From Scenedesmus sp. PABB004 (lineage: Eukaryota), in the NCBI GenBank assembly GCA_014905635.1, contig JABVCE010000014.1, positions 806,001-870,000 on the forward strand: a DNA stretch of 64,000 bases, read 5' to 3'. The notes below the pieces were generated by a model that was not told where the DNA came from, made no database searches, and saw only the letters and a program-made list of their open reading frames with translations. The translations under genes were made by a program, and so were the position numbers. The first letter of the stretch is position 1; each line of letters begins with the position of its first letter. Shown piece after piece: positions 1-64,000 of the stretch.

Positions 1-570
1 ACGCTGTAGCTGCAGCAGAGCTGCTGCCACTCCAGGTGCACGCGCTCGACCTTGCTCGCCGCCTTGCTGTCGTGCGCGGCGTCGTCGTACACCTCGCTGG
101 GCACGCGCGACAGGCCGCCCGGGGGCTCCGGCTCCGCCACGCAGCGGGCGTGGCCATCTGCGCGGCGGGGGCGGCCGGGGTGAGCGGGTGGGCCTCCTGG
201 CCATTGCCCGGGCTGGCCCGCCGCCTGCCGTCGCCGCGAGCTGCCAGACCGCTCCGCGAAAGCTGCCCCAAACCTCACCCGACTTGAGGCCGCTGCTCCC
301 GCTCGCAGAGGAGGTGCTGCGGCGCTTGGCGAGCGTGAGCACTACATCGTCGCTGCAGACCACGCCCGTCCGGCCCTCATCGCCCTCGCTGATGCGCGCC
401 TTGGGCGCTCTGTGGCCGAAGCTCGTCCGTCGGCGCCGCCGGAAGGCCGCCAGGGGCCTGGGATCGTAGATAAGGTAGGTCTTCAGGAACCAGAAGGCAG
501 CAAAGACGTGGGCAAACACCACCGCGGGCACCCAGAGCCCCACGATGGCCGTCTCGTGGAGCAGCGCCAT
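1..570 (-). CDS. 5' part of a probable ABCG (White-family) transporter with an N-terminal hydrophobic segment; runs off the window edge
   Basis: ATG at 570 gives MALLHETAIVGLWVPAVVFAHVFAAFWFLKTYLIYDPRP. A GT-AG intron (~278-158) follows, then ...SKVERVHLEWQQLCCSYSV, resembling the 'LEW..L.Y.V' motif that precedes the ABCG nucleotide-binding domain. The NBD itself lies outside the window. Confidence 0.45.
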   Translation of the reverse strand, partial: MALLHETAIVGLWVPAVVFAHVFAAFWFLKTYLIYDPRPLAAFRRRRRTSFGHRAPKARISEGDEGRTGVVCSDDVVLTLAKRRSTSSASGSSGLKSGEVWGSFRGAVWQLAATAGGGPARAMARRPTRSPRPPPPRRWPRPLRGGAGAPGRPVARAQRGVRRRRARQQGGEQGRARAPGVAAALLQLQR

Positions 571-1123
571 GGCCCGCCTCTCCGGCGCGGCTCAGCGCCC
601 CGGCGCGGGCGGCGCGGCGGCCAGGGCGGGGCGCGAGGGGGCCGCCCAGTTGGCCCCGTGCCGGCTGCGCGGGGGGTGGCCTGGCGGCTGGCAGCGGCGC
701 CCGGGAGCGGGAGAGGGAGTGTCTGAAGCTCTGAGTGGGCGCCGCCAGGGCGTCCGGGCACGGGCGGCGCCGGGAGACAACCCCCCGCGCGCGCGGTACG
801 CGAGGTTTACCTGCCAGGCACGGGCGGGCGCCGCTCTCGCGCGCAGAGACCGCAAAATGAGCCCCCACACCTCCCGGCGGAGCGCGGTGGCGCGCCGGGC
901 TGCTGCGGCGAAGCTGGCGCGCGGGTGCCGCGAGCGGCCACCGCGCCCGCGGGAGCGGCGCTGGCGGGCGGCCAGGGGCGCCGAACGTGCAGGCGCACGG
1001 GCCCGGCCACGCGCTGGCGGCGCCGCGGCGAGCGCGGTGTCGGCGGCGGCGGCGCGGGCGTCGGCGGCGGCGGCGCTGCTGCTGTCCGCGCGCGGTGCGG
1101 CGGTGCTCGCTCGGTCGTTGCAG

Positions 1124-1146
1124 ACATCATCATCATCATCATCATC
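1124..1146. repeat. (CAT)n microsatellite
   Basis: catcatcatcatcatcatcatca in intergenic DNA. Confidence 0.9.
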
Positions 1147-1592
1147 AGCACTCTACGGACGCAAACAATACGGCCATAATGATGTGGTGTGGGGTTCGTG
1201 CACGCGCGCCCGCCGGCGCCTTTATCTCACGCTGCGCTGCGCGCAGTAGCAGCAGCGCGCTCCCGTTTATCTCGCGCACACCACGCGGGAGCAAGGACGG
1301 CCGCCACGGAAGGTGGCGCGCCGCAACAACACCGGCCAAGGGGCGCCGCCGAAGGGCGCCGCCGCGCCGGCCGCCCGGCGGCGGGCCAACATGAACACTC
1401 GCTCGCGCGCCGCACACACTCGGCACGCGCGGCGTGCGCGCCGCGCTCGCCAGCAGCGGTCACACCCGCTGCTAGAGTACACACCACCACGCGGGCCCCT
1501 CTCGGCTGCCGACCCGCGCCGCCCGCGCCAGTGGGCGCGCCGACGACTCAACCCCCCCCCCCCCTGCACGCACGCGGTACGAACAGGCCGCC

Positions 1593-4500
1593 TCAGAACA
1601 CACCGCTGCGCATGAGCAGCGTGCCCGCGGCCGCCATGACCGCGCTCAGCGCCGCCGCGGTGAGCTGCTGGCCCTCGACCGTCGCCGCGCCCTTGCGCCC
1701 CACCTCGGCCGCGAGCTGCGCGGTCAGGCCGTCGGGCTCGACGCCGTCGCGCCGCATCGCGCGCAGCAGCTCGAGCGCGCGGTCGTACAGGCCCGCGCGG
1801 TCCGCCGCCGCGACGAGCGCGTTGTAGAGGTGCACGCTCGGGGCGCGCCCCGCCGCCGCGGCGCGCGCGCGCACGCGCAGCGCCGCGCCCGCGTCGCCGG
1901 CGAGCGAGTGCGCGGCGACGAGCCCGCAGAATGCGTAGTCGCCGGGCGCCAGCCCCGCGCCCTCCATCGCGCGCACGAGCGCCTCGGCGCGCGCGGGGTC
2001 GCCGGACAGGCCCGCCACGCCGACCATCGCCTCATACGTCGCGCCGTCGGCGGCGCCCGCGCCGCGCGCGCGCGCGAACAGCGCCTCCGCGACGCCCAGC
2101 TGCCCCGCCTTGCCCGCGGCGGCGATGGCCGTGGTGTACATGCCCGCCGTGGGGCGCACACCCAGCGACGCGCCGCGCGCGAGCGCGCCGACCGCCTCGC
2201 GCCACTTGCCGGCGCGCTCGTACGCCGACATCAGCGCCGCCACGACGCCCTCGTTCACCAGGCCGCCGCCGCCGCCGCCCTGCCGCGGCGCCGGCGCGGC
2301 GCCGCCCTCGGGCGCCGCCGCCGCTGCCTGCTGCTGCTGCCGCGGCCGCTGCTGCGGCCGCTGCTGCTGCTGCGCCTGCTGCGGCTGCTGCACCGCCGCC
2401 GCAGGGTTTTGGTGGAACTGCTGCTGCTGCAGCATGAGCAGCTGCAGATCGACGCTGGCCGCGAGCTGCTGCTGCAGCGCCATCTGCGACAGCTGCTGCG
2501 CGAGCATGTTGCTGCTCACGCTCGCGGCCGCCGCGGCGGCCTCGCCGCCGGGCGCCGGCGAGTCGCTGCGCACGCTGCCCGCGCCGCTGGCGGCGGAGCT
2601 GCCGATGCTGGCCGCGCCCGCCGGCAGCTGCAGGTCCAGCCCGTGCAGCTGGCTCGCGCTGGTCCACAGCGCCGAGCTGCTGCCGCTGCTGCCGCTGCTG
2701 CCGCTGCTGCCACTGCTGCTGCTGCTGTCGCTGCCGCCGTCGGCCGCCGCGCTGGCGGCCGAGCTGGCGGCCGACGCAGCGCTGCCGCTGCTGCTGCTGC
2801 GGCCGCGCGGCGCGGGCTCGCCGCCCTCGGGGCGCTGGATGAGCCCCTGGCGCCCCGGGCCCGTCGCCGCCTGCCAGCCCCACACCCCCGGCACGACCTC
2901 CGCGTCCAGCCCGCTGGCGGGGCCGGCAAAGCCGAGCCCGCCAGCCGCCGCGGCGGCCGCTGCCGCCTGCCAGGGCAGCGCGCCCTGGCCGGGCGCCGCG
3001 CCCGCGAGCGCCTGCTGCTCCAGCGCCGAGAAGAGCGCCTCCGCGCGCGCCCACTCGCCGCACTCGCCGAGGCACTTGAGCAGCGCGGCGTAGGTGTAGG
3101 CGTTCGGCGACACGCCGCCCCACGCCGCGCTCTGCATGAGCCCCAGCATCTCGAGCGCGCGGTCCCACTGCGCCGCGTTGCCGAGCGCCGTGAGCAGCGC
3201 GGTGTAGGTGCGCACGTTGGGGCGCACGCCGGTGGAGAGCATCCACTGCACGACCGCCTCGGCGCGCTGCCACTGCGCCGCCGCGGCGAGCGCGGTGATG
3301 AGCGCGGTGCAGCTCACGACGTCGGGCTTGATCCCCGCGCCGCACATGTCCTCAAACAGCCCGACCGCCTGCGTCCAGTCGCCGCCCGCGGCGCACGCCG
3401 ACATCGCCGCCGCAAACGCGTGCCCCGTCGGCGACACGCCCGCGGCCGCCATGTCGGCCCAGATGTCGAGCGCCGCCGCCCAACGCCCGCCCTCCGCCGC
3501 CGCGCGCATCGCCGCCGTGTAGGCGTGCACCGTCGGCGCGAGCTTGCTGCCGCGCGGCGCCGCGCGCATCGCAGTATACATGCCCAGCGCGCGCTCGGTG
3601 AGGCCCTTGCGCGAGCACACCTGGCGGGCGCGCGCGCGGGCGGCGAGCGGGCGGGCGGTGAGCGGGCCGGCGCGCGGGCGCGCGGGCGGGCGGGCGGGCG
3701 CGCCGCAAGCCGGGGGCGAGCCAGCGGCGGCGCGGCGGCGGCGGCGCGGCGGCTGCGGCGCGGCGGCGGCGCGGCCGCGGGTGCGGCCGGCCACGCACCT
3801 CAATGTAGGTGATGCAGAGCCGGCAGTCGAGCGGGCACGCGGCCGCCTGTGCGTCCTCCCACACGCCGAGCGCGGTGTCGAGCAGGCCCGCGCCGAGCGC
3901 GGCGCGCATCGCCGCGGTGTAGGTGTAGACCGTCGGCGACAGCGCCGCGCCGCCGAGGCTCGCGGGCGCCTTCATCCACTGATACACCTGCAGCGCCGTC
4001 AGCGCCTGCCCGTGCTCCGAGCACACGCGGATGAGCTGCGCGACGCGGGCGCGGGCGGCGGCGCGCGGCGTGTGAGGCGGCGGCGCGGCGCCGGCGGCGG
4101 CGCGGGCTGCGCCGGGCTGCGCGGGCCACCCCGTGGCGGCGCGCGGGCGCCCTCGCTCACCGTGGTGCAGAGCCGGTCGTCGAGCTGGTGCCCGCTGTCC
4201 TGCAGCCACTGCGACAGCACGAGCGCGCGGCGCCAGGTCGCCTTGCTGCGGCCGAGCGTGCCGACGAGCTTGTCCAGCTCCCGGTTGTCCAGGCTGCCGG
4301 GCGGGACGCTGCCCGCCGGCGGCAGCACCACCGGCGCGCCGGCGTCCGCCAGGCGCAGCAGCTCGTCTGGCAGCGCATGGCCGCCGGCCGCCGGCGAGGC
4401 GCCGCTGCCGGCGCCGCTGGCGGCGCCGCGCGTGCTCGCCGCATGCGTGGCGGCGCCCGGGTGGCTGACTACGGGCAGCCCGCTGGGCGCCGGGAGGCGG

Positions 4501-4958
4501 CCCTGCGGGGGCGGGGCGGGGGTGGGTGCGTCTGTGGCCACGGCTGGTCGGCGCGCCTGTGGCGTGGCGCGCGCGCGCCGCAAACACGCTGGACGCGACC
4601 GCCGTGACTGACTGCACCACACGCGCGCGCGAGCAGGCGGCTGCGCACAGCGCTCGCGGCGCGATGGCGCGCCGGGACGTGCCACGCATGCAGGCGCGCC
4701 CCCGCCCGCTCGCACCTCGGCACCGCCCGCAAACTCCCACAGCGCGGAGCCAGACTCAAGGCCCAGCACTCCAGCCGGCGCGGCGGCCGCCAGGCGCGCG
4801 CCAGCCGCGCCCCCGCGGCCCGGCGCGAGCGGCGCCGGCAGCGGCCGCGCCGCGACCGCGCCGCCCTGGCCGCGGTGCCGGCTGGCGACGCTGCGCGCGC
4901 CCATGCCGCCGCTGCCGCCGCCGGCCACGCCCTCAGTGGGCAGGCGCATGAAGACCAT
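1593..4958 (-). CDS. Pentatricopeptide repeat (PPR) protein, about 4 exons
   Basis: Multiple PPR motifs: PTVYTYTAAMRA, PTVHAYTAAMRA, PDVVSCTALITAL, PNVRTYTALLTAL, PNAYTYAALLKCL, PSVHLYNALVAA. Exons ~4958-4715, ~4502-4161, 4035-3799 and 3620-1593. The start codon is tentative. Confidence 0.9.
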
Positions 4959-5491
4959 GGCGCGGGTGGCTGGCCGTGCTCACTGAAGCATCGTCGGCGC
5001 TGTCCCGCGGTGCGACACTGGCAGCTGCTGACGTCTGGGCGCGCCCTCGGCAGCGCCCGCGCAGTGTGCGGCGAGGATCAGCCCGGCAGCTGTCATAACA
5101 GTGCGCGGGTGGTGGGCGCGGCGTGTGTGGCTGTGCGGCCCGCGTGCGCCCGCCCGTGCCCGGGCCAGCCGCCGCGCGCACGGCGCGCCGGCGGCAGGCG
5201 CAGCGCCAGCGCGCGGCGCGGCCGGCGGCGCGGCGCGGCCACCGCCAGGCGAGCGCCGGCGCCCGCGGGCCACACGCGCGCGCGCGGCGCCGAGCTGGCC
5301 GGGCGCGCGCGCCACTGTGCAGCAAGGTCCAGGCGATGTTGTGAGAGCTGCCCCCGAGCTGGAGCAGCTCAAGCGCACGCGCCGCGCACGAGCGCCAGGC
5401 CCCGGCCGCCGAGCCCTGGCGCCGCTGGCCACGCGCCGCCGCAGCTGCCCGCCGGAGCTGGTCGCGCCGCCCGCCACTCGCTGGGCAGCTC
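4800..5491 (+). repeat. Inverted repeat copy A (~690 bp); contains the putative PPR start codon and upstream region
   Basis: Reverse complement of 11404-12087, with about 10 substitutions and one 8-nt indel by manual comparison. Near-identical ORF translations appear on opposite strands in the ORF track. Confidence 0.97.
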
Positions 5492-6407
5492 TGCCTCCTC
5501 CTACAAGGGTATTACCGCGCGCGCGCGTGCGCGCGCCTGGGGCGCGCAGCCCGCAGCCGCGCAGCCGCGCAGGTCAAACAATCGCCCGGCTGACCGTGAG
5601 CTAGCTATGCCTAGACATACACAGCGAGCAATCAATCATTGCCCCGGCGACGGTTGCGTTCACTCGGCGCTCGCGCACAAACCCGCCCGGCGGTTTGCCT
5701 GGTCGCCGCGGCGTGAGCCGCGCGCCGCACGCCGCCGCGCCAGGCGAGCTGCCGTGCGCGCCCACCCGTCAGTCAGTCACCAAGTGCCTCACGCGCGCCA
5801 CACATAAACACACACAACAACACTGTGTGCGCCGAGGCCTGCACGTGCGCTAGCGCGCCGCGGCGGCGCCCTGCGGCGCGCGCGCGCCCTGACACCCGGG
5901 GCGGCGGGCGCCAGCGCAGCAGCCGCAGGCTGCTGCCGCTGCTGCGCTGCCAGCCCAAGGGGCCGCCCCGCACTGGCACCGTGCGGCCGGGGCAATCAAA
6001 CACGCCCCCGCGAAGTGGGGGCGCGCCGCGCCGAGCACGCCGCCCAAGGCCCGGCGCGGCCGCAGGCCTTGATTCGCCAGCGGTCGCCCCTGCCCGCCCG
6101 CTCGCCCGCCGGCATTCTTTGTTCGCCCACGCGCGCCCAGAGAGAGAGAGGGCGCGCGCCCTGCATCGTCGCAGCAGGGCCGCCCGCGTCGATGGCCGCC
6201 CGCCCACCCACCCGCTGCCTACCCTGCCCGAGAGCACCGCCGCCGCCGCCGCCCCACCCGGCCGGCGCTGCTGTGCGCGCGGCCGCTGCTGCCCGCCTGC
6301 CTGGCCCGGCGCTGCTCGGCGGCGCGCGGGCGGGCGCCGCGGCGCGCCGCGGCTGCGGCGCGCCCGCGCCCGCGGCGCGCGCGGGCTGCGCGTGGGCGCG
6401 CGCGGCC

Positions 6408-8952
6408 TCAGTGGCCCTCCACGGGGACCTGGTTCGCGGAGATGGCGGCGCCAAACGCGGCCTTGATGTCGCCCGGCGCCGCGCCGCTGCCGGCGATGCG
6501 GCAGGACGGGTCCGTGATCGGGCGCGGCAGGTCGGCCTCCGTCACGGGGACGCCCTCGAGGTGGCGCCACGCGGTGTGCGTGGTCCTGATGTCGCGCAGC
6601 GCGCGCCACACATTGACGCCCGCCTTCATTCCGCCGCCCATGCCGATCTGCATGACCGTCTGGTTGCGCCGCAGGCCCTCCACAGACTCCATGTACGCCA
6701 TCACGTACCTGGCCGGGCAGGCGGCCGGGCGGCCGTGCGTGAGCTGGCGTTCGCGTGCGCCGCTGGCTGCCGCCGCGCTGCGCCGCCGCGCCGCCCGCCG
6801 CGCCGCGCGGCCGGCCGGCCGCACCAGGTGGTGGAGCAGGAGGTGTTGCCGTAGTCGCGCAGCGTCGCAAAGCTGGGCATCATCTTGTCGACAGGCAGGT
6901 TCATCGCCTGCTGCAGGCCCTTCAGCACCGCGTACCCGCCTGCCACGGCGCGGGCACGGGCGCGGGCGCGGCGGCGGCGTCGGCGTCGGCGGCCGCGCGC
7001 GGGGCGCCGCCCGCCCGGCGGCCGCCGGCGAGCCCGCCGCGTGCGTGCTCCCCCGCGCCGCCGCGCGCCCGGTCTCCGCTCTCACCCGCGTGCAGCGCAA
7101 AGTGGTCGACGCACTTGGTGAAGTCCGGCACGTAGTCGCCGACGTCCCGGCCGAGCACGTTCTTCTCAAACAGGTTGACCGCCGCCTCGGCGTACTGCCC
7201 CCACGTGAGGATGCGCGGCGCGATCGTGCGCAGGCAGCCCTCGAGCGCCTTGGCTGCCTGGAGGCGCGCGCGCGCGCGCGCGGCGAGAGGCGGCGGCGGC
7301 GCGCGCGGGCGTGAGCGCCGCCGCCTCCGCCGCTGCGCCGCGCCGCGCTGGGGCCTGCCCCGCCTGCCTCAAGACCCCTCCCTCCGCCGCCGCCGCGCCC
7401 GCACCTGCAGCGGCACGTCCTTGCGCAGGTACACGCCGTTCACGCCGTCCTTGTCGGGGCCCCAGCCCATGCAGCCGTACGCGCCGTCGTCGGCGCCCGT
7501 GTGCACGCGCACGTTGTGCATGAGCTGGTACTTGGCGGTGCGCCAGAACTGGGGCTTGTTGGTGCACATGATCGCCGCGCCGCCCATGCGGAAGATCGCG
7601 TTGGCGACCTGCGGCGCGGCGCGGCGCGGCGCGGCGAGCGGTGCGGTGCGCAACAGGCGGCGGCGGCGGCCGTTGAGCGGTGCGGTGCGCGCGCGCGGGC
7701 AGGGGCGCGGACGGGCGGCGCTGGTGCTGCCAGCTGGCGCACCATGTAGTCCTTCTGCAGGCCGGGGTAGAAGCAGTAGGTCGTGATCTCGCTCGGCACA
7801 AATACGGCGATGCTGTTGGGCCGGGCCTGCGCGCGGCGGGCGCGGCAGCGGCGCGCCGCGTCGGGCGGCTGCCGGAGCGCGCGGCTGGCGCGGGCGTGGC
7901 TGGCCTCGCTGCTGCTGCTGCTGCTGCTGCGGGTGCTGCGTGCGCGGCCGCCGGGCACACACGATGAGCAGGTCGCGGATGAGGGAGAGGGCCATGACGC
8001 CGTTGCCGCAGCCCATGCCGCCGAGGTGGTAGCTCTGGATGTCGCTGCGCAGCTTGAAGTGGTTCACCAGCATGCTCGCCAGGCTCGGCGTGGGGCAGTA
8101 GATGGAGCAGTTGGTCACCAGGATGTCGATCTCGGACGGCCGGATGCCTGCGCGCGCCACGCGGCGGCGGCGGCAGGGGCGGGGCGGGCGGCGCGGTCAG
8201 CGGCGCGCGCGGGAGCATGGGCGCACGGCACGCGCACGGCACGGCACGCCGGGTGACGCCCCGCTGGCGAGCGGCGGCGAGGCTGACCCCGCTGGCCCAG
8301 CCCGCCGGCGCGCCCGGCGCGGCCGCCGTCGCCGCCCGCCGCGCGGCGTCACCGCGGCGCTGCTGCGCGTGCTGTTCAAACAGCGCACCCGTCTTCTCCA
8401 GCAGCTCCGCGACGGCGCCGCACATGGTCATCTCGGCCTCCTTCTTGGCGGTGTCCATGTCATACTTGGGCTCCTTGGTGTGCAGCGGGTTGATCCAGGC
8501 GGGCAGGTAGGTGCCGTTCGGGCTGATGCCAGACCGGGTGAACACCTTGCTGATGAACTCGTAGTTCTCCTCCTTGCACTCCTGAGAAGCGAGAGGGGTC
8601 CCATGAGCACGCACGCCAGCGCGGTGGGCGCGGCACGCCCCCGCGGCGCGCCTGGCGGGCGCCGGAGGCGCGGCGCGACCATCTGCCGCCCGCCCCGCCC
8701 GCTGCGCGGGCCTGGCGCACGGCTGGACCGCCAGGGCGCGCCCATTTCCGACGCTGGCCGTCTCGATCGGCGCCCCCGCGGCCCAGGGCGGCCGCAGTTG
8801 GCGCGGCGTTTCCTGCTCCCGGCACAACCACCACCCCCGCTCACCGCCCACTTCCTGGACGCCTTCTGCGTGGCAAAGTACTCAATCTTTAGCTCCTCCG
8901 GCGGCTTGTAGACCGCAAAGTCCACCATCAGCACGGGCGCGGACGGGGCCAT
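6408..8952 (-). CDS. KCS: FAE1/KCS-type 3-ketoacyl-CoA synthase (type III PKS fold), copy 1, 8 exons
   Basis: MAPSAPVLMVDFAVYKPP; IDILVTNCSIYCPTPSLASMLVNHFKLRSDIQSYHLGGMGC (catalytic Cys); FRMGGAAI; HFALHAGGYAVL (His); GNTSCSTTWY (Asn). Confidence 0.93.
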
Positions 8953-9610
8953 CGCGCCTGGCCTGGCGAGCGGTGGTTGGGCGGGATGGCGCGACCGGGA
9001 GGGGCGATGCGGGGTGCGTGACGCCTCTGGGGAGCCCGGACCTGCGCTCGAGGCCTGCGGCCGGCGGCGGGGGCGACCCTGGAGCGTGCGGGAGGCGCCG
9101 GGTTCAGATGGTTGGAAGCCGCGCCGGAGAAACGCTGAGCCAGGAGCCTGGCGGCGGCCGTCTTGGCCTCTGAAATGATGAGTGAACTCGTACCAGCGCC
9201 GCAGGCAGGGCCACGGGGCAGCAGGCGCGGCGTGCGCTCGGCGGAACCAGTCAGATTGACCGCCGACCCTCGCACGCGACCGCGCCGGCCGCTGCGCCAC
9301 TGAGCGCGCTGCCCGACTGCGCGGTCGAAGAGAGCTTGTGGCTGCCCCGCTGTGGCGGGCCGCCGAGCGCCGCTGCAACGGCGGCGGCAGCAGCGCGGCA
9401 GCAGCGCGGTCGGGCGGTGGTGTTCTGACCCGCGGCGGCTGCTGCCGACAAGCGGCACGCACGTCCTACACGTGGCCAGGCCGTTTCCTCGCTGCACACA
9501 CTCCAGGCACACAGCGCGCGCCGTCCCCGGCGGCCGCGGGGCTGCGCCGCCGCCGGCGGCGCGCCCTCCCCCAGGACGTAGGGAGGGGCGGGCGCGCCGC
9601 GCGCGCGGGG

Positions 9611-9669
9611 GCAGGCTCGGGTCGGGGCCGCGGCGGGGGTGGGTTTGGCCGCGGCCCGTCAGGGCCCGC
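9611..9669 (-). promoter_or_regulatory. SECIS element in the GPX 3' UTR
   Basis: Minus strand reads GCGGGC-CC-TGAC-GGGCCGCGGC-C-AAA-CCCACCCCC-GCCGCGGCCC-CGAC-CCGA-GCCTGC. This gives helix I, a UGAN/NGAN core, a perfect 10-bp helix II and an AAA apical motif 11 nt from the core, about 55 nt after the stop codon. Confidence 0.85.
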
Positions 9670-9724
9670 GGCCGCCGGGGCGCGCGCGCTGGTGCGGGAG
9701 GGCAGCCCGGGGGTCATGCCTGGG

Positions 9725-11368
9725 TCAGATGGCCGCGAGCAGGCGCTCCACCGAGCAGCCCTTGCGCCCCGGGTGCATGAGGCACTCGGGCGCGAGCGGC
9801 GGCTTGCCGGCGAGCGTGAGGCGCACCTGCGCGCGCGCGCGCGGCGGCGGCGGCGGCGGCGGCTCGGCGGCGGCGCGGTCGGCCCGCGCCGCAGCCGGCA
9901 GCCCGCAGGCGGGTGGCGGCCGCCGCCGCGCGGCGGCGGGCGTGGGCGCTGCTCACGTCGCCCTCAAACTCGAGCGGGTCGAAGCCCGGCTTGTACCGTG
10001 CCACGGCCTGGCCCTGCCGGTTGACCAAGAACTTCACGTAGTTCCTGCAAAAACACACACACAAACACACACAAAGTGGGGCGCGGGTGTGGGGCGGGCA
10101 GCAGCGTCACGGGCGGCGCACGGGCGGCCCGGGCGCGGCAGGGTGCTGCAGGCGGGCGGGGCGGCGGCGGCGCGGCGCACCACTCGATCGCGGCGGGCCC
10201 GCCGCCGCCCGGCACGGGCCGCGCCGCGCCGGGCGCCGACGCGGGCTGCGCCGCGCGGAGGTACTGGTAGAGCGGGTGCGCGCCGGGGCCGTTGACCTCG
10301 AGCTTGTCCTGCCAGCAGCACGCGGCGGCGCACGCGGCGGCGGCCGCGTGAGCGGCGCGGGCGCGAGGCGCGGCTGCAGCCGGGCTGCAGCCGCGCGGCG
10401 GCGCGCGTCCGAGGGCGCAGCGCGCGCGCGCGCGCGCGCGGCGAGCACCCCCCCCCCTGTGGCGCGCCCCGCGTGCCCAACCCCCCCCCCCCCCCCAGCG
10501 GCGCCTGCTGCTCACAAAGACGTCAAACTCGAAGCCGAACTTGCGGAACGCCCACGCACGCTCCTCCTCCGACGTGCCCGGCGCCTGCCCGCCAAACTGG
10601 TTGCAGGGGAAGGCGATGACGTTGAAGCCGTCGCCCTTGTACTTATCATACAGCGTCCTGCGGCGCGCACGCGCGCGGTGGCGCGGGGCTCGCCGGCAGC
10701 GCAGGCTTTTCGACGGCGGCGCGCGGGCTCGCCAGCGGCGCGCGCGAGAGGAGCGCCGCCCCGGCCCCCGCCGCACGCGGCCCACGCGGCCCACCTGAGC
10801 CCTGGATAGTTCACGTTCTGAGGGCGCAAGCGGCGGGCAGCCGGGCGGTGAGGCGCCGCCGCGTGCACGTGCGAGCGCGGGCGGCCCGGCAGCGGCGGCG
10901 CTGCGGCCGTGCCTGGAGGGGTCACTCGCTCGCGATGTTCACGATGACCAGCGCCTGGCCCCGGTACTTAGACAGGGCGACCTCCTCGCCGTACTGGAGG
11001 CAGGTGAAGTCGTAAATCGAGGCAGGGGGCGCGCCCGCGCCTGCGTGTGGCCGAGCAGCGGCGCGGCGGCGCAGCGGCAGCGGCGGTGGGCGCGCGTGCC
11101 CGCCGCGTCACGCAGGGGGCGCAATTGCGCGAAACCTCGCGCTCCTGAGCGTGGGGCCGCCCGCCGGCCAGCGCCGCGCTCGTGCCAGCGCCGCCGCTGC
11201 TGCCGCACCGCTGGCGCCGCCGCCAGCGAGCAGCAGCGCCGCGCCCGCGGCGCCCGACAGCACGTCGCGCCGGCCCGCACGCGCGGTCACGGCACGGCGC
11301 GCGGCGCCCGCGGGCGGCGAGGACGCGGGCCGAGCGACCGCCGCCGCGCGAGCCCCCCGGGCGTGCAT
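9725..11368 (-). CDS. GPX: Selenocysteine-containing glutathione peroxidase with plastid transit peptide and twin-arginine (Tat) signal, 7 exons
   Basis: SIYDFT...LSKYRGQALVIVNIASE-TGA(10924-10922)-PLQ|NVNYPGLR aligns to GPX NVASxCGLTxxNY. Also FPCNQFGGQAPG, KLEVNG, HPLYQYL and IEW|NYVKFLVNRQG. The N-terminus carries RRDVLSGAAGAALLLA...AGA. Confidence 0.92.
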
Positions 11369-11403
11369 TGTGTGTGCTCGCAGAGGGCGGGCGAGATGGG
11401 CAC

Positions 11404-12087
11404 GAGCTGCCCAGCGAGTGGCGGGCGGCGCGACCAGCTCCGGCGGGCAGCTGCGGCGCCAGCGGCGCCAGGGCTCGGCGGCCGGGGCCTGGCGCTCGTG
11501 CGCGGCACGTGCGCCTGAGCTGCTCCAGCTCGGAGGCAGCTCTCACAACATCGCCTGGACCTTGCTGCGCAGTGGCGCGCGCGCCCGGCCAGCTTGGCGC
11601 CGCGCGCGCGCGTGTGGCCCGCGGGCGCCGGCGCTCGCCTGGGGGTGGCCGCGCCGCGCCGCCGGCCGCGCCGCGCGCTGGCGCTGCGCCTGCCGCCGGC
11701 GCGCCGTGCGCGCGGCGGCTGGCCCGGGCACGGGCGGGCGCACGCGGGCCGCACAGCCACACACGCCGCGCCCACCACCCGCGCACTGTTATGACAGCTG
11801 CCGGGCTGATCCTCGCCGCACACTGCGCGGGCGCTGCCGAGGGCGCGCCCAGACGTCAGCAGCTGCCAGTGTCGCACCGCGGGACAGCGCCGACGATGCT
11901 GCAGTGAGCACTGCCAGCCACCCGCGCCATGGTCTTCATGCGCCTGCCCACTGAGGGCGTGGCCGGCGGCGGCAGCGGCGGCATCGGCGCGCGCAGCGTC
12001 GCCAGCCGGCACCGCGGCCAGGGCGGCGCGGTCGCGGCGCGGCCGCTGCCGGCGCCGCTCGCGCCGGGCCGCGGGGGCGCGGGTGGC
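11404..12087 (-). repeat. Inverted repeat copy A' (~685 bp), directly upstream of GPX; includes an orphan copy of the first ~50 PPR codons (11929-12087, + strand)
   Basis: Matches the reverse complement of 4800-5491. MVFMRLPTEGVAGGGSGG... is present in both copies. Confidence 0.97.
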
Positions 12088-12614
12088 GTGCGGCGGGACT
12101 GCTGGACCAGCTGTCAGGCAGCCGGCTGCGCGCGGCGTGGCGCGCGGCAGCCGCGACCGCCGCCCGCCCGCTGCCGCCGGCAGCGCCCGGTGGCCCGGCC
12201 TGGGCGGGCCGGCGCGGCGCTCGCGGCGTCGTTTTCGCGCATCCCTACGACGGGCGCGGTCCGACGCGACCGCGGGGCGCGCCGTCCGGCCGCGCAGCAA
12301 GACGGTTGGCGCCCGGGCGCCAGCGCCGGGTGCTGCGCGCCCTGCGGCCGGCGCGGCGCGGTGCGGCGCGGTGTGTCGCGTCCGTGGCGGCACGCTGCGC
12401 TGACCGGGCGGCCCGCGGGCGTCCGGCGGCGGCGGGGCTTTGCGGGAAGCGGCTGCTGCGATGCCCTTGGCCCTCCGCCTCGTGTCCCGGCCCGACGCCG
12501 GCCCACGCCCACCCCCGGGAGCACGTCCCAATCACTTTGCGCGCCACCGAGTGCTGCCGCGAGCCTTCCGCAGCCGTCCGCGCCCGGCCGGCAGCCCCCG
12601 CGCAGCCAGGAGCC

Positions 12615-15425
12615 ATGGCGAAGCCCGTCTACATGCTCGATTTCAGTGTCTTTAAGCCGCCGGAGGAGTACAAGCTCAACCACGACGCGGGCATCGTCAA
12701 CGCCTCCAAGTGGAGCGTGAGTGTCACCGCGCCCCCGCCGCGCCCGCACGGGCGCCCGTCGCGCCCTGGCGCGCCGGAGTTGGGCGGGCTGCATTGCCCC
12801 CGCGCCCTGGGCGCCGGCGCGGGGCGCCGCGCGCAGCGCAGGCGGGGCCGGCTGGAGCCGAATGCAGCAGGCGCGGCGCGCCCGCGGGCCCAGCGCGCGC
12901 CCCGGCGCGCCGCCGCGCAGATGTTCGTGGAGGAGAACGCGCAGTTCCAGCTCAAGGTGGTGGAGAAGAGCGGCCTCAACCGCGACGGCACCTACCTGCC
13001 CCCGGCCATCCACCCCACGTTTGCTAAGGAGCCCAAGTATGACATGAAGACCGCCATGGTCGAGGCCGAGATGGTCATGGGCGGCGTCGTGGCGGACCTG
13101 CTGGAGAAGACGGGTGCGCGCGGCGCCCCGGTGACGCCGGCGCGCCGCTGCTGCTCGCGCGCCGCCCCGCCGAGCGCCGCCGCCGCCGCCCCCCGCGCAG
13201 GCATCCGGCCGGAGCAGGTCGACATCCTCATCACCAACTGCTCCATCTTCTGCCCCACGCCGAGCCTGGCGAGCATGCTGATCAACAAGTTCAAGTTCAG
13301 GCGCGACATCCAGAGCTACAACCTCGGCGGCATGGGCTGCTCCATCGGCGTCGTCGCCATCGGCCTCGTGCGCGACATGCTGCAGGTGCGCGCGCCCCCC
13401 GGCACGGGCGCACGGGCACGGCGGGGACGGGGCGGCGCGGGCGCGCGCGCGCCGCGCGCGCCGTGCGCGCGCGTGCGCGCGGCGCGGCGGCCGCAGGGCG
13501 CCGGAGCGCGCGGCGCCGCCCCGGCGCGCCGGCGGGAGCCGCGCCGGCGCGGCGCAGCAGCTGCAGCAGCAGCAGCAGCAGCAGCAGCCGCCGGGCAGCC
13601 GGCCGGCGGAGCGCCGGCCCCGGCCGGCGCGCAGCGGCCGCCCGACGCGCCGCCGCCGCCGCCGCCGCGTCGCGCCGCGCCGTGCCGTGCGCAGGCGCAC
13701 CCCAACAGCATCGCGCTCTTTGTGCCGGCCGAGATCACGACCTACTGCTTCTACCCCGGCCGCATCAAGGACTACCTGGTGCGCCCCTGGCCCCTGGGCA
13801 GCGCGGCGCGGCGCGGCGCTCGCAGAGGGGGCGAGCGGGGGCGCGCCGGCCGCGCCGGCGCGCGCCGCAGCTCCCGCCGCGCGCCGCCCGCCCGTCCGCG
13901 CGCCGCTCAGCCGCCGCCGCCCCGCGCCGCGGCGCGCCGCAGGTCGCGAACGCGATCTTCCGCATGGGCGGCGCGGCGGTGATGATGACCAACAAGCCGG
14001 CGCTGGTCAAGCGGTGCAAGTACCAGCTCACGCACGCGGTGCGCGTGCACACGGGCCAGGACGACGCGGCTTACCGCTGCATCAGCTGGGGCCCCGACCC
14101 CGAGGGCGTCAACGGCGTCTTCCTCGGCAAGGACGTGCCGCTGCAGGTGACGCGCGGCGGCGGCGCGGGCGACCGCGGGGGCACAGCGGCGGACGCTGCG
14201 GGGGCGGCCGCGGGCGGCGGCCCCGGGGGCCTGTGGGGGCGGCGGGAGGCAGGGCCCTTTCACAACGCGCGCCGCCCGCCCACGCGCCGCTCACTCACGC
14301 GCGCGCGCCTCTCAACCCACGCCGTCCACTCACAGGCGGGCATCATGCTCGAGGCGGTGATCAAGGCGATCACGCCGCGCATCATGACGTGGGGCCAGTA
14401 CGCGCAGGCGGCGTGGTTCATGTACAACAAGAACGTGCTCAAGAACCCGGCGTACAAGCGCTACATCCCAGACTACACCAAGTGCGTCAACCACTTCGCG
14501 CTGCACGCGGGTGAGCGGCGGCGCGCGGCGGCGCGGACGGGGCGCGCGCGGCGCGGGCGCGGCGGGCAGGCTGCTCTGGCAGCGGCGGCCGCCGACCCGG
14601 CGCCGCGCCGTGTCGCCTGTGTCTTGCGGCGCCGCGGCAGGCGGGTACGCGGTGCTGAAGGGCATCCAGAAGGGCATGAACCTGCCGGTCGAGGCGGTGC
14701 TGCCGAGCTTTGCGAGCCTGCGCGACATGGGCAACACGAGCAGCAGCACGACCTGGTGCGACCCCAGCGCCGCGCCGCCCGCGCACGCGGCCACAGCCCG
14801 CCCGCCCGCGCCCGGCGCGGCGGCGCTCGGACGCTTTCTAGCCCTTGTGTCGACCCTAGGTGTTGACCCCGCCTCCCGCGCCGCGCGCGCACGCGTGACC
14901 CCTGGACCCCAGGTACTCCATGGCGTACCTGGAGACGCAGGAGATGGTCAAGAAGGGCCACGTCATCATGCAGGCGCGTGGCGCTTGCGCGCCGCGTGGC
15001 GCTTGCGCGCCGCGCCCGCACCCGCAGCGGGCGGGGCTGCGGGGGGCGACTGCGACTGCCAACGGCGGCCGGCGCGCGGGCTGCGGCGCCGAGGCCGCGC
15101 GCGCCGCTCACGCCGCGCGCGCGGTCGCTGCCCCCGCGCCGCGCAGGTCGGCGCCGGCGGCGGCATGAAGGGCGGCGTCAACATGTGGAAGGCGCTGCGC
15201 GACACCGACACGCAGCACCCGTCGTGGGCGCACTGCGCGGGGCGGCCGTACCGCGACGAGGACCTGCCGCGCCGCGTGAACGAGAAGGAGGACGCCCAGA
15301 TGAAGGCGCACCTGCGGCAGGCCGAGGCCGACGCCGTCACCGACGGCAGCAAGTCGGCGATCCAGCGCGCGATCGAGATCCAGGCCAACGCGGAGAGCCA
15401 AGAGCTCGGCGTCGCCGCGCTGTGA
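12615..15425 (+). CDS. KCS: FAE1/KCS-type 3-ketoacyl-CoA synthase, copy 2, 9 exons
   Basis: MAKPVYMLDFSVFKPP; VDILITNCSIFCPTPSLASMLINKFKFRRDIQSYNLGGMGCS; HFALHAGGYAVL; GNTSSSTTWY. Shares 7 intron positions with copy 1. Confidence 0.93.
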
Positions 15426-16675
15426 GGGCGCTGCGCGCGGGCGGACGGCGGACGGCGGACGCGGCCGCGGACGGCGCGCAGCCGCGGCGCGCGCCGGCGG
15501 GCGCCGGCAGGCGCCGCGGCCGCGCCTGGCGCGGCACGGCGCGGCGCGCGCGATTCCAGTTGCCGGCTGCGGCCCCGGGCGGGCGGCAACTGCACCCTGC
15601 TGCCGGCGCCGCCGGCGCGCGCCGGCGCACCGCGCCGGCGCGTGCGGGCGGCGGGCGGCGTTGCCCGCGCCCCCGCCGGCGGCAGGCAGCAGGCAGGCGC
15701 GCGCGCGGCGCACTGGGGTCTCTCTCTCTCTCTCTCTCTCCCTCTCTCTGAGTAGCAGGCGGGCGGGCGCAGCGAACCAGGCCAGGCGAGTGTGTAGCTG
15801 CTGCGCAAGCAGCCCAGCTGGCTTTCGTGGGGGCGCGGCCGGGCGGCGCCCCTGCACAGGTAGCCGGGCGGCGGCTGCGGCGGCGGCGGCAAGTGTATAG
15901 CATTGCACGTCCTCGCGCTGCTGCGCGCGTCTGCGCACGCGGGGGGTGCGCGTCTGCGCCTGCATGTGCGTGTGTGTGTGTGTGCAGCGGCACGCCCCCG
16001 ACAACAAGCGCCGGCGGCGCGCGCCCCCGCCACCGCCGAGCTGCGCGCGCGGCCGGCGGGCCCCGCGCCAGCGGCCGCGCGCGGGCGCGTGTGCATCTGC
16101 GTCCGCCCGACATGGCAGCCGGGGGTGCCGATGCCGGCGGCGGCGGCGCCAGCACTGACCGTGACGGGCCGGCGGCACCGCGCCCCGGCCGCCCTGACCG
16201 TTGAGCGCGCAGGGTCGCGGCGCCCCGCTCGCGGCGCCTGCGCGTGCTGACACACCCGGGGCTGACGCACGCGGGCGCCATCGTTAGGCTTTGCTTCGAC
16301 CACAACTCGGTGCAGCGGCCGGGCCGCGGCCGCGCAAACCACAGGGCCGCGTGGGCGCCGCCGCGCGCGGCGCTCGCGCGCGCCATGCGCGCCGCGCGCC
16401 CGCAGCAGCGTGCAGCCCAGCCGACTGCGCTGGGCGGGGCGGCACGGCGCTCGCCCGCGTGGCGGGCGCGCGGGGGCGCCGCCACCAAAACGAGGGGCCC
16501 GGGGCCGCGGCGCGGCAAACCCAAGCAGCTGGGTTCTCGGTGTGTGCGGCGCAATGCACGGGGAGCTCAGGACTCTAGGACGGCGTGTGTAAGGCTGTTT
16601 ACCGCGCGCGAGGGAGCTCCAGCTCCCTCCCTCCCTGCCACCGCCACGGCCGCAGCCCAGCTCTGCGCGCGCGCA

Positions 16676-17116
16676 TCACGCGCCGCCCGGCTTGGGGACG
16701 GGCGCCACGGAGGACAGCTTGGCGGTCGCGGGCACGGCCGGGTCGGCGGTCACGCGGCCTGCAGCGGCGCGGCGCGGCAGCGAGACGAGCGGCCGGCGCG
16801 GCAGCGGTCAGCGGTCAGCCGGCGCGCGCACGCCGGCGCGCGCACGCCGGCGCGTGCTTGCCGCGCGTGCCGTCGCACGGCGGCGGCGCAGCAGTGATGC
16901 CACGCGCGCACCGAGCTTGGCGTAGGTGCTCCCGGCCATCGCCGCCGCCGCGTCGACCGCAAAGCTGGGCCGCGGCCGCAGCGCAGCAGCGGCGGGCGCG
17001 CCCGGTGCCGACGGCTCGGCCGCCGCCAGGCCGCGCGCCGACGCGTCGGCGGCCAGGAGCGCACTGCTGAGCAGCACCAGCACGCCCAGCGCGAGCGCGC
17101 CGCGCGGCAGGCCCAT
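16676..17116 (-). CDS. Small (~95 aa) secreted Ala/Pro-rich protein of unknown function, 2 exons
   Basis: Signal-peptide-like MGLPRGALALGVLVLLSSALLAADASA. A GT-AG intron after STYAKL leads to GRVTADPAVPATAKLSSVAPVPKPGGA*. Confidence 0.5.
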
Positions 17117-17540
17117 CCTGGCTGCTCGCGTCTCTCTGTGCAGGGCGCGGCTGCGTGCCGGGGTGGGGGCCGGGAGGGGCTGGGGGCCGTGACGGCGTGG
17201 CTGATCAACCGTGTGCGAGAGTCGGGGGGCAGCGGCGGCGGCGGCGCTGCGGGAGAGCGGGCGCCGGTCAACGACGGCCGCGCCGCAAGCGTGTGGCTTT
17301 GGGGGACCCCCACGCAGCGACGACCGGAGAGCCAGTGATCGCCGGAGCTGGCACGTGCCACGCCGGAGCAATGCGGACGCGCGCAGCAGGAGCGGCAGCG
17401 GCACCGGCCGCGGCGGCGGCGGCGGCGGCGGCGGCGGTGGGGCTTTGCAGCACAGCGGCGTACGGCGCCCCGGCCGAGCCACCACATTAGCGAGGCGCAT
17501 TCATCCGCGGCAGGGCTGGCCCGCAGTGCGCTCCCGCGCG

Positions 17541-20500
17541 ATGCAGCAGGCCGCCCGGGCGCCCCCGGGGCCCCCGCTGCAGCAGCCCTGGCGATGCCGC
17601 GCCCTGGTGCGCTGCGCTGCGGCGTGCTTCTGCCCCGCCAGGCCTCCGGGCGCGCGGCTGCGGCGCGGGCCGCGCGGCCGCCGCCGCTGCTGCTCTCCGC
17701 CTGCTGCGCCGCCGCAGGCGCAGCTGCGCAGCAACCCGCGCCAGCAGCAGCCCCGCCGGGCCTCCTCCGCACGCCGCGTGGCGGCGGCGGCGCTCAGCGC
17801 CGAGGCGCCGCCGGACGAGCAGCCGCCGGACGCGCGTCAACAGCAGCAGCAGCGCCGCCGGGCGGGGCAGGCGCCGGGGGGCTACGCGGGCCGCCTGCTC
17901 ATCAAGCACCAGGCGCCCGGGGGCGGCGGCTACGCGAGCCTGCCGAGCGCGCTCACGCAGGTGGGCAGTGCGGCGGCGTGCGCGCCCGCCGCCCGCCGCC
18001 CGCCGCCGACGGCAGCCGCCCGCTTGCCGCCGCCCCCGCGCCGCAGCTGCGCGGCGGCCTTCCCCGCGGCGTGACCGGCGGCGGGGAGCCGGGGCCGGAG
18101 CCAGGGCCAGAGGCGCTGCGACATGAGGCGGGGCCGCAGCAGCAGGAGCAGGAGCAGCCGCAGCCGCAGGAGCTGCAGCAGCAGCAGCAGCACGCGCCCC
18201 AGCCCTGGCGGCCGCGGCCGGCGCAGAGCCTGCGTGACAAGAACATGAGCTTCAGCGGCAGCCTGCGCCGCCTGGCCGGCCTGGACGGCTGGCTGGACCT
18301 GCTGGCCAGCCCGCAGTGGGGCCCCGCGCTCTCCGACCTCGACGGCGTGAGCGTCGCCGGCGCGCTGCTGTGGCTCGCCAAGAGCCGGGAGTGGGAGGCG
18401 GCGTGCCGCGGCGGCGGCGGTGGCGGGGGCGACCCCGACGGCGGCTGGCGCGAGCGCGAGCGGGGGCAGCGCGCGCTCGAGGTGCGCGCGCGGCTCGCCG
18501 GCGCGCGGCAGCGGCAGTGGGGCGCGCCCGCCGCCCGCCGGCGCCGCCCGCCGACTCCCGACGCCCTTCCTGCCCCGCCCGCCCGCAGCTGGTGCTGGAC
18601 CGCGCTGAGCAGCTGGTGCTGCAGCAGCAGCCGCCGCCGCCCAGCGGCGCCGACGGCGGCGGGGCGCGGGCGGGGAGCCGCGGCCGCCGCAGCCGGGGCC
18701 GCTCATGCGCCCCGCCGAGCTGGCCGCCGTCATCTACGCGGCCTCCAAGCTCGGGCAGCGCCGCCCGCAGCTGCTCGGCGCGGCGGCCGCGGCGCTGGAG
18801 CACGACCTTTACGCCTGCAGCACGTTTGAGCTCCACAGGCGCGCAACGCAGGGGGCAACGCGTGCAGCCGGGCGGCCGGCGCGCGGCGCGCGCGCACGCC
18901 CACGCCGCGCCCGCCGCCGCGCCGCGCCTGCGCCCGCCGCGCAGGCTGATCTGGGGCCTCGCGTCGGCGCGCGTGCGCCCGAGCGACGCCTGGCTGCTCG
19001 CGTTTTGCAAGGCGGCGCAGGCCAAGCTGTTCCAGGCGGAGCCGGCGCAGCTGGCAATGCTGGCGTACGGCCTCGCGCGGCTGGGCTTCCGGCCGCCCGA
19101 CGCCTGGGTCGCGGCGTGGCTCGAGGCGGCCGAGCCCGCCCTGCCCGGGTTCAGCGGGCAGAACCTCGCCAACGCGGCGTGGGGGCTCTCCTGCTGGCGG
19201 TGCGCGGCGCGCCGCCGCCGCGGCCGCGGCAGGCGCGCGCCGCCGCGCTCGCCGCCCGCCGCCGCGCTCACCGCGCCCACCACGCCGCAGGTTCCGCGCG
19301 CCGGAGCACTGGCTGTCGTCCCTCTACGCCGCGACGGCGGCGGCGATGCCCGGGCTCGCGCCCGTGGGCGTGAGCCAGCTCTGCCTCGCGCTCGTCACGC
19401 TCGGCGGCGGCGCGCCGCCGCCGCGGCCCTGGGTCGACGCGCTGCTCGCCGCCGCGGCGCCGCGGCTGCACGAGTACGAGCTGCTGCAGCTGTGCAACCT
19501 CGCGTCGGCGCTCGCAGCGTGGCGCGCGCCGCCGCCCGAGGCGACCATGGTGGCGCTGCTCGACGCGAGCGAGCCGCTGCTGCCCGGCGCGACGCCGACC
19601 GACCTCGCCACGCTGCTGTGGGCGTGCGACAAGTGCGGCCGCGCCAGGGCAGCCCCCTCGCCCCTCCCCCCATTCCCGGCGCGCAGGCGGCGCGTGCGCG
19701 GGCACGTGCCGCCGGCCGCGCTGCGCGGCGCGCGCCGACCCGCCCCACCCGCGCCGCGCAGGCTGTCGTTCGTGCCGCAGCAGGCGTGGCTCGAGGGCTG
19801 GTTTGCGGCCGCGGGCGCGAGCCTGCCGCGCTGCGCGCCGCAGCACCTCACCACCATCGCGCTCGTGCTCGGCCGCTGGGGCCTCGTGCCAGCGGCCGGC
19901 TTCAGTGTCGCGTACTGGCGCGTCTGCAAGGCCAGGTGCGCGGCGCGGCCGGCGGCGGCACCGGCCGCCGCGCGCCGAGCCCCGCCGCGCCGGTGCGGCT
20001 CGCGGCTCGCTGGCGTACGCGCGCTCAACCCTCCGCCACGTGCGCCCCCCTCCCGCCTGGGCCCGCAGGTTTGGCGAGTTTTCGGCGTACCAGCTCTCGC
20101 TGCTGCTCTGGGGCCTCGGCCGCGCGCGGCGCGGCGTGCCGCCGACCTGGGCGGCCGCGCTGCTGGCCCACTTCTGCGGCGAGCTGCTGCCCGGCGCGGA
20201 GCCCGACGACGCCGTGCGCGTGCTCGGCGGGCTGTCGCGCGTCGTGGTCAAGCCCGCCGGCAGCCGCGCGTGGCTGGCGGCCGAGCCCGGCGCGCGCGAG
20301 CAGCTCGTGGCGCTGGGCGCGTGGCTCGCGCCGCGCCTGCGCGGCCTCGCGCCGCGCTGGCTGCTCGTCACGGCGCTCGCGCTCCACGCCCTGCGCGCGC
20401 CGCTCGCGCCCGGCCTTCTCGACGAGCTCCAGGCCGCCGCGGCGGAGCTGGGCGAGCGGCTCACGCCGCAGCAGCGGCGCCAGCTGGTGCAGGTGTTCTC

Positions 20501-20561
20501 GCAGCTGCAGCGGCAGCAGCAAGACGGCGACGCGGCGGCCGCGGCGGCGGAGGCGCCATAG
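17541..20561 (+). CDS. Octotricopeptide repeat (OPR) protein, probably an organellar RNA-binding factor
   Basis: Repeated ~38-aa units with PPxxW and L..L.W.LA motifs: LAMLAYGLARLGFRPPDAW, FSGQNLANAAWGL, FSAYQLSLLLWGLG..VPPTW. TGTAA at 20582. Start codon and splicing around 18590-18700 are uncertain. Confidence 0.85.
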
Positions 20562-20581
20562 CGCGCGGCGCGGCGTGTCGG

Positions 20582-20586
20582 TGTAA
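20582..20586 (+). promoter_or_regulatory. TGTAA chlorophyte polyadenylation signal for the OPR gene
   Basis: TGTAA about 20 nt after the TAG stop. Confidence 0.6.
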
Positions 20587-20721
20587 CAGCGCACCGCCCC
20601 CTCGCGCCCGCCCCCTCACGCTCGCGCCGCGCACAAAATCGGCGCGCAGCGGGTGCCTGCCGCTGCTTCTCGCCTCGCCGCGCTGGCAACAATTGTTGCG
20701 GCTGGTGCCCGCCCGCCGGCG

Positions 20722-21266
20722 TCATTGCTGCTGCTTGCCCGCCGGCCCCTGCTGCCCCTGCTGCTGCTGCTGCTGCTGCTCCTGCTGCTGCTGCGCCGCC
20801 AGCCGCTCCGCCTCCTCCAGCGTCAGCCGCGTGCGCCGCTGCCCGCCCGCCTGCATGTCCTGGTACGCCGCCTCGTCGATCTGCGCGGCGGCGACGGCGG
20901 CGGCGGCGGTGAGGCGCGCTGCACGGCGCTCCGCCGCTGGCGCTCGCGCCGCCGCGGCCGCGGGCTGCGCCAGCGTCTTACGTTGTCCATCGCCTTGGAC
21001 ACGAGGGCCGCGCCGATCGCCGTCGCCGCCATCGTCGCGCCCACTGCGGCGCCGGGGCGGGCGCGCGCGCGGGCCGGCAGTGAGCGGGGGAGGCGCGCCG
21101 CGGCGCGGCGCGGCCGCAGGCGGCGGCAGCGGCGCCGCCGCTGCTCGCGCGCCGCGCCGCGGCCGCCGCAGCGCATGCGGCGCCGCCGCCGCGCACCCAG
21201 GCTCGCCGCCTGGCCGAATGACACCCAAAACGTGGCGGCCTCGGCCGCCTCCTGCACGTCCGGCAT
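20722..21266 (-). CDS. Small (~96 aa) single-pass membrane protein with Gln-rich tail, 3 exons
   Basis: Spliced in frame with GT-AG introns: MPDVQEAAEAATFWVSFGQAASL|VGATMAATAIGAALVSKAMDN|IDEAAYQDMQAGGQRRTRLTLEEAERLAAQQQ... Confidence 0.6.
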
Positions 21267-21565
21267 GCTGCTGCTGGGGAAGTGCTGCTGCTGCTGCTGC
21301 TGGTCCCGCTGCTGCTCGGCGAGCGCGAGGCTTGGTGGTGCGGCGTGGTGTGCGAGCCGGTGGAGAGCGCAGGCCGTGGCACTCTAACTGTCACTGCGCT
21401 AGGCGGCCTGGCGCCCTGCTCGCGGCTCGGTCGCCCGCCACGCGCAGTCCCCTGCGCAGCCACGGCAGGCTTGGTCTCGTGAGCGCCGCACGCGCTGCCG
21501 TGCGCCCGGCGCGCGGCGCGGGCTGCCAACAGCAGGGGCGAGCGTGCCCCTCACCTCCAGCACCA

Positions 21566-22971
21566 ATGGCGCTGCGGCCGCTCAAGCCGGCGGCCCAGCC
21601 GAGCCTGCTGGCGCGGGCGCTGGCGCTGGGCCTGGCGCCCGTGGTGTGGGGCCTCGCGCTCGCCGCCTGGGGCGCCGGCGTCGCGCGCGCGGCGCTCGGC
21701 CTGCCGCTGCGCGCGGTCGTGGGCTGCCTGAGCCTGGCCGACAGCCTGCTCTGCGAGGTGCTGGCCTTCCTCACCCGCGGCGAGCACACGGGGCGGCGCG
21801 CGCAGGTGCGCACTGCGCGCCGGCGCGCGCAACCGCCGCCGCGCCGCCGCCGCGCCGCGGCTCACCGCCGCCACGGCCGCTGCCGGCAGATCGGCTCCTA
21901 TGAGCACGAGATTGCCTCGCTGCAGCAGGCCAACAAGGCGGCGCAGCGCCAGATCCTGGTGCGCCGCCGCGGCCGGCGGCAGGGGGCGCGCGCGACGCGG
22001 CGGCGGCGCTCCGCGCGAGGGCGGCCAGCGGCGCCCCTCGCCGACGCCCCGCCCGCGGCGCCGCGCCGCGCTGCCCGCAGCTGCTGCAGAACGAGCTGGA
22101 CGGCGCAAAGCTGGACAAGAGCCAGGCGCAGATCAGAGCGATGCAGGTGGGCGCTGGCTGGGAAGCTGGGAAACCGACCCGGCCCAGCTAGCCGGCCGCC
22201 GGCGCCGGGCCCGTTGGCAGGCGGTCGCACCAGGCGCCCTGCCCCGCCCGCCGCCCGCCGCCCGTGGCCCCTCCACCGCATCGCCGCATCGCCGCCGCGC
22301 CCGCCCGCCGCGCAGCTGTCCGACAGGCTGGGCTTGATGCAGCAGCGCGTGGCCAAGGCCGAGGCGGCGGCGCGCGCGGCGGCGGCCGCGGCCGCGGCGG
22401 CCGCCGACGGCGACGCGCCGGAGCAGCAGCCGTACGCCTGCGGCGCCGACGGCGACGGCGACGCGCCGGCCGGCGAGGAGTTTTACCAACCTCCAGCGCA
22501 CCGCGGCCGCGGCGGCGTGGCGTATGACGGGCGCGGCTGGTACCTGCACGCGTGCGTCGGCCTCGCCGCCGTGGGCGTGCGCTGGTGGCTGCTGCACCAG
22601 ACCGACCCGCTGCAGCGCAAGGTCATGCTGGTCATCATCTGGCCGGTGAGCCCGCACCCCGCACCCGCACCCGCCCGCCGCTGCCCGCCGCGCCGCCTCC
22701 GCCCGCCGCGCCGCGCTCGCCCCGCGGCGGCGCCAGCCCCTGGCGCGCGCGCTGTGGGCGCCGACGCGTGCCCGCGCCCGCCGCCGCCGCCGCCGCCGGC
22801 GCCGCCGCTGCGCAGGTGGCGTGGGTGTACGGCGCGATGGTGTTCAACTGCCTGCCCCGCAGCTCCACGCTGCGCGCGAGCCTCGCGTGCTGCTGCTGGG
22901 CGCTGCTCGGGTACATCGCCCACGAGATGGTCACCCACTCGGTCAAGCAGCGCGCCGGCGCCGGCGGCTGA
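21566..22971 (+). CDS. Hypothetical membrane protein with central coiled coil, 5 exons
   Basis: Hydrophobic N-terminus; coiled coil IGSYEHEIASLQQANKAAQRQIL|LLQNELDGAKLDKSQAQIRAMQ|LSDRL; about three C-terminal hydrophobic segments; canonical in-frame introns. Confidence 0.7.
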
Positions 22972-23750
22972 CGGGCGGGGCCGGCGCGCGGGCGGCGGCG
23001 GCTGGCGTTCCAGCAGCAGCCGGGACGCGGCGCCGCGCGCCCGCGGGCGGGGTATTGCAGCTGGGCGGTCCGCGCGTGTGTACAACAGACGGGCCTGTGC
23101 AGTGCGGAGCGTGCGGTGAGGGCACAGCGTGAAACCGAGTGGCGCTCTCTCTCGGCGCTCGCCCCGGGCCCGCCCGGCGCGCGGCCCGCCGCTGCCGCCG
23201 CCGCTGCCGCTGCCGCCGCTGCCGCCGCCGCTGCTGCAGCTGCCGCGCCGGCACGTGGCCGGCCCGCCGCCGGCTGGCGCTGCCCAGGAGCGCGGGCGGG
23301 GGGCGCGTGCGGCGCCGGGCGGCCCGCAGCGGCGCGGTCAAACGCGGCGCCGCGGCGGCGCGCGCGGCGCAGGCGGGTGCGCCGCGGCGTTTCAGCGCGC
23401 CGTGCGCGCGGCTGGGCTTCGCACGGCCCGGGCACCTCGCCCGCGCCCGCGATCGCGGGTGGCGGCGCGGGAAACTCCAACAACGCTCGTGCTGCGCAGG
23501 GTCGGCGTGAGGGCACCGCGCCGCCTGTGGACGGCGCGCGCGCTACGTGGCGCGTTTTGATCGGCTGCGTGGGGCGGCGCGGGGCCTGTAGGCGGCGGGC
23601 GGGTTTTTTGGCTGGAACCCTGCAAGGCCTCAGACGCCCCCGCGGGCGCTGGGGCGCGCACCAGCCCCCGCGCCGGCCTGCCCCCGCCCCAGCGCGCCGC
23701 CCCCCATTCCCCCGCCGGACGCCGGCTCACCCCGCCCCGTCCTGAACACC

Positions 23751-26700
23751 ATGGCAGCGCTCCTGCACGCCAGGCCCCTGGGCCTGGCCGGCCACCGCGT
23801 GGCCGGCCGCCAGGCGGCTCCCCGCCTGGCGCCGCTGCGCGCCTACTCGGGGGCGGCGCCCAACCGCCTGCCCGGCCAGGTAATTGGCGACGCGCGGCCG
23901 CGCGCATGGCGTGGGCGCTCCGCACCACACCGCGCCGCGCTGCGGCGTCGGGCGCGCCTGCGGCCTCGCTGAGCGCCAATTGACGTCGCAGGTGCAGCCC
24001 AGCACCGGCCTGATCCCCCTGCAGAAGCCGGCGCTGCAGCCGGCGGGCGACAAGCCCGCGCAGCGGCCGGAGGTGGCCGCGCAGGCGGCGTCGAGCGACA
24101 GCCCCGAGGGCGGCAAGAAGTTCCTCGGCTACGACCTCATCACCTGGCAGAAGATCATCCCCCTGGGCGCGATGTGCGGGCCGCGCGGGCGCCGCGATCG
24201 CGGGGCCATCGCGCTGCCCCGCCCGCGCGCGCGCCGGGGCGCCCCCGCGCCGCGCCGCCGCCCACGCCGGGCTGCGCCGACGTCGCCGCGCAGGTTCTTC
24301 TGCATCCTCTTCAACTACACCATCCTGCGCGACACCAAGGTGCGGCGCGGCCGGCGCGTGGTAGACTAGCGCCGCCCGGCGCCGCCCGGCGCGCATGCAT
24401 GCCCCGCACCGACGCGGCCGGGGGCTCGGGCGACGCCAGGTCGTCCGCGCCGGGCGGCGCGCCAATTGGGCGCGCCTGGGGGGCGGGAGCACAGATCGCC
24501 GAGCTCGCCCCGCCCGCCCGCGCGCAGGACGTGCTGGTCGTGACGGCGCCCGGCTCCGGCGCGGAGATCATTCCGTTCCTGAAGACCTGGGTGAACCTGC
24601 CCATGGCCATCGGCTTCACCGTCCTCTACGCCAAGGTGCGGGCGCCGCGCTGTGCGCCAGCTGTCGCGCGCGCCCCCGCCCCGCCCTCGGCGCCCCGCGG
24701 GCGGGCGCCCCCGGCGGCGCACGCTCGCCCGGCGGCGCCGGCTGGGCGCGCCCCGCGCCCCGCGCCGCCGCCGCGCCGCCGCCCGACGCGCGCGCTGCGC
24801 CCGCGCCCGCGCCCGCGCCCGCGCCGCCGCGCGCCGCAGCTCGCCAACGTGCTGTCCACCGAGGCGCTCTTCTACACCTGCATCATCCCGTTCATCATGT
24901 TCTTCGGCGCGTTTGCGTTTGTGTTCTACCCGCTCAAGGACGTGCTCCACCCCACCGGTGCGGCGCGGCGCGCGCGGCAGCAGGGCGTGGGCGGGCGCGG
25001 CGCGCGGCGGCAGCGGCAGCCGCGGGCGCAGGAGCAGCGCCGGCAGCGAGCGGGCGCTGGAGCGCGGCGCCGGCAGCGAGCGGGCGCTGGAGCGCGGCGC
25101 CGGCAGCGGCGGGAACGCTGGAGCGCAGCGACGGCAGCGGCGGACGCGCGGGCGCTGGAGCACACAGTGGGGCAGTGTGCTGGCGCGTTGGCGGCAGGCA
25201 GCCGGCGTCGCGGCGGCGAGCGCGACTGCGGGGAGCTGCAGCCGGCGACGCGGCGAGCCCGGCGGCAACGCTGGCGGGAGCGGGCGGCGCAGCAGCGCAG
25301 CGGCCCAGCGGCCCGGCGGCGGCGGCGAGCGCCAGGCAGCAGCGAGCGAGGCGGGCAGCGGCAGCGGGCGCAGCAGCGGGCGCAGCAGCGGGCGCAGCAG
25401 CGGTCGCGGCACACGCAGCCGCCCGGGGCCCGCTGCTGCGACGCGCAGCATGGAGCCCTCCCCCCGCTCTCTCTCGCTCGCTCGCGCGCGCGCGGGCGAC
25501 CCCGCCCACGCCGCCCGCGCCCGCGCCCGCTCGTCCCGCAGAGTTCTGCGAGAACCTGCTGGAGAAGGCGGGCCCCCGCTTCGCCGGCCCCATCGCCATC
25601 CTGCGCAACTGGACCTACTGCCTCTTCTACGTGATGGCTGAGCTCTGGGGCTCCGTCGTCGTGTCGGTGCTCTTCTGGGGCTTCGCCAACCAGGTGCGGC
25701 GCGCGGCAGCGCGCGGCGCGGCGCGGGCGGCGCGGCGCGCGCCCCTGCGGCGGCGGCGCGCGGCGCCGCGCGCCCGCCTCCCCCCCGCGCCCAGCGCCCT
25801 GCGCGCTGCGCGCCGCGCGCCCCCGAGCACCGCGCCTCGCGCTGACCCTGCCCCGCGCCCGCTCTCCCCCCCCCCCCCCCCCCCCCCACCCCGCCAGATC
25901 ACGACCGTCGACGAGGCGAGCCAGTTCTACCCGCTCTTCGGCCTCGGCGCCAACGTCGCGCTCATCTTCAGCGGCCGCGCGGTCAAGATCTTCTCCCAGA
26001 TCCGCGCCGAGCTGCCGCCCGACGTCGACGGCTGGGGCCTCTCGCTCAAGGGCCTCATGGGCATGGTCGTCATCGGCGGCCTGCTCATCGCGGGCATCTA
26101 CTACTGGCTCAACCGCACCGTCGTGCCGCTCGTGCAGAAGCGCGAGAAGAAGAAGAAGAACAAGATGAAGATGAGCGTCAGCGAGTCCTTCACCTTCCTC
26201 GCCGGCAGCCGGTGCGCGCCGCGCGCGCGCGCGGCGCGCGGCGCGGGGCTGCTGCGAGCGGACCGCGCGGCGCCCGCGCTGCACAGCGCTGCACAGCGCT
26301 GCCCCCGCGCTCTCCCCCGCCCGCTCGCGCCCCGCCCACACCCTGCCCACCCACCCACCGCCGCCGCCCCTGCGCACCGCCGCGCCGCGCCCCGCTCTCT
26401 CTCTCTCAGGTACATCCGCGACCTCGCGACGCTCGTGGTCGCGTACGGCATCAGCATCAACCTGGTGGAGGTGACGTGGAAGTCCAAGATCAAGGCCCAG
26501 TTCCCCAACCCCAACGACTACTCGGCCTTCATGGGCGACTTCTCGACCGCGACCGGCGCGGTCACGTTCACGATGATGATCCTCTCCCGCTACATCTTCC
26601 GCTACTTTGGCTGGGGCGTCGCCGCGCTCATCACGCCGACCGTGCTGCTCATCACCGGCATCGCGTTCTTCTGCCTCGTGCTCTTCAGCGACCAGGCGCG

Positions 26701-27575
26701 GCGCCGCGGCGCGCGCGCGCGCGCAGGGGGCGCGGCGCGCGCGTGGGTCGGCCGCGCGCGCAGCGCGGGGAGGCAGGGCCCGCGCAACCAGGGCGCGCAC
26801 CGTGCCGCGCTGCCGCCGCCCCACGCGCCGCGCGACGCCCCGCGCGCCGCCGCTCACCCGCCCGCTCCCCGCCCCGTCCCATCCCCCGCGCGCAGGTCGC
26901 GCCGACGCTCAAGGCGCTCGGCGTGACGCCGCTCATGGCGGCGGTGCTCGTCGGCGCGGCGCAGAACGTCTTCTCCAAGAGCGCCAAGTACAGCCTGTTC
27001 GACCCGTGCAAGGAGATGGCCTACATCCCCCTGGACGACGAGGTGCGACGCCCCGCCGCGCCGGCCTGCGCTGCCCGCGCTGCCTGCGCTGCCGCTGCTG
27101 CCGCGCCGCGCCTCGCGCCTGCTTCTGCTGCTCACGCGCCCGCGCCCGCCACACCGCCACCACACCCACGCCCACCACTCCCCCCCCCCCCCCCCCGCAG
27201 GTCAAGACCAAGGGCAAGGCCGCGATCGACGTGATCTGCAACCCGCTCGGCAAGAGCGGCGGCGCGCTGATCCAGCAGTTCATGATCATCGGCTTCGGCT
27301 CCCTCGCCGCCTCCACGCCCTACCTCGGCGCGATCCTGCTGTCGATCGTGCTGCTCTGGATCAACGCCGCCAACAGCCTCGCCGGCCAGTTCGCGGAGCT
27401 GCAGGGCGCGAGCGAGAGCGGCGAGAGCGTCGACGGCGCGGCGACGCAGTCGTTCAAGTACGTGCTCGAGGCCGGGTCGTCCAAGGGCAAGTGGGTGCCC
27501 GTCGGCGCGGGCGAGACGCCGACCGGCCAGGTCAAGACCATGACCCAGGCCGAGGCGGACAAGCTCAACCAGTAG
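23751..27575 (+). CDS. NTT: Plastidic ATP/ADP transporter (NTT/TLC family)
   Basis: KIIPLGAM|FFCILFNYTILRDTK|DVLVVTAPGSGAEIIPFLKTWVNLP; FYVMAELWGSVVVSVLFWGFANQ; SKSAKYSLFDPCKEMAYIPLD; KGKAAIDVICNPLGKSGGALIQQ; transit-peptide-like N-terminus. Confidence 0.98.
25036..25110. repeat. Intronic minisatellite, ~28-bp unit in about 2.5 copies
   Basis: gcgccggcagcgagcgggcgctggagcg repeated in the long NTT intron. Confidence 0.75.
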
Positions 27576-28516
27576 GCGCGCCGCGTGGGCGGGCGCCGGG
27601 CGCGCCGCCCGCGCCCGCGGCGCGCGCCGCGGCGCGGCGCGCCGCCCCGCACGCGCCCGCGCGCGCGGCGGCGGCGCGCGCGCCGCGCGCGCGGGGCGCG
27701 GGCGGCGCCGAGGCGGGCCGCCGCGGCCGGTGCCGCGGCGCCGCCGTGGAGCAGGTGGGGCGGAGGGATGACGGGGCGCGCCGCGCGCGCCCGCCGCGCG
27801 CGCGCCGCCGCCCGCTGCAGCGGCGGGCGCGCCGGGCGGCGCCTGCATCTCTTTGCCGCCGAGCAGAAACACGCACGCACTTGTGTCTTACCGGCGACGG
27901 AGCGGCAATAAGCGGCGGGCACGCGCGCGCGGCGGGCGGGCGGGCGGGCGGGCGGCGCGCAACTCGCGGTCACGGCTCAACGGGGCTGGCGGTCCGGATC
28001 CGGCCGCGCGCCCGCGGGGGCGCGCGGGGTGCGGCAGCGGCGGGGGTTGTTTGCTGCGCGCGTGCGCGCACGTGCCGCGGCCGCGGCGGCCGGGGCGCGC
28101 GCGGCGGCATTTCGTGCCGCGCGCCCCGCGCGGCGCGGCGCGGCGCCCTGCATGACACGGCCCGCGCCGCTCCTAGGAGAGGAGAGTGCCTGCCATGCCC
28201 ACCGGTCGGGCGCGCAGCAGCAAGCAGCACACTGGGGGCGGCGGGCGGCGCGGGCCCGCGCGGCGGGCCCCGTCGCGCGGGCCGCCCCGCCCGCCGCGGG
28301 GCTGTGCGTCTGTAATCCGCGTCCCGCGCACTGCCGCCCCGCGCTCCCGTCCCCGCCCCGCGCTCCCCCTCCCGCCGCGGCAGCCGCCAGCCCGCGCAGC
28401 GCCTCGCGCACCGCCGGCGCAGCGCCGCGTTTGCCGCCAACGGCCGCCGCCGCCCGGGGCGGGCCCGAGCCGCTGCGCCGCCCTCGCGGACGACTAAGGG
28501 CCCGGCGCAGAAGGCC

Positions 28517-31500
28517 ATGGCGCCGAAAGCCAAGCAGCCCGCGCCCGGCGGCGAGCCGGCGGGCGGCGGCGGGGCAGCGGCAGACGCGCCCCTCGTGGTG
28601 GCTGCGCTGCAGGGCCGCCTGGGCCGGTGCGCGTGCTCCGGGGCGCACGTGCGCGCCGTGGAGTGCGTGCGGCCCACCGGCTGCCCGCTGGCTGGCGGCG
28701 GCGCCGCGCGGCGGCCGCTGGCCGCGGCCGCGCCGGTCCGCGCGCGCGCCCACGGCGCACGCCGCCGGCGGTCGCGCAGCTACCAGGAGACCTGCGAGAA
28801 GCTGGAGGTCGAGACGTTCAAGCTCACGGACGAGCTGGCAAAGCAGAAGCTGACGCTGCAGGCGCGCGCCGGTCGCTGGCTCTCGCGCGCGACCCCGCCG
28901 CGCCGCGAGCCGCGGCCAGCAGCGTCTCCCCCCTTCTCAAGCTGGTGCTGCTGCTCGCAGGACGTCAACGAGTTCTTGACCAACGAGCTCAAGGCGCGCA
29001 GCGTGGCGACGGCGCAGCTGGAGGAGCGCGTCGCGGAGCTGACGGCGCGGCTGGCAGAGGTGCAGCGCGACGCGCAGGTGCGCCGCGCTGCGGGCTTGGC
29101 GGCGCGTTGTTGTGTGTGTTGTGTGTTGTGTGGGGCGGCGCCACGCGATCCGCGGCACGCGAGGACCGCAGCGGCTGCGGGGCGGGCGTGCAGCCGCGTC
29201 GACCGCGCGGCGCGGGCCGGCCAGCTCGATCGCCGCGCCCGCCGCCCCGCGCCGCCGGGGCCCGGCTGCCGCCCGCCTGGCCGCCCGCTCGCGCGCCGCC
29301 GGCAGCTGCCCCCCTCGAGAGGCCTCGTGTTCACGCGCCCCGCCGCCCTCAGCTGAGCGCCCCAGCCCCGCCACCGCAGCGCCGGGCGCCGGCAGCGTGC
29401 GCGTGTGCGCGCTGGCGGCCATGCGGGAAGGGTGCCGGGCAGCGCTGGCCGCCACGCGGGGAGGGTGCCGCCGCCGCGCAGCGGCGCCGCGCGCGCGCAC
29501 GCGACACCCGTGTTCGGCGGCCTGGCCGCTCGGGCGCGTCCGCCGCGTCGTGGGGATGTGGGCTCGGCGGCAGGGGCCACGGGGCAGGGCTGGCTGGGGC
29601 AGCAGCCCCTGGACCGGGGGCCTTAAGCCCTAAAGGAAGAAGGGAGTTACACAGGGTGAAGCATAAGCCCTAAAGGGAGAAGGGCGTTACCAGGGGTGAA
29701 CAAGCGCCTACGGCGCAAACACGGACCCCATCACTTTGGTATAGTCAGTCACTCACGCGCAGCTGCCGCCCGTGGCCACGCTCACGCCCAAAAGCGTCAC
29801 CTGCACACAATCAGTGCTGTCTCCGCGCACACACCTTGACCGATCGCTCGCTGCTGGGCAGTAGCAGTATTTCAGTGTCGGCGGCAGCCGGTGACCGCGG
29901 GCATAAGCCCTAAACCCTAAACCCTCAAAAATGACATCTGCGCTCGCCGAGAATCGAACTCGGGCCTGGTCCGTGGCAGGGACCTATCATACCACTAGAC
30001 TACGAGCGCTCGCACGCTCTACACATCTCGCGACGAGTTTGTGCAGAGCGAAGCGAAGTTGTTAACGTGCACAGTGATTGCGGACCGCTATTTATGAACC
30101 TACTGACTCAAACGAACCATCTTCGCGAAGCGCCATTTTTGAGCCCAGATCTGGGTCGGTCTCGCTCGGGTCGACCCCGGAGATGTTTTAGAATTCGAGT
30201 CCTTTGGGCGCCCGGGCGCGTTTCTCTGCGTTTCTCTGCGAAACACAAATGGAGGCCCGATTCGCGCGCGCCGCGCCGCAGGCGGAGGTCGCGCGCGTGC
30301 GCGCCGAGGCGGCGGCCGACGTCTCCGTCGCGGCGGCGCGCGCGGAGGGCCTGGCGCGGCAGCTGGAGGGCAGCACCGAGTTCCTGGAGCGCCGCAGCGC
30401 GCTGGAGGCGGAGCTCGAGGCGGCGCGCGGCGCGCTGGCGGCGAAGCAGCGCGAGATGGACCAGCGCCTGGGGTGCGTGCCCGCGCCGTGCTCGCGCCGT
30501 GCTCCCGCCGCCCCCGCCGCCCTGCTGCTGAGCCGCCGCCCGCCGCGCCGCGCCGCGCCGCAGCGACATGGAGCGCCGCCACCTGCAGGAGAAGGAGCGC
30601 ACGCGGCAGGACATGGCGGGCCGCATCCGCGACACCAAGGCCGCGATGGCCTCCCTCGCGGGTGCGCGCGCTCGGCGCGCCGCCACCGTGCCCGCCGCCG
30701 CCGCCGCCGTGCCCACCGCCGCTCCGCCGCAGACGAGCACCTGGAGTCGAGCACGCGGCGCACGCTGGCGGAGAACGAGGCCATGGCCGGGGAGCTGGCG
30801 CTCCACGCGGCGCAGGTGGGCGGCCGGGGAGCGACGCGAGCGGCCACAGCGGGCGCAGGCGGCGGGTGGCGCGCGCAGCGGCGCAGCCCGGTGGCGCCGG
30901 CGCGCGGGGCGCGAGCGCCGCGCGCCGCCCGCAGAGCGCGCGCCTGGTGGCGGCCAACGAGGGCCTGCGCGGCGAGGCGGCCGCGCTGCGGCGCGAGCTG
31001 GCGGTCGCGCACCGCACGGGTGCGCGCGCTGCCGCCGCCGGCGCCGCCGGCGCCGCCGCTGCCCGCCGCACGAGCTGACAGAGCCGCCGGCGCCGCCCCC
31101 CGCCCGCCCGCTGCGCGCCACGTGCCCGCCGGGGGCAGCCGAGAGCACGGCGCGCAAGAACGTGCTGCTGCAGCAGACCATCAAGGCCATGCTGCGCTGC
31201 CTGCAGGAGGAGGGCGCGGGCACGGGCGCGGCCGCCGCGGCGGCCGCGCGCTGCGGCCCCGACGGCGACGGCGTGCAGCTCGACGCGCCGGGGGCGCAGC
31301 CCAGCCCCGGCTCCGAGCGCGCGCGCTGCGGCGGGCTGGGGCCGCAGGAGCAGCAGGCGGAGCAGCCGCTGGAGGGGCATGAGCAGCCCGGCGAGGTGAC
31401 CGCGGCGGCACAGCTGCCAGCCGGCTCCGACGCAGCGGCCGGCGGCGGCGCGGGTGGCGCCGTGCTGCAGCGGCTCGAGCAGCAGGCGCTGCGGCTGGCC

Positions 31501-32511
31501 GACGAGCTCGCGGCGGCGCGGCAGGCGCTCGCGGCGGCGCTGCAGGGCACGCTGCCCGAGGGCTGCGACGTGGCCGTGGTGGCGCTGCCGCCGAGCCCCA
31601 ACGGCGGACCCGGCGCCACCGCGGCCCGGCCGTGCCCGAGCCCAGGGGGCGCGCGTGCCGCGCCCGGCTCCCCTGGCGCGCGGGCGTCGCGCGCCGCCGG
31701 CGGCGGCCCCGCCGCGAGCGGCGGCGCCAGGGGCGGCGCGCCCGCGCCCGCGCCGGCGCGCTGCCGCAGCGCGAGCCCGGCGGCCCGCCGGCAGGCGCCC
31801 GCGCCGCCGCCGCCGCCCGCCGGCGGCGCGGGCGCCGTGGCGTCCGCGCTCGAGGACGGCGTCGCCCCGTTCGTGCTGCACTGCGTGCAGCAGCTGCGGC
31901 ACGGCGGGCGCGCGGGCAGCCCCGGGCGCGACGGCGGGCGCGCCGGTGCGGGCGAGCCCGCGGGCGCGGGCGAGGCGCTGGCGCGGCTGCTGCTGGAGCA
32001 GCTGCACAGCTACGACCGCGCCCGGCTGGCGGCGTACGGGGGCCTCGGCCTCGCGCTGCAGCGGGAGCCGGACGGCGGCGGCTGCGGCGTCGCGGCCGCG
32101 GGCGGCGTGGGCCGGGACGGCGGCGGCAGCGGCGTGGAGGGCCGCGCCGCCGGGGCCGGCGCGAGCGCGGCGGCGCCGTGCCACGCAGGCGTCGGCGGCG
32201 GCGGCGGCAGGGGCGGCTCGCCCGCGCCCCGCGTGCCGGCCGGCGGCCCCCAGGCCGCACGCGTGCTGCCGCCGCTGCCGGCGCTGCTGGGCCCGGCGTC
32301 GCCCGGCGCGCCTGGGCGGCCGGGCGCCGGCGAGCTGCTCGGCGCGGTGCTCGGCGACGTGCGGCCCTGGGGGGACTCGGCCGCCTCGCCCGGCGCCGAC
32401 CCGCCCGCGGCCGGGCCCGCCAAGGCGGCGCGCAGCCCCAAGGTGGCGGCGGGCGGCGGCGGCGGCGGGTGCGGCATTCGCGCGGGCGCCGCGCGGCCGG
32501 GGGGGCGGTGA
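28517..32511 (+). CDS. CFAP157: CFAP157-like cilia/flagella-associated coiled-coil protein with a long low-complexity C-terminus
   Basis: Spliced: DVNEFLTNELKARS...EFLERRSALEAEL...DMERRHLQEKERTRQDMAGRIRDTKAAMASLA|DEHLESSTRRTLAENEAMAGEL...ARKNVLLQQTIKAM. This follows the CFAP157 pattern as recalled. Has one long intron (~29078-30281). Confidence 0.7.
29624..29925 (+). repeat. Telomere-motif-containing repeats: 40-bp tandem unit x2 (29624-29703) and (CCCTAAA)2CCCT (29908-29925)
   Basis: TAAGCCCTAAA at 29624, 29664 and 29904; GCATAAGCCCTAAA is an exact 14-bp direct repeat at 29661 and 29901. Confidence 0.85.
29927..29931 (-). terminator. Pol III terminator (T5) of the tRNA gene
   Basis: TTTTT on the minus strand 7 nt after the discriminator base. 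Confidence 0.8.
29939..30009 (-). tRNA. trnG-GCC: tRNA-Gly (GCC), intronless, antisense within the CFAP157-like intron
   Basis: GCGCTCG-TA-GTCTAGTGGTATGAT-A-GGTCC-CTGCCAC-GGACC-AGGC-CCGAG-TTCGATT-CTCGG-CGAGCGC-A: perfect acceptor, anticodon and T stems with A and B boxes. Confidence 0.97.
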
Positions 32512-32771
32512 CGTGCGACCTGAACCCTGATGCGGCGGTTGGACGGGCGTCGTGCGCACCGAACGAGAGTCGCTCCCCACCGCCACAGCCGGTGGCTCGA
32601 CGACACCCGCCGTCGCTGTGAGCTCTGTGTGTGCGGCCACGCCGCCGCGGCTGCCGCGGCCGCCGCTGCCGCTGCTGCTGCCGCCCACCGGGGCCGGGCG
32701 CCGCTTCCGCCCTGTCTCCAGGCTGCGCCCTGTCACCAGGCTGCGCCTTCGATGCTCTAGGCGCGCTCGCG

Positions 32772-34106
32772 ATGTGGGGCGACGTCTCGCTGGAGCTGCT
32801 GCGCGGGCGGCTCCACGACTTTGCCGTCGAGCGCTCCTGGCAGCAGTTCCACTCGCCGCGCAACCTCCTCGTGAGCGCCCGGGAACGGCAGGCGGCCGCA
32901 GCGGAGGCGCGCCGGTGGCAGCAGCGGCGGCGCGCCGGCAGCAGCAGTGCGCCGGCGGCAGCAACGCGCAACCGCCGCCGCGCCGCGCCGCGCTGGCGCG
33001 CAGCCGCCTTCACCGCGGCCCCGCCCGGCCGCCGCGGCCCCGCCGCCGCAGCTCGCGCTCGTCGGCGAGGTGGGGGAGCTGTCGGAGCTCTTCCAGTGGC
33101 GCGGCGAGGTCGGGCCTGGGCTCCCCGGCTTCAGCGACCGCGAGCGCGGGCGCGTGGGCGAGGAGCTGGCCGACGTGCTGCTCTACCTGCTGCGCCTCGC
33201 CGACGTGTGCGGCATCGACCTCGGCGCCGCCGCGCTCGCCAAGCTGGCGACAAACGCGGCAAAGTACCCGTCCGAGCAGTGCCGCGGCCGCGCCGACAAG
33301 TACACGGCGTACGCCCAGCAGCCCCGCGGCGACGCGCGCGGCGCGGCCGCGGCGGCCGCGGCGCCGCCGGGCGGCGGCGTGGGCGTGGTGCTGAGCCAGC
33401 TCGCGGCGCTCGCGCGCACCGACCTGGGCGCGGCGGTCGAGCTGCTCGCGGCGCACCCCTCGGCGGCGGCCTCGATCGTGGCCGCCATCAGCGCGGACGC
33501 GCCGCCGCCACCGCTCGGCCAGGCGGCTGCGGCCGCGGCGCCGGCGGCGGCGGCGGTGGCGCCGCCGGCGCCGGCGGCGGACGCGCTGCTCCTGGCCATG
33601 CTCGGTGGCGGCGGCGGCGGCGCAGGCCAGCAGGCCGGCGCGCCGGCCGCCGCGCCCCGCGGCGGTGCCGGCCCGGCGGCCGCGGCGGCCGAGCTCGGGG
33701 CGCCGCCACGCAGGTGGAGGGCCTGACGCCGGCGCAGTCCGCCGCGCTGGAGCAGCTGGCGGCGGCCGGCGGCTCCCTCGCGGCGCAGAGCCCGCCCGTG
33801 GTCGCGGCGCTGTGCTCGGCACTGGGCATCGGCCAGGCCGGGCTGCAGAGCCTCCTCGCCGGCAAGCAGCAGCCGCAGCCAAAGCGGGGCCGGCCGGCGG
33901 GCAGCGGCGGCGGCGGCGGGAGCGGGAGCGGGGGCGGGAGCGCGGGCGGGGGCGGGGCGGGCGCCGGCGCGCCGCCGGCCAAGCGTCGGCCTGATGAGGT
34001 GGAGCGGCCGGACGGCGCCGGGGCTGCCGCGCCGCCCGCGGGCGCGGCGGCGGGCGCGGCGGCGGCTTTGCCGGGCGCGCCGGGTGGCGCTGGGGGGGTG
34101 CAGTAG
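32772..34106 (+). CDS. DCTPP1: dCTP pyrophosphatase 1 (MazG-like NTP pyrophosphohydrolase) with Ala/Gly-rich C-terminal extension
   Basis: FAVERSWQQFHSPRNLL|LALVGEVGELSELFQWRGE...VGEELADVLLYLLRLADVCGIDLG...KLATNAAKYP. The 3' end is uncertain: stop at 33726 as read, or 34106 if a frame change occurs near 33700. Confidence 0.9.
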   Translation: MWGDVSLELLRGRLHDFAVERSWQQFHSPRNLLVSARERQAAAAEARRWQQRRRAGSSSAPAAATRNRRRAAPRWRAAAFTAAPPGRRGPAAAARARRRGGGAVGALPVARRGRAWAPRLQRPRARARGRGAGRRAALPAAPRRRVRHRPRRRRARQAGDKRGKVPVRAVPRPRRQVHGVRPAAPRRRARRGRGGRGAAGRRRGRGAEPARGARAHRPGRGGRAARGAPLGGGLDRGRHQRGRAAATARPGGCGRGAGGGGGGAAGAGGGRAAPGHARWRRRRRRPAGRRAGRRAPRRCRPGGRGGRARGAATQVEGLTPAQSAALEQLAAAGGSLAAQSPPVVAALCSALGIGQAGLQSLLAGKQQPQPKRGRPAGSGGGGGSGSGGGSAGGGGAGAGAPPAKRRPDEVERPDGAGAAAPPAGAAAGAAAALPGAPGGAGGVQ

Positions 34107-34638
34107 TGGGAGCGGCGCGCGCGCGGGGCGTGGTGGGTCTGCTCTCAGCCCGGCTGCGTGGACTCTCACTTTCTTCCCAACTGCTCGCTTGGGCGGGCGG
34201 CTGCGCATGGACGCGCACGCCGCCGGCACGATTGATTGATTGGAACCCTGGTGCTTCGTTTGTGTTCTGCGTGCGGGGCGGTGACGCTGTGTGCTGTGTG
34301 TCGGAGCTGGCTGGCTGCCGGCATGCGTGTCGGTGCGCTGGCTGCTGGCGTGCGCCAGGAGGGAAGGAACCGGCGATGAGCACACCCGGCGGCGGCGCCG
34401 CCGGCTGGCTGCCCGCCGGCGCCGCCGCCTTGAATCCGCCTGGATTTGCTTGCGATCGCACAGGAGCTGAGTTCGTCCGCACGAGCACGGCGCGCCACGA
34501 GGGGGGGGGGGGGGGGTGAGCGCGCTGAGCGGGGTGGGGCGGGGGACGCTGAGCGTGCTTCGCGCCCGGCTGAGCGGGGATGGGGCGCCGGGGGACGCGC
34601 GCGCCGCCGCCGCGGTTACGCCCCTGCGCCCGACATGC

Positions 34639-34953
34639 TCAGTGGCGCGCCTTGAGCAGCGCCAGCCCCCGCGCGCCCAGCTCCGCCTCCGCCGTCTGCC
34701 GCTCTGCGCGCAGCAGGGCCTGCAGCCGCTCCCGGCGCGCCTGCAGCGCCGCCGCCGCGTGGGCCTGCGCCGCCAGCTCTGCAGCCTCCGCCGGCCTGCC
34801 CGTCGTGGTCGGCGGCGGGCCGCGCGCGTGCCAGGCGGCCACGGCGCCGCCGCGCGCGAGCGAGCTCGCGTGTGCTGCTGCGGCCTCGCGCGCCGCGTTG
34901 CCCCGCAAGAGCCGGGCGATGTTGACGGGCTCCATCGTGGCAGAGTAATTCAT
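34639..34953 (-). CDS. CFAP141: CFAP141/C1orf189-like small (104 aa) axonemal protein, single exon
   Basis: MNYSATMEPVNIARLL...VAAWH...ARRERLQALLRAERQTAEAELGARGLALLKARH*. Size and C-terminal R..L..L...E......EL...G.A pattern match the family as recalled. Confidence 0.6.
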   Translation of the reverse strand: MNYSATMEPVNIARLLRGNAAREAAAAHASSLARGGAVAAWHARGPPPTTTGRPAEAAELAAQAHAAAALQARRERLQALLRAERQTAEAELGARGLALLKARH

Positions 34954-35167
34954 GCGAATGCAGGCGGCGCGGCTGCTTTGACCGCTGTGACCACCGCCTT
35001 GACCGCGCGCCGGCGCGCAAACCCTGCAGCCTCGCCGGCCTCCCTTGCCCTGCGCGTCAGGCGGCCGGCGGGCTGCCTCCCGCGCGAGCTGCCTCCCGCC
35101 CGGGCCGTGCAGCCGGGCGCAGGCGCGGCCCGGCCCGCGCGCGCGCAGCAGCGGCGGCCGCAGGGGC

Positions 35168-35549
35168 ATGAGCGCCGTTCGTGCCCTGGCCCCGCGCATG
35201 GCGAGCAGCTTTGGCAGCAAGCTTGGCGCCTGGGCTAGCCGAGCGGGCGGGAAGGCATGCGGCGGGCACGCGGCCGCGCCGCCGCGGCAGCCGACGCTCG
35301 CCGGCGACGCGAAGCAGGGGCTTGTCGACGTCGCCGAGGAGGCGGCCGACGGCGTTGAAGTGGTCCCCGAAGGTGCGCAGGGGTCGCTGGGGCTGCTGCG
35401 GCGCGCACGGGCGTCCGCACTGGGCGCGCTGGGCGCAGCACGTGCGCCCCAGCGCGGGCGCCGCCCGTGCGCGCCGCCGCGCAGGCAAGCGGCTGGCGCT
35501 GTGTGCCGCCGCGACGGCCGCAATGCTGGCGGTCATCACCGCGCTGTGA
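35168..35549 (+). CDS. Possible small tail-anchored protein, head-to-head with the CFAP141-like gene
   Basis: MSAVRALAPRMASSFGSKLGAW...DVAEEAADGVEVVPE|GKRLALCAAATAAMLAVITAL* using a GT-AG intron; hydrophobic C-terminus. Confidence 0.4.
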
Positions 35550-36362
35550 GGGCGCTCGCTCGGCGCGTCGGGTGTGCCGTAACCGCAGCCTGCGCTCCGA
35601 ACGGTTGCCCTCGTGTCTGCACCCGCCGCATGCCCCTGTTCAAGCGACTGCCGCCCGGCTGATGTGCACGCATGCGCCGACTCAACCCGCGTGGCCAGAC
35701 CCGCCGCCGTGACTGCAGACCATGTGCCGCCGACCATGCCGCCGTCCCCTCAGCCCCCAGCTGGTGTGTCACTGTTAGTTGCGCTTGCGTGTCAATGGTT
35801 TGTGCGAGCCTGTGCGTTTGTGTGTCTGTGCGTGCGTGCCTGTGTGCGCCGCCGCCCAACCAGAGTGCCCGCGTCCGCGCCGCCGCCGCGCGACGCGCGC
35901 GCCCGTGCCGCGCCTGCCGCCAGCCGACCGCCCGGCCACCGGCCGCCGCCCAGCAGCGCTGCTGCAATCTCAACTAGAGCCATTCTTCCTCATCTGCCGC
36001 GCTCGCAATAGCACAACCCAATCGGGCAGCCGCCGCGGCGCGAGCGCCGTGCAGGGGGCGCCCCGGGGCGGTAATCGTTCACGCAGCAGTCCCCGCGCCA
36101 GTGTGCGCGGAGGGAGGGAGGTTTTCCTGCCAGCGAGGAAGAGAAGTTCGTTTGAGGTGCAGGCCGGCGCGCCGCGCCGCCGCAGGCATGTGCAAAAAAC
36201 AGGGAGACAAGGCAGGCACATTCAAAAACGCACGGCCGGGGACCGAGACGCACGCCGCCGAGCAAGAGCAGCCGCCGACAGAGGGGCCTCCACACGCGGC
36301 CACGCCCCCCCCCCTCCACCCACACACGCACACACGCCCCACTCCCCACCCTCGCCCGCGTC

Positions 36363-38599
36363 TCACACCGCCAGCGCGATGGGCGCGTCAAGCAGCGAGT
36401 CCGGCAGGCACAGCGCGGCACCGCCGCCGACGCGCTGGCCGCCGGCGCCGCCGGCGGCGAGCGCGGCCGGGGGCGCGTAGACGCGCGCGGCGGCCGCGGC
36501 GCGGCACTTGCCGGGCGCGTGAATGAGGTTGCAGCACAGGCAGCGCGACCAGCACTCGCCCATGTGCGCGCGCCGGAGGCAGCGCACGCACTTGGCCCTG
36601 GGCGGGCACTTGCCGGTGTGCAGCCCGCCGCAGCGCGGGCAGGGCTCGGTCAGGCCGCCGCCGGCGGCGGCGTAGCTCGACGCAAGCGCCGCGCCGGCGG
36701 GGTCGCCCGCGGCGGCCGCAGCCGCGGCCGCGACCGCGGCCGCGAGCGAGCGCACGGGCACGCCGCCGCTGCTGGACGTGCTGCCGGCGCTGCCCGCGCT
36801 CGTCGCGCCCGGCTCGCCCGGCGCGTACAGCCGGCCCGCGGCCGCAGCCGCGAGCGCGGCGCAGCCCGGCGCGGTCACGCTGCCGCCGGCACTGCTCAGG
36901 CCGCCGCTGCCGGCGTGCAGCGACGAGGCCGCGGTGCTGTTGTAGCTGCTGAAGCTCGGCAGCGGGCCGCCGAGGCTGCCGTCGCCGAGGCTGCTCGCGC
37001 CCGCGGGCGGCGCGCCCAGGCCCGCGCACGCGTCGCTGCCGGGGTCGCTGCCGCTGCCGTCGCTGGGCTCGTGGCAGGAGCCGCTGAAGCTCCAGCCGGG
37101 CGCGCCGCAGGCGCCGGGCCCGGTGCCGCGCGGCGTGGCCGCCGCCAGCGCCAGGCCAGTGCCCGTGCCCGCGGCCGCCGCCGTGAGCCACAGGCTCGCG
37201 GCGGCGGAGCTTGCCGCAGCCGCGGCCGCGGCCGCGGCCGCGCCGTCGGGGCGCGGGCGGCCGCCCGCCGCGCGCGGCGGCGCGTCGGCGCGCCCGGGCG
37301 TCACGACCGGCGACGGCGCGTCGGCCTCGCCGCGCAGCGCGCCCGCTGCGCGCGGGAGGCCAGGGACGATGCACTCGATGCTGACCTGGCGGGCGTGCGC
37401 GCCGGCGGCGCAGCTGGCTCCGGCGAGGCCGTGTTCAATCTCAGCCAGCAGTCCGAGCGGCAGCAGGCCGGCGGCCTTGGCGCTGTGCAGCTCCTCCGCC
37501 TGCGCCACGCGCGCCGCGGCAAAGGGGCTGCTGGCGTCGAGGTCGGCGGCGCCGGCCAGACCAAACAGGCCGCCCGGGCTGCCCAGCCCGAACGCGAGCG
37601 GCGAGCCGGCCGCCGCGGGCGGCGACGGCGGCGCGCCGCCGCCGCGCCCCGGCGAGGGAATGGCGCCGGGCGGGCTGCCGCGCGCGGCGCCGCCGCGCGG
37701 CTCGGGGCTGAGCCTGCCGCCCGCAGCCTGCAGGCCACAGATGAAGCCGGCGGCCGACTGCGGTGCACCGCCGGCGCCGCTGCCGCTGCTCAGGCGCGGC
37801 TCGGGGCTGACGCCCCTGCTGCAGGGCCGGCTCGCGAGGCTGTGGGCGCCGCCGCGCTGCGCCGCGAGGCCGGCCAGCCCCCTGGACAGGCTGGGCGGTG
37901 AGCCGGGCGCGGCGCCGGCGCTGGCAGGCCGCGGGCCGCCCAGCGGGCTCGCGGTGCGCGGGGCTGGTCCCGCGCCTCCGCTGCTGCCGCCGGCGGTGCA
38001 CGGGCCGTCCTTTTTGTGCCTGCGGGGCGTGCGGCGCCGGCGCGCGGCCGCGTGAGCGGCCTGCACTGCTGTGGGGTTTGATCCGTGCGGCACGCGGCGC
38101 GCGGACCCACCCCGCGGCGGCGCCGGATGCCAGGCAGTCGAGCACGGCGCCGCCAAGGTCGACGCCGCACGCGTCCGCCAAGCGCGCCAGCTGCAGCAGC
38201 GCGTCGCCCAGCTCCTGCGCGAGCTGCTGTTTCTCGCTGGCGCTGAAGCTGGTGGCGCCGGCCTCGCCGCGCCACTGGAAGGCCTGCGCGAGCGCGCCGA
38301 CCTGCCCCACCTGCGCGGCGTGGCGGCGGCGGCAGTGATGGCCTGCCGCGCCGGCTGCACAGCCAGCCTGATCACGGCGTCTGTGCCGGCCGCGCCCCGC
38401 GCTGCGCGGCGCGCCGGGCGCAGCTGCCGGGCAGCAGTCGGCGCACCAGCGAGAGCAGCACGCTCGCGGCCGCTGCGCGCCCCTTATGAGCTCCCGTGTC
38501 GGCCTCCGCACACTCCGGTGAGGCGCGCGAGACTCGCGGATGCCCGAGCGCCCGCAGCGCGGCAGCTGCTCCCGGACCCGCATCGAGGTCACTTGCCAT
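36363..38599 (-). CDS. Degenerate MazG/DCTPP1-like domain fused to a long Ser/Pro/Gly-rich linker and three CCHC-type zinc knuckles, 3 exons
   Basis: Exons 38599-38447, 38310-~38111 and 38019-36363. N-terminal SVLLSL|VGQVGALAQAFQWRGE...QLAQELGDALLQLARLADACGVDLG. C-terminal CPRCGGLHTGKC, CVRCLRRAHMGEC and CLCCNLIHAPGKC. Confidence 0.75.
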
Positions 38600-39578
38600 G
38601 CTGGGCGCGACGAGCCAGCCGCGCCTGCCGCGTGCAATGTCGCGTACGCGTCCTGATCACGACGCTGCGGCCGGAGGCGTCGGCGCGGCGGCAGGACGCC
38701 GCACCCGCCTCCAGCAGCACACCCGCTCGCACCAGCCGAGCACGCGAGCTGCTAGGGCCCTGGCCGTCCTGTCGGGACGCGCTGCCTCACGCTGGGCGCG
38801 ACTGGGCGGCGGGGCGCAGCGGCGGGGGCAAGGGAGAGCGCAGCGAGCGGGGGTTTGAGTTGCAGCGGCAGCTGCAGGGCCCAATCGCCGACCCGTTGGC
38901 GGCGGCGGCTGCCGGCCCAATGCGGCCAACACGCCCCACAGCGACGCCCAGCTCAAAGTGCTGGTCACGTCACGCGGCGCGGTCGCGCGCGCCCCGGCCG
39001 TCGGCGGCGTGGCCGCGCGAGTGCAAACACGGGGCGCACAGCGCGGCGCGGCGCACCGCGTCGCCGGCAGCGGCGCTGCCCGTGTGGGCGGTGCTGTGCC
39101 CGATCAGCACAGCAACAGCGCCACGGGCAGCGCTGCTGTCAGTGACCCACGCGGCGCCTGCGCAGCCTCCTGCGCGAGGCAGCTGCTGCGCCTCTGCGAG
39201 CCCGGGCTGCGTGCTGCACGGCGGCGGCAGCGGCGGCGCCAGGTGAGGGGGGGACGGCCGCTGCCGCCGCGCGCGCGCGCGCGCGCGGCGCTGCAGGGGC
39301 CGGCAGGCGCGCCCCCGCGCGCGCCGTCTCGCCCTGGTCGCGCGCCCCCGGGGTGCGTCGGACGGCCGCCCTGCGGGCCTCTGAGCTCGGGTTGAAGTTG
39401 GCTAGGACATGCGCATCGACCCGAGCTACGAGGGCTGCAGGGCGGCCACCTGCTGGGCACATCCCGGGGAGCCTCCGAGGCCTTGGTGGTGACCAGCCGC
39501 CCTGGGCGCCGCGAGGCGGCGCGGGCGGGCCGGCGCGCAGCGCGCGCTGCGCCCGCTGCGCGCGAGCAGGCCCCGGCG

Positions 39579-40022
39579 CCTGGCGGACCATCGCCGACAA
39601 CCGTTGCGAGCTCCTGCCAGAGCCCACCTGCTCGGGAGCTCGCCATGGCCAGGGCTCCACCCTGGCGCGCTCCGCGCTGGCGCGGAGGTCGCCGCCGCGC
39701 GTGCCAGCAGCCCTGGCCTGGCGCGCCCGCGCGCTGCCTTGGGGGCGCTCAACTCAGGTCGTGGAGGCTGGCGCCAAGGCAGCGCGCATGCGTGAGGCCA
39801 TGGCTGCTGGCACCCAGACGGGCGTTGCGCGACGCGCTCGCCTGACATCAGCACCCGTGCCTGGCCGGAGGGCGGCAGCGCTCCGCCGCCGGCGCGTCGG
39901 CGTCAGCGAGCTTGGCGAGCTCCCCGAGCGCCAGGCGGACCATCGTTGACAACCGTGGCGAGCTCCCGAGCAGGTGGGCTCTGGCAGGAGCTCGCAACGG
40001 TCGTCGGCGATGGTCCGCCAGG
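39579..40022. repeat. Nested inverted/direct repeat: ~67-bp terminal inverted repeats plus an internal 33-bp-arm hairpin
   Basis: 39579-39645 is approximately the reverse complement of 39956-40022. 39934-40019 folds on itself (ggcggaccatcg...gcgagctcc / ggagctcgc...cgatggtccgcc). Confidence 0.85.
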
Positions 40023-40861
40023 TGACCCGCGGGAGGGGCAGGCCCTGGCCAGCGCCGCCAGCGGTGGCGGGCCGGTGGCGGCCTGCCCCCGGCTGCCCAA
40101 ACAGGTCGCAGCCGACACCGGCCCGCCACCGCTGGCCGCCGCCGCTGGCCGTCGCTGGTGGCCGTCGCTGCCGGCCGCTGCGCGCGCCGGCCCCGCTGCT
40201 GCTGCCGCCGCCGCCGGCGCGCGCCCCGCGGCCGCGGGCGGGGCTGCCCCTCTCGGCGCCGACGACGGCGCAGGGGGAGGCCTGCGCCCTTGCGCCCAGG
40301 CGCGGCGCGGGGCCGACGGCGCGCCGCGCGGCCCGCCCGAGCGCGACCGGTGATGCCGGTGATGCCGCCTGAACGCGCGCGGCGGAGCACGCGAGGCGCG
40401 TGGCGCGATGCTGGGAGTGTAGTGCATCGGTCCCAGAGACCGCGTGGCGACGCTGTCAGAGCGCTGCGGCGCTCTGGCACGCGCTGCGCCGCGCCGCCGC
40501 CGCCGCTGCTCCGCGCGCGCGGAGCGGGCCTGTGGGTCGAGCAGGGGCGGTCGCGGCCCGCGGCGGCGTGGGCGCTTAGTCAGCTCTAGGCATGCGGCGC
40601 CGGCGTGCGGGGACTAAAAAGCACGACGACGGCGCTCGCGTTGCGCCAAGCGGCACGCCGCTGAGCCGCGGCGGCAGCTGACGCCGCCGGTCCCTGCGAC
40701 GCTCCCGTGTCGGGCCCGTCACACTGAACGCGATCGGGGATCGCATCGCGGTAGGCAGCTCGCCTGCGCGTCGCACGACAGCTCGGCCGCCCGCAGTCGG
40801 GCGCACCTCCGCCGTCGCTGCCGGTACTCGCCCGCACGCCAGCTGAGTCGTGCCAACCGCC

Positions 40862-43800
40862 ATGCTCGCGGCGCTGGCGGGCGCGGCGGAGCGCCGCGGC
40901 CCCGCCCTGGCGCTGCGCGGGGGCGGAGCGGCACTCTCGCTGCTCCTCGCCCGGGCGCCGTCGCTGGCGCTGGCGCGGCGCTGGCTGGCGGGCGACAGCC
41001 ACCGCCACTCCGCGGTGTACGTGACGGACGCGGAGGGGTCGGTCGCGAGCCACACGCCGCTGCTGCTGGGGCTCATGAACTACTTTGAGCGCCACCTGCC
41101 CTTCGTGGGCTACTTCGCGCCCATCGGTGCGGGCCGGGCAGACCACCACGCGCGGTCGCTTGTCTCCCTGCTGCCCCCGGCGGCAGCTGGCCCCGGAGCG
41201 GGCGCCGGCAGCGGCGCTCGCGCCGCCGCTGCTTGCGCCGCCGCCGCCAACCGCCCCACCCGCCGGCGCAGGCGGCAGCGCCAACCCCGACACGGGCGAC
41301 CACCCGCTGGACCGGCACCTGCGCCTCGTGCACGACACGTTTGAGCTGAAGTACGAGACGCGGCTCATGCAGGCGCGGCGGCGTGCGCAGCGGGGACCGG
41401 CGGGGGGTGCAGCGCGGCGCCGTGCGCGCGGCGCCGCCGCCGCCGGCAGCGCCCGCCAGCTTGCCCGCGCCCGGGCAGCGGCGCGCGCTGCCGCGGCGCT
41501 CACCCGCGCCGCCGCCGCCGCCGGCGCCGCCGCGGCGCGCGGCGCGCAGGGCGTGGCGGAGGAGGAGGCGGTGCGCCTCGTCGCGGCGGGGCGGCGCGGC
41601 GAGCTGCTGGACCGCATCTACGCCTCGTTCGTGGCGTACAAGGAGATGCACGACATGGTCATCGTGCACGGCACCGCCATCGGTGCGGCGGGGGGGGGGG
41701 GGGGCTGCTGCTGTCGCGAGCAGCGGCACGGGGCGCAACAGGGCGCCGCCGGCGGCGGCGGCGTCGGTGGGGTCGCCGCCCACGCGGCGCCGCCGCCGCG
41801 GTGCCGCCGATGCGCCGCAGGCAGCGGCAAGCTCGACGCGGAGATCGCGTCCGCGCTGGAGAGCCCCGCGCTCATCACGGCGCAGGCCAAGGACGCGAGC
41901 ATCACCGACATTGCCCGCCGCACGCTGCTCAAAAAGGCACTGCTCGACGAGCACAAAGTGCGGCGCGCCGCCGCGGGGCCGAGCTCAGCCGGGCGGCGCC
42001 GGCGGCGCGGCGGGGGCCGTGCAGGCTGCGCGGGCCTCTCGGGCGGCGGGCGCGGCGGGCTGCGGGGCTGCGGCCACCGCCGCCCGCGGTGTCGCAGGTG
42101 CCCGTGCTGGGCGCTGTGCTGAACAAGGTCCCCGCGGCCGACCTCGCCATCGTCACGGCGCAGCTGCGGCGCAAGTTTGCCGACGCGGGGCTGCCGCTGC
42201 TTGGCGCGCTGCCCGAGGACCGCCTGCTGCGCGGCGTGCGCCTCGACGAGGTCCTGCCCGCGCTGCCGGCGGAGTTCCAGTTTGGCCGCAAGGTCCAGCT
42301 CGACCAGGTGCGGGCGCCGGCGGCGGGCGGCGGGGCCGTGGCGGCGGGGCCGCGGCAACGGGGCGCCGGCGGGGCCGCGCGGCGGCAGCGCCAGGGCCGC
42401 GCCGCGCGCCCCCGCCGACCGCCCGCCCCGCGCCGCCGCGCGGCCCCTGCCGCCGCGCCCGCCCGCCCCGCCGAGCAGGAGTACACTGCGGTGTACGTCG
42501 CCGCGCAGCGCCTGGAGGAGCTGCTGGAGCTGCTCGCGACCGACGGCGACACGCGGCCGCTCGTCATCACGACGCGCGACCGGCTGGACATCGTGCTCGG
42601 CCTGCTCGCCAGCCAGGCGCGGCGCGGCGCGCGGTGCCGGGCGCGATGCCCGGCGCGGGGCGGCGCGGCGCGGCGCGCTCACGCCTCGCCCGCGCGCGCC
42701 GCCGCAGGTCAGCGTGGCGGGGCCCAACGTGGCCGGCATCGTGCTCGCGCGCTCGGGGCCCGGCAACGGTCGCAACCAGGCGCAGTGAGCCCCTCGCCCG
42801 CGCGCCCGCGCCTGCCGCCCGCGCGCCCACGCGCCCGCCCGCCCGGCCCCCGCGCGGCGCAGGGCGATGCTGGGGCGCATGTTTGAGGGCCTGTCCAAGG
42901 GCTACCAGGGCAGCCTGCTGCCCATCATGTCCACAGATCTGCCCATCTACGAGGCCGTGCGCCGGCTGGACCACCTCACCGGCGCGGTGCTGCCGACGAG
43001 CACGCGCAAGATCCAGCACTGCAAGGCGCGCCGCGCCGCGCCGCGCCGGGCGGTGCTCGCCCCATCAGCCCCGGGCAGACCCTCGGCCTCGTTCAACCCC
43101 AGTCAAACCCCAGTCAAACCCGGTCAAACGCGCCGCAGGCGATGTTTGACAAGCACGTCGACGCCAACAGCCTGGTCGCGGGCATCGAGGCGGAGGAGGC
43201 GCAGATCACGAGCGCGGCGCGCGTGACGCCAAAGATGTTTGCGCACAGCATAAAAACCAAGTGCGCGGCGCACCCGCAGCACATCGTGCTGCCAGAGGTG
43301 CGGCGGCGCCGCGGTCGCGTGGGCGCGGGCGGTCGCGTGGGCGGCGGACGCGGGCGTGGCGGGTGGCCTGGCAGCGGCGCGGCGGGCGTGCGGCCAGCAC
43401 TGTGAGTCCGCCGCGCTCGCCCCTGACCGCCCGCCCTGGCCCCTGCCCAGGCGCTGGACCCGCGCGTGCTCAAGGCCGCGAGCGAGGTGACGACGCGCGG
43501 CCTCGCGCGCATCACGCTGCTCGGCGACCCCGCCGCCGTGGCGGCGGAGGCCAAGAAGCTCGGCGCCGACATCAGCGCCTGCGCCGTGGTGGAGCCCAAG
43601 GCGCGGCGCGCGCGCACACGCGCACGCGCGGCGGCGCCGCCGCGGCCGAGGGCGTCGGCGCCGGCCCCTTGCACCGCCGGCCGCCCACGCACACGCCCTC
43701 GCCCTCGCCCGCGCGGCCGCCCCTGCCCGGCCCTCCCCTCTGCCGCCGCGCCACCGCAGAGCTTTGGCGGCCTCGACAAGTATGTGGCGATGCTGCTGGA

Positions 43801-45681
43801 GGCGCGCAAGGGCAAGAACCTCACGCCAGAGGCCGGTGCGGCGCGAGGCGGCGGGAGGCGGGCTGGGCGGGGCGCGAGGCAGGAGGCGGCGCCGGCGGGT
43901 GGTCAAGCGTGCGCCCGCGGTCGCCCGCACGCGCGTGCGCGGCGGCAGCGCCGAGGCTGGAGCTCCGCCGCTCACACACGCTCACACGCCCGCCCGCAAC
44001 ACCCTGCCCGCCCGCGCCCGCAGCGCGCGACGCTGTGGCCAACGACCCCAACATGTTTGGCGTCATGATGGTCGCCAGCGGCGACGCGGCGGGCATGGTC
44101 TCGGGCGCGATCCACACCACCGCGGCGACGATCCGCCCCGCCATGCAGGCGCGCGCCGCCGCGCCCAGCCATGACGCCGCCGCGCTCGAGCGCGCCGCGC
44201 CGCCGCCGCCCTCGCGCTCCCGCTCGCCCGCGCCGCGCCGCCCTTGCTCACCGCTCCCTGCCGCCGCGCCGCCGCTGCTGCACTTGCATAGGTGCTGCGC
44301 ACGCCCAACCTGGTGTCCAGCGTGTTTTTCATGTGCCTCCCAGACAAGGCGCGCGCGGGAGGGACGGGGTGCCGATGGGGGTGTGCGCGGGCGCTGTGAC
44401 GGCGCAGGCGCTGTGTCGGCGCCACTTGGCGCCCTGGGCTCGGCCGCCGACCGTGCCGCCTGGCCACTCACACCGCCCCGCTCCCTCCCCCCCTCTCCCG
44501 CTCCCGCCAGGTCCTGGTGTATGGCGACTGCGCCGTCAACGTCGCCCCCAGCGCCGCCGACCTCGCCTCCATCGCTGCGTGCAGGCGCGCCGCCTGCTGC
44601 TGCGCGCCGCGCCGCGCCGCGCCTGCTGCTGCGAGCCGGGCCCGCGCTCCCCGCGCGCCGCGCGCCGGGGCCGCCCTCCCCTCGCCCGGCTCTCGCTGAC
44701 GACCCACCCGCCCGCGCGCCGCGCCGTGCAGCGCCGACACGGCAGCCGCGTTTGGCATCGAGCCGCGCGTCGCGATGCTGAGCTATTCCACCATGGGCAG
44801 CGGCGCGGGGCCCGACGTGAGCCGCCGCCCCTGCTGCGCGGTGCTGCGCCCCGCTGTGCCCACACGCCCCCCCCCCCCCCCACACACACACACACCCACA
44901 CACACACAACCACACATACCACACGCCCGCGCATGTGTGTTCGTGCCCTGCAGGTGCAAAAGGTGACCGACGCGGTGGCGGCGGTGCAGGCGGCGCGGCC
45001 GGACCTCATGGTCGAGGGCCCGCTCCAGGTGCGCCCGCGCGGGCGGCGCTGCCTGCCCGGCCTCGCTCTGCTGTGCTGCGCACGCCGCGGGGCGCGCGCC
45101 GCACCCCCCTCACTCACTCGCGCACACACAACTCTCTCCCCTCCACACACCACACACAACACAACACATCACACACACAACACGCCCGCATGCTCATATG
45201 CTCTCCCTGCTGTGCCGCGCAGTACGACGCAGCGATCGACCCCGCGGTCGCGAGCGTGAAGATCAAGACCCCCAGCGCCGTCGCGGGGCGCGCGACCGTG
45301 TTTGTGTTCCCAGACCTCAACACGGGCAACAACACCTACAAGGCGGTGCAGCAGGTGAGAGAATGCAACGGCGCGCGCGGGGAGGGGAAAGGGAGCGCGG
45401 CGCGGCACGCCACAGTGCGCGCCGCGCGCCCGCGCCCGCCGCCGCGGCCCGGCCCCCGCACCCGCGCCGCGGGCCGACCCCCGCCCCGCCTCCGCCCCGG
45501 CCAGGCGACGGGCGCGGTCGCGATGGGTCCGGTGATGCAGGGCCTGCGCAAGCCGGTGAACGACCTCAGCCGCGGCTGCACGGTCGCCGACATCGTCAAC
45601 ACCATCTGCGTGACGGGCGTGCAGGCGATGCAGGCCGCCGCGGCGACGGTGCCGGGCGCGCCCGCGGGCGCCGCGGCGTGA
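40862..45681 (+). CDS. PAT: Phosphate acetyltransferase, long type (N-terminal BioD-like/DRTGG region plus PTA_PTB domain), 18 exons, organelle-targeted
   Basis: [140 protein letters not shown]. Confidence 0.97.
43091..43130. repeat. Short intronic tandem repeat of GTCAAACCC(C)
   Basis: gttcaaccccagtcaaaccccagtcaaacccggtcaaacg immediately before an acceptor site in PAT. Confidence 0.7.
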
Positions 45682-46192
45682 GGCGGGGGCGCGGGGAGCG
45701 GGGCCGCGCGGGGCAGCAGGCGGGGGCAGCAGGAGGCGGGGGCGTGCGGGCACGCGCAGCGAACACGAGCAGCAGGCGGGGGGCACGCAGGGGAGAAGGC
45801 ATCGGCGGTCCCTCCGACCGCGCGCGGGGTGGCGGCGGGCTGGCGGCGGGCTGCACTTGCACCGGGAGCTGCCGCAGCGCGCGCTGCAACAGCGCGCGCC
45901 CGCGCGGCGCCGTCGCTGCCGGCCCGCCGGCAGCGGCGGGTGCCGCCGCGCCACGCAGCGGGGCGGTGAAGATTGGAGTGGCGGTCGCGGGGGTGCGCGC
46001 AGGAAACTCGCCGGGCGGCGCTTCCCCGCGAGACCTCAGGGCTTTGACCGCTCGCGGCGTCGTCGCGCCGCAGCGTGTGTGTGTCCGCCTGCGGTCGCCA
46101 GTCCGCGCCCGCCGCAGCATCGCGTTTCGTTCGCCCCCCCTCAGGCCGTCGCGAGCAAGCGGGCGAGCGAGCGCGGCGGCGCAGCAGCAGAG

Positions 46193-48388
46193 ATGGTGCG
46201 GCGCGCCGCCCGCTGGCGCCTGGTCGGCAGGCCGCGCCCGCTTCGGCTGCTCACCTCACGATACCGCCGTCGCCGCGCGCCGCAGGGCATCTTCTACTCC
46301 TGCCCGCGCGAGGTGTGCCGCGAGAAGCTGTGGCAGAGCCGCTCCCGGGCGGCCTCTCCCGGCGCCGGCTCCCCGCCCGATCGCGCACGCGCGCGGGAGG
46401 CGCCCCGGCCGCACGCATGGCAGCGCGGGCAGCCGCTGCGGCGCCCCGGCGGCGCGGGCGCGGAGCGCCGCTGCTACTCACGCGCCCGCAGGAGACGGTG
46501 GCCATGGTGGAGTCGTTCGGCCGCTTCAAGAGAATGGCCTACCCGGGCTGCAACTGCTTGAACCCGTGCCTGGGCGAGAGCGTGGCGGGCGTGGTGAGCC
46601 TGCGGGTCAACCAGCTCGACGTCAAGTGCGAGACGAAGAGCCGCGACAACGTGCGTGCCGCCGCCGCGGCGCAGCGGAGGCTGGAGGGGGCTGGCTGCGC
46701 GCCTGGCCGAGGGGGGGACCGCCCCGCCCGCAGGTGTTTGTCACGGTCGTCGTGAGCGTGCAGTACCAGGTTTCCCGTGGCCAGGAATTCGACGCGGTGA
46801 GCCGGCGCGCGGCGCGGCGCGCGGCGCGGCTAGCCGCGCCCACTTACCCGCGCGCCCGCCCGCCTGTCCCGTGCAAGTAGTTCTATAGGCTTACAGACAG
46901 CACTAGCCAGATCAGCAGCTACGGTGCGCGGCGCGCCGCGCTCGCCGCCGCCACCGCGGGGCACCGCCGCCGCCGCCCGCGCATGCTGGCAGCGAGCTCA
47001 TGCCTTCTCCCCTGCCCCTCCACACCCCCCCCCCCCACACACACACACTCGCCCAGTGTTTGACGTCGTGCGTGCGTGCGTGCCCAAGATGAACCTCGAC
47101 GACGTCTTCCTGGAGAAGGAGGTGAGCGACCCGGGGTGTGGGGGGTGGGTGGGTGGGTGGGTGGCTGGGTGTGGGTGGGTGGGTGTGGGTGGGTGGGTGT
47201 GGGTGGGTGCGTGTGTGTGCGTTGGTGGTGGTGGGTGAGAAAAAGGGGGCCCGCGCCGCCGCCGCCGCCGCCGCCCGCCTGCTCACTGGCCTGACCGCCC
47301 CGCCGCGGCCGCCGCCCGCCCGCCCGCTCCCGGCCAGGCCATCGCGCGCAGCATCCGGCAGGAGCTGACCAAAAGCATGGCGAGCTACGGTGCGGGCTGC
47401 CGCGTTGTGGCGGCGCGGCGCCGGCTGCGCCCGCCGCGCCGCGGCTCGCCGCCGAGCGGCCGCTGTGTCCCCGCCCCCTCCGCCAGGGTTTGAGATCAAG
47501 CAGGCGCTGGTCAACGACATCCAGCCCGCGCACAAGGCGCGCCGCGCGGCAGCGCCGGCGCGCTGGGGCCAGCGGCCGCACGCGCCGCCTGCGGCCGCGC
47601 CTCGGACCCTCATCTGAGACCCCCCGTCGCCCCGCAGGTCAAGGAGGCGATGTCGGAGATCAACGCCGCGGCGCGGCTGCGCGTCGCGGCGATGGAGAAG
47701 GCCGAGGCCGCCAAGGCGCGTGCGCGGGGGGCGCGCGGCGGCGCGGCCGGCGGCGTCGCGCCGCCTGCTGCGCGGCGCGAGCCCCGCGCCCGCCCGCCGC
47801 GCCCGCCGTCCGCCCGAAGGTGCGCGTGGTCAAGGAGGCCGAGGCGGAGGCGGAGGCAAAGTACCTGCAGGGCGCGGGCGTCGCGCGGCAGCGCCAGGTG
47901 CGGCGCGCGCGCGGGCGCGGTGACCGCGCCGCGTGGCACTCGTGCGCGCGCGCGACCGCTGCCGCGCCGCACCGCCGCCGCCGTCGCCCGCTGCCGCCGC
48001 CGCCGCCGCGGCCACGCAGGCGATCGTGGCCGGCCTGCAGACGAGCGTGCGTGAGTTCAAGGAGAGCGTGACGGGCGTGGCGGCGCACGACGTGCTGGAG
48101 CTGATGCTCGTCACGCAGGTGGGCGGGGCGTGTGGGCGGGGCGTGTAGGAGGCTGGGGGCGCGCGCAGAGCAGCTGGGTGGGTGCGTGGCGCCGCCGCCG
48201 TCGTCTCTCGCTCCCTCTCACTCTCGCCCTTTGCGCCGCGCGCGCTCAAACCTCAATGCCAGTACTTTGACACGCTGAAGGAGGTGGGCGCGAACAACAA
48301 GGTCAACGTGGTCTTCACGCCCAGCCCCACGGGCGGCGCCGACCAGCTGCTCGCGCAGCTGCGCGGCTCGGCGCTCGAGGCGGGGTGA
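46193..48388 (+). CDS. HIR: SPFH/Band-7 protein of the hypersensitive-induced response (HIR) type, 13 coding exons
   Basis: [22 protein letters not shown]...[29 protein letters not shown]...[22 protein letters not shown]...[18 protein letters not shown]...[22 protein letters not shown]...[18 protein letters not shown] at 48763. Confidence 0.96.
47135..47236. repeat. (GGGT/GT)n simple repeat in an HIR intron
   Basis: gggtgggtgggtgggt... runs. Confidence 0.85.
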
Positions 48389-49510
48389 GGCGCGCGCCGC
48401 GCCGGCAGCGCGGCGCCGGCAGCACGGTGCACCGGGCGCGGCCGCCGGCTGACCCTGCCCCCCCCCTGCCCGCCCGCGGCTCAGGGCCGTGCAGACCATG
48501 GAGCGCGCGTGAGCCGCCGGGCGGCACTGTACCACCATTGGCGCCGCCTCCCGCCCTGCCCCTGTCGCGTGCGTGGCGCGTGCCGCGTGCTGCCCGCGCA
48601 TCGCTGCTCCAAGCGACCCGGCGGCAGTGGCCGCGCTCTGTCTCTCCTCGTGCTGCTGATTGTTGCCGCGCCATCCTCACGCATGCCTGCTGCCTGCCGC
48701 GCGAACTGTGTGTGACTGTGGGGCTGACCGACCGACTGCCAACCCAATCCCAGCACCTTGTGTGTAACGCCCGAGCCTGCGCACGTCCGCGTCGTGTGTT
48801 ACCCGCGCGCCCCCTCCCCCCTGCAGATGATGATCGCAGCTGACGCCGCCGGCCGCTGGCGAGCCAGCGGCCGGCCAGCCGGCGCCGCTCCGGCCCACAG
48901 CGTGCGCCCCCGCAGCAGCCAGTCGCCCCCTTGAACTCGCAGGTCGGCACGTCAGTCAGGTGGTGGTGGATCAATGAGTTTGATTGCTAGGGGACAGCTG
49001 AATAGCTGCACTCACAGCGCGCACCGGGCCGGCGGCGGCGGGCAGCGCCTCGCGGCGGACGCCGGCCGGCCAGCAGACGGGCGAGCAGCGTCGCAGCTGC
49101 CCAGGTCAACGGGAAAGGCCTTGCGGCCCCTCAAAACTTGGTGTGGCGCACACAACAGTCGCCCCCTCCTCCGCCCACACCCCAGCCGGCTGCGCCGCCG
49201 GCCGCGCCGCGCGCGCACGCGGCGCGCGCGGGCGGGGCGGCCGGCGGCGCAGCCGCGGCGCGCTGGTGGGGCCGCGGGGCGCGCGGCCGCCCGGCATGCA
49301 CCAGGCGCCAGCGCAGTGCCGCCCGACGCAGGGCGCGCGCTCAGAGCACGCCGCCCTCAACCCGGGAGCACGCAGTCCCCCCCCCTCTCGCCAGGCACAG
49401 AGTCCAGCCCCGGGCACGCCGCCCTCGGCCGCACGCCGGCCGGCAGCGGCGCTTGCCGGCGCGCGCGGGGGCGGCGGCCCGGGCACGGCGGCGCGCGGCC
49501 GTCGCGCCGC

Positions 49511-52500
49511 TCACACGCCCTCGGCGGCGAGGCCGCGCGAGCGCGGCTCCACGCCGCCGGCGCGGCGGCGGCGCACGACGAAGAAGGCGACGCCGCCGAC
49601 CAGCAGCGCGCCGCCGACGCCGCCGACGACGCCGCCGACGATCGCGGGGACGTTGACCGCCGGCGCCGGCGCCGCCACGGACGGGCGCAGCGCGGCGGTG
49701 ACCTCGCCGGTGAGGTCGGGCCAGGCGGCGAAGAAGCTCGCGCCAAAGAGGCTGGCGGGGCTGTCCAGCAGCGTGCCGACCAGGCGCGTCATCGTCGCGT
49801 CGTCGGGCACGCCCGTGGTCGCGACGTCGACGTCCACCAGGATCGAGCCCTCGCGCAGGTTGGCCACGGTGATGGACTCGGCCGTGACGCCGTTGCTGAT
49901 GGTGGTGCCGATCGCCGCCGCGAGCGTGTCGCGCACGGCGGCGGTGAACGCCGCCACCTTGGCCGCGTCGGCCGCAAAGGCGGAGAAGTCAAAGCTCGGC
50001 ACCGTCGCAAAGCGCAGCGACACGCGGACCGGCTCGCCGCGCGCCTGCGGGGCAACCGGAGGGCGAGGGCCGGGGCGCGGGCGGGCATGGAGTGAGCGCG
50101 CCGCGGGCTGCTGGCGCCGCGCACGCGCGCGCGCGGGCGGGCGGGCACAGGCAGGCGCGGGCAGCGCAGGCCCCGCCGCGCGGGCGCGCCGCGCACACGC
50201 ACCACGGCGCCGGCGTAGGCCTCGTAGGGGTCGGTGGGCGTGCCGAGCTCGCGGTTGGGGTTGAGCGTCTTGCCCACCAGGTACGTGCCGGCGCGGGAGA
50301 CGACGCAGGTCACGGTCGGCACCGCCGGCGCCGTGCCCGACGCGGCCGCGCCGCGCGAGGTCGCGTCGGCGGGGTCGAGCGTCAGCGCGCCGTCCACGAC
50401 GCGGGAGCAGTTGTACCACATCGCCGGGTCGGCGTCCTCCCAGATGGGGATGGCGACCGTCGCCGTGCAGCCGGCGCCGCACGGCAGCGGCGCGCCGGGC
50501 GCGGCGCCGCCGGCGTCGATGGTCAGCGCGCCAGAGACGACCGTGAAGTCGGCCGGCGGCGCGCCGGCCATGGCGAGGCGGCGCCGCGCACCGGCGGCGG
50601 CGGCGCCGGCGGCGGCCTCGTCCGCGGCGGCGGCGCGAGCAGGCTCGACGCGTCGGCCAGGTACGTGAGCGTCACCGGCACGACCACGGCCGCGCAGTCG
50701 CCGTCGGCGAGCGCCGTGCCGTCCTCGTCCACGCAGGGCCCGACCAGGTCGGCGCTGAAGCGCACGGTCGGGTTCTCGCCGCTCGCCGCGTCGGCGGTGC
50801 CGCCGGTGCCGTCGAGCGCGGGGCCGACGACGAGCGGCGCCGCGTCGTAGCTGCGGCCGAGCTGCGCGGCGACTGAGACAAACAGCCCGTTGTCGCCGCC
50901 GGAGAGGTAGGGCACGGCGGGCGTGGCGGCGGCAGAGAGCAGGCCAGCGACGGCGCGCGCGTCGCCCGCAAACGCGGGCTCGCGCGGCGGCGCCGCCGCG
51001 CCGTCCGCGGCCGCGTCGGGCGCGGGGCTCGGCGACGCCTCGGGCGCGGGGCTGGGGCTGGCGTCGGGGCTGGGGCTCGGGCTCGTCGCGTTGTCCTGCA
51101 GCAGCCGGCGGCTGGCCGACGTCGCCGCGGCGGGCGCGCGGGGCGCCGCGACCGCGGCCGCGCCGGCGGACGCCTGCGCCTCGAGCAGCGCGCGCGCGGA
51201 CGCGTCGGCCACGGGGTCCAGCCAGTCGGGCAGCTCCTGCGCGAACGCCGGCGCCAGCTCCAGCAGGCGGCGCGCGGCGGTCGAGGCGGCGTCCGCGGGC
51301 GCCGCGCACGCGGCGTTGGGCGTCTTGCAGCTGTCGCGCATGCCGTTGCCCGCGGCGACGACCGACCAGAGGCGCGAGGCCTCGCTCGGGCTGAGCGGCG
51401 CGCTGCGCAGCGTCGCCGAGGCGATGCCGTGCGACGCGACGTCGAGCATTTTCTGCTTGGAGTCGCGCGTGAGGCTGGGCGTGGCCTTGCTCAGCGTGGC
51501 CACGGCCGACACGATCTGGGGGGGGGGTGGGCGGCGGCGGCGGGCGCGTGAGGTGGGTGGCGGGGCCGCGCGGGCCGGCGGACGAGCGGGGGCTCGCCGC
51601 CGCCAGCTTGAAGCCCCGCGAGCAGCCCCTTGCAGCAGCGCACCTGCTGCATCGCCTGGGGGTCACTGATGTAGTCGCCCACCGAGCCGGCGAGCGTGTT
51701 GATGAGGCTGCCCGCCTTGGCCGCGATCGCGCTCTCCACCGCGGCGCGCTCCTCCGCGCTCTGCCCCGCGACCACGTCGGCCTTGCCGGCAAACTTGGAC
51801 AGGCTGCTCAGCGCCTGCGCGCCCGAGGCGAGCACCGAGACGTCGCCCGCGCCCGCGAGCTGGCCGACGTCGAACGAGGTGAGCGCGTCGGAGACCTTGA
51901 AGTCGGCCGCCGCGGGCGCGGGCACGGTGACGCTCGCCTCGCTGCACGCCGACGCGCCCGCCGCGTCCACGGCGCACACAAAGAGCCACGAGTCGCCGAT
52001 CGGCAGGCCGGTGAAGGTGAAGGTCGGCGCCGCGCCCGAGGCGACCACGGAGCGCGACTCGTACGCGCCCTTGACGCCAAAGTCGTACCTGCGGGGTGCG
52101 GTGCGGGGCCGAGGTTGGCGGGGGGCGGGGTGGGCCATGGTGTGAGGTGGGCGTGGGGCGGGTGCAGGCGCGGGGCGCGGCGGCGCGGCTGCTGGTAAGG
52201 GTTTAGGGCGGCCGAGCCCCGCGCGTGCGCCACGCTGCGCGCCTGAGCGCGGCGTCGTCGTCCACGAAGTCGGTCGCCTTGGCGGTCACGCTCGCCGACG
52301 GGAAGCTGCCCTCCACGGCGCCGAGGCTCAGGCACGCGGCCGCGGCGCACGCGGGGCGGCCGTTGATGGGCACGGTGAGGCGCGTCGCGCTCGACTTGCC
52401 CGCCGCCGTCACGGTCGCGTCGACGGTCACCGACCCGGACGCCGGCAGCGCGCTCGCTGGGATGACGAGGTCCGCCCCCGCCACGCCGGCGACGTCGGCG

Positions 52501-55500
52501 AGGCCGGGGATCTGGTCGGAGCGCCACGCGACCGCCGCGCCCTCCGCGCCGGCGTCGAGCGCCATGGTCAGCGCGAGCGGCGCGTCGGCGCTGTGCCGCG
52601 GCGGGCACGCGCCGCCGCCGCAGACGCGGCGGATGCGGCCCGTCGGCACCGCCTCGGCGCGGGGCGTGAGGGTGAGCGACGCGGCCACGGGCGCGCCGGT
52701 CGTGGTGCCGTTGGCGGCGACGCGCGACACGGACGCGGTGAACGTGTGCTCCACGCCCGGCGCCAGCAGCGCGGCGGGCAGGCGCCAGCGCGGCCCCGCC
52801 TGCTCGCCAAAGTTGTTGGCGCCGGTGAAGCAGGGCTCCGGGAAGTCGGCGCGCTTGCAGGACCAGGACACGGCGAGCGGGGAGGTCGCCTGGGGGTCGT
52901 CGGCGTCGGACGAGCCCGACGCGTCGAGCACGATCGTGCGCGCCGCTGGCACGTCGCCGGACGGGCCCTTGAGCACCGCGGTCAGGTCCGACGGCAGGGC
53001 CACGAGCGTGAAGGTCATGTTGGTCGCGCCGGAGGCCTTACCGGTGAAGTAGGCCGACAGGCTCACGAGGCGCGTCTGGTTGCCGGGGATGGCCACGGGC
53101 CCCGGCAGCACCAGGTCCTTCTTTGCGTAGCCGGCCGGCACCGCCGCCCAGCCGTCGAGGCTCTCCCAGCGGTACTCGACCTGTCAACCGTGCGGCGGGG
53201 GAGGGCGGGGGAGGGCGAGGGCGGGCGGCGTGGGCGGCGTGGGCGGCGTGGGCGGCGGGCCTCTGGCCGGCGCTCGGCCCGGCTTGCAGCCTGCACGCGC
53301 GCGCGCGCCGGGCGCACGCGCGCGCCGCCGTGGCTCACCGAGCTGCCGGCGCACACCGACGCCGCGGCGAGCTGCACGGGGACCTTGACGCCCTCGGCCT
53401 TGCGGAAGTAGATGGTGGGGCTGGCGCTGACCGAGGTGACCACGGGCGCCGCGCCGGACGCGCGCTTGGTGAAGGTGTGGGTCGCCGTCGCGGTCGCGCC
53501 GAGGGCGCTGGTCACGGTCACAGAGAGCGTGAAGCTGCTGCCCTTGAGCTCGGCGAGCGCGGAGCCGGGCAGGATCACCCTGCGCACGGACCGGGCGGCG
53601 CGGGCGGTGCGGCGGCGTCAGCACACACGCGCGCGGCAGGCGGCGGGCGAGCGGGCTGCCGCGGGGCGGCGCAGGCAGCCAGCGCGCCGCCCTGGCGGCG
53701 GCGGCCGCACCTGAGCGCGCCCTTGCCGTCGTTGGCGACGTTGGCCCTGTCGATCGCGGCCGCGAGCGCGACGTCGGCGACGGCGCCGCCGGCGACGACC
53801 TGGGCCCACGAGGCCGAGGCGAGGCGGCGGCCGGAGGCGTCCTTGGAGAGGGAGGCGTCAAAGATGATGTCGCCCGCGGTGGTCGGGTCGCAGGGCTCCG
53901 GCACGTCCTGCGCGGCCGCGGCGGCGGCGGGCGCGTGAGGCAGGGGCGCGGGGCTGCGCCGCGCACGCCGCCCGCGCCACAGCTGAACCCTCAACCCTCG
54001 CGCCGCCGCGGCCGGCGCCGCTGCCGGCGCGCGCACCTTGGGGCCGATGATGACCGCGGTCGGCGGCGCGCACGCCTCGCAGAGGTCGAGCGGCACGGCG
54101 GTGCCCACAAACCTAGCGGTGGGGTCCAGCTGGTCGCGCAGCACCGACTGCGCCGCCGCGAGCGTGAGCGTGTCGCCGGGGGCGATGGTGGCGGCCTGGC
54201 CGAGGGCCACGTCGAGCTGCTGGCCCGACACGGCACAGAGCGCGTCGCTGCCGAGCTTGGCGGCGCTCGGGGCGTCGAACGCCGCCGCGCAGGCAAAAGA
54301 CGCGGGCGCGGCCTTGGTGTTGAGCGCGAGGCTGATGCTGCGCCCGCTGTTGCCGAGGCGGGCGGCCAGGACCTTGCGGTCGGAGGCGAGGCAGAAGCCG
54401 TAGCACTTGGTCGTCTTGAGCCCCACCGTGGCGTCGCAGGACAGCTGCTTGCACGTCGCGCTCGCGCGGCACTCGCGCCCCGCGCCGCAGTTGGCAAAGG
54501 GGCCGTCGCACACGGAGGACGCAAACTCGGCGTTGGCCGCCGCGATGTAGGCGGCCTGGGTGGAGCAGAAGCTCACGCAGGTGCCGCGCGGCGCGCACAC
54601 GTCCTGGCCGTTGGCGCCGCAGGTGCAGGACAGGCTGACGGCCGCCATGGAACAGACCTGGCCCGAGTAGGTGCCGTTGGTGAAGCAGTCGGCGTCGGTC
54701 GCGCACGTGGTGTTGTCTGCGGCGCGGCGCGGCGCGGCGCGGCGCGGCAGGCGGTCAGCAAGCAGCGTGGCGGCGGTGGCAAGGGAGGCAAAGAGCGCGG
54801 CGCAGCGCAGCCCGCGCCGCCCGCGCCGCACGCCGCGCCGCGCCGCGCCGCACCCGGCAGCGTCGCGGCGGCGCGCGCGCCCACGCCCGCGGCGTTGCAG
54901 AGGTTGAGGCGGCCCGCGGTCGCGCCGGCGGTCATGTTGCAGGCGCTCGTCGGCGCCGACAGCTCGAGCGGGCAGGCGCCGAGCTGGGCGCACAGCGCGC
55001 CCGCGCGCTTCGCGAGCGCGCCGGCGCGGCTGTAGCTGATGGCGGTGCTCGCGCGCCTGCAGGCGACCGGGTCGGCCGTAAAGTTGGCCGCGCAGAGCGC
55101 GGCAAAGCTGCCGGCCAGCGCGGTGGCGTCGCTCGAGCCGGCCGAGGCGGCCACAAAGCCCTGCGCCCTGGTGATGCACGACTGGCAGCGCTCGCACGGC
55201 GAGAGCACCGGCGCGGCCACAGGCGGCGGCGGGGGCGCCTTGCAGGTGGAGAGCACGTCGCACGTGTCCACGCCGCCGAGGCAGCGGCACACGGTCACGG
55301 TCACGTCGCTGCTGCAGAACTGGCCGGCCGGGCAGCCCGAGTCGAGCACGCACGTGCCGTTGGGCAGCGCTGCAGGGGGTGGGTGGGCGCGCGGGCGCGC
55401 GGGGGCGCGCGTGAGCCGCCACGCAGCCTCACGCCGGCGTGCGGCGCCCCCTGCGGCCAGCCCGCCGGCTGGGCGCGGCGCTGCGAGGGCGCGGGCCGCA

Positions 55501-58500
55501 CCTCCGCCATACTTGAAGGTCCCGTCCACGCGCATGCCGGTCGCCACGCCCTCCACGGTGCACGCGTCCAGCGCGCCGGTGACGGTGCTGGCCGCGAGTG
55601 GCGCGGGCGACGGCGAGGGCGCGGGCGAGGCCGCGGGCGAGGGCGAGGGCGAGGCCACGGTCGCGTTGGCGGTGGCGTTGGCCGGCGCGGGCGAGGCGGC
55701 GGGCGCCGGCGCGGGCACGGGGTCGGCCACGACCGCGGCGGTCGCGTTGACGGTGATGGTGCAGCCCGCGTCGGTCGCGAGGCTCGCCGCACACTCGCCG
55801 AGGCGCATGCACAGCGCGCCGGTGCGGCGCGCGAGGTTGCCGCGGAAGCTGGCTGCCACCTGGGCCTGCACGTTGCGGCAGGCCTCCAGGCTGAAGTTGC
55901 CGGCCGAGCAGGCAGAGTAGAAGGCCGAGCCCAGCGCCGCGGGCGTGAGGCTGGCGTTGAGCGCGGCGGCCTCGGTCGACGGGCGCAGCGCGGCGACGCA
56001 GGCGCCGCAGCGCGTGCACGGCGGCACCGCCGCGTCGACCACGGGCTTGGCCACGCAGCGGCCAAAGGTGACCGCGGAGTCGAGGCCGCCGCTGCAGCTG
56101 TAGACGGTCGTGACGTTGCTCAGGTCGCACTGCTCGCCCGCGGCGCAGCCCGCGTCCCTCAGGCACGCGCCCGCGGCCGGCACTGCGGGCGAGGCGGCGG
56201 GCGAGGCGGGGCGTCAGGGGCTGGCTCGCGGACGCGGCAGAGCAGCCAGCCTCCTCCCCGGCTCGGCTGCGCGCCGCGCGCCCTGGCCGCCGCTCGCGCC
56301 GCCCCGCCGCGCCCCTCACCGCTGAGCTGGGAGCCGCCAGTGATGCCCTCGGCGGTGCACGTGTCGAGCGCGCCGGTGACGTTGACCGCGCCGACCGTGG
56401 CCGTGAGCGCGCAGGTCGCGGGCAGGCCGGTGCACTGGTCGAGCGCCTTGCACAGCGCGCCCGCGCGCAGGCCGATGAGGCCGGACGACCCCACGGGGGC
56501 AATGTAGGCTATGTTGATGGCGGTGCAGGTCGCCGTTGCGCCGGGGAAGGCCGCGCAGGCGGCGGTGTACGACGGCGTGGTCGCGTTGCGCTGCGCCGCG
56601 ATGACCGGCGCGAGCGTGGAGAGGCAGGCCTGGCACTTGGCGCACGGCGTCGCGACGCACACGCCGCGCGGCACGCAGGTGTCGCGCCCCGTGTCGGCGG
56701 CGCAGGCGCAGCTGCGGTCGCCGGCGCTGAAGTCGCAGAACTTGCCGGCCCCGCACTGGCTGGCGGTGAGGCACTGCGTCGCGTTGTCGTAGGTCGGCGC
56801 GCCCACCGGGTAGGTCAGGCCGTCCACGACCATGGCCGTGCCGTTGGCCACGGCCTCGACCGTGCAGCGGCTGAACGGCGACGCGGCGAGCGCGCCCACG
56901 GTCAGGCTGCGGGCGGGCGCGGCGCGGCCGGCGGCGCGGCGGGGGGTCAGCTTGCGCGGCGCGGGCGGGCGCGGCCGCGCCCACGCGTAGTGCGGCGGCG
57001 CGGCGGCGCTGTGTGGCGCGGCGCGGCGGCGCTGCGCGGCGCGGCGCGGCTCACTTGCAGGACGCCATCGCGGCCGGCATGCACTCGCCGAGCAGGCCGC
57101 AGATGCTGCCCGCGCGGCGGCCGAGGCTGCCCTTGAAGCTGGCCCTGATCGCGAGCCCCAGGTTGTCGCACGCGGCGGCGCTGCGGTTGGCCGCGGCGCA
57201 CACGGGCGCGACGGCGGCGGCCACCGCGTCGGCGGTCAGCGCGCTCGTGACGGCGGCGCCGGTGACGATCGTGTTGAAGCCGGCCAGGCAGGCGGCGCAG
57301 CTGGGGCAGGGCTTGAGCCGGCACTGCCCGAGCGTGCGGCAGGAGTCGGTGCCGGTGGGGCCGTAGCAGGAGCAGAGGGAGACGGCGGAGGCCTTGTCGC
57401 AGACCATGTCGGCGCTGCCGCAGTCCGAGTCGAGGCCGCAGAAGCCCGCGGGCAGCGCGCCGCCGCTGGGCGGGTAGCCCGGCACGTACGTGTCGGCGCC
57501 GCCGACCGGCGCGACGCCGTCGGTGGAGCAGAGGTCGAGCGTGGTGCCGGTGGGGCTGAGCGCGCACTGCGCGGCGCCGCCGCCCCAGGCGGTGGCGTTG
57601 CACGCGCCCAGCGCGGCGCAGAGCGCGCCAGGGCGCTTGCCGAACGCGAGCGGCGTGTCGGGCGCCTTGATCCTGGCGACCACGGCGTCGCACTTGGTGG
57701 AGAGCCAGCCCTTGGACGCGCAGTGCGCGGCAAAGGCGTCGCCGAGCTCCGCCGACGTGAGCGTGTAGCGCTGCACGTCCGTGAAGGGCAGGGCCTCGGC
57801 CAGGCAGTCGGCGCAGACCTTGCAGGGCGTGCGCACGCAGGGGCTGTACTTGAGGCACGAGTCGGAGCCTGCGACCGCGTTGCACACGCACACCGAGCCG
57901 GCCGTGGTCGCCGTGTCGCACGCGTAGTCGATGTCGTTGGAGGGGCAGGCGACGAGGAAGGTCGGGGAGTAGAGGGAGCAGGTCATGTTGTTGTCGGCCG
58001 GCAGCGTGAGCTCCGACCCGGGCTCCAGCACGCCCGGCACGGGGTGCCCGCCCACGACGCCCTCGACCGTGCACACGTCGAGCGCCGAGTCGGACGGCAG
58101 CGCGACCGAGCTGTTCAGCGCGCTCGTCACGTTGGCGGTGCAGGTGCTGTCGGCCGCGCACACTGCGCGGCGGGCGCGGGCGGCCGGGCGCGGCCGGGCG
58201 GGCGGCACGTCAGCGGGCGGCGCCTCGCAGCATGCGGCCGCGCAGCAGCCTGCGCGCGCACGCCCGCGCCCCGCGGCGCGCGCGCGCTCACGGTACACGG
58301 CGCTGCACAGGCTCGCCGCGCGCTTGGCAAAGTTGCCATTGACGCTGGCCGTGATCAGCGCGCCCGCCTTGGCGCAGGTCGCCGCGGTCTGGGGCGTGCC
58401 GATGGCCGCGCTGGTGCAGAAGGCCTGCCACTCGGTCGCGAGCGCCGCCGCGTCGGTGCGGTTGACGCGCGGCGCGGCCCACGTCGCGGCGTTGCGCACG

Positions 58501-61500
58501 CAGGTCGCGCACGCCGCGCAGGTGATGACCTTGCACTCGCCCAGCGGGCTGCACGTGTCGGCGCCGGTCGCGGCGTCGCAGGTGCAGAACGCGGCGCCCG
58601 CGACGTAGCTGCAGACCTCGCCCGCGGTCGCATTGCAGGCGCGGTCCGCGTCGCAGGTGCCGTTGGGCTTGGCCGCGCCGGCTGCCGACACGCCGGGCAC
58701 GAGCGCGGCGAGGCCGTTGGTGGAGCAGAGCGTGAGGTTGGCGAAGTACACGCTGCTCTCGTTGGCGGTGCGGTTGGCGCCGACGAGGCAGTCGCCCGCG
58801 ATGGCCGGCGCCGCGTCGGCGTCGCAGCCGGCGGGCCCCATCTCGCCGCACACCCACGCGGGGCGCTTGCCGAGGTTGCCGTTGTAGCTCGCGTCGACCT
58901 GGAAGCGCAGCGACGCGCAGCTCGCCGCCGGCGCGCCCAGGGAGAGGCAGCGCTCCTGGACGGACGCCGCGACGGCGGTCGCGTTGGTCGTCGCCGCGTG
59001 CGCGGCCGCGAGGGACCGCATGGCGGTGAAGCACGACCGGCACTTGGTGCAGGGGGTGTCGACGCAGGTCCAGACGTCGTAGCACGCGTCGGCGCCGGTC
59101 GACGCGTTGCAGACGCACTTGATCGCCGCGCGCGCCGCGCCCCGCACGCTGCCGCACTCCTGGCTGGAGTTGGTGCAGCCGACCGTGAGCGCCGGGTTGG
59201 TCGCGTTGAGCTTGCACATGCCGGCGGTGAGGTTGAAGTTGGCCGGGACGGTGTTGGGCGGCCGCGTGCTGGCCGCGGCGCCGGTGCCCTGCACGGTGCA
59301 GACGTCGAGCGTGCCCGCGGGCACGGCGGCCGACGCGAGGCTGCAGCTCGACTCAAACTGGGTGACGTTGCACGCGCCGAGCGCGCGGCAGATCGCGCCG
59401 GCGCGCTTGCCCGCGTTGACCTCGTTGCCGGTGCTCGCCGCGATGGCGTCGCGCACGCGCTCGCAGTCGCCCGCGGCGTAGGTCTTGGCGCACTCGGTGT
59501 AGAAGAGCGCCGCGACGTAGGGGGCGTCGGTCGCGTTGAGCAGCGGCGCCGCAAACGCGGTCATCGTCGACAGGCAGGCGCGGCAGCCGATGCAGGGCAG
59601 GCCGGTGAAGAGCGGGATGGTCGCCTGCTCCGCGGCGTTGGCAAACGGCGCCGGCGCGGGCACCGGGTTTTGCGGCGTCACCGGGGGCCGCGTCGTGGCG
59701 GAGGCGTTGAACGCAGCGAGGTACGGCACCGCGAGGTCGGCCGTCGTGAGCGTGCGGGCGACGGTGCAGTCCATCGCCGCGTACGCGGGCAGGCCGTCCT
59801 GGGGGTTGGCCGTCACGCTGCCGACGCGGCAGCTGAGCGTGCCCGGGGCGGCGTCGGAGACCGCGACGCGCACGTCGGTGCCGCGCGGCACGGGGACGGC
59901 GCCGTTGAGCAGGCGGATGGAGTAGGTGACCGTGGAGCCGGCCTTGGGCATGGTCACGTTGCTCACTGCGTGGCGGGCGCGGCGGGGCGACGGCGCGGCG
60001 CGCGTGAGCGCGGCGCGCTGGCTGCGCGCAGCCGGCCGCGCGCCGCCGCGCCTCTGCACCGCGCTGCGCCGCGCGCCGCTGTGCCTCTGCACCGCGCTGC
60101 GCCAGCGCCGCGCCATTGCCGCGCCATGCCACGCACCGATCTCAAAGCCGTTGGCCGAGAACGACGGCGTCACGGTCAGGGAGGGCGTGGTGAAGAGCGG
60201 CACGGGGGTGAGGCTGATCATCGCCGCGTACGCGGCGTTGACCGGGCTGGACGTGCTGGCCTGGACGTCAAACGACTTGAGCACCGCGGCCGCGATGTCG
60301 CTGGCGGTCACGACGTCGTCGTGGTAGCACACGAGCGCCGTCTTGGCCGGCAGCGGGAGGCTGCTGTTCCACGCCGCGCCGGCCTGGGTGCTGAGCGCGC
60401 AGGCGTCGGGCGTGACCGCGGGCGGGACCGCGGGGCGGCCGGTCACGTTGACGAGGGCGAGGCCCGAGTTGGCGGCCACCGCGGCGTCGCCGTTGACCAG
60501 CATGATCACGCGGCGCACGGTGCCGTTGAGCTTGGCCATGGGGGCGCCGTTGACTGCACGCCGGGGGGCGGGGCCGGGCGCGCAGGGCGGCGGCGGCGCG
60601 GGCGGCAGGTTGGCGGGGCAAGGCGGGGCGTGGCGGGGCAGTGCTGCGAGCAGGGGAGCGCTGCCGCCCGCCAGCCAGACCCGCTGGCGGCCGGCTCCAC
60701 CAGCCGCGCGCCGCGCGCCGCGCGCCGCGCGCTGCGTGCGGGGCGCTCACCCATTGCGTAGAGGGTGCCGTCGTCGGCCGCGTTGAGGGGGTTGACCACG
60801 GCCTTCTGCATAAGGAACGCGCCCGCGCGCTGCACCAGGATCTCCCTGTAGCCGAAGCGGTTGGTCGCGGGCGGCGTGGGCGCGTACTGCGCGTACGCCG
60901 TGGACGCGCCCGCGGGCTTGACCAGCACCCTGACGCCGAGCGGCGCGATGCGGCCGGCCGACTTGTGCGTCGCGGTGACGGTGAAGTCAAAGGTGCAGAC
61001 CACGGTCGCCTGGGCCGGCAGGTCGGCGGCGCGCACCGCCTCGAGGCCAAACGCGCCGCCGCCGGAGGTGCAGGCGAGCGCGCCGGCGGTGCCGGTCGGC
61101 GGCGGCGCGACGGCGGTGGTGTCAAAGTCAAACTTGACGAACGAGGCCGCCGGGATGGCCAGCGCGCCATTCTTGAACGTGATGGTGAAGGTAAGCTTGG
61201 AGTCCTGGCTCGGCACCTTGTCGCCGTCGACTGCAGCGGCGGCGGGGCGCGGGCGCGGGCGGCGCGGCGGGGCGGGCGAGGCGCGACGCGTGAGGCGCTG
61301 CCGGCACGGCGCGGGAGCGCAGCTGCTGCTGGGCGGCAGCGCAGGGCCGCCGCCGCTCGCGCGCGCCTCACCGTCGACGAAGTGCGTGCCGGCCGTGTTG
61401 GTGGTCGCCGCCATCGCGTGGCTCACGGCCAGCGTGGGGTCGGTGAGCAGGCTGGTGGGCGGCACGGCGATGCTCGCGCCGGCCGTCGCGTCGGCGACCG

Positions 61501-64000
61501 CGCCGCGCATGAGCGCGACGTTGAACCCCGGCAGCGCCGCGCCGGGCAGGTGGCTGTCTGCCACGCGCGCGGTGAAGGTGCAGACGAGCACCGCGTTGGC
61601 GGACAGGTTGGACATCGCGGGGTTGAACGCCGCGCCGCCGGCGGTGCATGGCGCGAGCGGGTTGGGCAGGACGAGCGGGAACGCCGCATCGAGCGGCGCG
61701 CCGCTGAGCGCGAGGCTCATGTTGTCGGACGCGGGGATGGCGGCGTCGCCGTTGACGAGCGTGATGGTGTAGACCACCGCGCCGCCCGCGCGGGCGAGCT
61801 CGGCGTCGCCGACTGCACGGCGCGCGCGGCGCGGGCGGGGCGGGCACACGCGTGCGGTGGGGTCAGGGGGGCGGGGTCGGCGCGCGCGGCACGGGCGAAA
61901 CCCCACGGGCTGCGGCTGCTGCGCGCGCCGCGTCGGCTGCCGTTGGGTGCGGCGCGCCCGCAGCGCCGCACCCGTGCCGAAGAGGGAGGTGTTTGTCTTG
62001 ACCACGGCGGCGGCGGCGGCGAGCGTGGGCAGGCCGGTGTGCACGACAAAGTCGGGCACGGTGGCGTCGGGCACGGTGTATGCGGGGCCCAGGCCGGTGA
62101 AGGCGGCGTTCACGGTGAAGGCAGCGATCTTGCCGGCCGCCTTGTGCGCGGCGCTGACGACCATGCTCGCGGTGCAGGTCAGCACCTCGCCCGCGGCGAG
62201 CGCGGGCTCGGCGAGGATGGGCGTGGCCAGCGCCACGGCGGCGCCGCCGGCGCGCTTGCAGGCGAGGTCGGCCGGCGACGGCGTGAAGGCGAGCGCGGTG
62301 TTGTTGGGCACCGCCTTGGCGCCGTTGGTGAGCGTGAAGGTGTAGATGATCGTGGTGTTCTCCATGGCCAGCTTGCGGTCGCCGACTGCGCGTGGGCGCG
62401 GGCGGGCGGCGCGTGAGCGACAGGCGGACGGCGCGTGGCGCGCTGCCGCAGGCGCAGCCGCCAGCCGCCAGCGCGCGCGACTGCGCAGCAGGGCCGGGCC
62501 CGCCGCAGCCGCGCCGCGCGCGGGAGCGCACGCACCCTGGATGAACTGCGTGGAGTTGCTGGCGATGGCGGCCGAGGTCAGGGCGAGCGCGCCGCCGGTG
62601 AAGACGGGCACGGCCGCGATGCTGGCGGGCGCGACGAACGCCGCCTTGGAGGTCGCGAACGAGCCAAGCGTGGCGGCCGCGGCAAGGGCGGGGATCTCGC
62701 CGGCCGCCTGGTGCGCGGCGGTGACGACGATGGCAAAGGTGCAGGTGGCCGTGCCGGCCGCGGCCAGGCCGGTCCCGTCGAGCACAGAGCCCGAGGCGAA
62801 CGCGGTGCCGCCGGCCGCCGTACAGGTCACGGCGGGGAGCGGCGAGAGCGCGGCGCCGTCGGCCAGCGTGACCGCGACAGCGAGCGTGGTGGTGTTGGTG
62901 ATCGCGATGTCGCCGTTGGTCAGCGTGAGCGTGTACAACACGCTCGCGCCGACGGCGGGCAGCTTGCTTGCCGCGGTCCTTGTCAGGCCGGACACTGCGG
63001 GCGGCCGCGGGCGCGGGGGGGGGGGGGGCGCGGCGCGGCGGGGGTCGGCGCGGCGCGGCGCACATGGCCTGGCCGGCACAGCGGCGGTCTGCCGCGCTGC
63101 CAGCGCTGGCCAGGCGCTGCTGGCTGGGGCGCGGGCCGCCTGGCGGCAGCGTCGCGGCCGGTGCGCCGTGCGCGCAGCGCGCGCTCACCTGTGTAGGAGG
63201 TGCCGGTGACCGCAGGCTTGGCGGCGCCCGCCTCGGCCAGCGCCGCGCCGCTCCAGACCGGCACGGCCGCGATGCTGGTGGGCTTCACGCCCGCCGACTT
63301 GTCGGTGGCGTACGAGCCAAACTCAGCGGCCACGGTGAGCGCGGGGATGGCGCCGGCGGCCTGGTGCGTGGAGGTGACGGTGATGTCAAACGTGCACGTG
63401 ATGGCGGCGTCAACCGCCAGCGAGGTCGTGAGCGCGCCCGCAGCCATGCTGGAGCACGTGACAGCCGGCGTCGACGCGTCGCCGGTCACGGCCAGGGTGA
63501 GGCCGGTGTTGTTGGCCACCGCCTTTTTGCCGTTGGTCAGCGTGAGCGTGTAGGTGACGCTCGCGCCGACGGCGGGCAGCTTGCTCGCCGCGGTCCTCGT
63601 CAGGCCGGACGCTGCGGGCGAACGCGGGGCGGGGGGTCGGCGCGGCGCACGCGGCCAGGCCGGGCGCGGCGACGCGCTGCCAGCGCTGGCCAGGCACCGC
63701 AGGCCGGGGCCTCGCGCGGCCGGCGCGCGGCGCGCGCGGCGCGCTCACCCGTGTACGAGGTGCCGTTGACCGCAGGCTTGGTGGCCGACTCGGCCAGCGC
63801 CGCGCCGCTCCAGACCGGCACAGCCGCGATGCTGGCGGGGACCTTGACATACAGCGCCGGGTCAGCACCGCCACCAAAGGCAGCCGTCACGGTGAGCGCG
63901 GGGATCTCGCCGGCGGCCTGGTGCGCGGCCGTGACGGTGACGGCAAACGTGCAGGTGACGGTGGCGTTGGCGGCCAGGCTCACGCCGAGCGCAGCGCCCG
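49511..64000 (-). CDS. 3' portion of a giant type-I membrane protein: Ig-like (DUF11/DUF7507-like) repeats, 8 saposin-like + Cys-rich modules, PKD/REJ region, SEA-like region, one TM helix and a short tail; 5' end outside the window
   Basis: Continuous spliced frame apart from one break near 50635. REJ-like FDASLSKDASG...ASW and LDASGSSDADDP...LAVSWSC; RRLL motifs; TM VPAIVGGVVGGVGGALLVGGVAFFVV-RRRR; many N-x-T/S sequons. Confidence 0.85.
54960..59600 (-). repeat. Eight saposin-like protein repeats, each followed by an LDxCT linker and a small Cys-rich EGF-like module
   Basis: PCxxCxxC...C...C...GNLG.RAG.LC..LG.C at about 59595, 59055, 58520, 57826, 57310, 56645, 56020 and 55200. Confidence 0.8.
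59600..64000 (-). repeat. At least 8 tandem ~140-150 aa Ig-like repeats, roughly one per exon
   Basis: G..V.YT.TLTNG...L....T.TCTF...VT..H..AG.IP....A in exons bounded by phase-1 introns. The units at 62535-64000 are also similar at nucleotide level, including their introns. Confidence 0.85.

Follow-up and report, generated by a model that had tools for sequence, protein, structure and literature searches.

DCTPP1 (RS21-C6, XTP3TPA; Pfam MazG-like PF12643 and MazG PF03819) is the all-alpha dCTP pyrophosphatase of eukaryotes, a nucleotide-cleaning enzyme. Its helices 2 and 3 build both the dimer and the tetramer of this protein, and Escherichia coli MazG is the textbook case with two domains. 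Zinc knuckles have the canonical spacing CX2CX4HX4C, and the zf-CCHC proteins (PF00098) include retroviral nucleocapsid, LIN28 and CNBP/ZCCHC. Pocket residues named for DCTPP1 in PMC13291643 are H38, F41, W47, F50, H51, W73, D98, I101, Y102 and Y129; the same source describes active sites that span protomers, with Trp73 contributed by the adjacent monomer, and D98 as binding the deoxyribose hydroxyl. For Mycobacterium tuberculosis MazG, an account in PMC10014863 has mutants of the four Mg ligands as inactive, yet still dimeric and folded.

Tandem DCTPP1 proteins in which one half is degenerate were seen in Ectocarpus (P0114), Hydra (P0020) and Clytia (P0026), and also as P0011, P0013, P0014 and P0019. 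The locus described below resembles them in that a degenerate module lies beside an intact one, and in P0013 and P0114 the first ExxE has become xVGAL, the same type of change as at this locus. However, the tandem proteins carry dead and live halves in one chain, the dead half usually with KYP, whereas here each has its own gene, and zinc knuckles are fused to the dead one. The half-dead tandem proteins (Ectocarpus, Hydra, Clytia and others) are a precedent for dead partners.

Locus and gene layout

The analysed window is a 64,000-nucleotide stretch from the very GC-rich green alga Scenedesmus sp. PABB004. As its GC content of about 78% leaves all six reading frames open, long ORFs are uninformative in it, and GC content by codon position, not ORF length, was taken as the coding evidence. 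Gene 1, on the plus strand, encodes DCTPP1; gene 2, on the minus strand, encodes a MazG-like module and zinc knuckles. The initial annotation had described the two as a facing, convergent pair about 2.3 kb apart; this distance holds, but at least one small minus-strand gene separates them, whose last exon (34641-34935, minus strand) is recognised by its GC3 periodicity and gives a weak, below-cutoff match to CFAP141 (E 0.0018).

Gene 1 is a canonical DCTPP1 by its sequence. Exon 1 (32772-32870, plus strand; GC by codon position 0.73/0.39/0.97) encodes helix 1 with the WQQFHSPRN motif (...ERSWQQFHSPRNLL), and Klebsormidium DCTPP1 matches positions 32778-32921 in a tblastn search of the window. 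Exon 2 (33052-33555, plus strand; GC3 0.96) encodes the catalytic core, including LALVGEVGEL, FQW, GEELAD, LLYL and KYP, followed by an Ala-rich extension. Its 3' end is provisional, as the frame changes at about 33556-33713, where there are several in-frame GT..AG candidates. A probable last exon (33714-34106, plus strand) is suggested by a GC3 phase switch, an ORF and a candidate acceptor CGCAG|GTG at 33713; it encodes a low-complexity tail with the basic patches KRGRP and PPAKRRP before a TAG stop, and this tail (33714-34106) has no match to a Pfam family. The protein is 74-76% identical to algal DCTPP1 and scores above the Pfam MazG-like cutoff (E 1.9e-7; 31.6 bits against 27). All the DCTPP1 features checked are present, namely the profile, WxQFHxPRN, FQW, LLYL, KYP and the four metal ligands, the last of which (GEVGEL, EELAD) had already been read from the DNA in the initial annotation.

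Exon model and coding status of gene 2

Three minus-strand exons (38599-38447, 38310-38111 and 38019-36363) rebuild letter for letter the 669-residue protein P0001, which is the NCBI model HT031_004490 of Scenedesmus sp. PABB004. The junctions proposed earlier, 38447/38310 and 38111/38019, correspond to in-frame GT/AG sites. Intron 1 (38311-38446, minus strand; 136 nt, phase 0; CTG|GTGCGC...GCGCAG|GTG) and intron 2 (38020-38110, minus strand; 91 nt, phase 2; GG|GTGGGT...CCGCAG|G) are flat in GC content by codon position (0.80-0.82; 0.81/0.80/0.80 in intron 2), whereas GC3 reaches 0.955 for exon 2 and 0.94 for exon 3. Exon 2 (38111-38310, minus strand; 200 nt; GC 0.82/0.54/0.955) encodes DCTPP1-like helices 2 and 3 and the first part of helix 4. 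Exon 3 (36363-38019, minus strand; 1657 nt including the stop; 100% match to P0001) encodes a region predicted to be disordered, then the zinc module, and ends with a short tail; its GC3 is high throughout.

The weakest part of the model is annotated exon 1 (38447-38599, minus strand; 51 aa; GC 0.82/0.67/0.71). It encodes a degenerate helix 1 remnant ending in ...SVLLSL, in which two of the 10 conserved family columns are kept, and it supplies the sole ATG from which the spliced product can be read in frame. Since its GC3 of 0.71, as compared with 0.94-0.96 in exons 2 and 3, gives no codon-bias signature, it is uncertain where the protein starts; no other coding signal was detected upstream of exon 2 over about 1.8 kb (38315 to about 40100).

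A single coding sequence almost certainly contains both the MazG-like exon and the exon of the knuckles, as assumed in the initial annotation. Exon 3, extended upstream in its own frame, has just one Met codon, residue 604, inside knuckle 2, so that it offers no usable ATG; skipping the 200-nt exon 2 would shift the frame, and the in-frame knuckles therefore need the MazG-like exon, which has no ATG of its own. Between the two modules lies a long linker, as initially annotated; it is, however, 459 rather than about 480 residues long and mainly Ala/Gly-rich rather than Ser/Pro-rich (A 25.5%, G 19%, S 12.9%, P 11.1%). AlphaFold2 (AF2) predicts this region to be disordered, with pLDDT below 50 in the exon 3 product except for a helix at residues 283-300.

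The MazG-like module

The product of gene 2 exon 2 (VGQVGALAQAFQW...QELGDALLQL) is a true DCTPP1 homologue by sequence, with a predicted all-alpha MazG fold. It is 52% identical to the core of gene 1 (BLASTP, E 6e-22) and matches solved DCTPP1 structures in a phmmer search of the PDB (human 7mu5, E 1.3e-8; 2oie, E 1.1e-7). It falls below the Pfam cutoffs for MazG (16.6 bits against 22; E 0.0096) and MazG-like (15.6 against 27), and the whole gene 2 protein reaches only E 0.29. The AF2 model of the module has pLDDT values of 73-95 over residues 31-120, with helices at 28-65, 75-99 and 103-121, although this fold is partly inherited from the 25 DCTPP1 relatives included in the alignment. Among the Foldseek matches listed, the top ones through rank 20 were all DCTPP1/RS21-C6 (probability 0.96-1.0; E 8e-3 or weaker). 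Helices 2-3 resemble this family in the FQW tryptophan and ExxD as well as in hydrophobic core and predicted fold; in contrast to its members, the module is joined to a disordered region and a zinc module.

The active site has largely been lost, and the features reported initially, GQVGAL...QELGD and the loss of both ExxE glutamates, WxQFHxPRN and KYP, are all seen in the sequence. GEVGEL is replaced by GQVGAL (E to Q and E to A) while ELGD is kept, leaving two of the four metal ligands; LLYL, with its Tyr102, has become LLQL, and K..N..KYP is absent. With 126 canonical DCTPP1 proteins as reference, 27 of the 50 columns conserved at 80% or more are retained, and the losses include E54Q, E57A, E60Q, E83Q, Y91Q, K110C, N114G, K117A, YP and all seven residues of the helix-1 pocket motif. 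W64 (equivalent to Trp73), E84, D87 (equivalent to D98) and the hydrophobic core are retained. Among the ten pocket residues given in PMC13291643, only W73 and D98 are kept and I101 is changed to L, with helix 1 being of uncertain alignment. As an enzyme homologue without catalytic residues, the module is a pseudoenzyme by its sequence, and it would be unable to hydrolyse dNTPs.

The zinc module and its family

The 46-residue zinc module (36504-36641, minus strand; residues 578-623) comprises three Cys/His units, CPRCGGLHTGKC, CVRCLRRAHMGEC and CLCCNLIHAPGKC, with spacings CX2CX3HX3C, CX2CX4HX3C and CX2CX3HX4C. A six-frame translation of the whole window contains only six CCHC patterns, half of them in the gene 2 cluster. 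The three units initially described as zinc knuckles are present as a Cys/His pattern, but without a Pfam zf-CCHC match: the 551-residue exon gives no Pfam CCHC family at E values up to 1, and the homologue P0002 gives only zf-CCCH_7 (E 1.7) and zf-CCHC_5 (E 3.9) at E values up to 10. The module shares with zf-CCHC proteins three close Cys-X2-Cys-Xn-His-Xn-Cys units that are basic and aromatic; however, its spacings of 3/3, 4/3 and 3/4 deviate from the canonical 4/4, and the structure searches gave no match. Weak leads were to LIN-28 and Gag-type knuckles.

By sequence, the body of gene 2 belongs to a small green-algal (Sphaeropleales) family in which this triple CCHC module ends a long disordered Ala/Gly/Ser/Pro-rich chain. 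The other homologues are P0002 (a JGI-annotated hypothetical protein of Scenedesmus sp. NREL 46B-D3), P0003, P0006, P0010 and P0012. All 12 Cys/His ligands are invariant in the six proteins, gene 2 included, which share CPRCGGLHxGKC...CxRCYRKAHLGECWxRCxxCNLVHAPGKC, an SLWLTAA island and a low-complexity body. Unlike gene 2, none of the five others has a visible MazG-like N-terminus, although for three or four of these the sequence is an ORF called on a short contig, where upstream exons could be missed. Among the best 150 of 402 HMMER hits, the two modules are combined in the gene 2 protein only, and the architecture, of which the initial annotation knew no described example, came up nowhere else in the searches made. 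Gene 2 is thus an unusual but species-limited gene fusion, known from DNA sequence, and this single-species observation could represent a young, unselected chimera.

Age and constraint of the module

Gene 1 and the module use identical codons at 23 of their 36 identical residues, as expected at saturation (23.9 +/- 2.6). Because synonymous sites look saturated, the two MazG copies are old, yet they are still 55% identical in protein. The NG86 dN/dS of 0.35/0.43 looks relaxed at face value, and the differences are evenly spread over codon positions (19/18/20). Residues identical to gene 1 are found in 25 of 37 conserved columns and 11 of 28 variable ones (Fisher p 0.027, marginal). In the more careful tree, the branch of the module is very long (3.98 as compared with 0.099 for gene 1), and the trees do not place the module beside gene 1; this placement, together with synonymous saturation, leaves a recent local duplication unsupported.

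Neutral decay of the module as a pseudogene fragment had been named initially as grounds for rejecting the pseudoenzyme reading. The intact ORF of exon 2 proves nothing here, since about half of the neutral-decay simulations retain an open frame, but only seven of 2000 crude simulations keep a GC3 of at least 0.955 (assumed equilibrium GC 0.78). Saturated synonymous sites and the preferential keeping of conserved fold columns argue against a decaying pseudogene, and by these measures and GC3 the module does not look neutrally decaying.

Possible roles of the fusion

Our tentative preference, held at somewhat short of an even chance, is that gene 2 (HT031_004490) represents a genuine chimera, in which a diverged DCTPP1 helix 2-helix 3 hairpin was added at the front of a zinc-knuckle family protein in Scenedesmus sp. 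PABB004. As the helices retained are those that build the DCTPP1 dimer and tetramer, the module may survive as a non-catalytic assembly part, through which the zinc-knuckle protein would become a multivalent binder of RNA or DNA. Mixed assemblies with the active DCTPP1 of nearby gene 1 are also conceivable. It is rather improbable that the chimera is a gene-model artefact or a functionless young product, a relic DCTPP1 exon being joined by the gene predictor or by leaky splicing. The restriction to one species, the lack of coding periodicity in exon 1, the frequent survival of open frames under neutral decay, the long module branch with its even codon-position differences and the possibly purely predicted nature of HT031_004490 would all fit such an origin. 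However, exon 3 lacks its own start codon, nothing else in the upstream 1.8 kb looks coding, exon 2 resembles true exons in GC3 and in its position-2 GC of 0.54, and both the selective retention of fold-core columns and the protein identity persisting despite synonymous saturation speak against it.

Mixed oligomers of the dead module with gene 1 DCTPP1, the initial proposal, which would tether dNTP sanitation to RNA or DNA or damp the enzyme through half-dead dimers, are rather improbable. They are made conceivable by the retained helix 2-3 core, by W64 in an enzyme whose active sites, as described in PMC13291643, cross protomers through Trp73 of the adjacent monomer, by the short distance between the genes and by the half-dead single-chain DCTPP1 proteins, which show that such pairs are viable. 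However, another gene intervenes, the zinc-module homologues of other algae appear to work without a MazG part, and saturation together with the failure of trees to pair the module with gene 1 means that the interfaces had a long time to diverge. A nucleotide sensor, in which the module binds (modified) dCTP or another nucleotide without hydrolysis and gates the zinc-knuckle part, is very improbable: ExxD and W64 persist, but the module has lost two metal ligands, K..N..KYP on the phosphate side and eight of the ten named pocket residues, and a single protomer retains little of a binding site.

A more elaborate possibility, which we consider decidedly doubtful, is that the dead protomer is a dedicated partner of gene 1 DCTPP1, and that mixed tetramers, with the gene 2 zinc knuckles and the basic, AT-hook-like tail of gene 1, would put modified-dCTP sanitation on nucleic acid or chromatin. 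If true, the locus would carry, split over two genes, the half-dead tandem DCTPP1 design known from brown algae, cnidarians and other eukaryotes, among which it has evolved repeatedly.

Gene organization

The GC content is 76-83% all along the 64-kb window, and open reading frames of hundreds of codons are found in all six frames, so that ORF length is worthless here as coding evidence. For the whole genome of Scenedesmus sp. PABB004, a table in PMC12571836 gives 39.8 Mb, 78.5% GC and 7,092 genes.

Gene 1 is a canonical dCTP pyrophosphatase (DCTPP1): it scores 31.6 bits with the Pfam MazG-like model, above the threshold of 27, and algal DCTPP1 proteins are 74-76% identical to it. Its own annotated protein was absent from the results of the search that gave these algal matches. 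Exon 1 (32772-32870, +) encodes MWGDVSLELLRGRLHDFAVERSWQQFHSPRNLL and exon 2 (from 33052, +) encodes LALVGEVGELSELFQWRGE...GEELADVLLYLLRLADVCGIDLG...NAAKYP; the GC content at the three codon positions of the core is 0.81/0.47/0.96.

For gene 2, the large minus-strand exon gave a 100% match in a protein search to HT031_004490 from Scenedesmus sp. PABB004, a protein of 669 aa (P0001). The exons and junctions proposed in the initial annotation, namely exon 1 (38599-38447, -, 153 nt), exon 2 (38310-38111, -, 200 nt) and exon 3 (38019-36363, -, 1657 nt), when joined, translate into P0001 letter for letter, with the splice sites CTG/GTGCGC...GCGCAG/GTG and GG/GTGGGT...CCGCAG/G. Codon-position GC is 0.82/0.54/0.955 in exon 2, which encodes the MazG-like module, and 0.77/0.77/0.94 in exon 3, which encodes the linker and zinc knuckles; both introns have a flat GC content of about 0.8. 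Methionine occurs in P0001 only at positions 1 and 604, the latter inside knuckle 2, and no ATG was found either in exon 2 or in the exon-3 frame upstream to the next stop. Since exon 2 is 200 nt long, its skipping puts exon 3 out of frame, and no further coding-like periodicity was detected in the ~1.8 kb upstream of exon 2 (38315 to about 40100). Translation of the knuckle exon thus depends on the MazG-like exon.

The weakest part of the gene 2 model is exon 1 (38447-38599, -), which holds the only usable ATG but where GC3 is 0.71 vs 0.94-0.97 in all other exons examined and 2 of 10 conserved family columns are kept; precisely where the protein begins is thus uncertain, and exon 1 may be mis-annotated or recently recruited from non-coding DNA. 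The linker has 459 aa and is not mainly Ser/Pro-rich as described in the initial annotation, since Ala (25.5%) and Gly (19%) exceed Ser (12.9%) and Pro (11.1%). Likewise, genes 1 and 2 are neighbors on opposite strands but do not directly adjoin. They are separated by at least one small gene on the minus strand, which shows clear GC3 periodicity and has its last exon at 34641-34935 and possibly another coding segment at about 35290-35540 (-). The last exon has a weak match (E 0.0018, 18.6 bits vs the cutoff of 27) to CFAP141, a cilia/flagella-associated protein.

The MazG-like module

Exon 2 of gene 2 is homologous to the gene 1 core (52% identity, E 6e-22) and matches the solved human and mouse DCTPP1 (E 1.3e-8 to 2e-7), while missing the Pfam cutoffs for MazG (E 0.0096, 16.6 bits vs 22) and MazG-like (15.6 vs 27). 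When the full protein was modelled by AlphaFold2 from an alignment of 31 rows, pLDDT was 73-95 over residues ~31-120, with predicted helices at 28-65, 75-99 and 103-121, and almost all below 50 outside this N-terminal module. The Foldseek matches of the module, from the best-ranked through 20, were all DCTPP1/RS21-C6 (probability 0.96-1.0), none of them reaching E 1e-3.

The module was aligned to 126 canonical DCTPP1 sequences picked by a regular expression for ExxE, ExxD and KY[PS], columns that are consequently invariant by construction in this set. Of the 50 columns with conservation of 80% or more, 27 are unchanged in gene 2. Among the retained features are the helix 2-3 core, FQW, E84 and D87, and the losses include all seven helix-1 motif residues, E54Q, E57A, E60Q, E83Q, Y91Q, K110C, N114G, K117A and the final YP; the initial annotation had already noted the loss of the first ExxE glutamates, the N-terminal motif and KYP. 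PMC13291643 names H38, F41, W47, F50, H51, I101, Y102, Y129, W73 and D98 in the human DCTPP1 pocket, W73 being supplied by the adjacent monomer; of these named residues, only W73 and D98 are kept by gene 2 in the alignment to solved DCTPP1. For Mycobacterium tuberculosis MazG, PMC10014863 reports that mutating the four Mg ligands abolishes activity and that the mutants are still dimeric with an unchanged CD spectrum. Given the ligand and pocket losses and the behavior of these mutants, the gene 2 module is very probably catalytically dead, yet by analogy it could still assemble.

Decay or constraint

At the DNA level the two genes resemble each other only within the exon, where a stretch of 201 nt shows 72.6% similarity and the differences are distributed as 19/18/20 over the codon positions. 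The NG86 estimates were dN 0.35 and dS 0.43; their ratio was rejected as a selection test, since dS is compressed by the ~96% GC3 of both copies and synonymous identity is that expected at saturation. Codons are identical at 23 of the 36 identical residues, where 23.9 +/- 2.6 are expected at full synonymous saturation with local codon usage. The copies are accordingly old, yet protein identity is still 55%. Identity to gene 1 is higher at conserved columns (25/37) than at variable ones (11/28; Fisher p 0.027). In a crude simulation of neutral decay from gene 1 to 53% identity, with an assumed equilibrium GC of 0.78, 52% of the runs remained open, which makes the intact ORF uninformative; GC3 of at least 0.955 was retained in only 7 of 2000 runs. 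None of these tests is strong alone, but together they argue against neutrality of the module. The branch leading to the gene 2 module is also very long (3.98 vs 0.099 for gene 1 in the careful tree described below).

Origin of the module and related degenerate modules

The module may have arisen by local duplication of gene 1, or it may belong to an older paralogue lineage. A quick tree (275 rows, 68 columns) grouped gene 2 with P0125 (SH-aLRT 86), whereas in a careful tree (61 rows, 66 columns) gene 2, P0125 and P0032 formed an unresolved polytomy with very long branches. Pairwise identities of gene 2 (32/60 to P0125, 34/62 to gene 1) are not discriminating. Neither a local duplication of gene 1 nor orthology to P0125 is established.

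P0125/P0265 and P0032 are stand-alone ORFs with degenerate DCTPP1-like modules. The module of P0125/P0265 has ...QDLSAALLQLVRIADACGVDLGRAALDTLTAPAAPQ, LLQL for LLYL and no KYP, and P0125 stops at the alignment position where gene 2 exon 2 stops; judging from the protein, it looks like the unspliced reading of an intron-containing gene. P0125 may be a relative of the gene 2 module, a point on which the trees disagree. Many other MazG matches were two-domain DCTPP1 proteins, one half being degenerate in several: P0013 (N-terminal half, VQVGAL), P0114 from Ectocarpus (SHVGAL), P0020 from Hydra vulgaris, P0026 from Clytia hemisphaerica, and P0011, P0014 and P0019. Two-domain proteins with one half devoid of the ExxE/ExxD ligands are recurrent in brown algae, cnidarians and other eukaryotic records, and no paper on this topic was present among the literature matches listed.

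The zinc module and its family

The three CCHC knuckles of gene 2 are present as described, at residues 578-623, and account for three of the six occurrences of the CCHC pattern when the window is translated in all six frames. The only other places with this pattern are 2687-2730 (+), a TGC-rich repeat that translates as CCRCCRCCHCCCCC, and one site at 35207.

A HMMER search with P0001 against 1.84 billion representatives returned 402 proteins at E <=1e-3, of which the best 150 were examined. Among these 150, the triple CCHC module was identified in six (P0001, P0002, P0003, P0006, P0010 and P0012), and its combination with a MazG-like part in P0001 only. A word-index search with residues 40-125, covering proteins of 367-1171 aa, likewise found only P0001 itself among 3523 candidates. 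All 12 Cys/His and several flanking residues are invariant in the six proteins, hence the zinc-module family is real. P0002 comes from Scenedesmus sp. NREL 46B-D3 and the other homologues are JGI/IMG and Logan records, several of which probably stem from single-ORF calling, so that any upstream exons would be missed; the lack of a MazG part is therefore solid for P0002 alone, if anywhere. The P0002 N-terminus (residues 1-22, ...VSAVLSLV) resembles the end of gene 2 exon 1 (38447-38470, -; ...ASVLLSL/V), possibly by chance. There is a possibility that the JGI model of P0002 skips a MazG-like second exon, or that this species has lost it.

The zinc module has no match to Pfam CCHC models, and its mean AlphaFold2 pLDDT is 61. 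Foldseek against the PDB retrieved nothing at E <=1e-3 (best, the LIN-28 zinc-finger domain, E 3.2), a VIA wide structure search gave no Z >=2, and the ESM Atlas yielded nothing above thresholds, only leads below them. No relative was retrieved from metagenome contigs, which were scanned with an alignment (A2) and with P0003.

Possible function and significance

Our preferred reading, held tentatively and at slightly under an even chance, is that gene 2 encodes a real chimeric protein, in which an N-terminal pseudo-DCTPP1 hairpin would act as an assembly module and a C-terminal zinc cluster, linked to it by a long disordered tether, would bind nucleic acid. In DCTPP1 these same helices build a tetramer whose sites span protomers, from which we infer that the gene 2 module may oligomerize as well; for the zinc cluster, it is only the CCHC pattern that suggests nucleic-acid binding. 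The initial annotation proposed that the module may form a heteromer with the active DCTPP1 of gene 1. This we consider unlikely, even though it is made more attractive by the trans-acting Trp retained in the module and by the recurrence of half-dead tandem DCTPP1 proteins; a complex prediction with gene 1 exon 2 (89 aa) and gene 2 residues 1-125 (score 0.27, mark 0.34, controls not folded) speaks neither for nor against it.

No described protein with the MazG-like and CCHC architecture was present among the best 150 of 402 HMMER matches, in the word-index search or among the literature matches listed, in line with the initial annotation, which knew of none. The predicted gene 2 protein combines two known kinds, a pseudoenzyme paralogue and a CCHC protein, in one species. 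Work on DCTPP1 treats it as a house-cleaning enzyme that is soluble, free and homotetrameric. Should the chimeric protein be genuine, it would provide the first case found of a catalytically dead DCTPP1 protomer joined to a nucleic-acid-binding module. It would also illustrate cleanly how a new gene forms from an enzyme fragment and an unrelated protein. Together with the distant half-dead tandem proteins, it suggests that half-dead, asymmetric assemblies of DCTPP1 recur and make up a theme yet to be explored; such assemblies could couple nucleotide-pool control to RNA or DNA. The practical weight of the predicted fusion is limited for now, as it is known from sequence in one species.

Canonical DCTPP1 proteins in the searches are mostly of 120-200 aa. 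In gene 1, a long Ala-rich extension follows the DCTPP1 core, and a frame change near 33556-33713 then leads into a tail (region 33556-34106, +) with KRGRP and PPAKRRP basic patches, the former AT-hook-like as judged by eye. The active enzyme may itself bear a nucleic-acid or nuclear-targeting tail.
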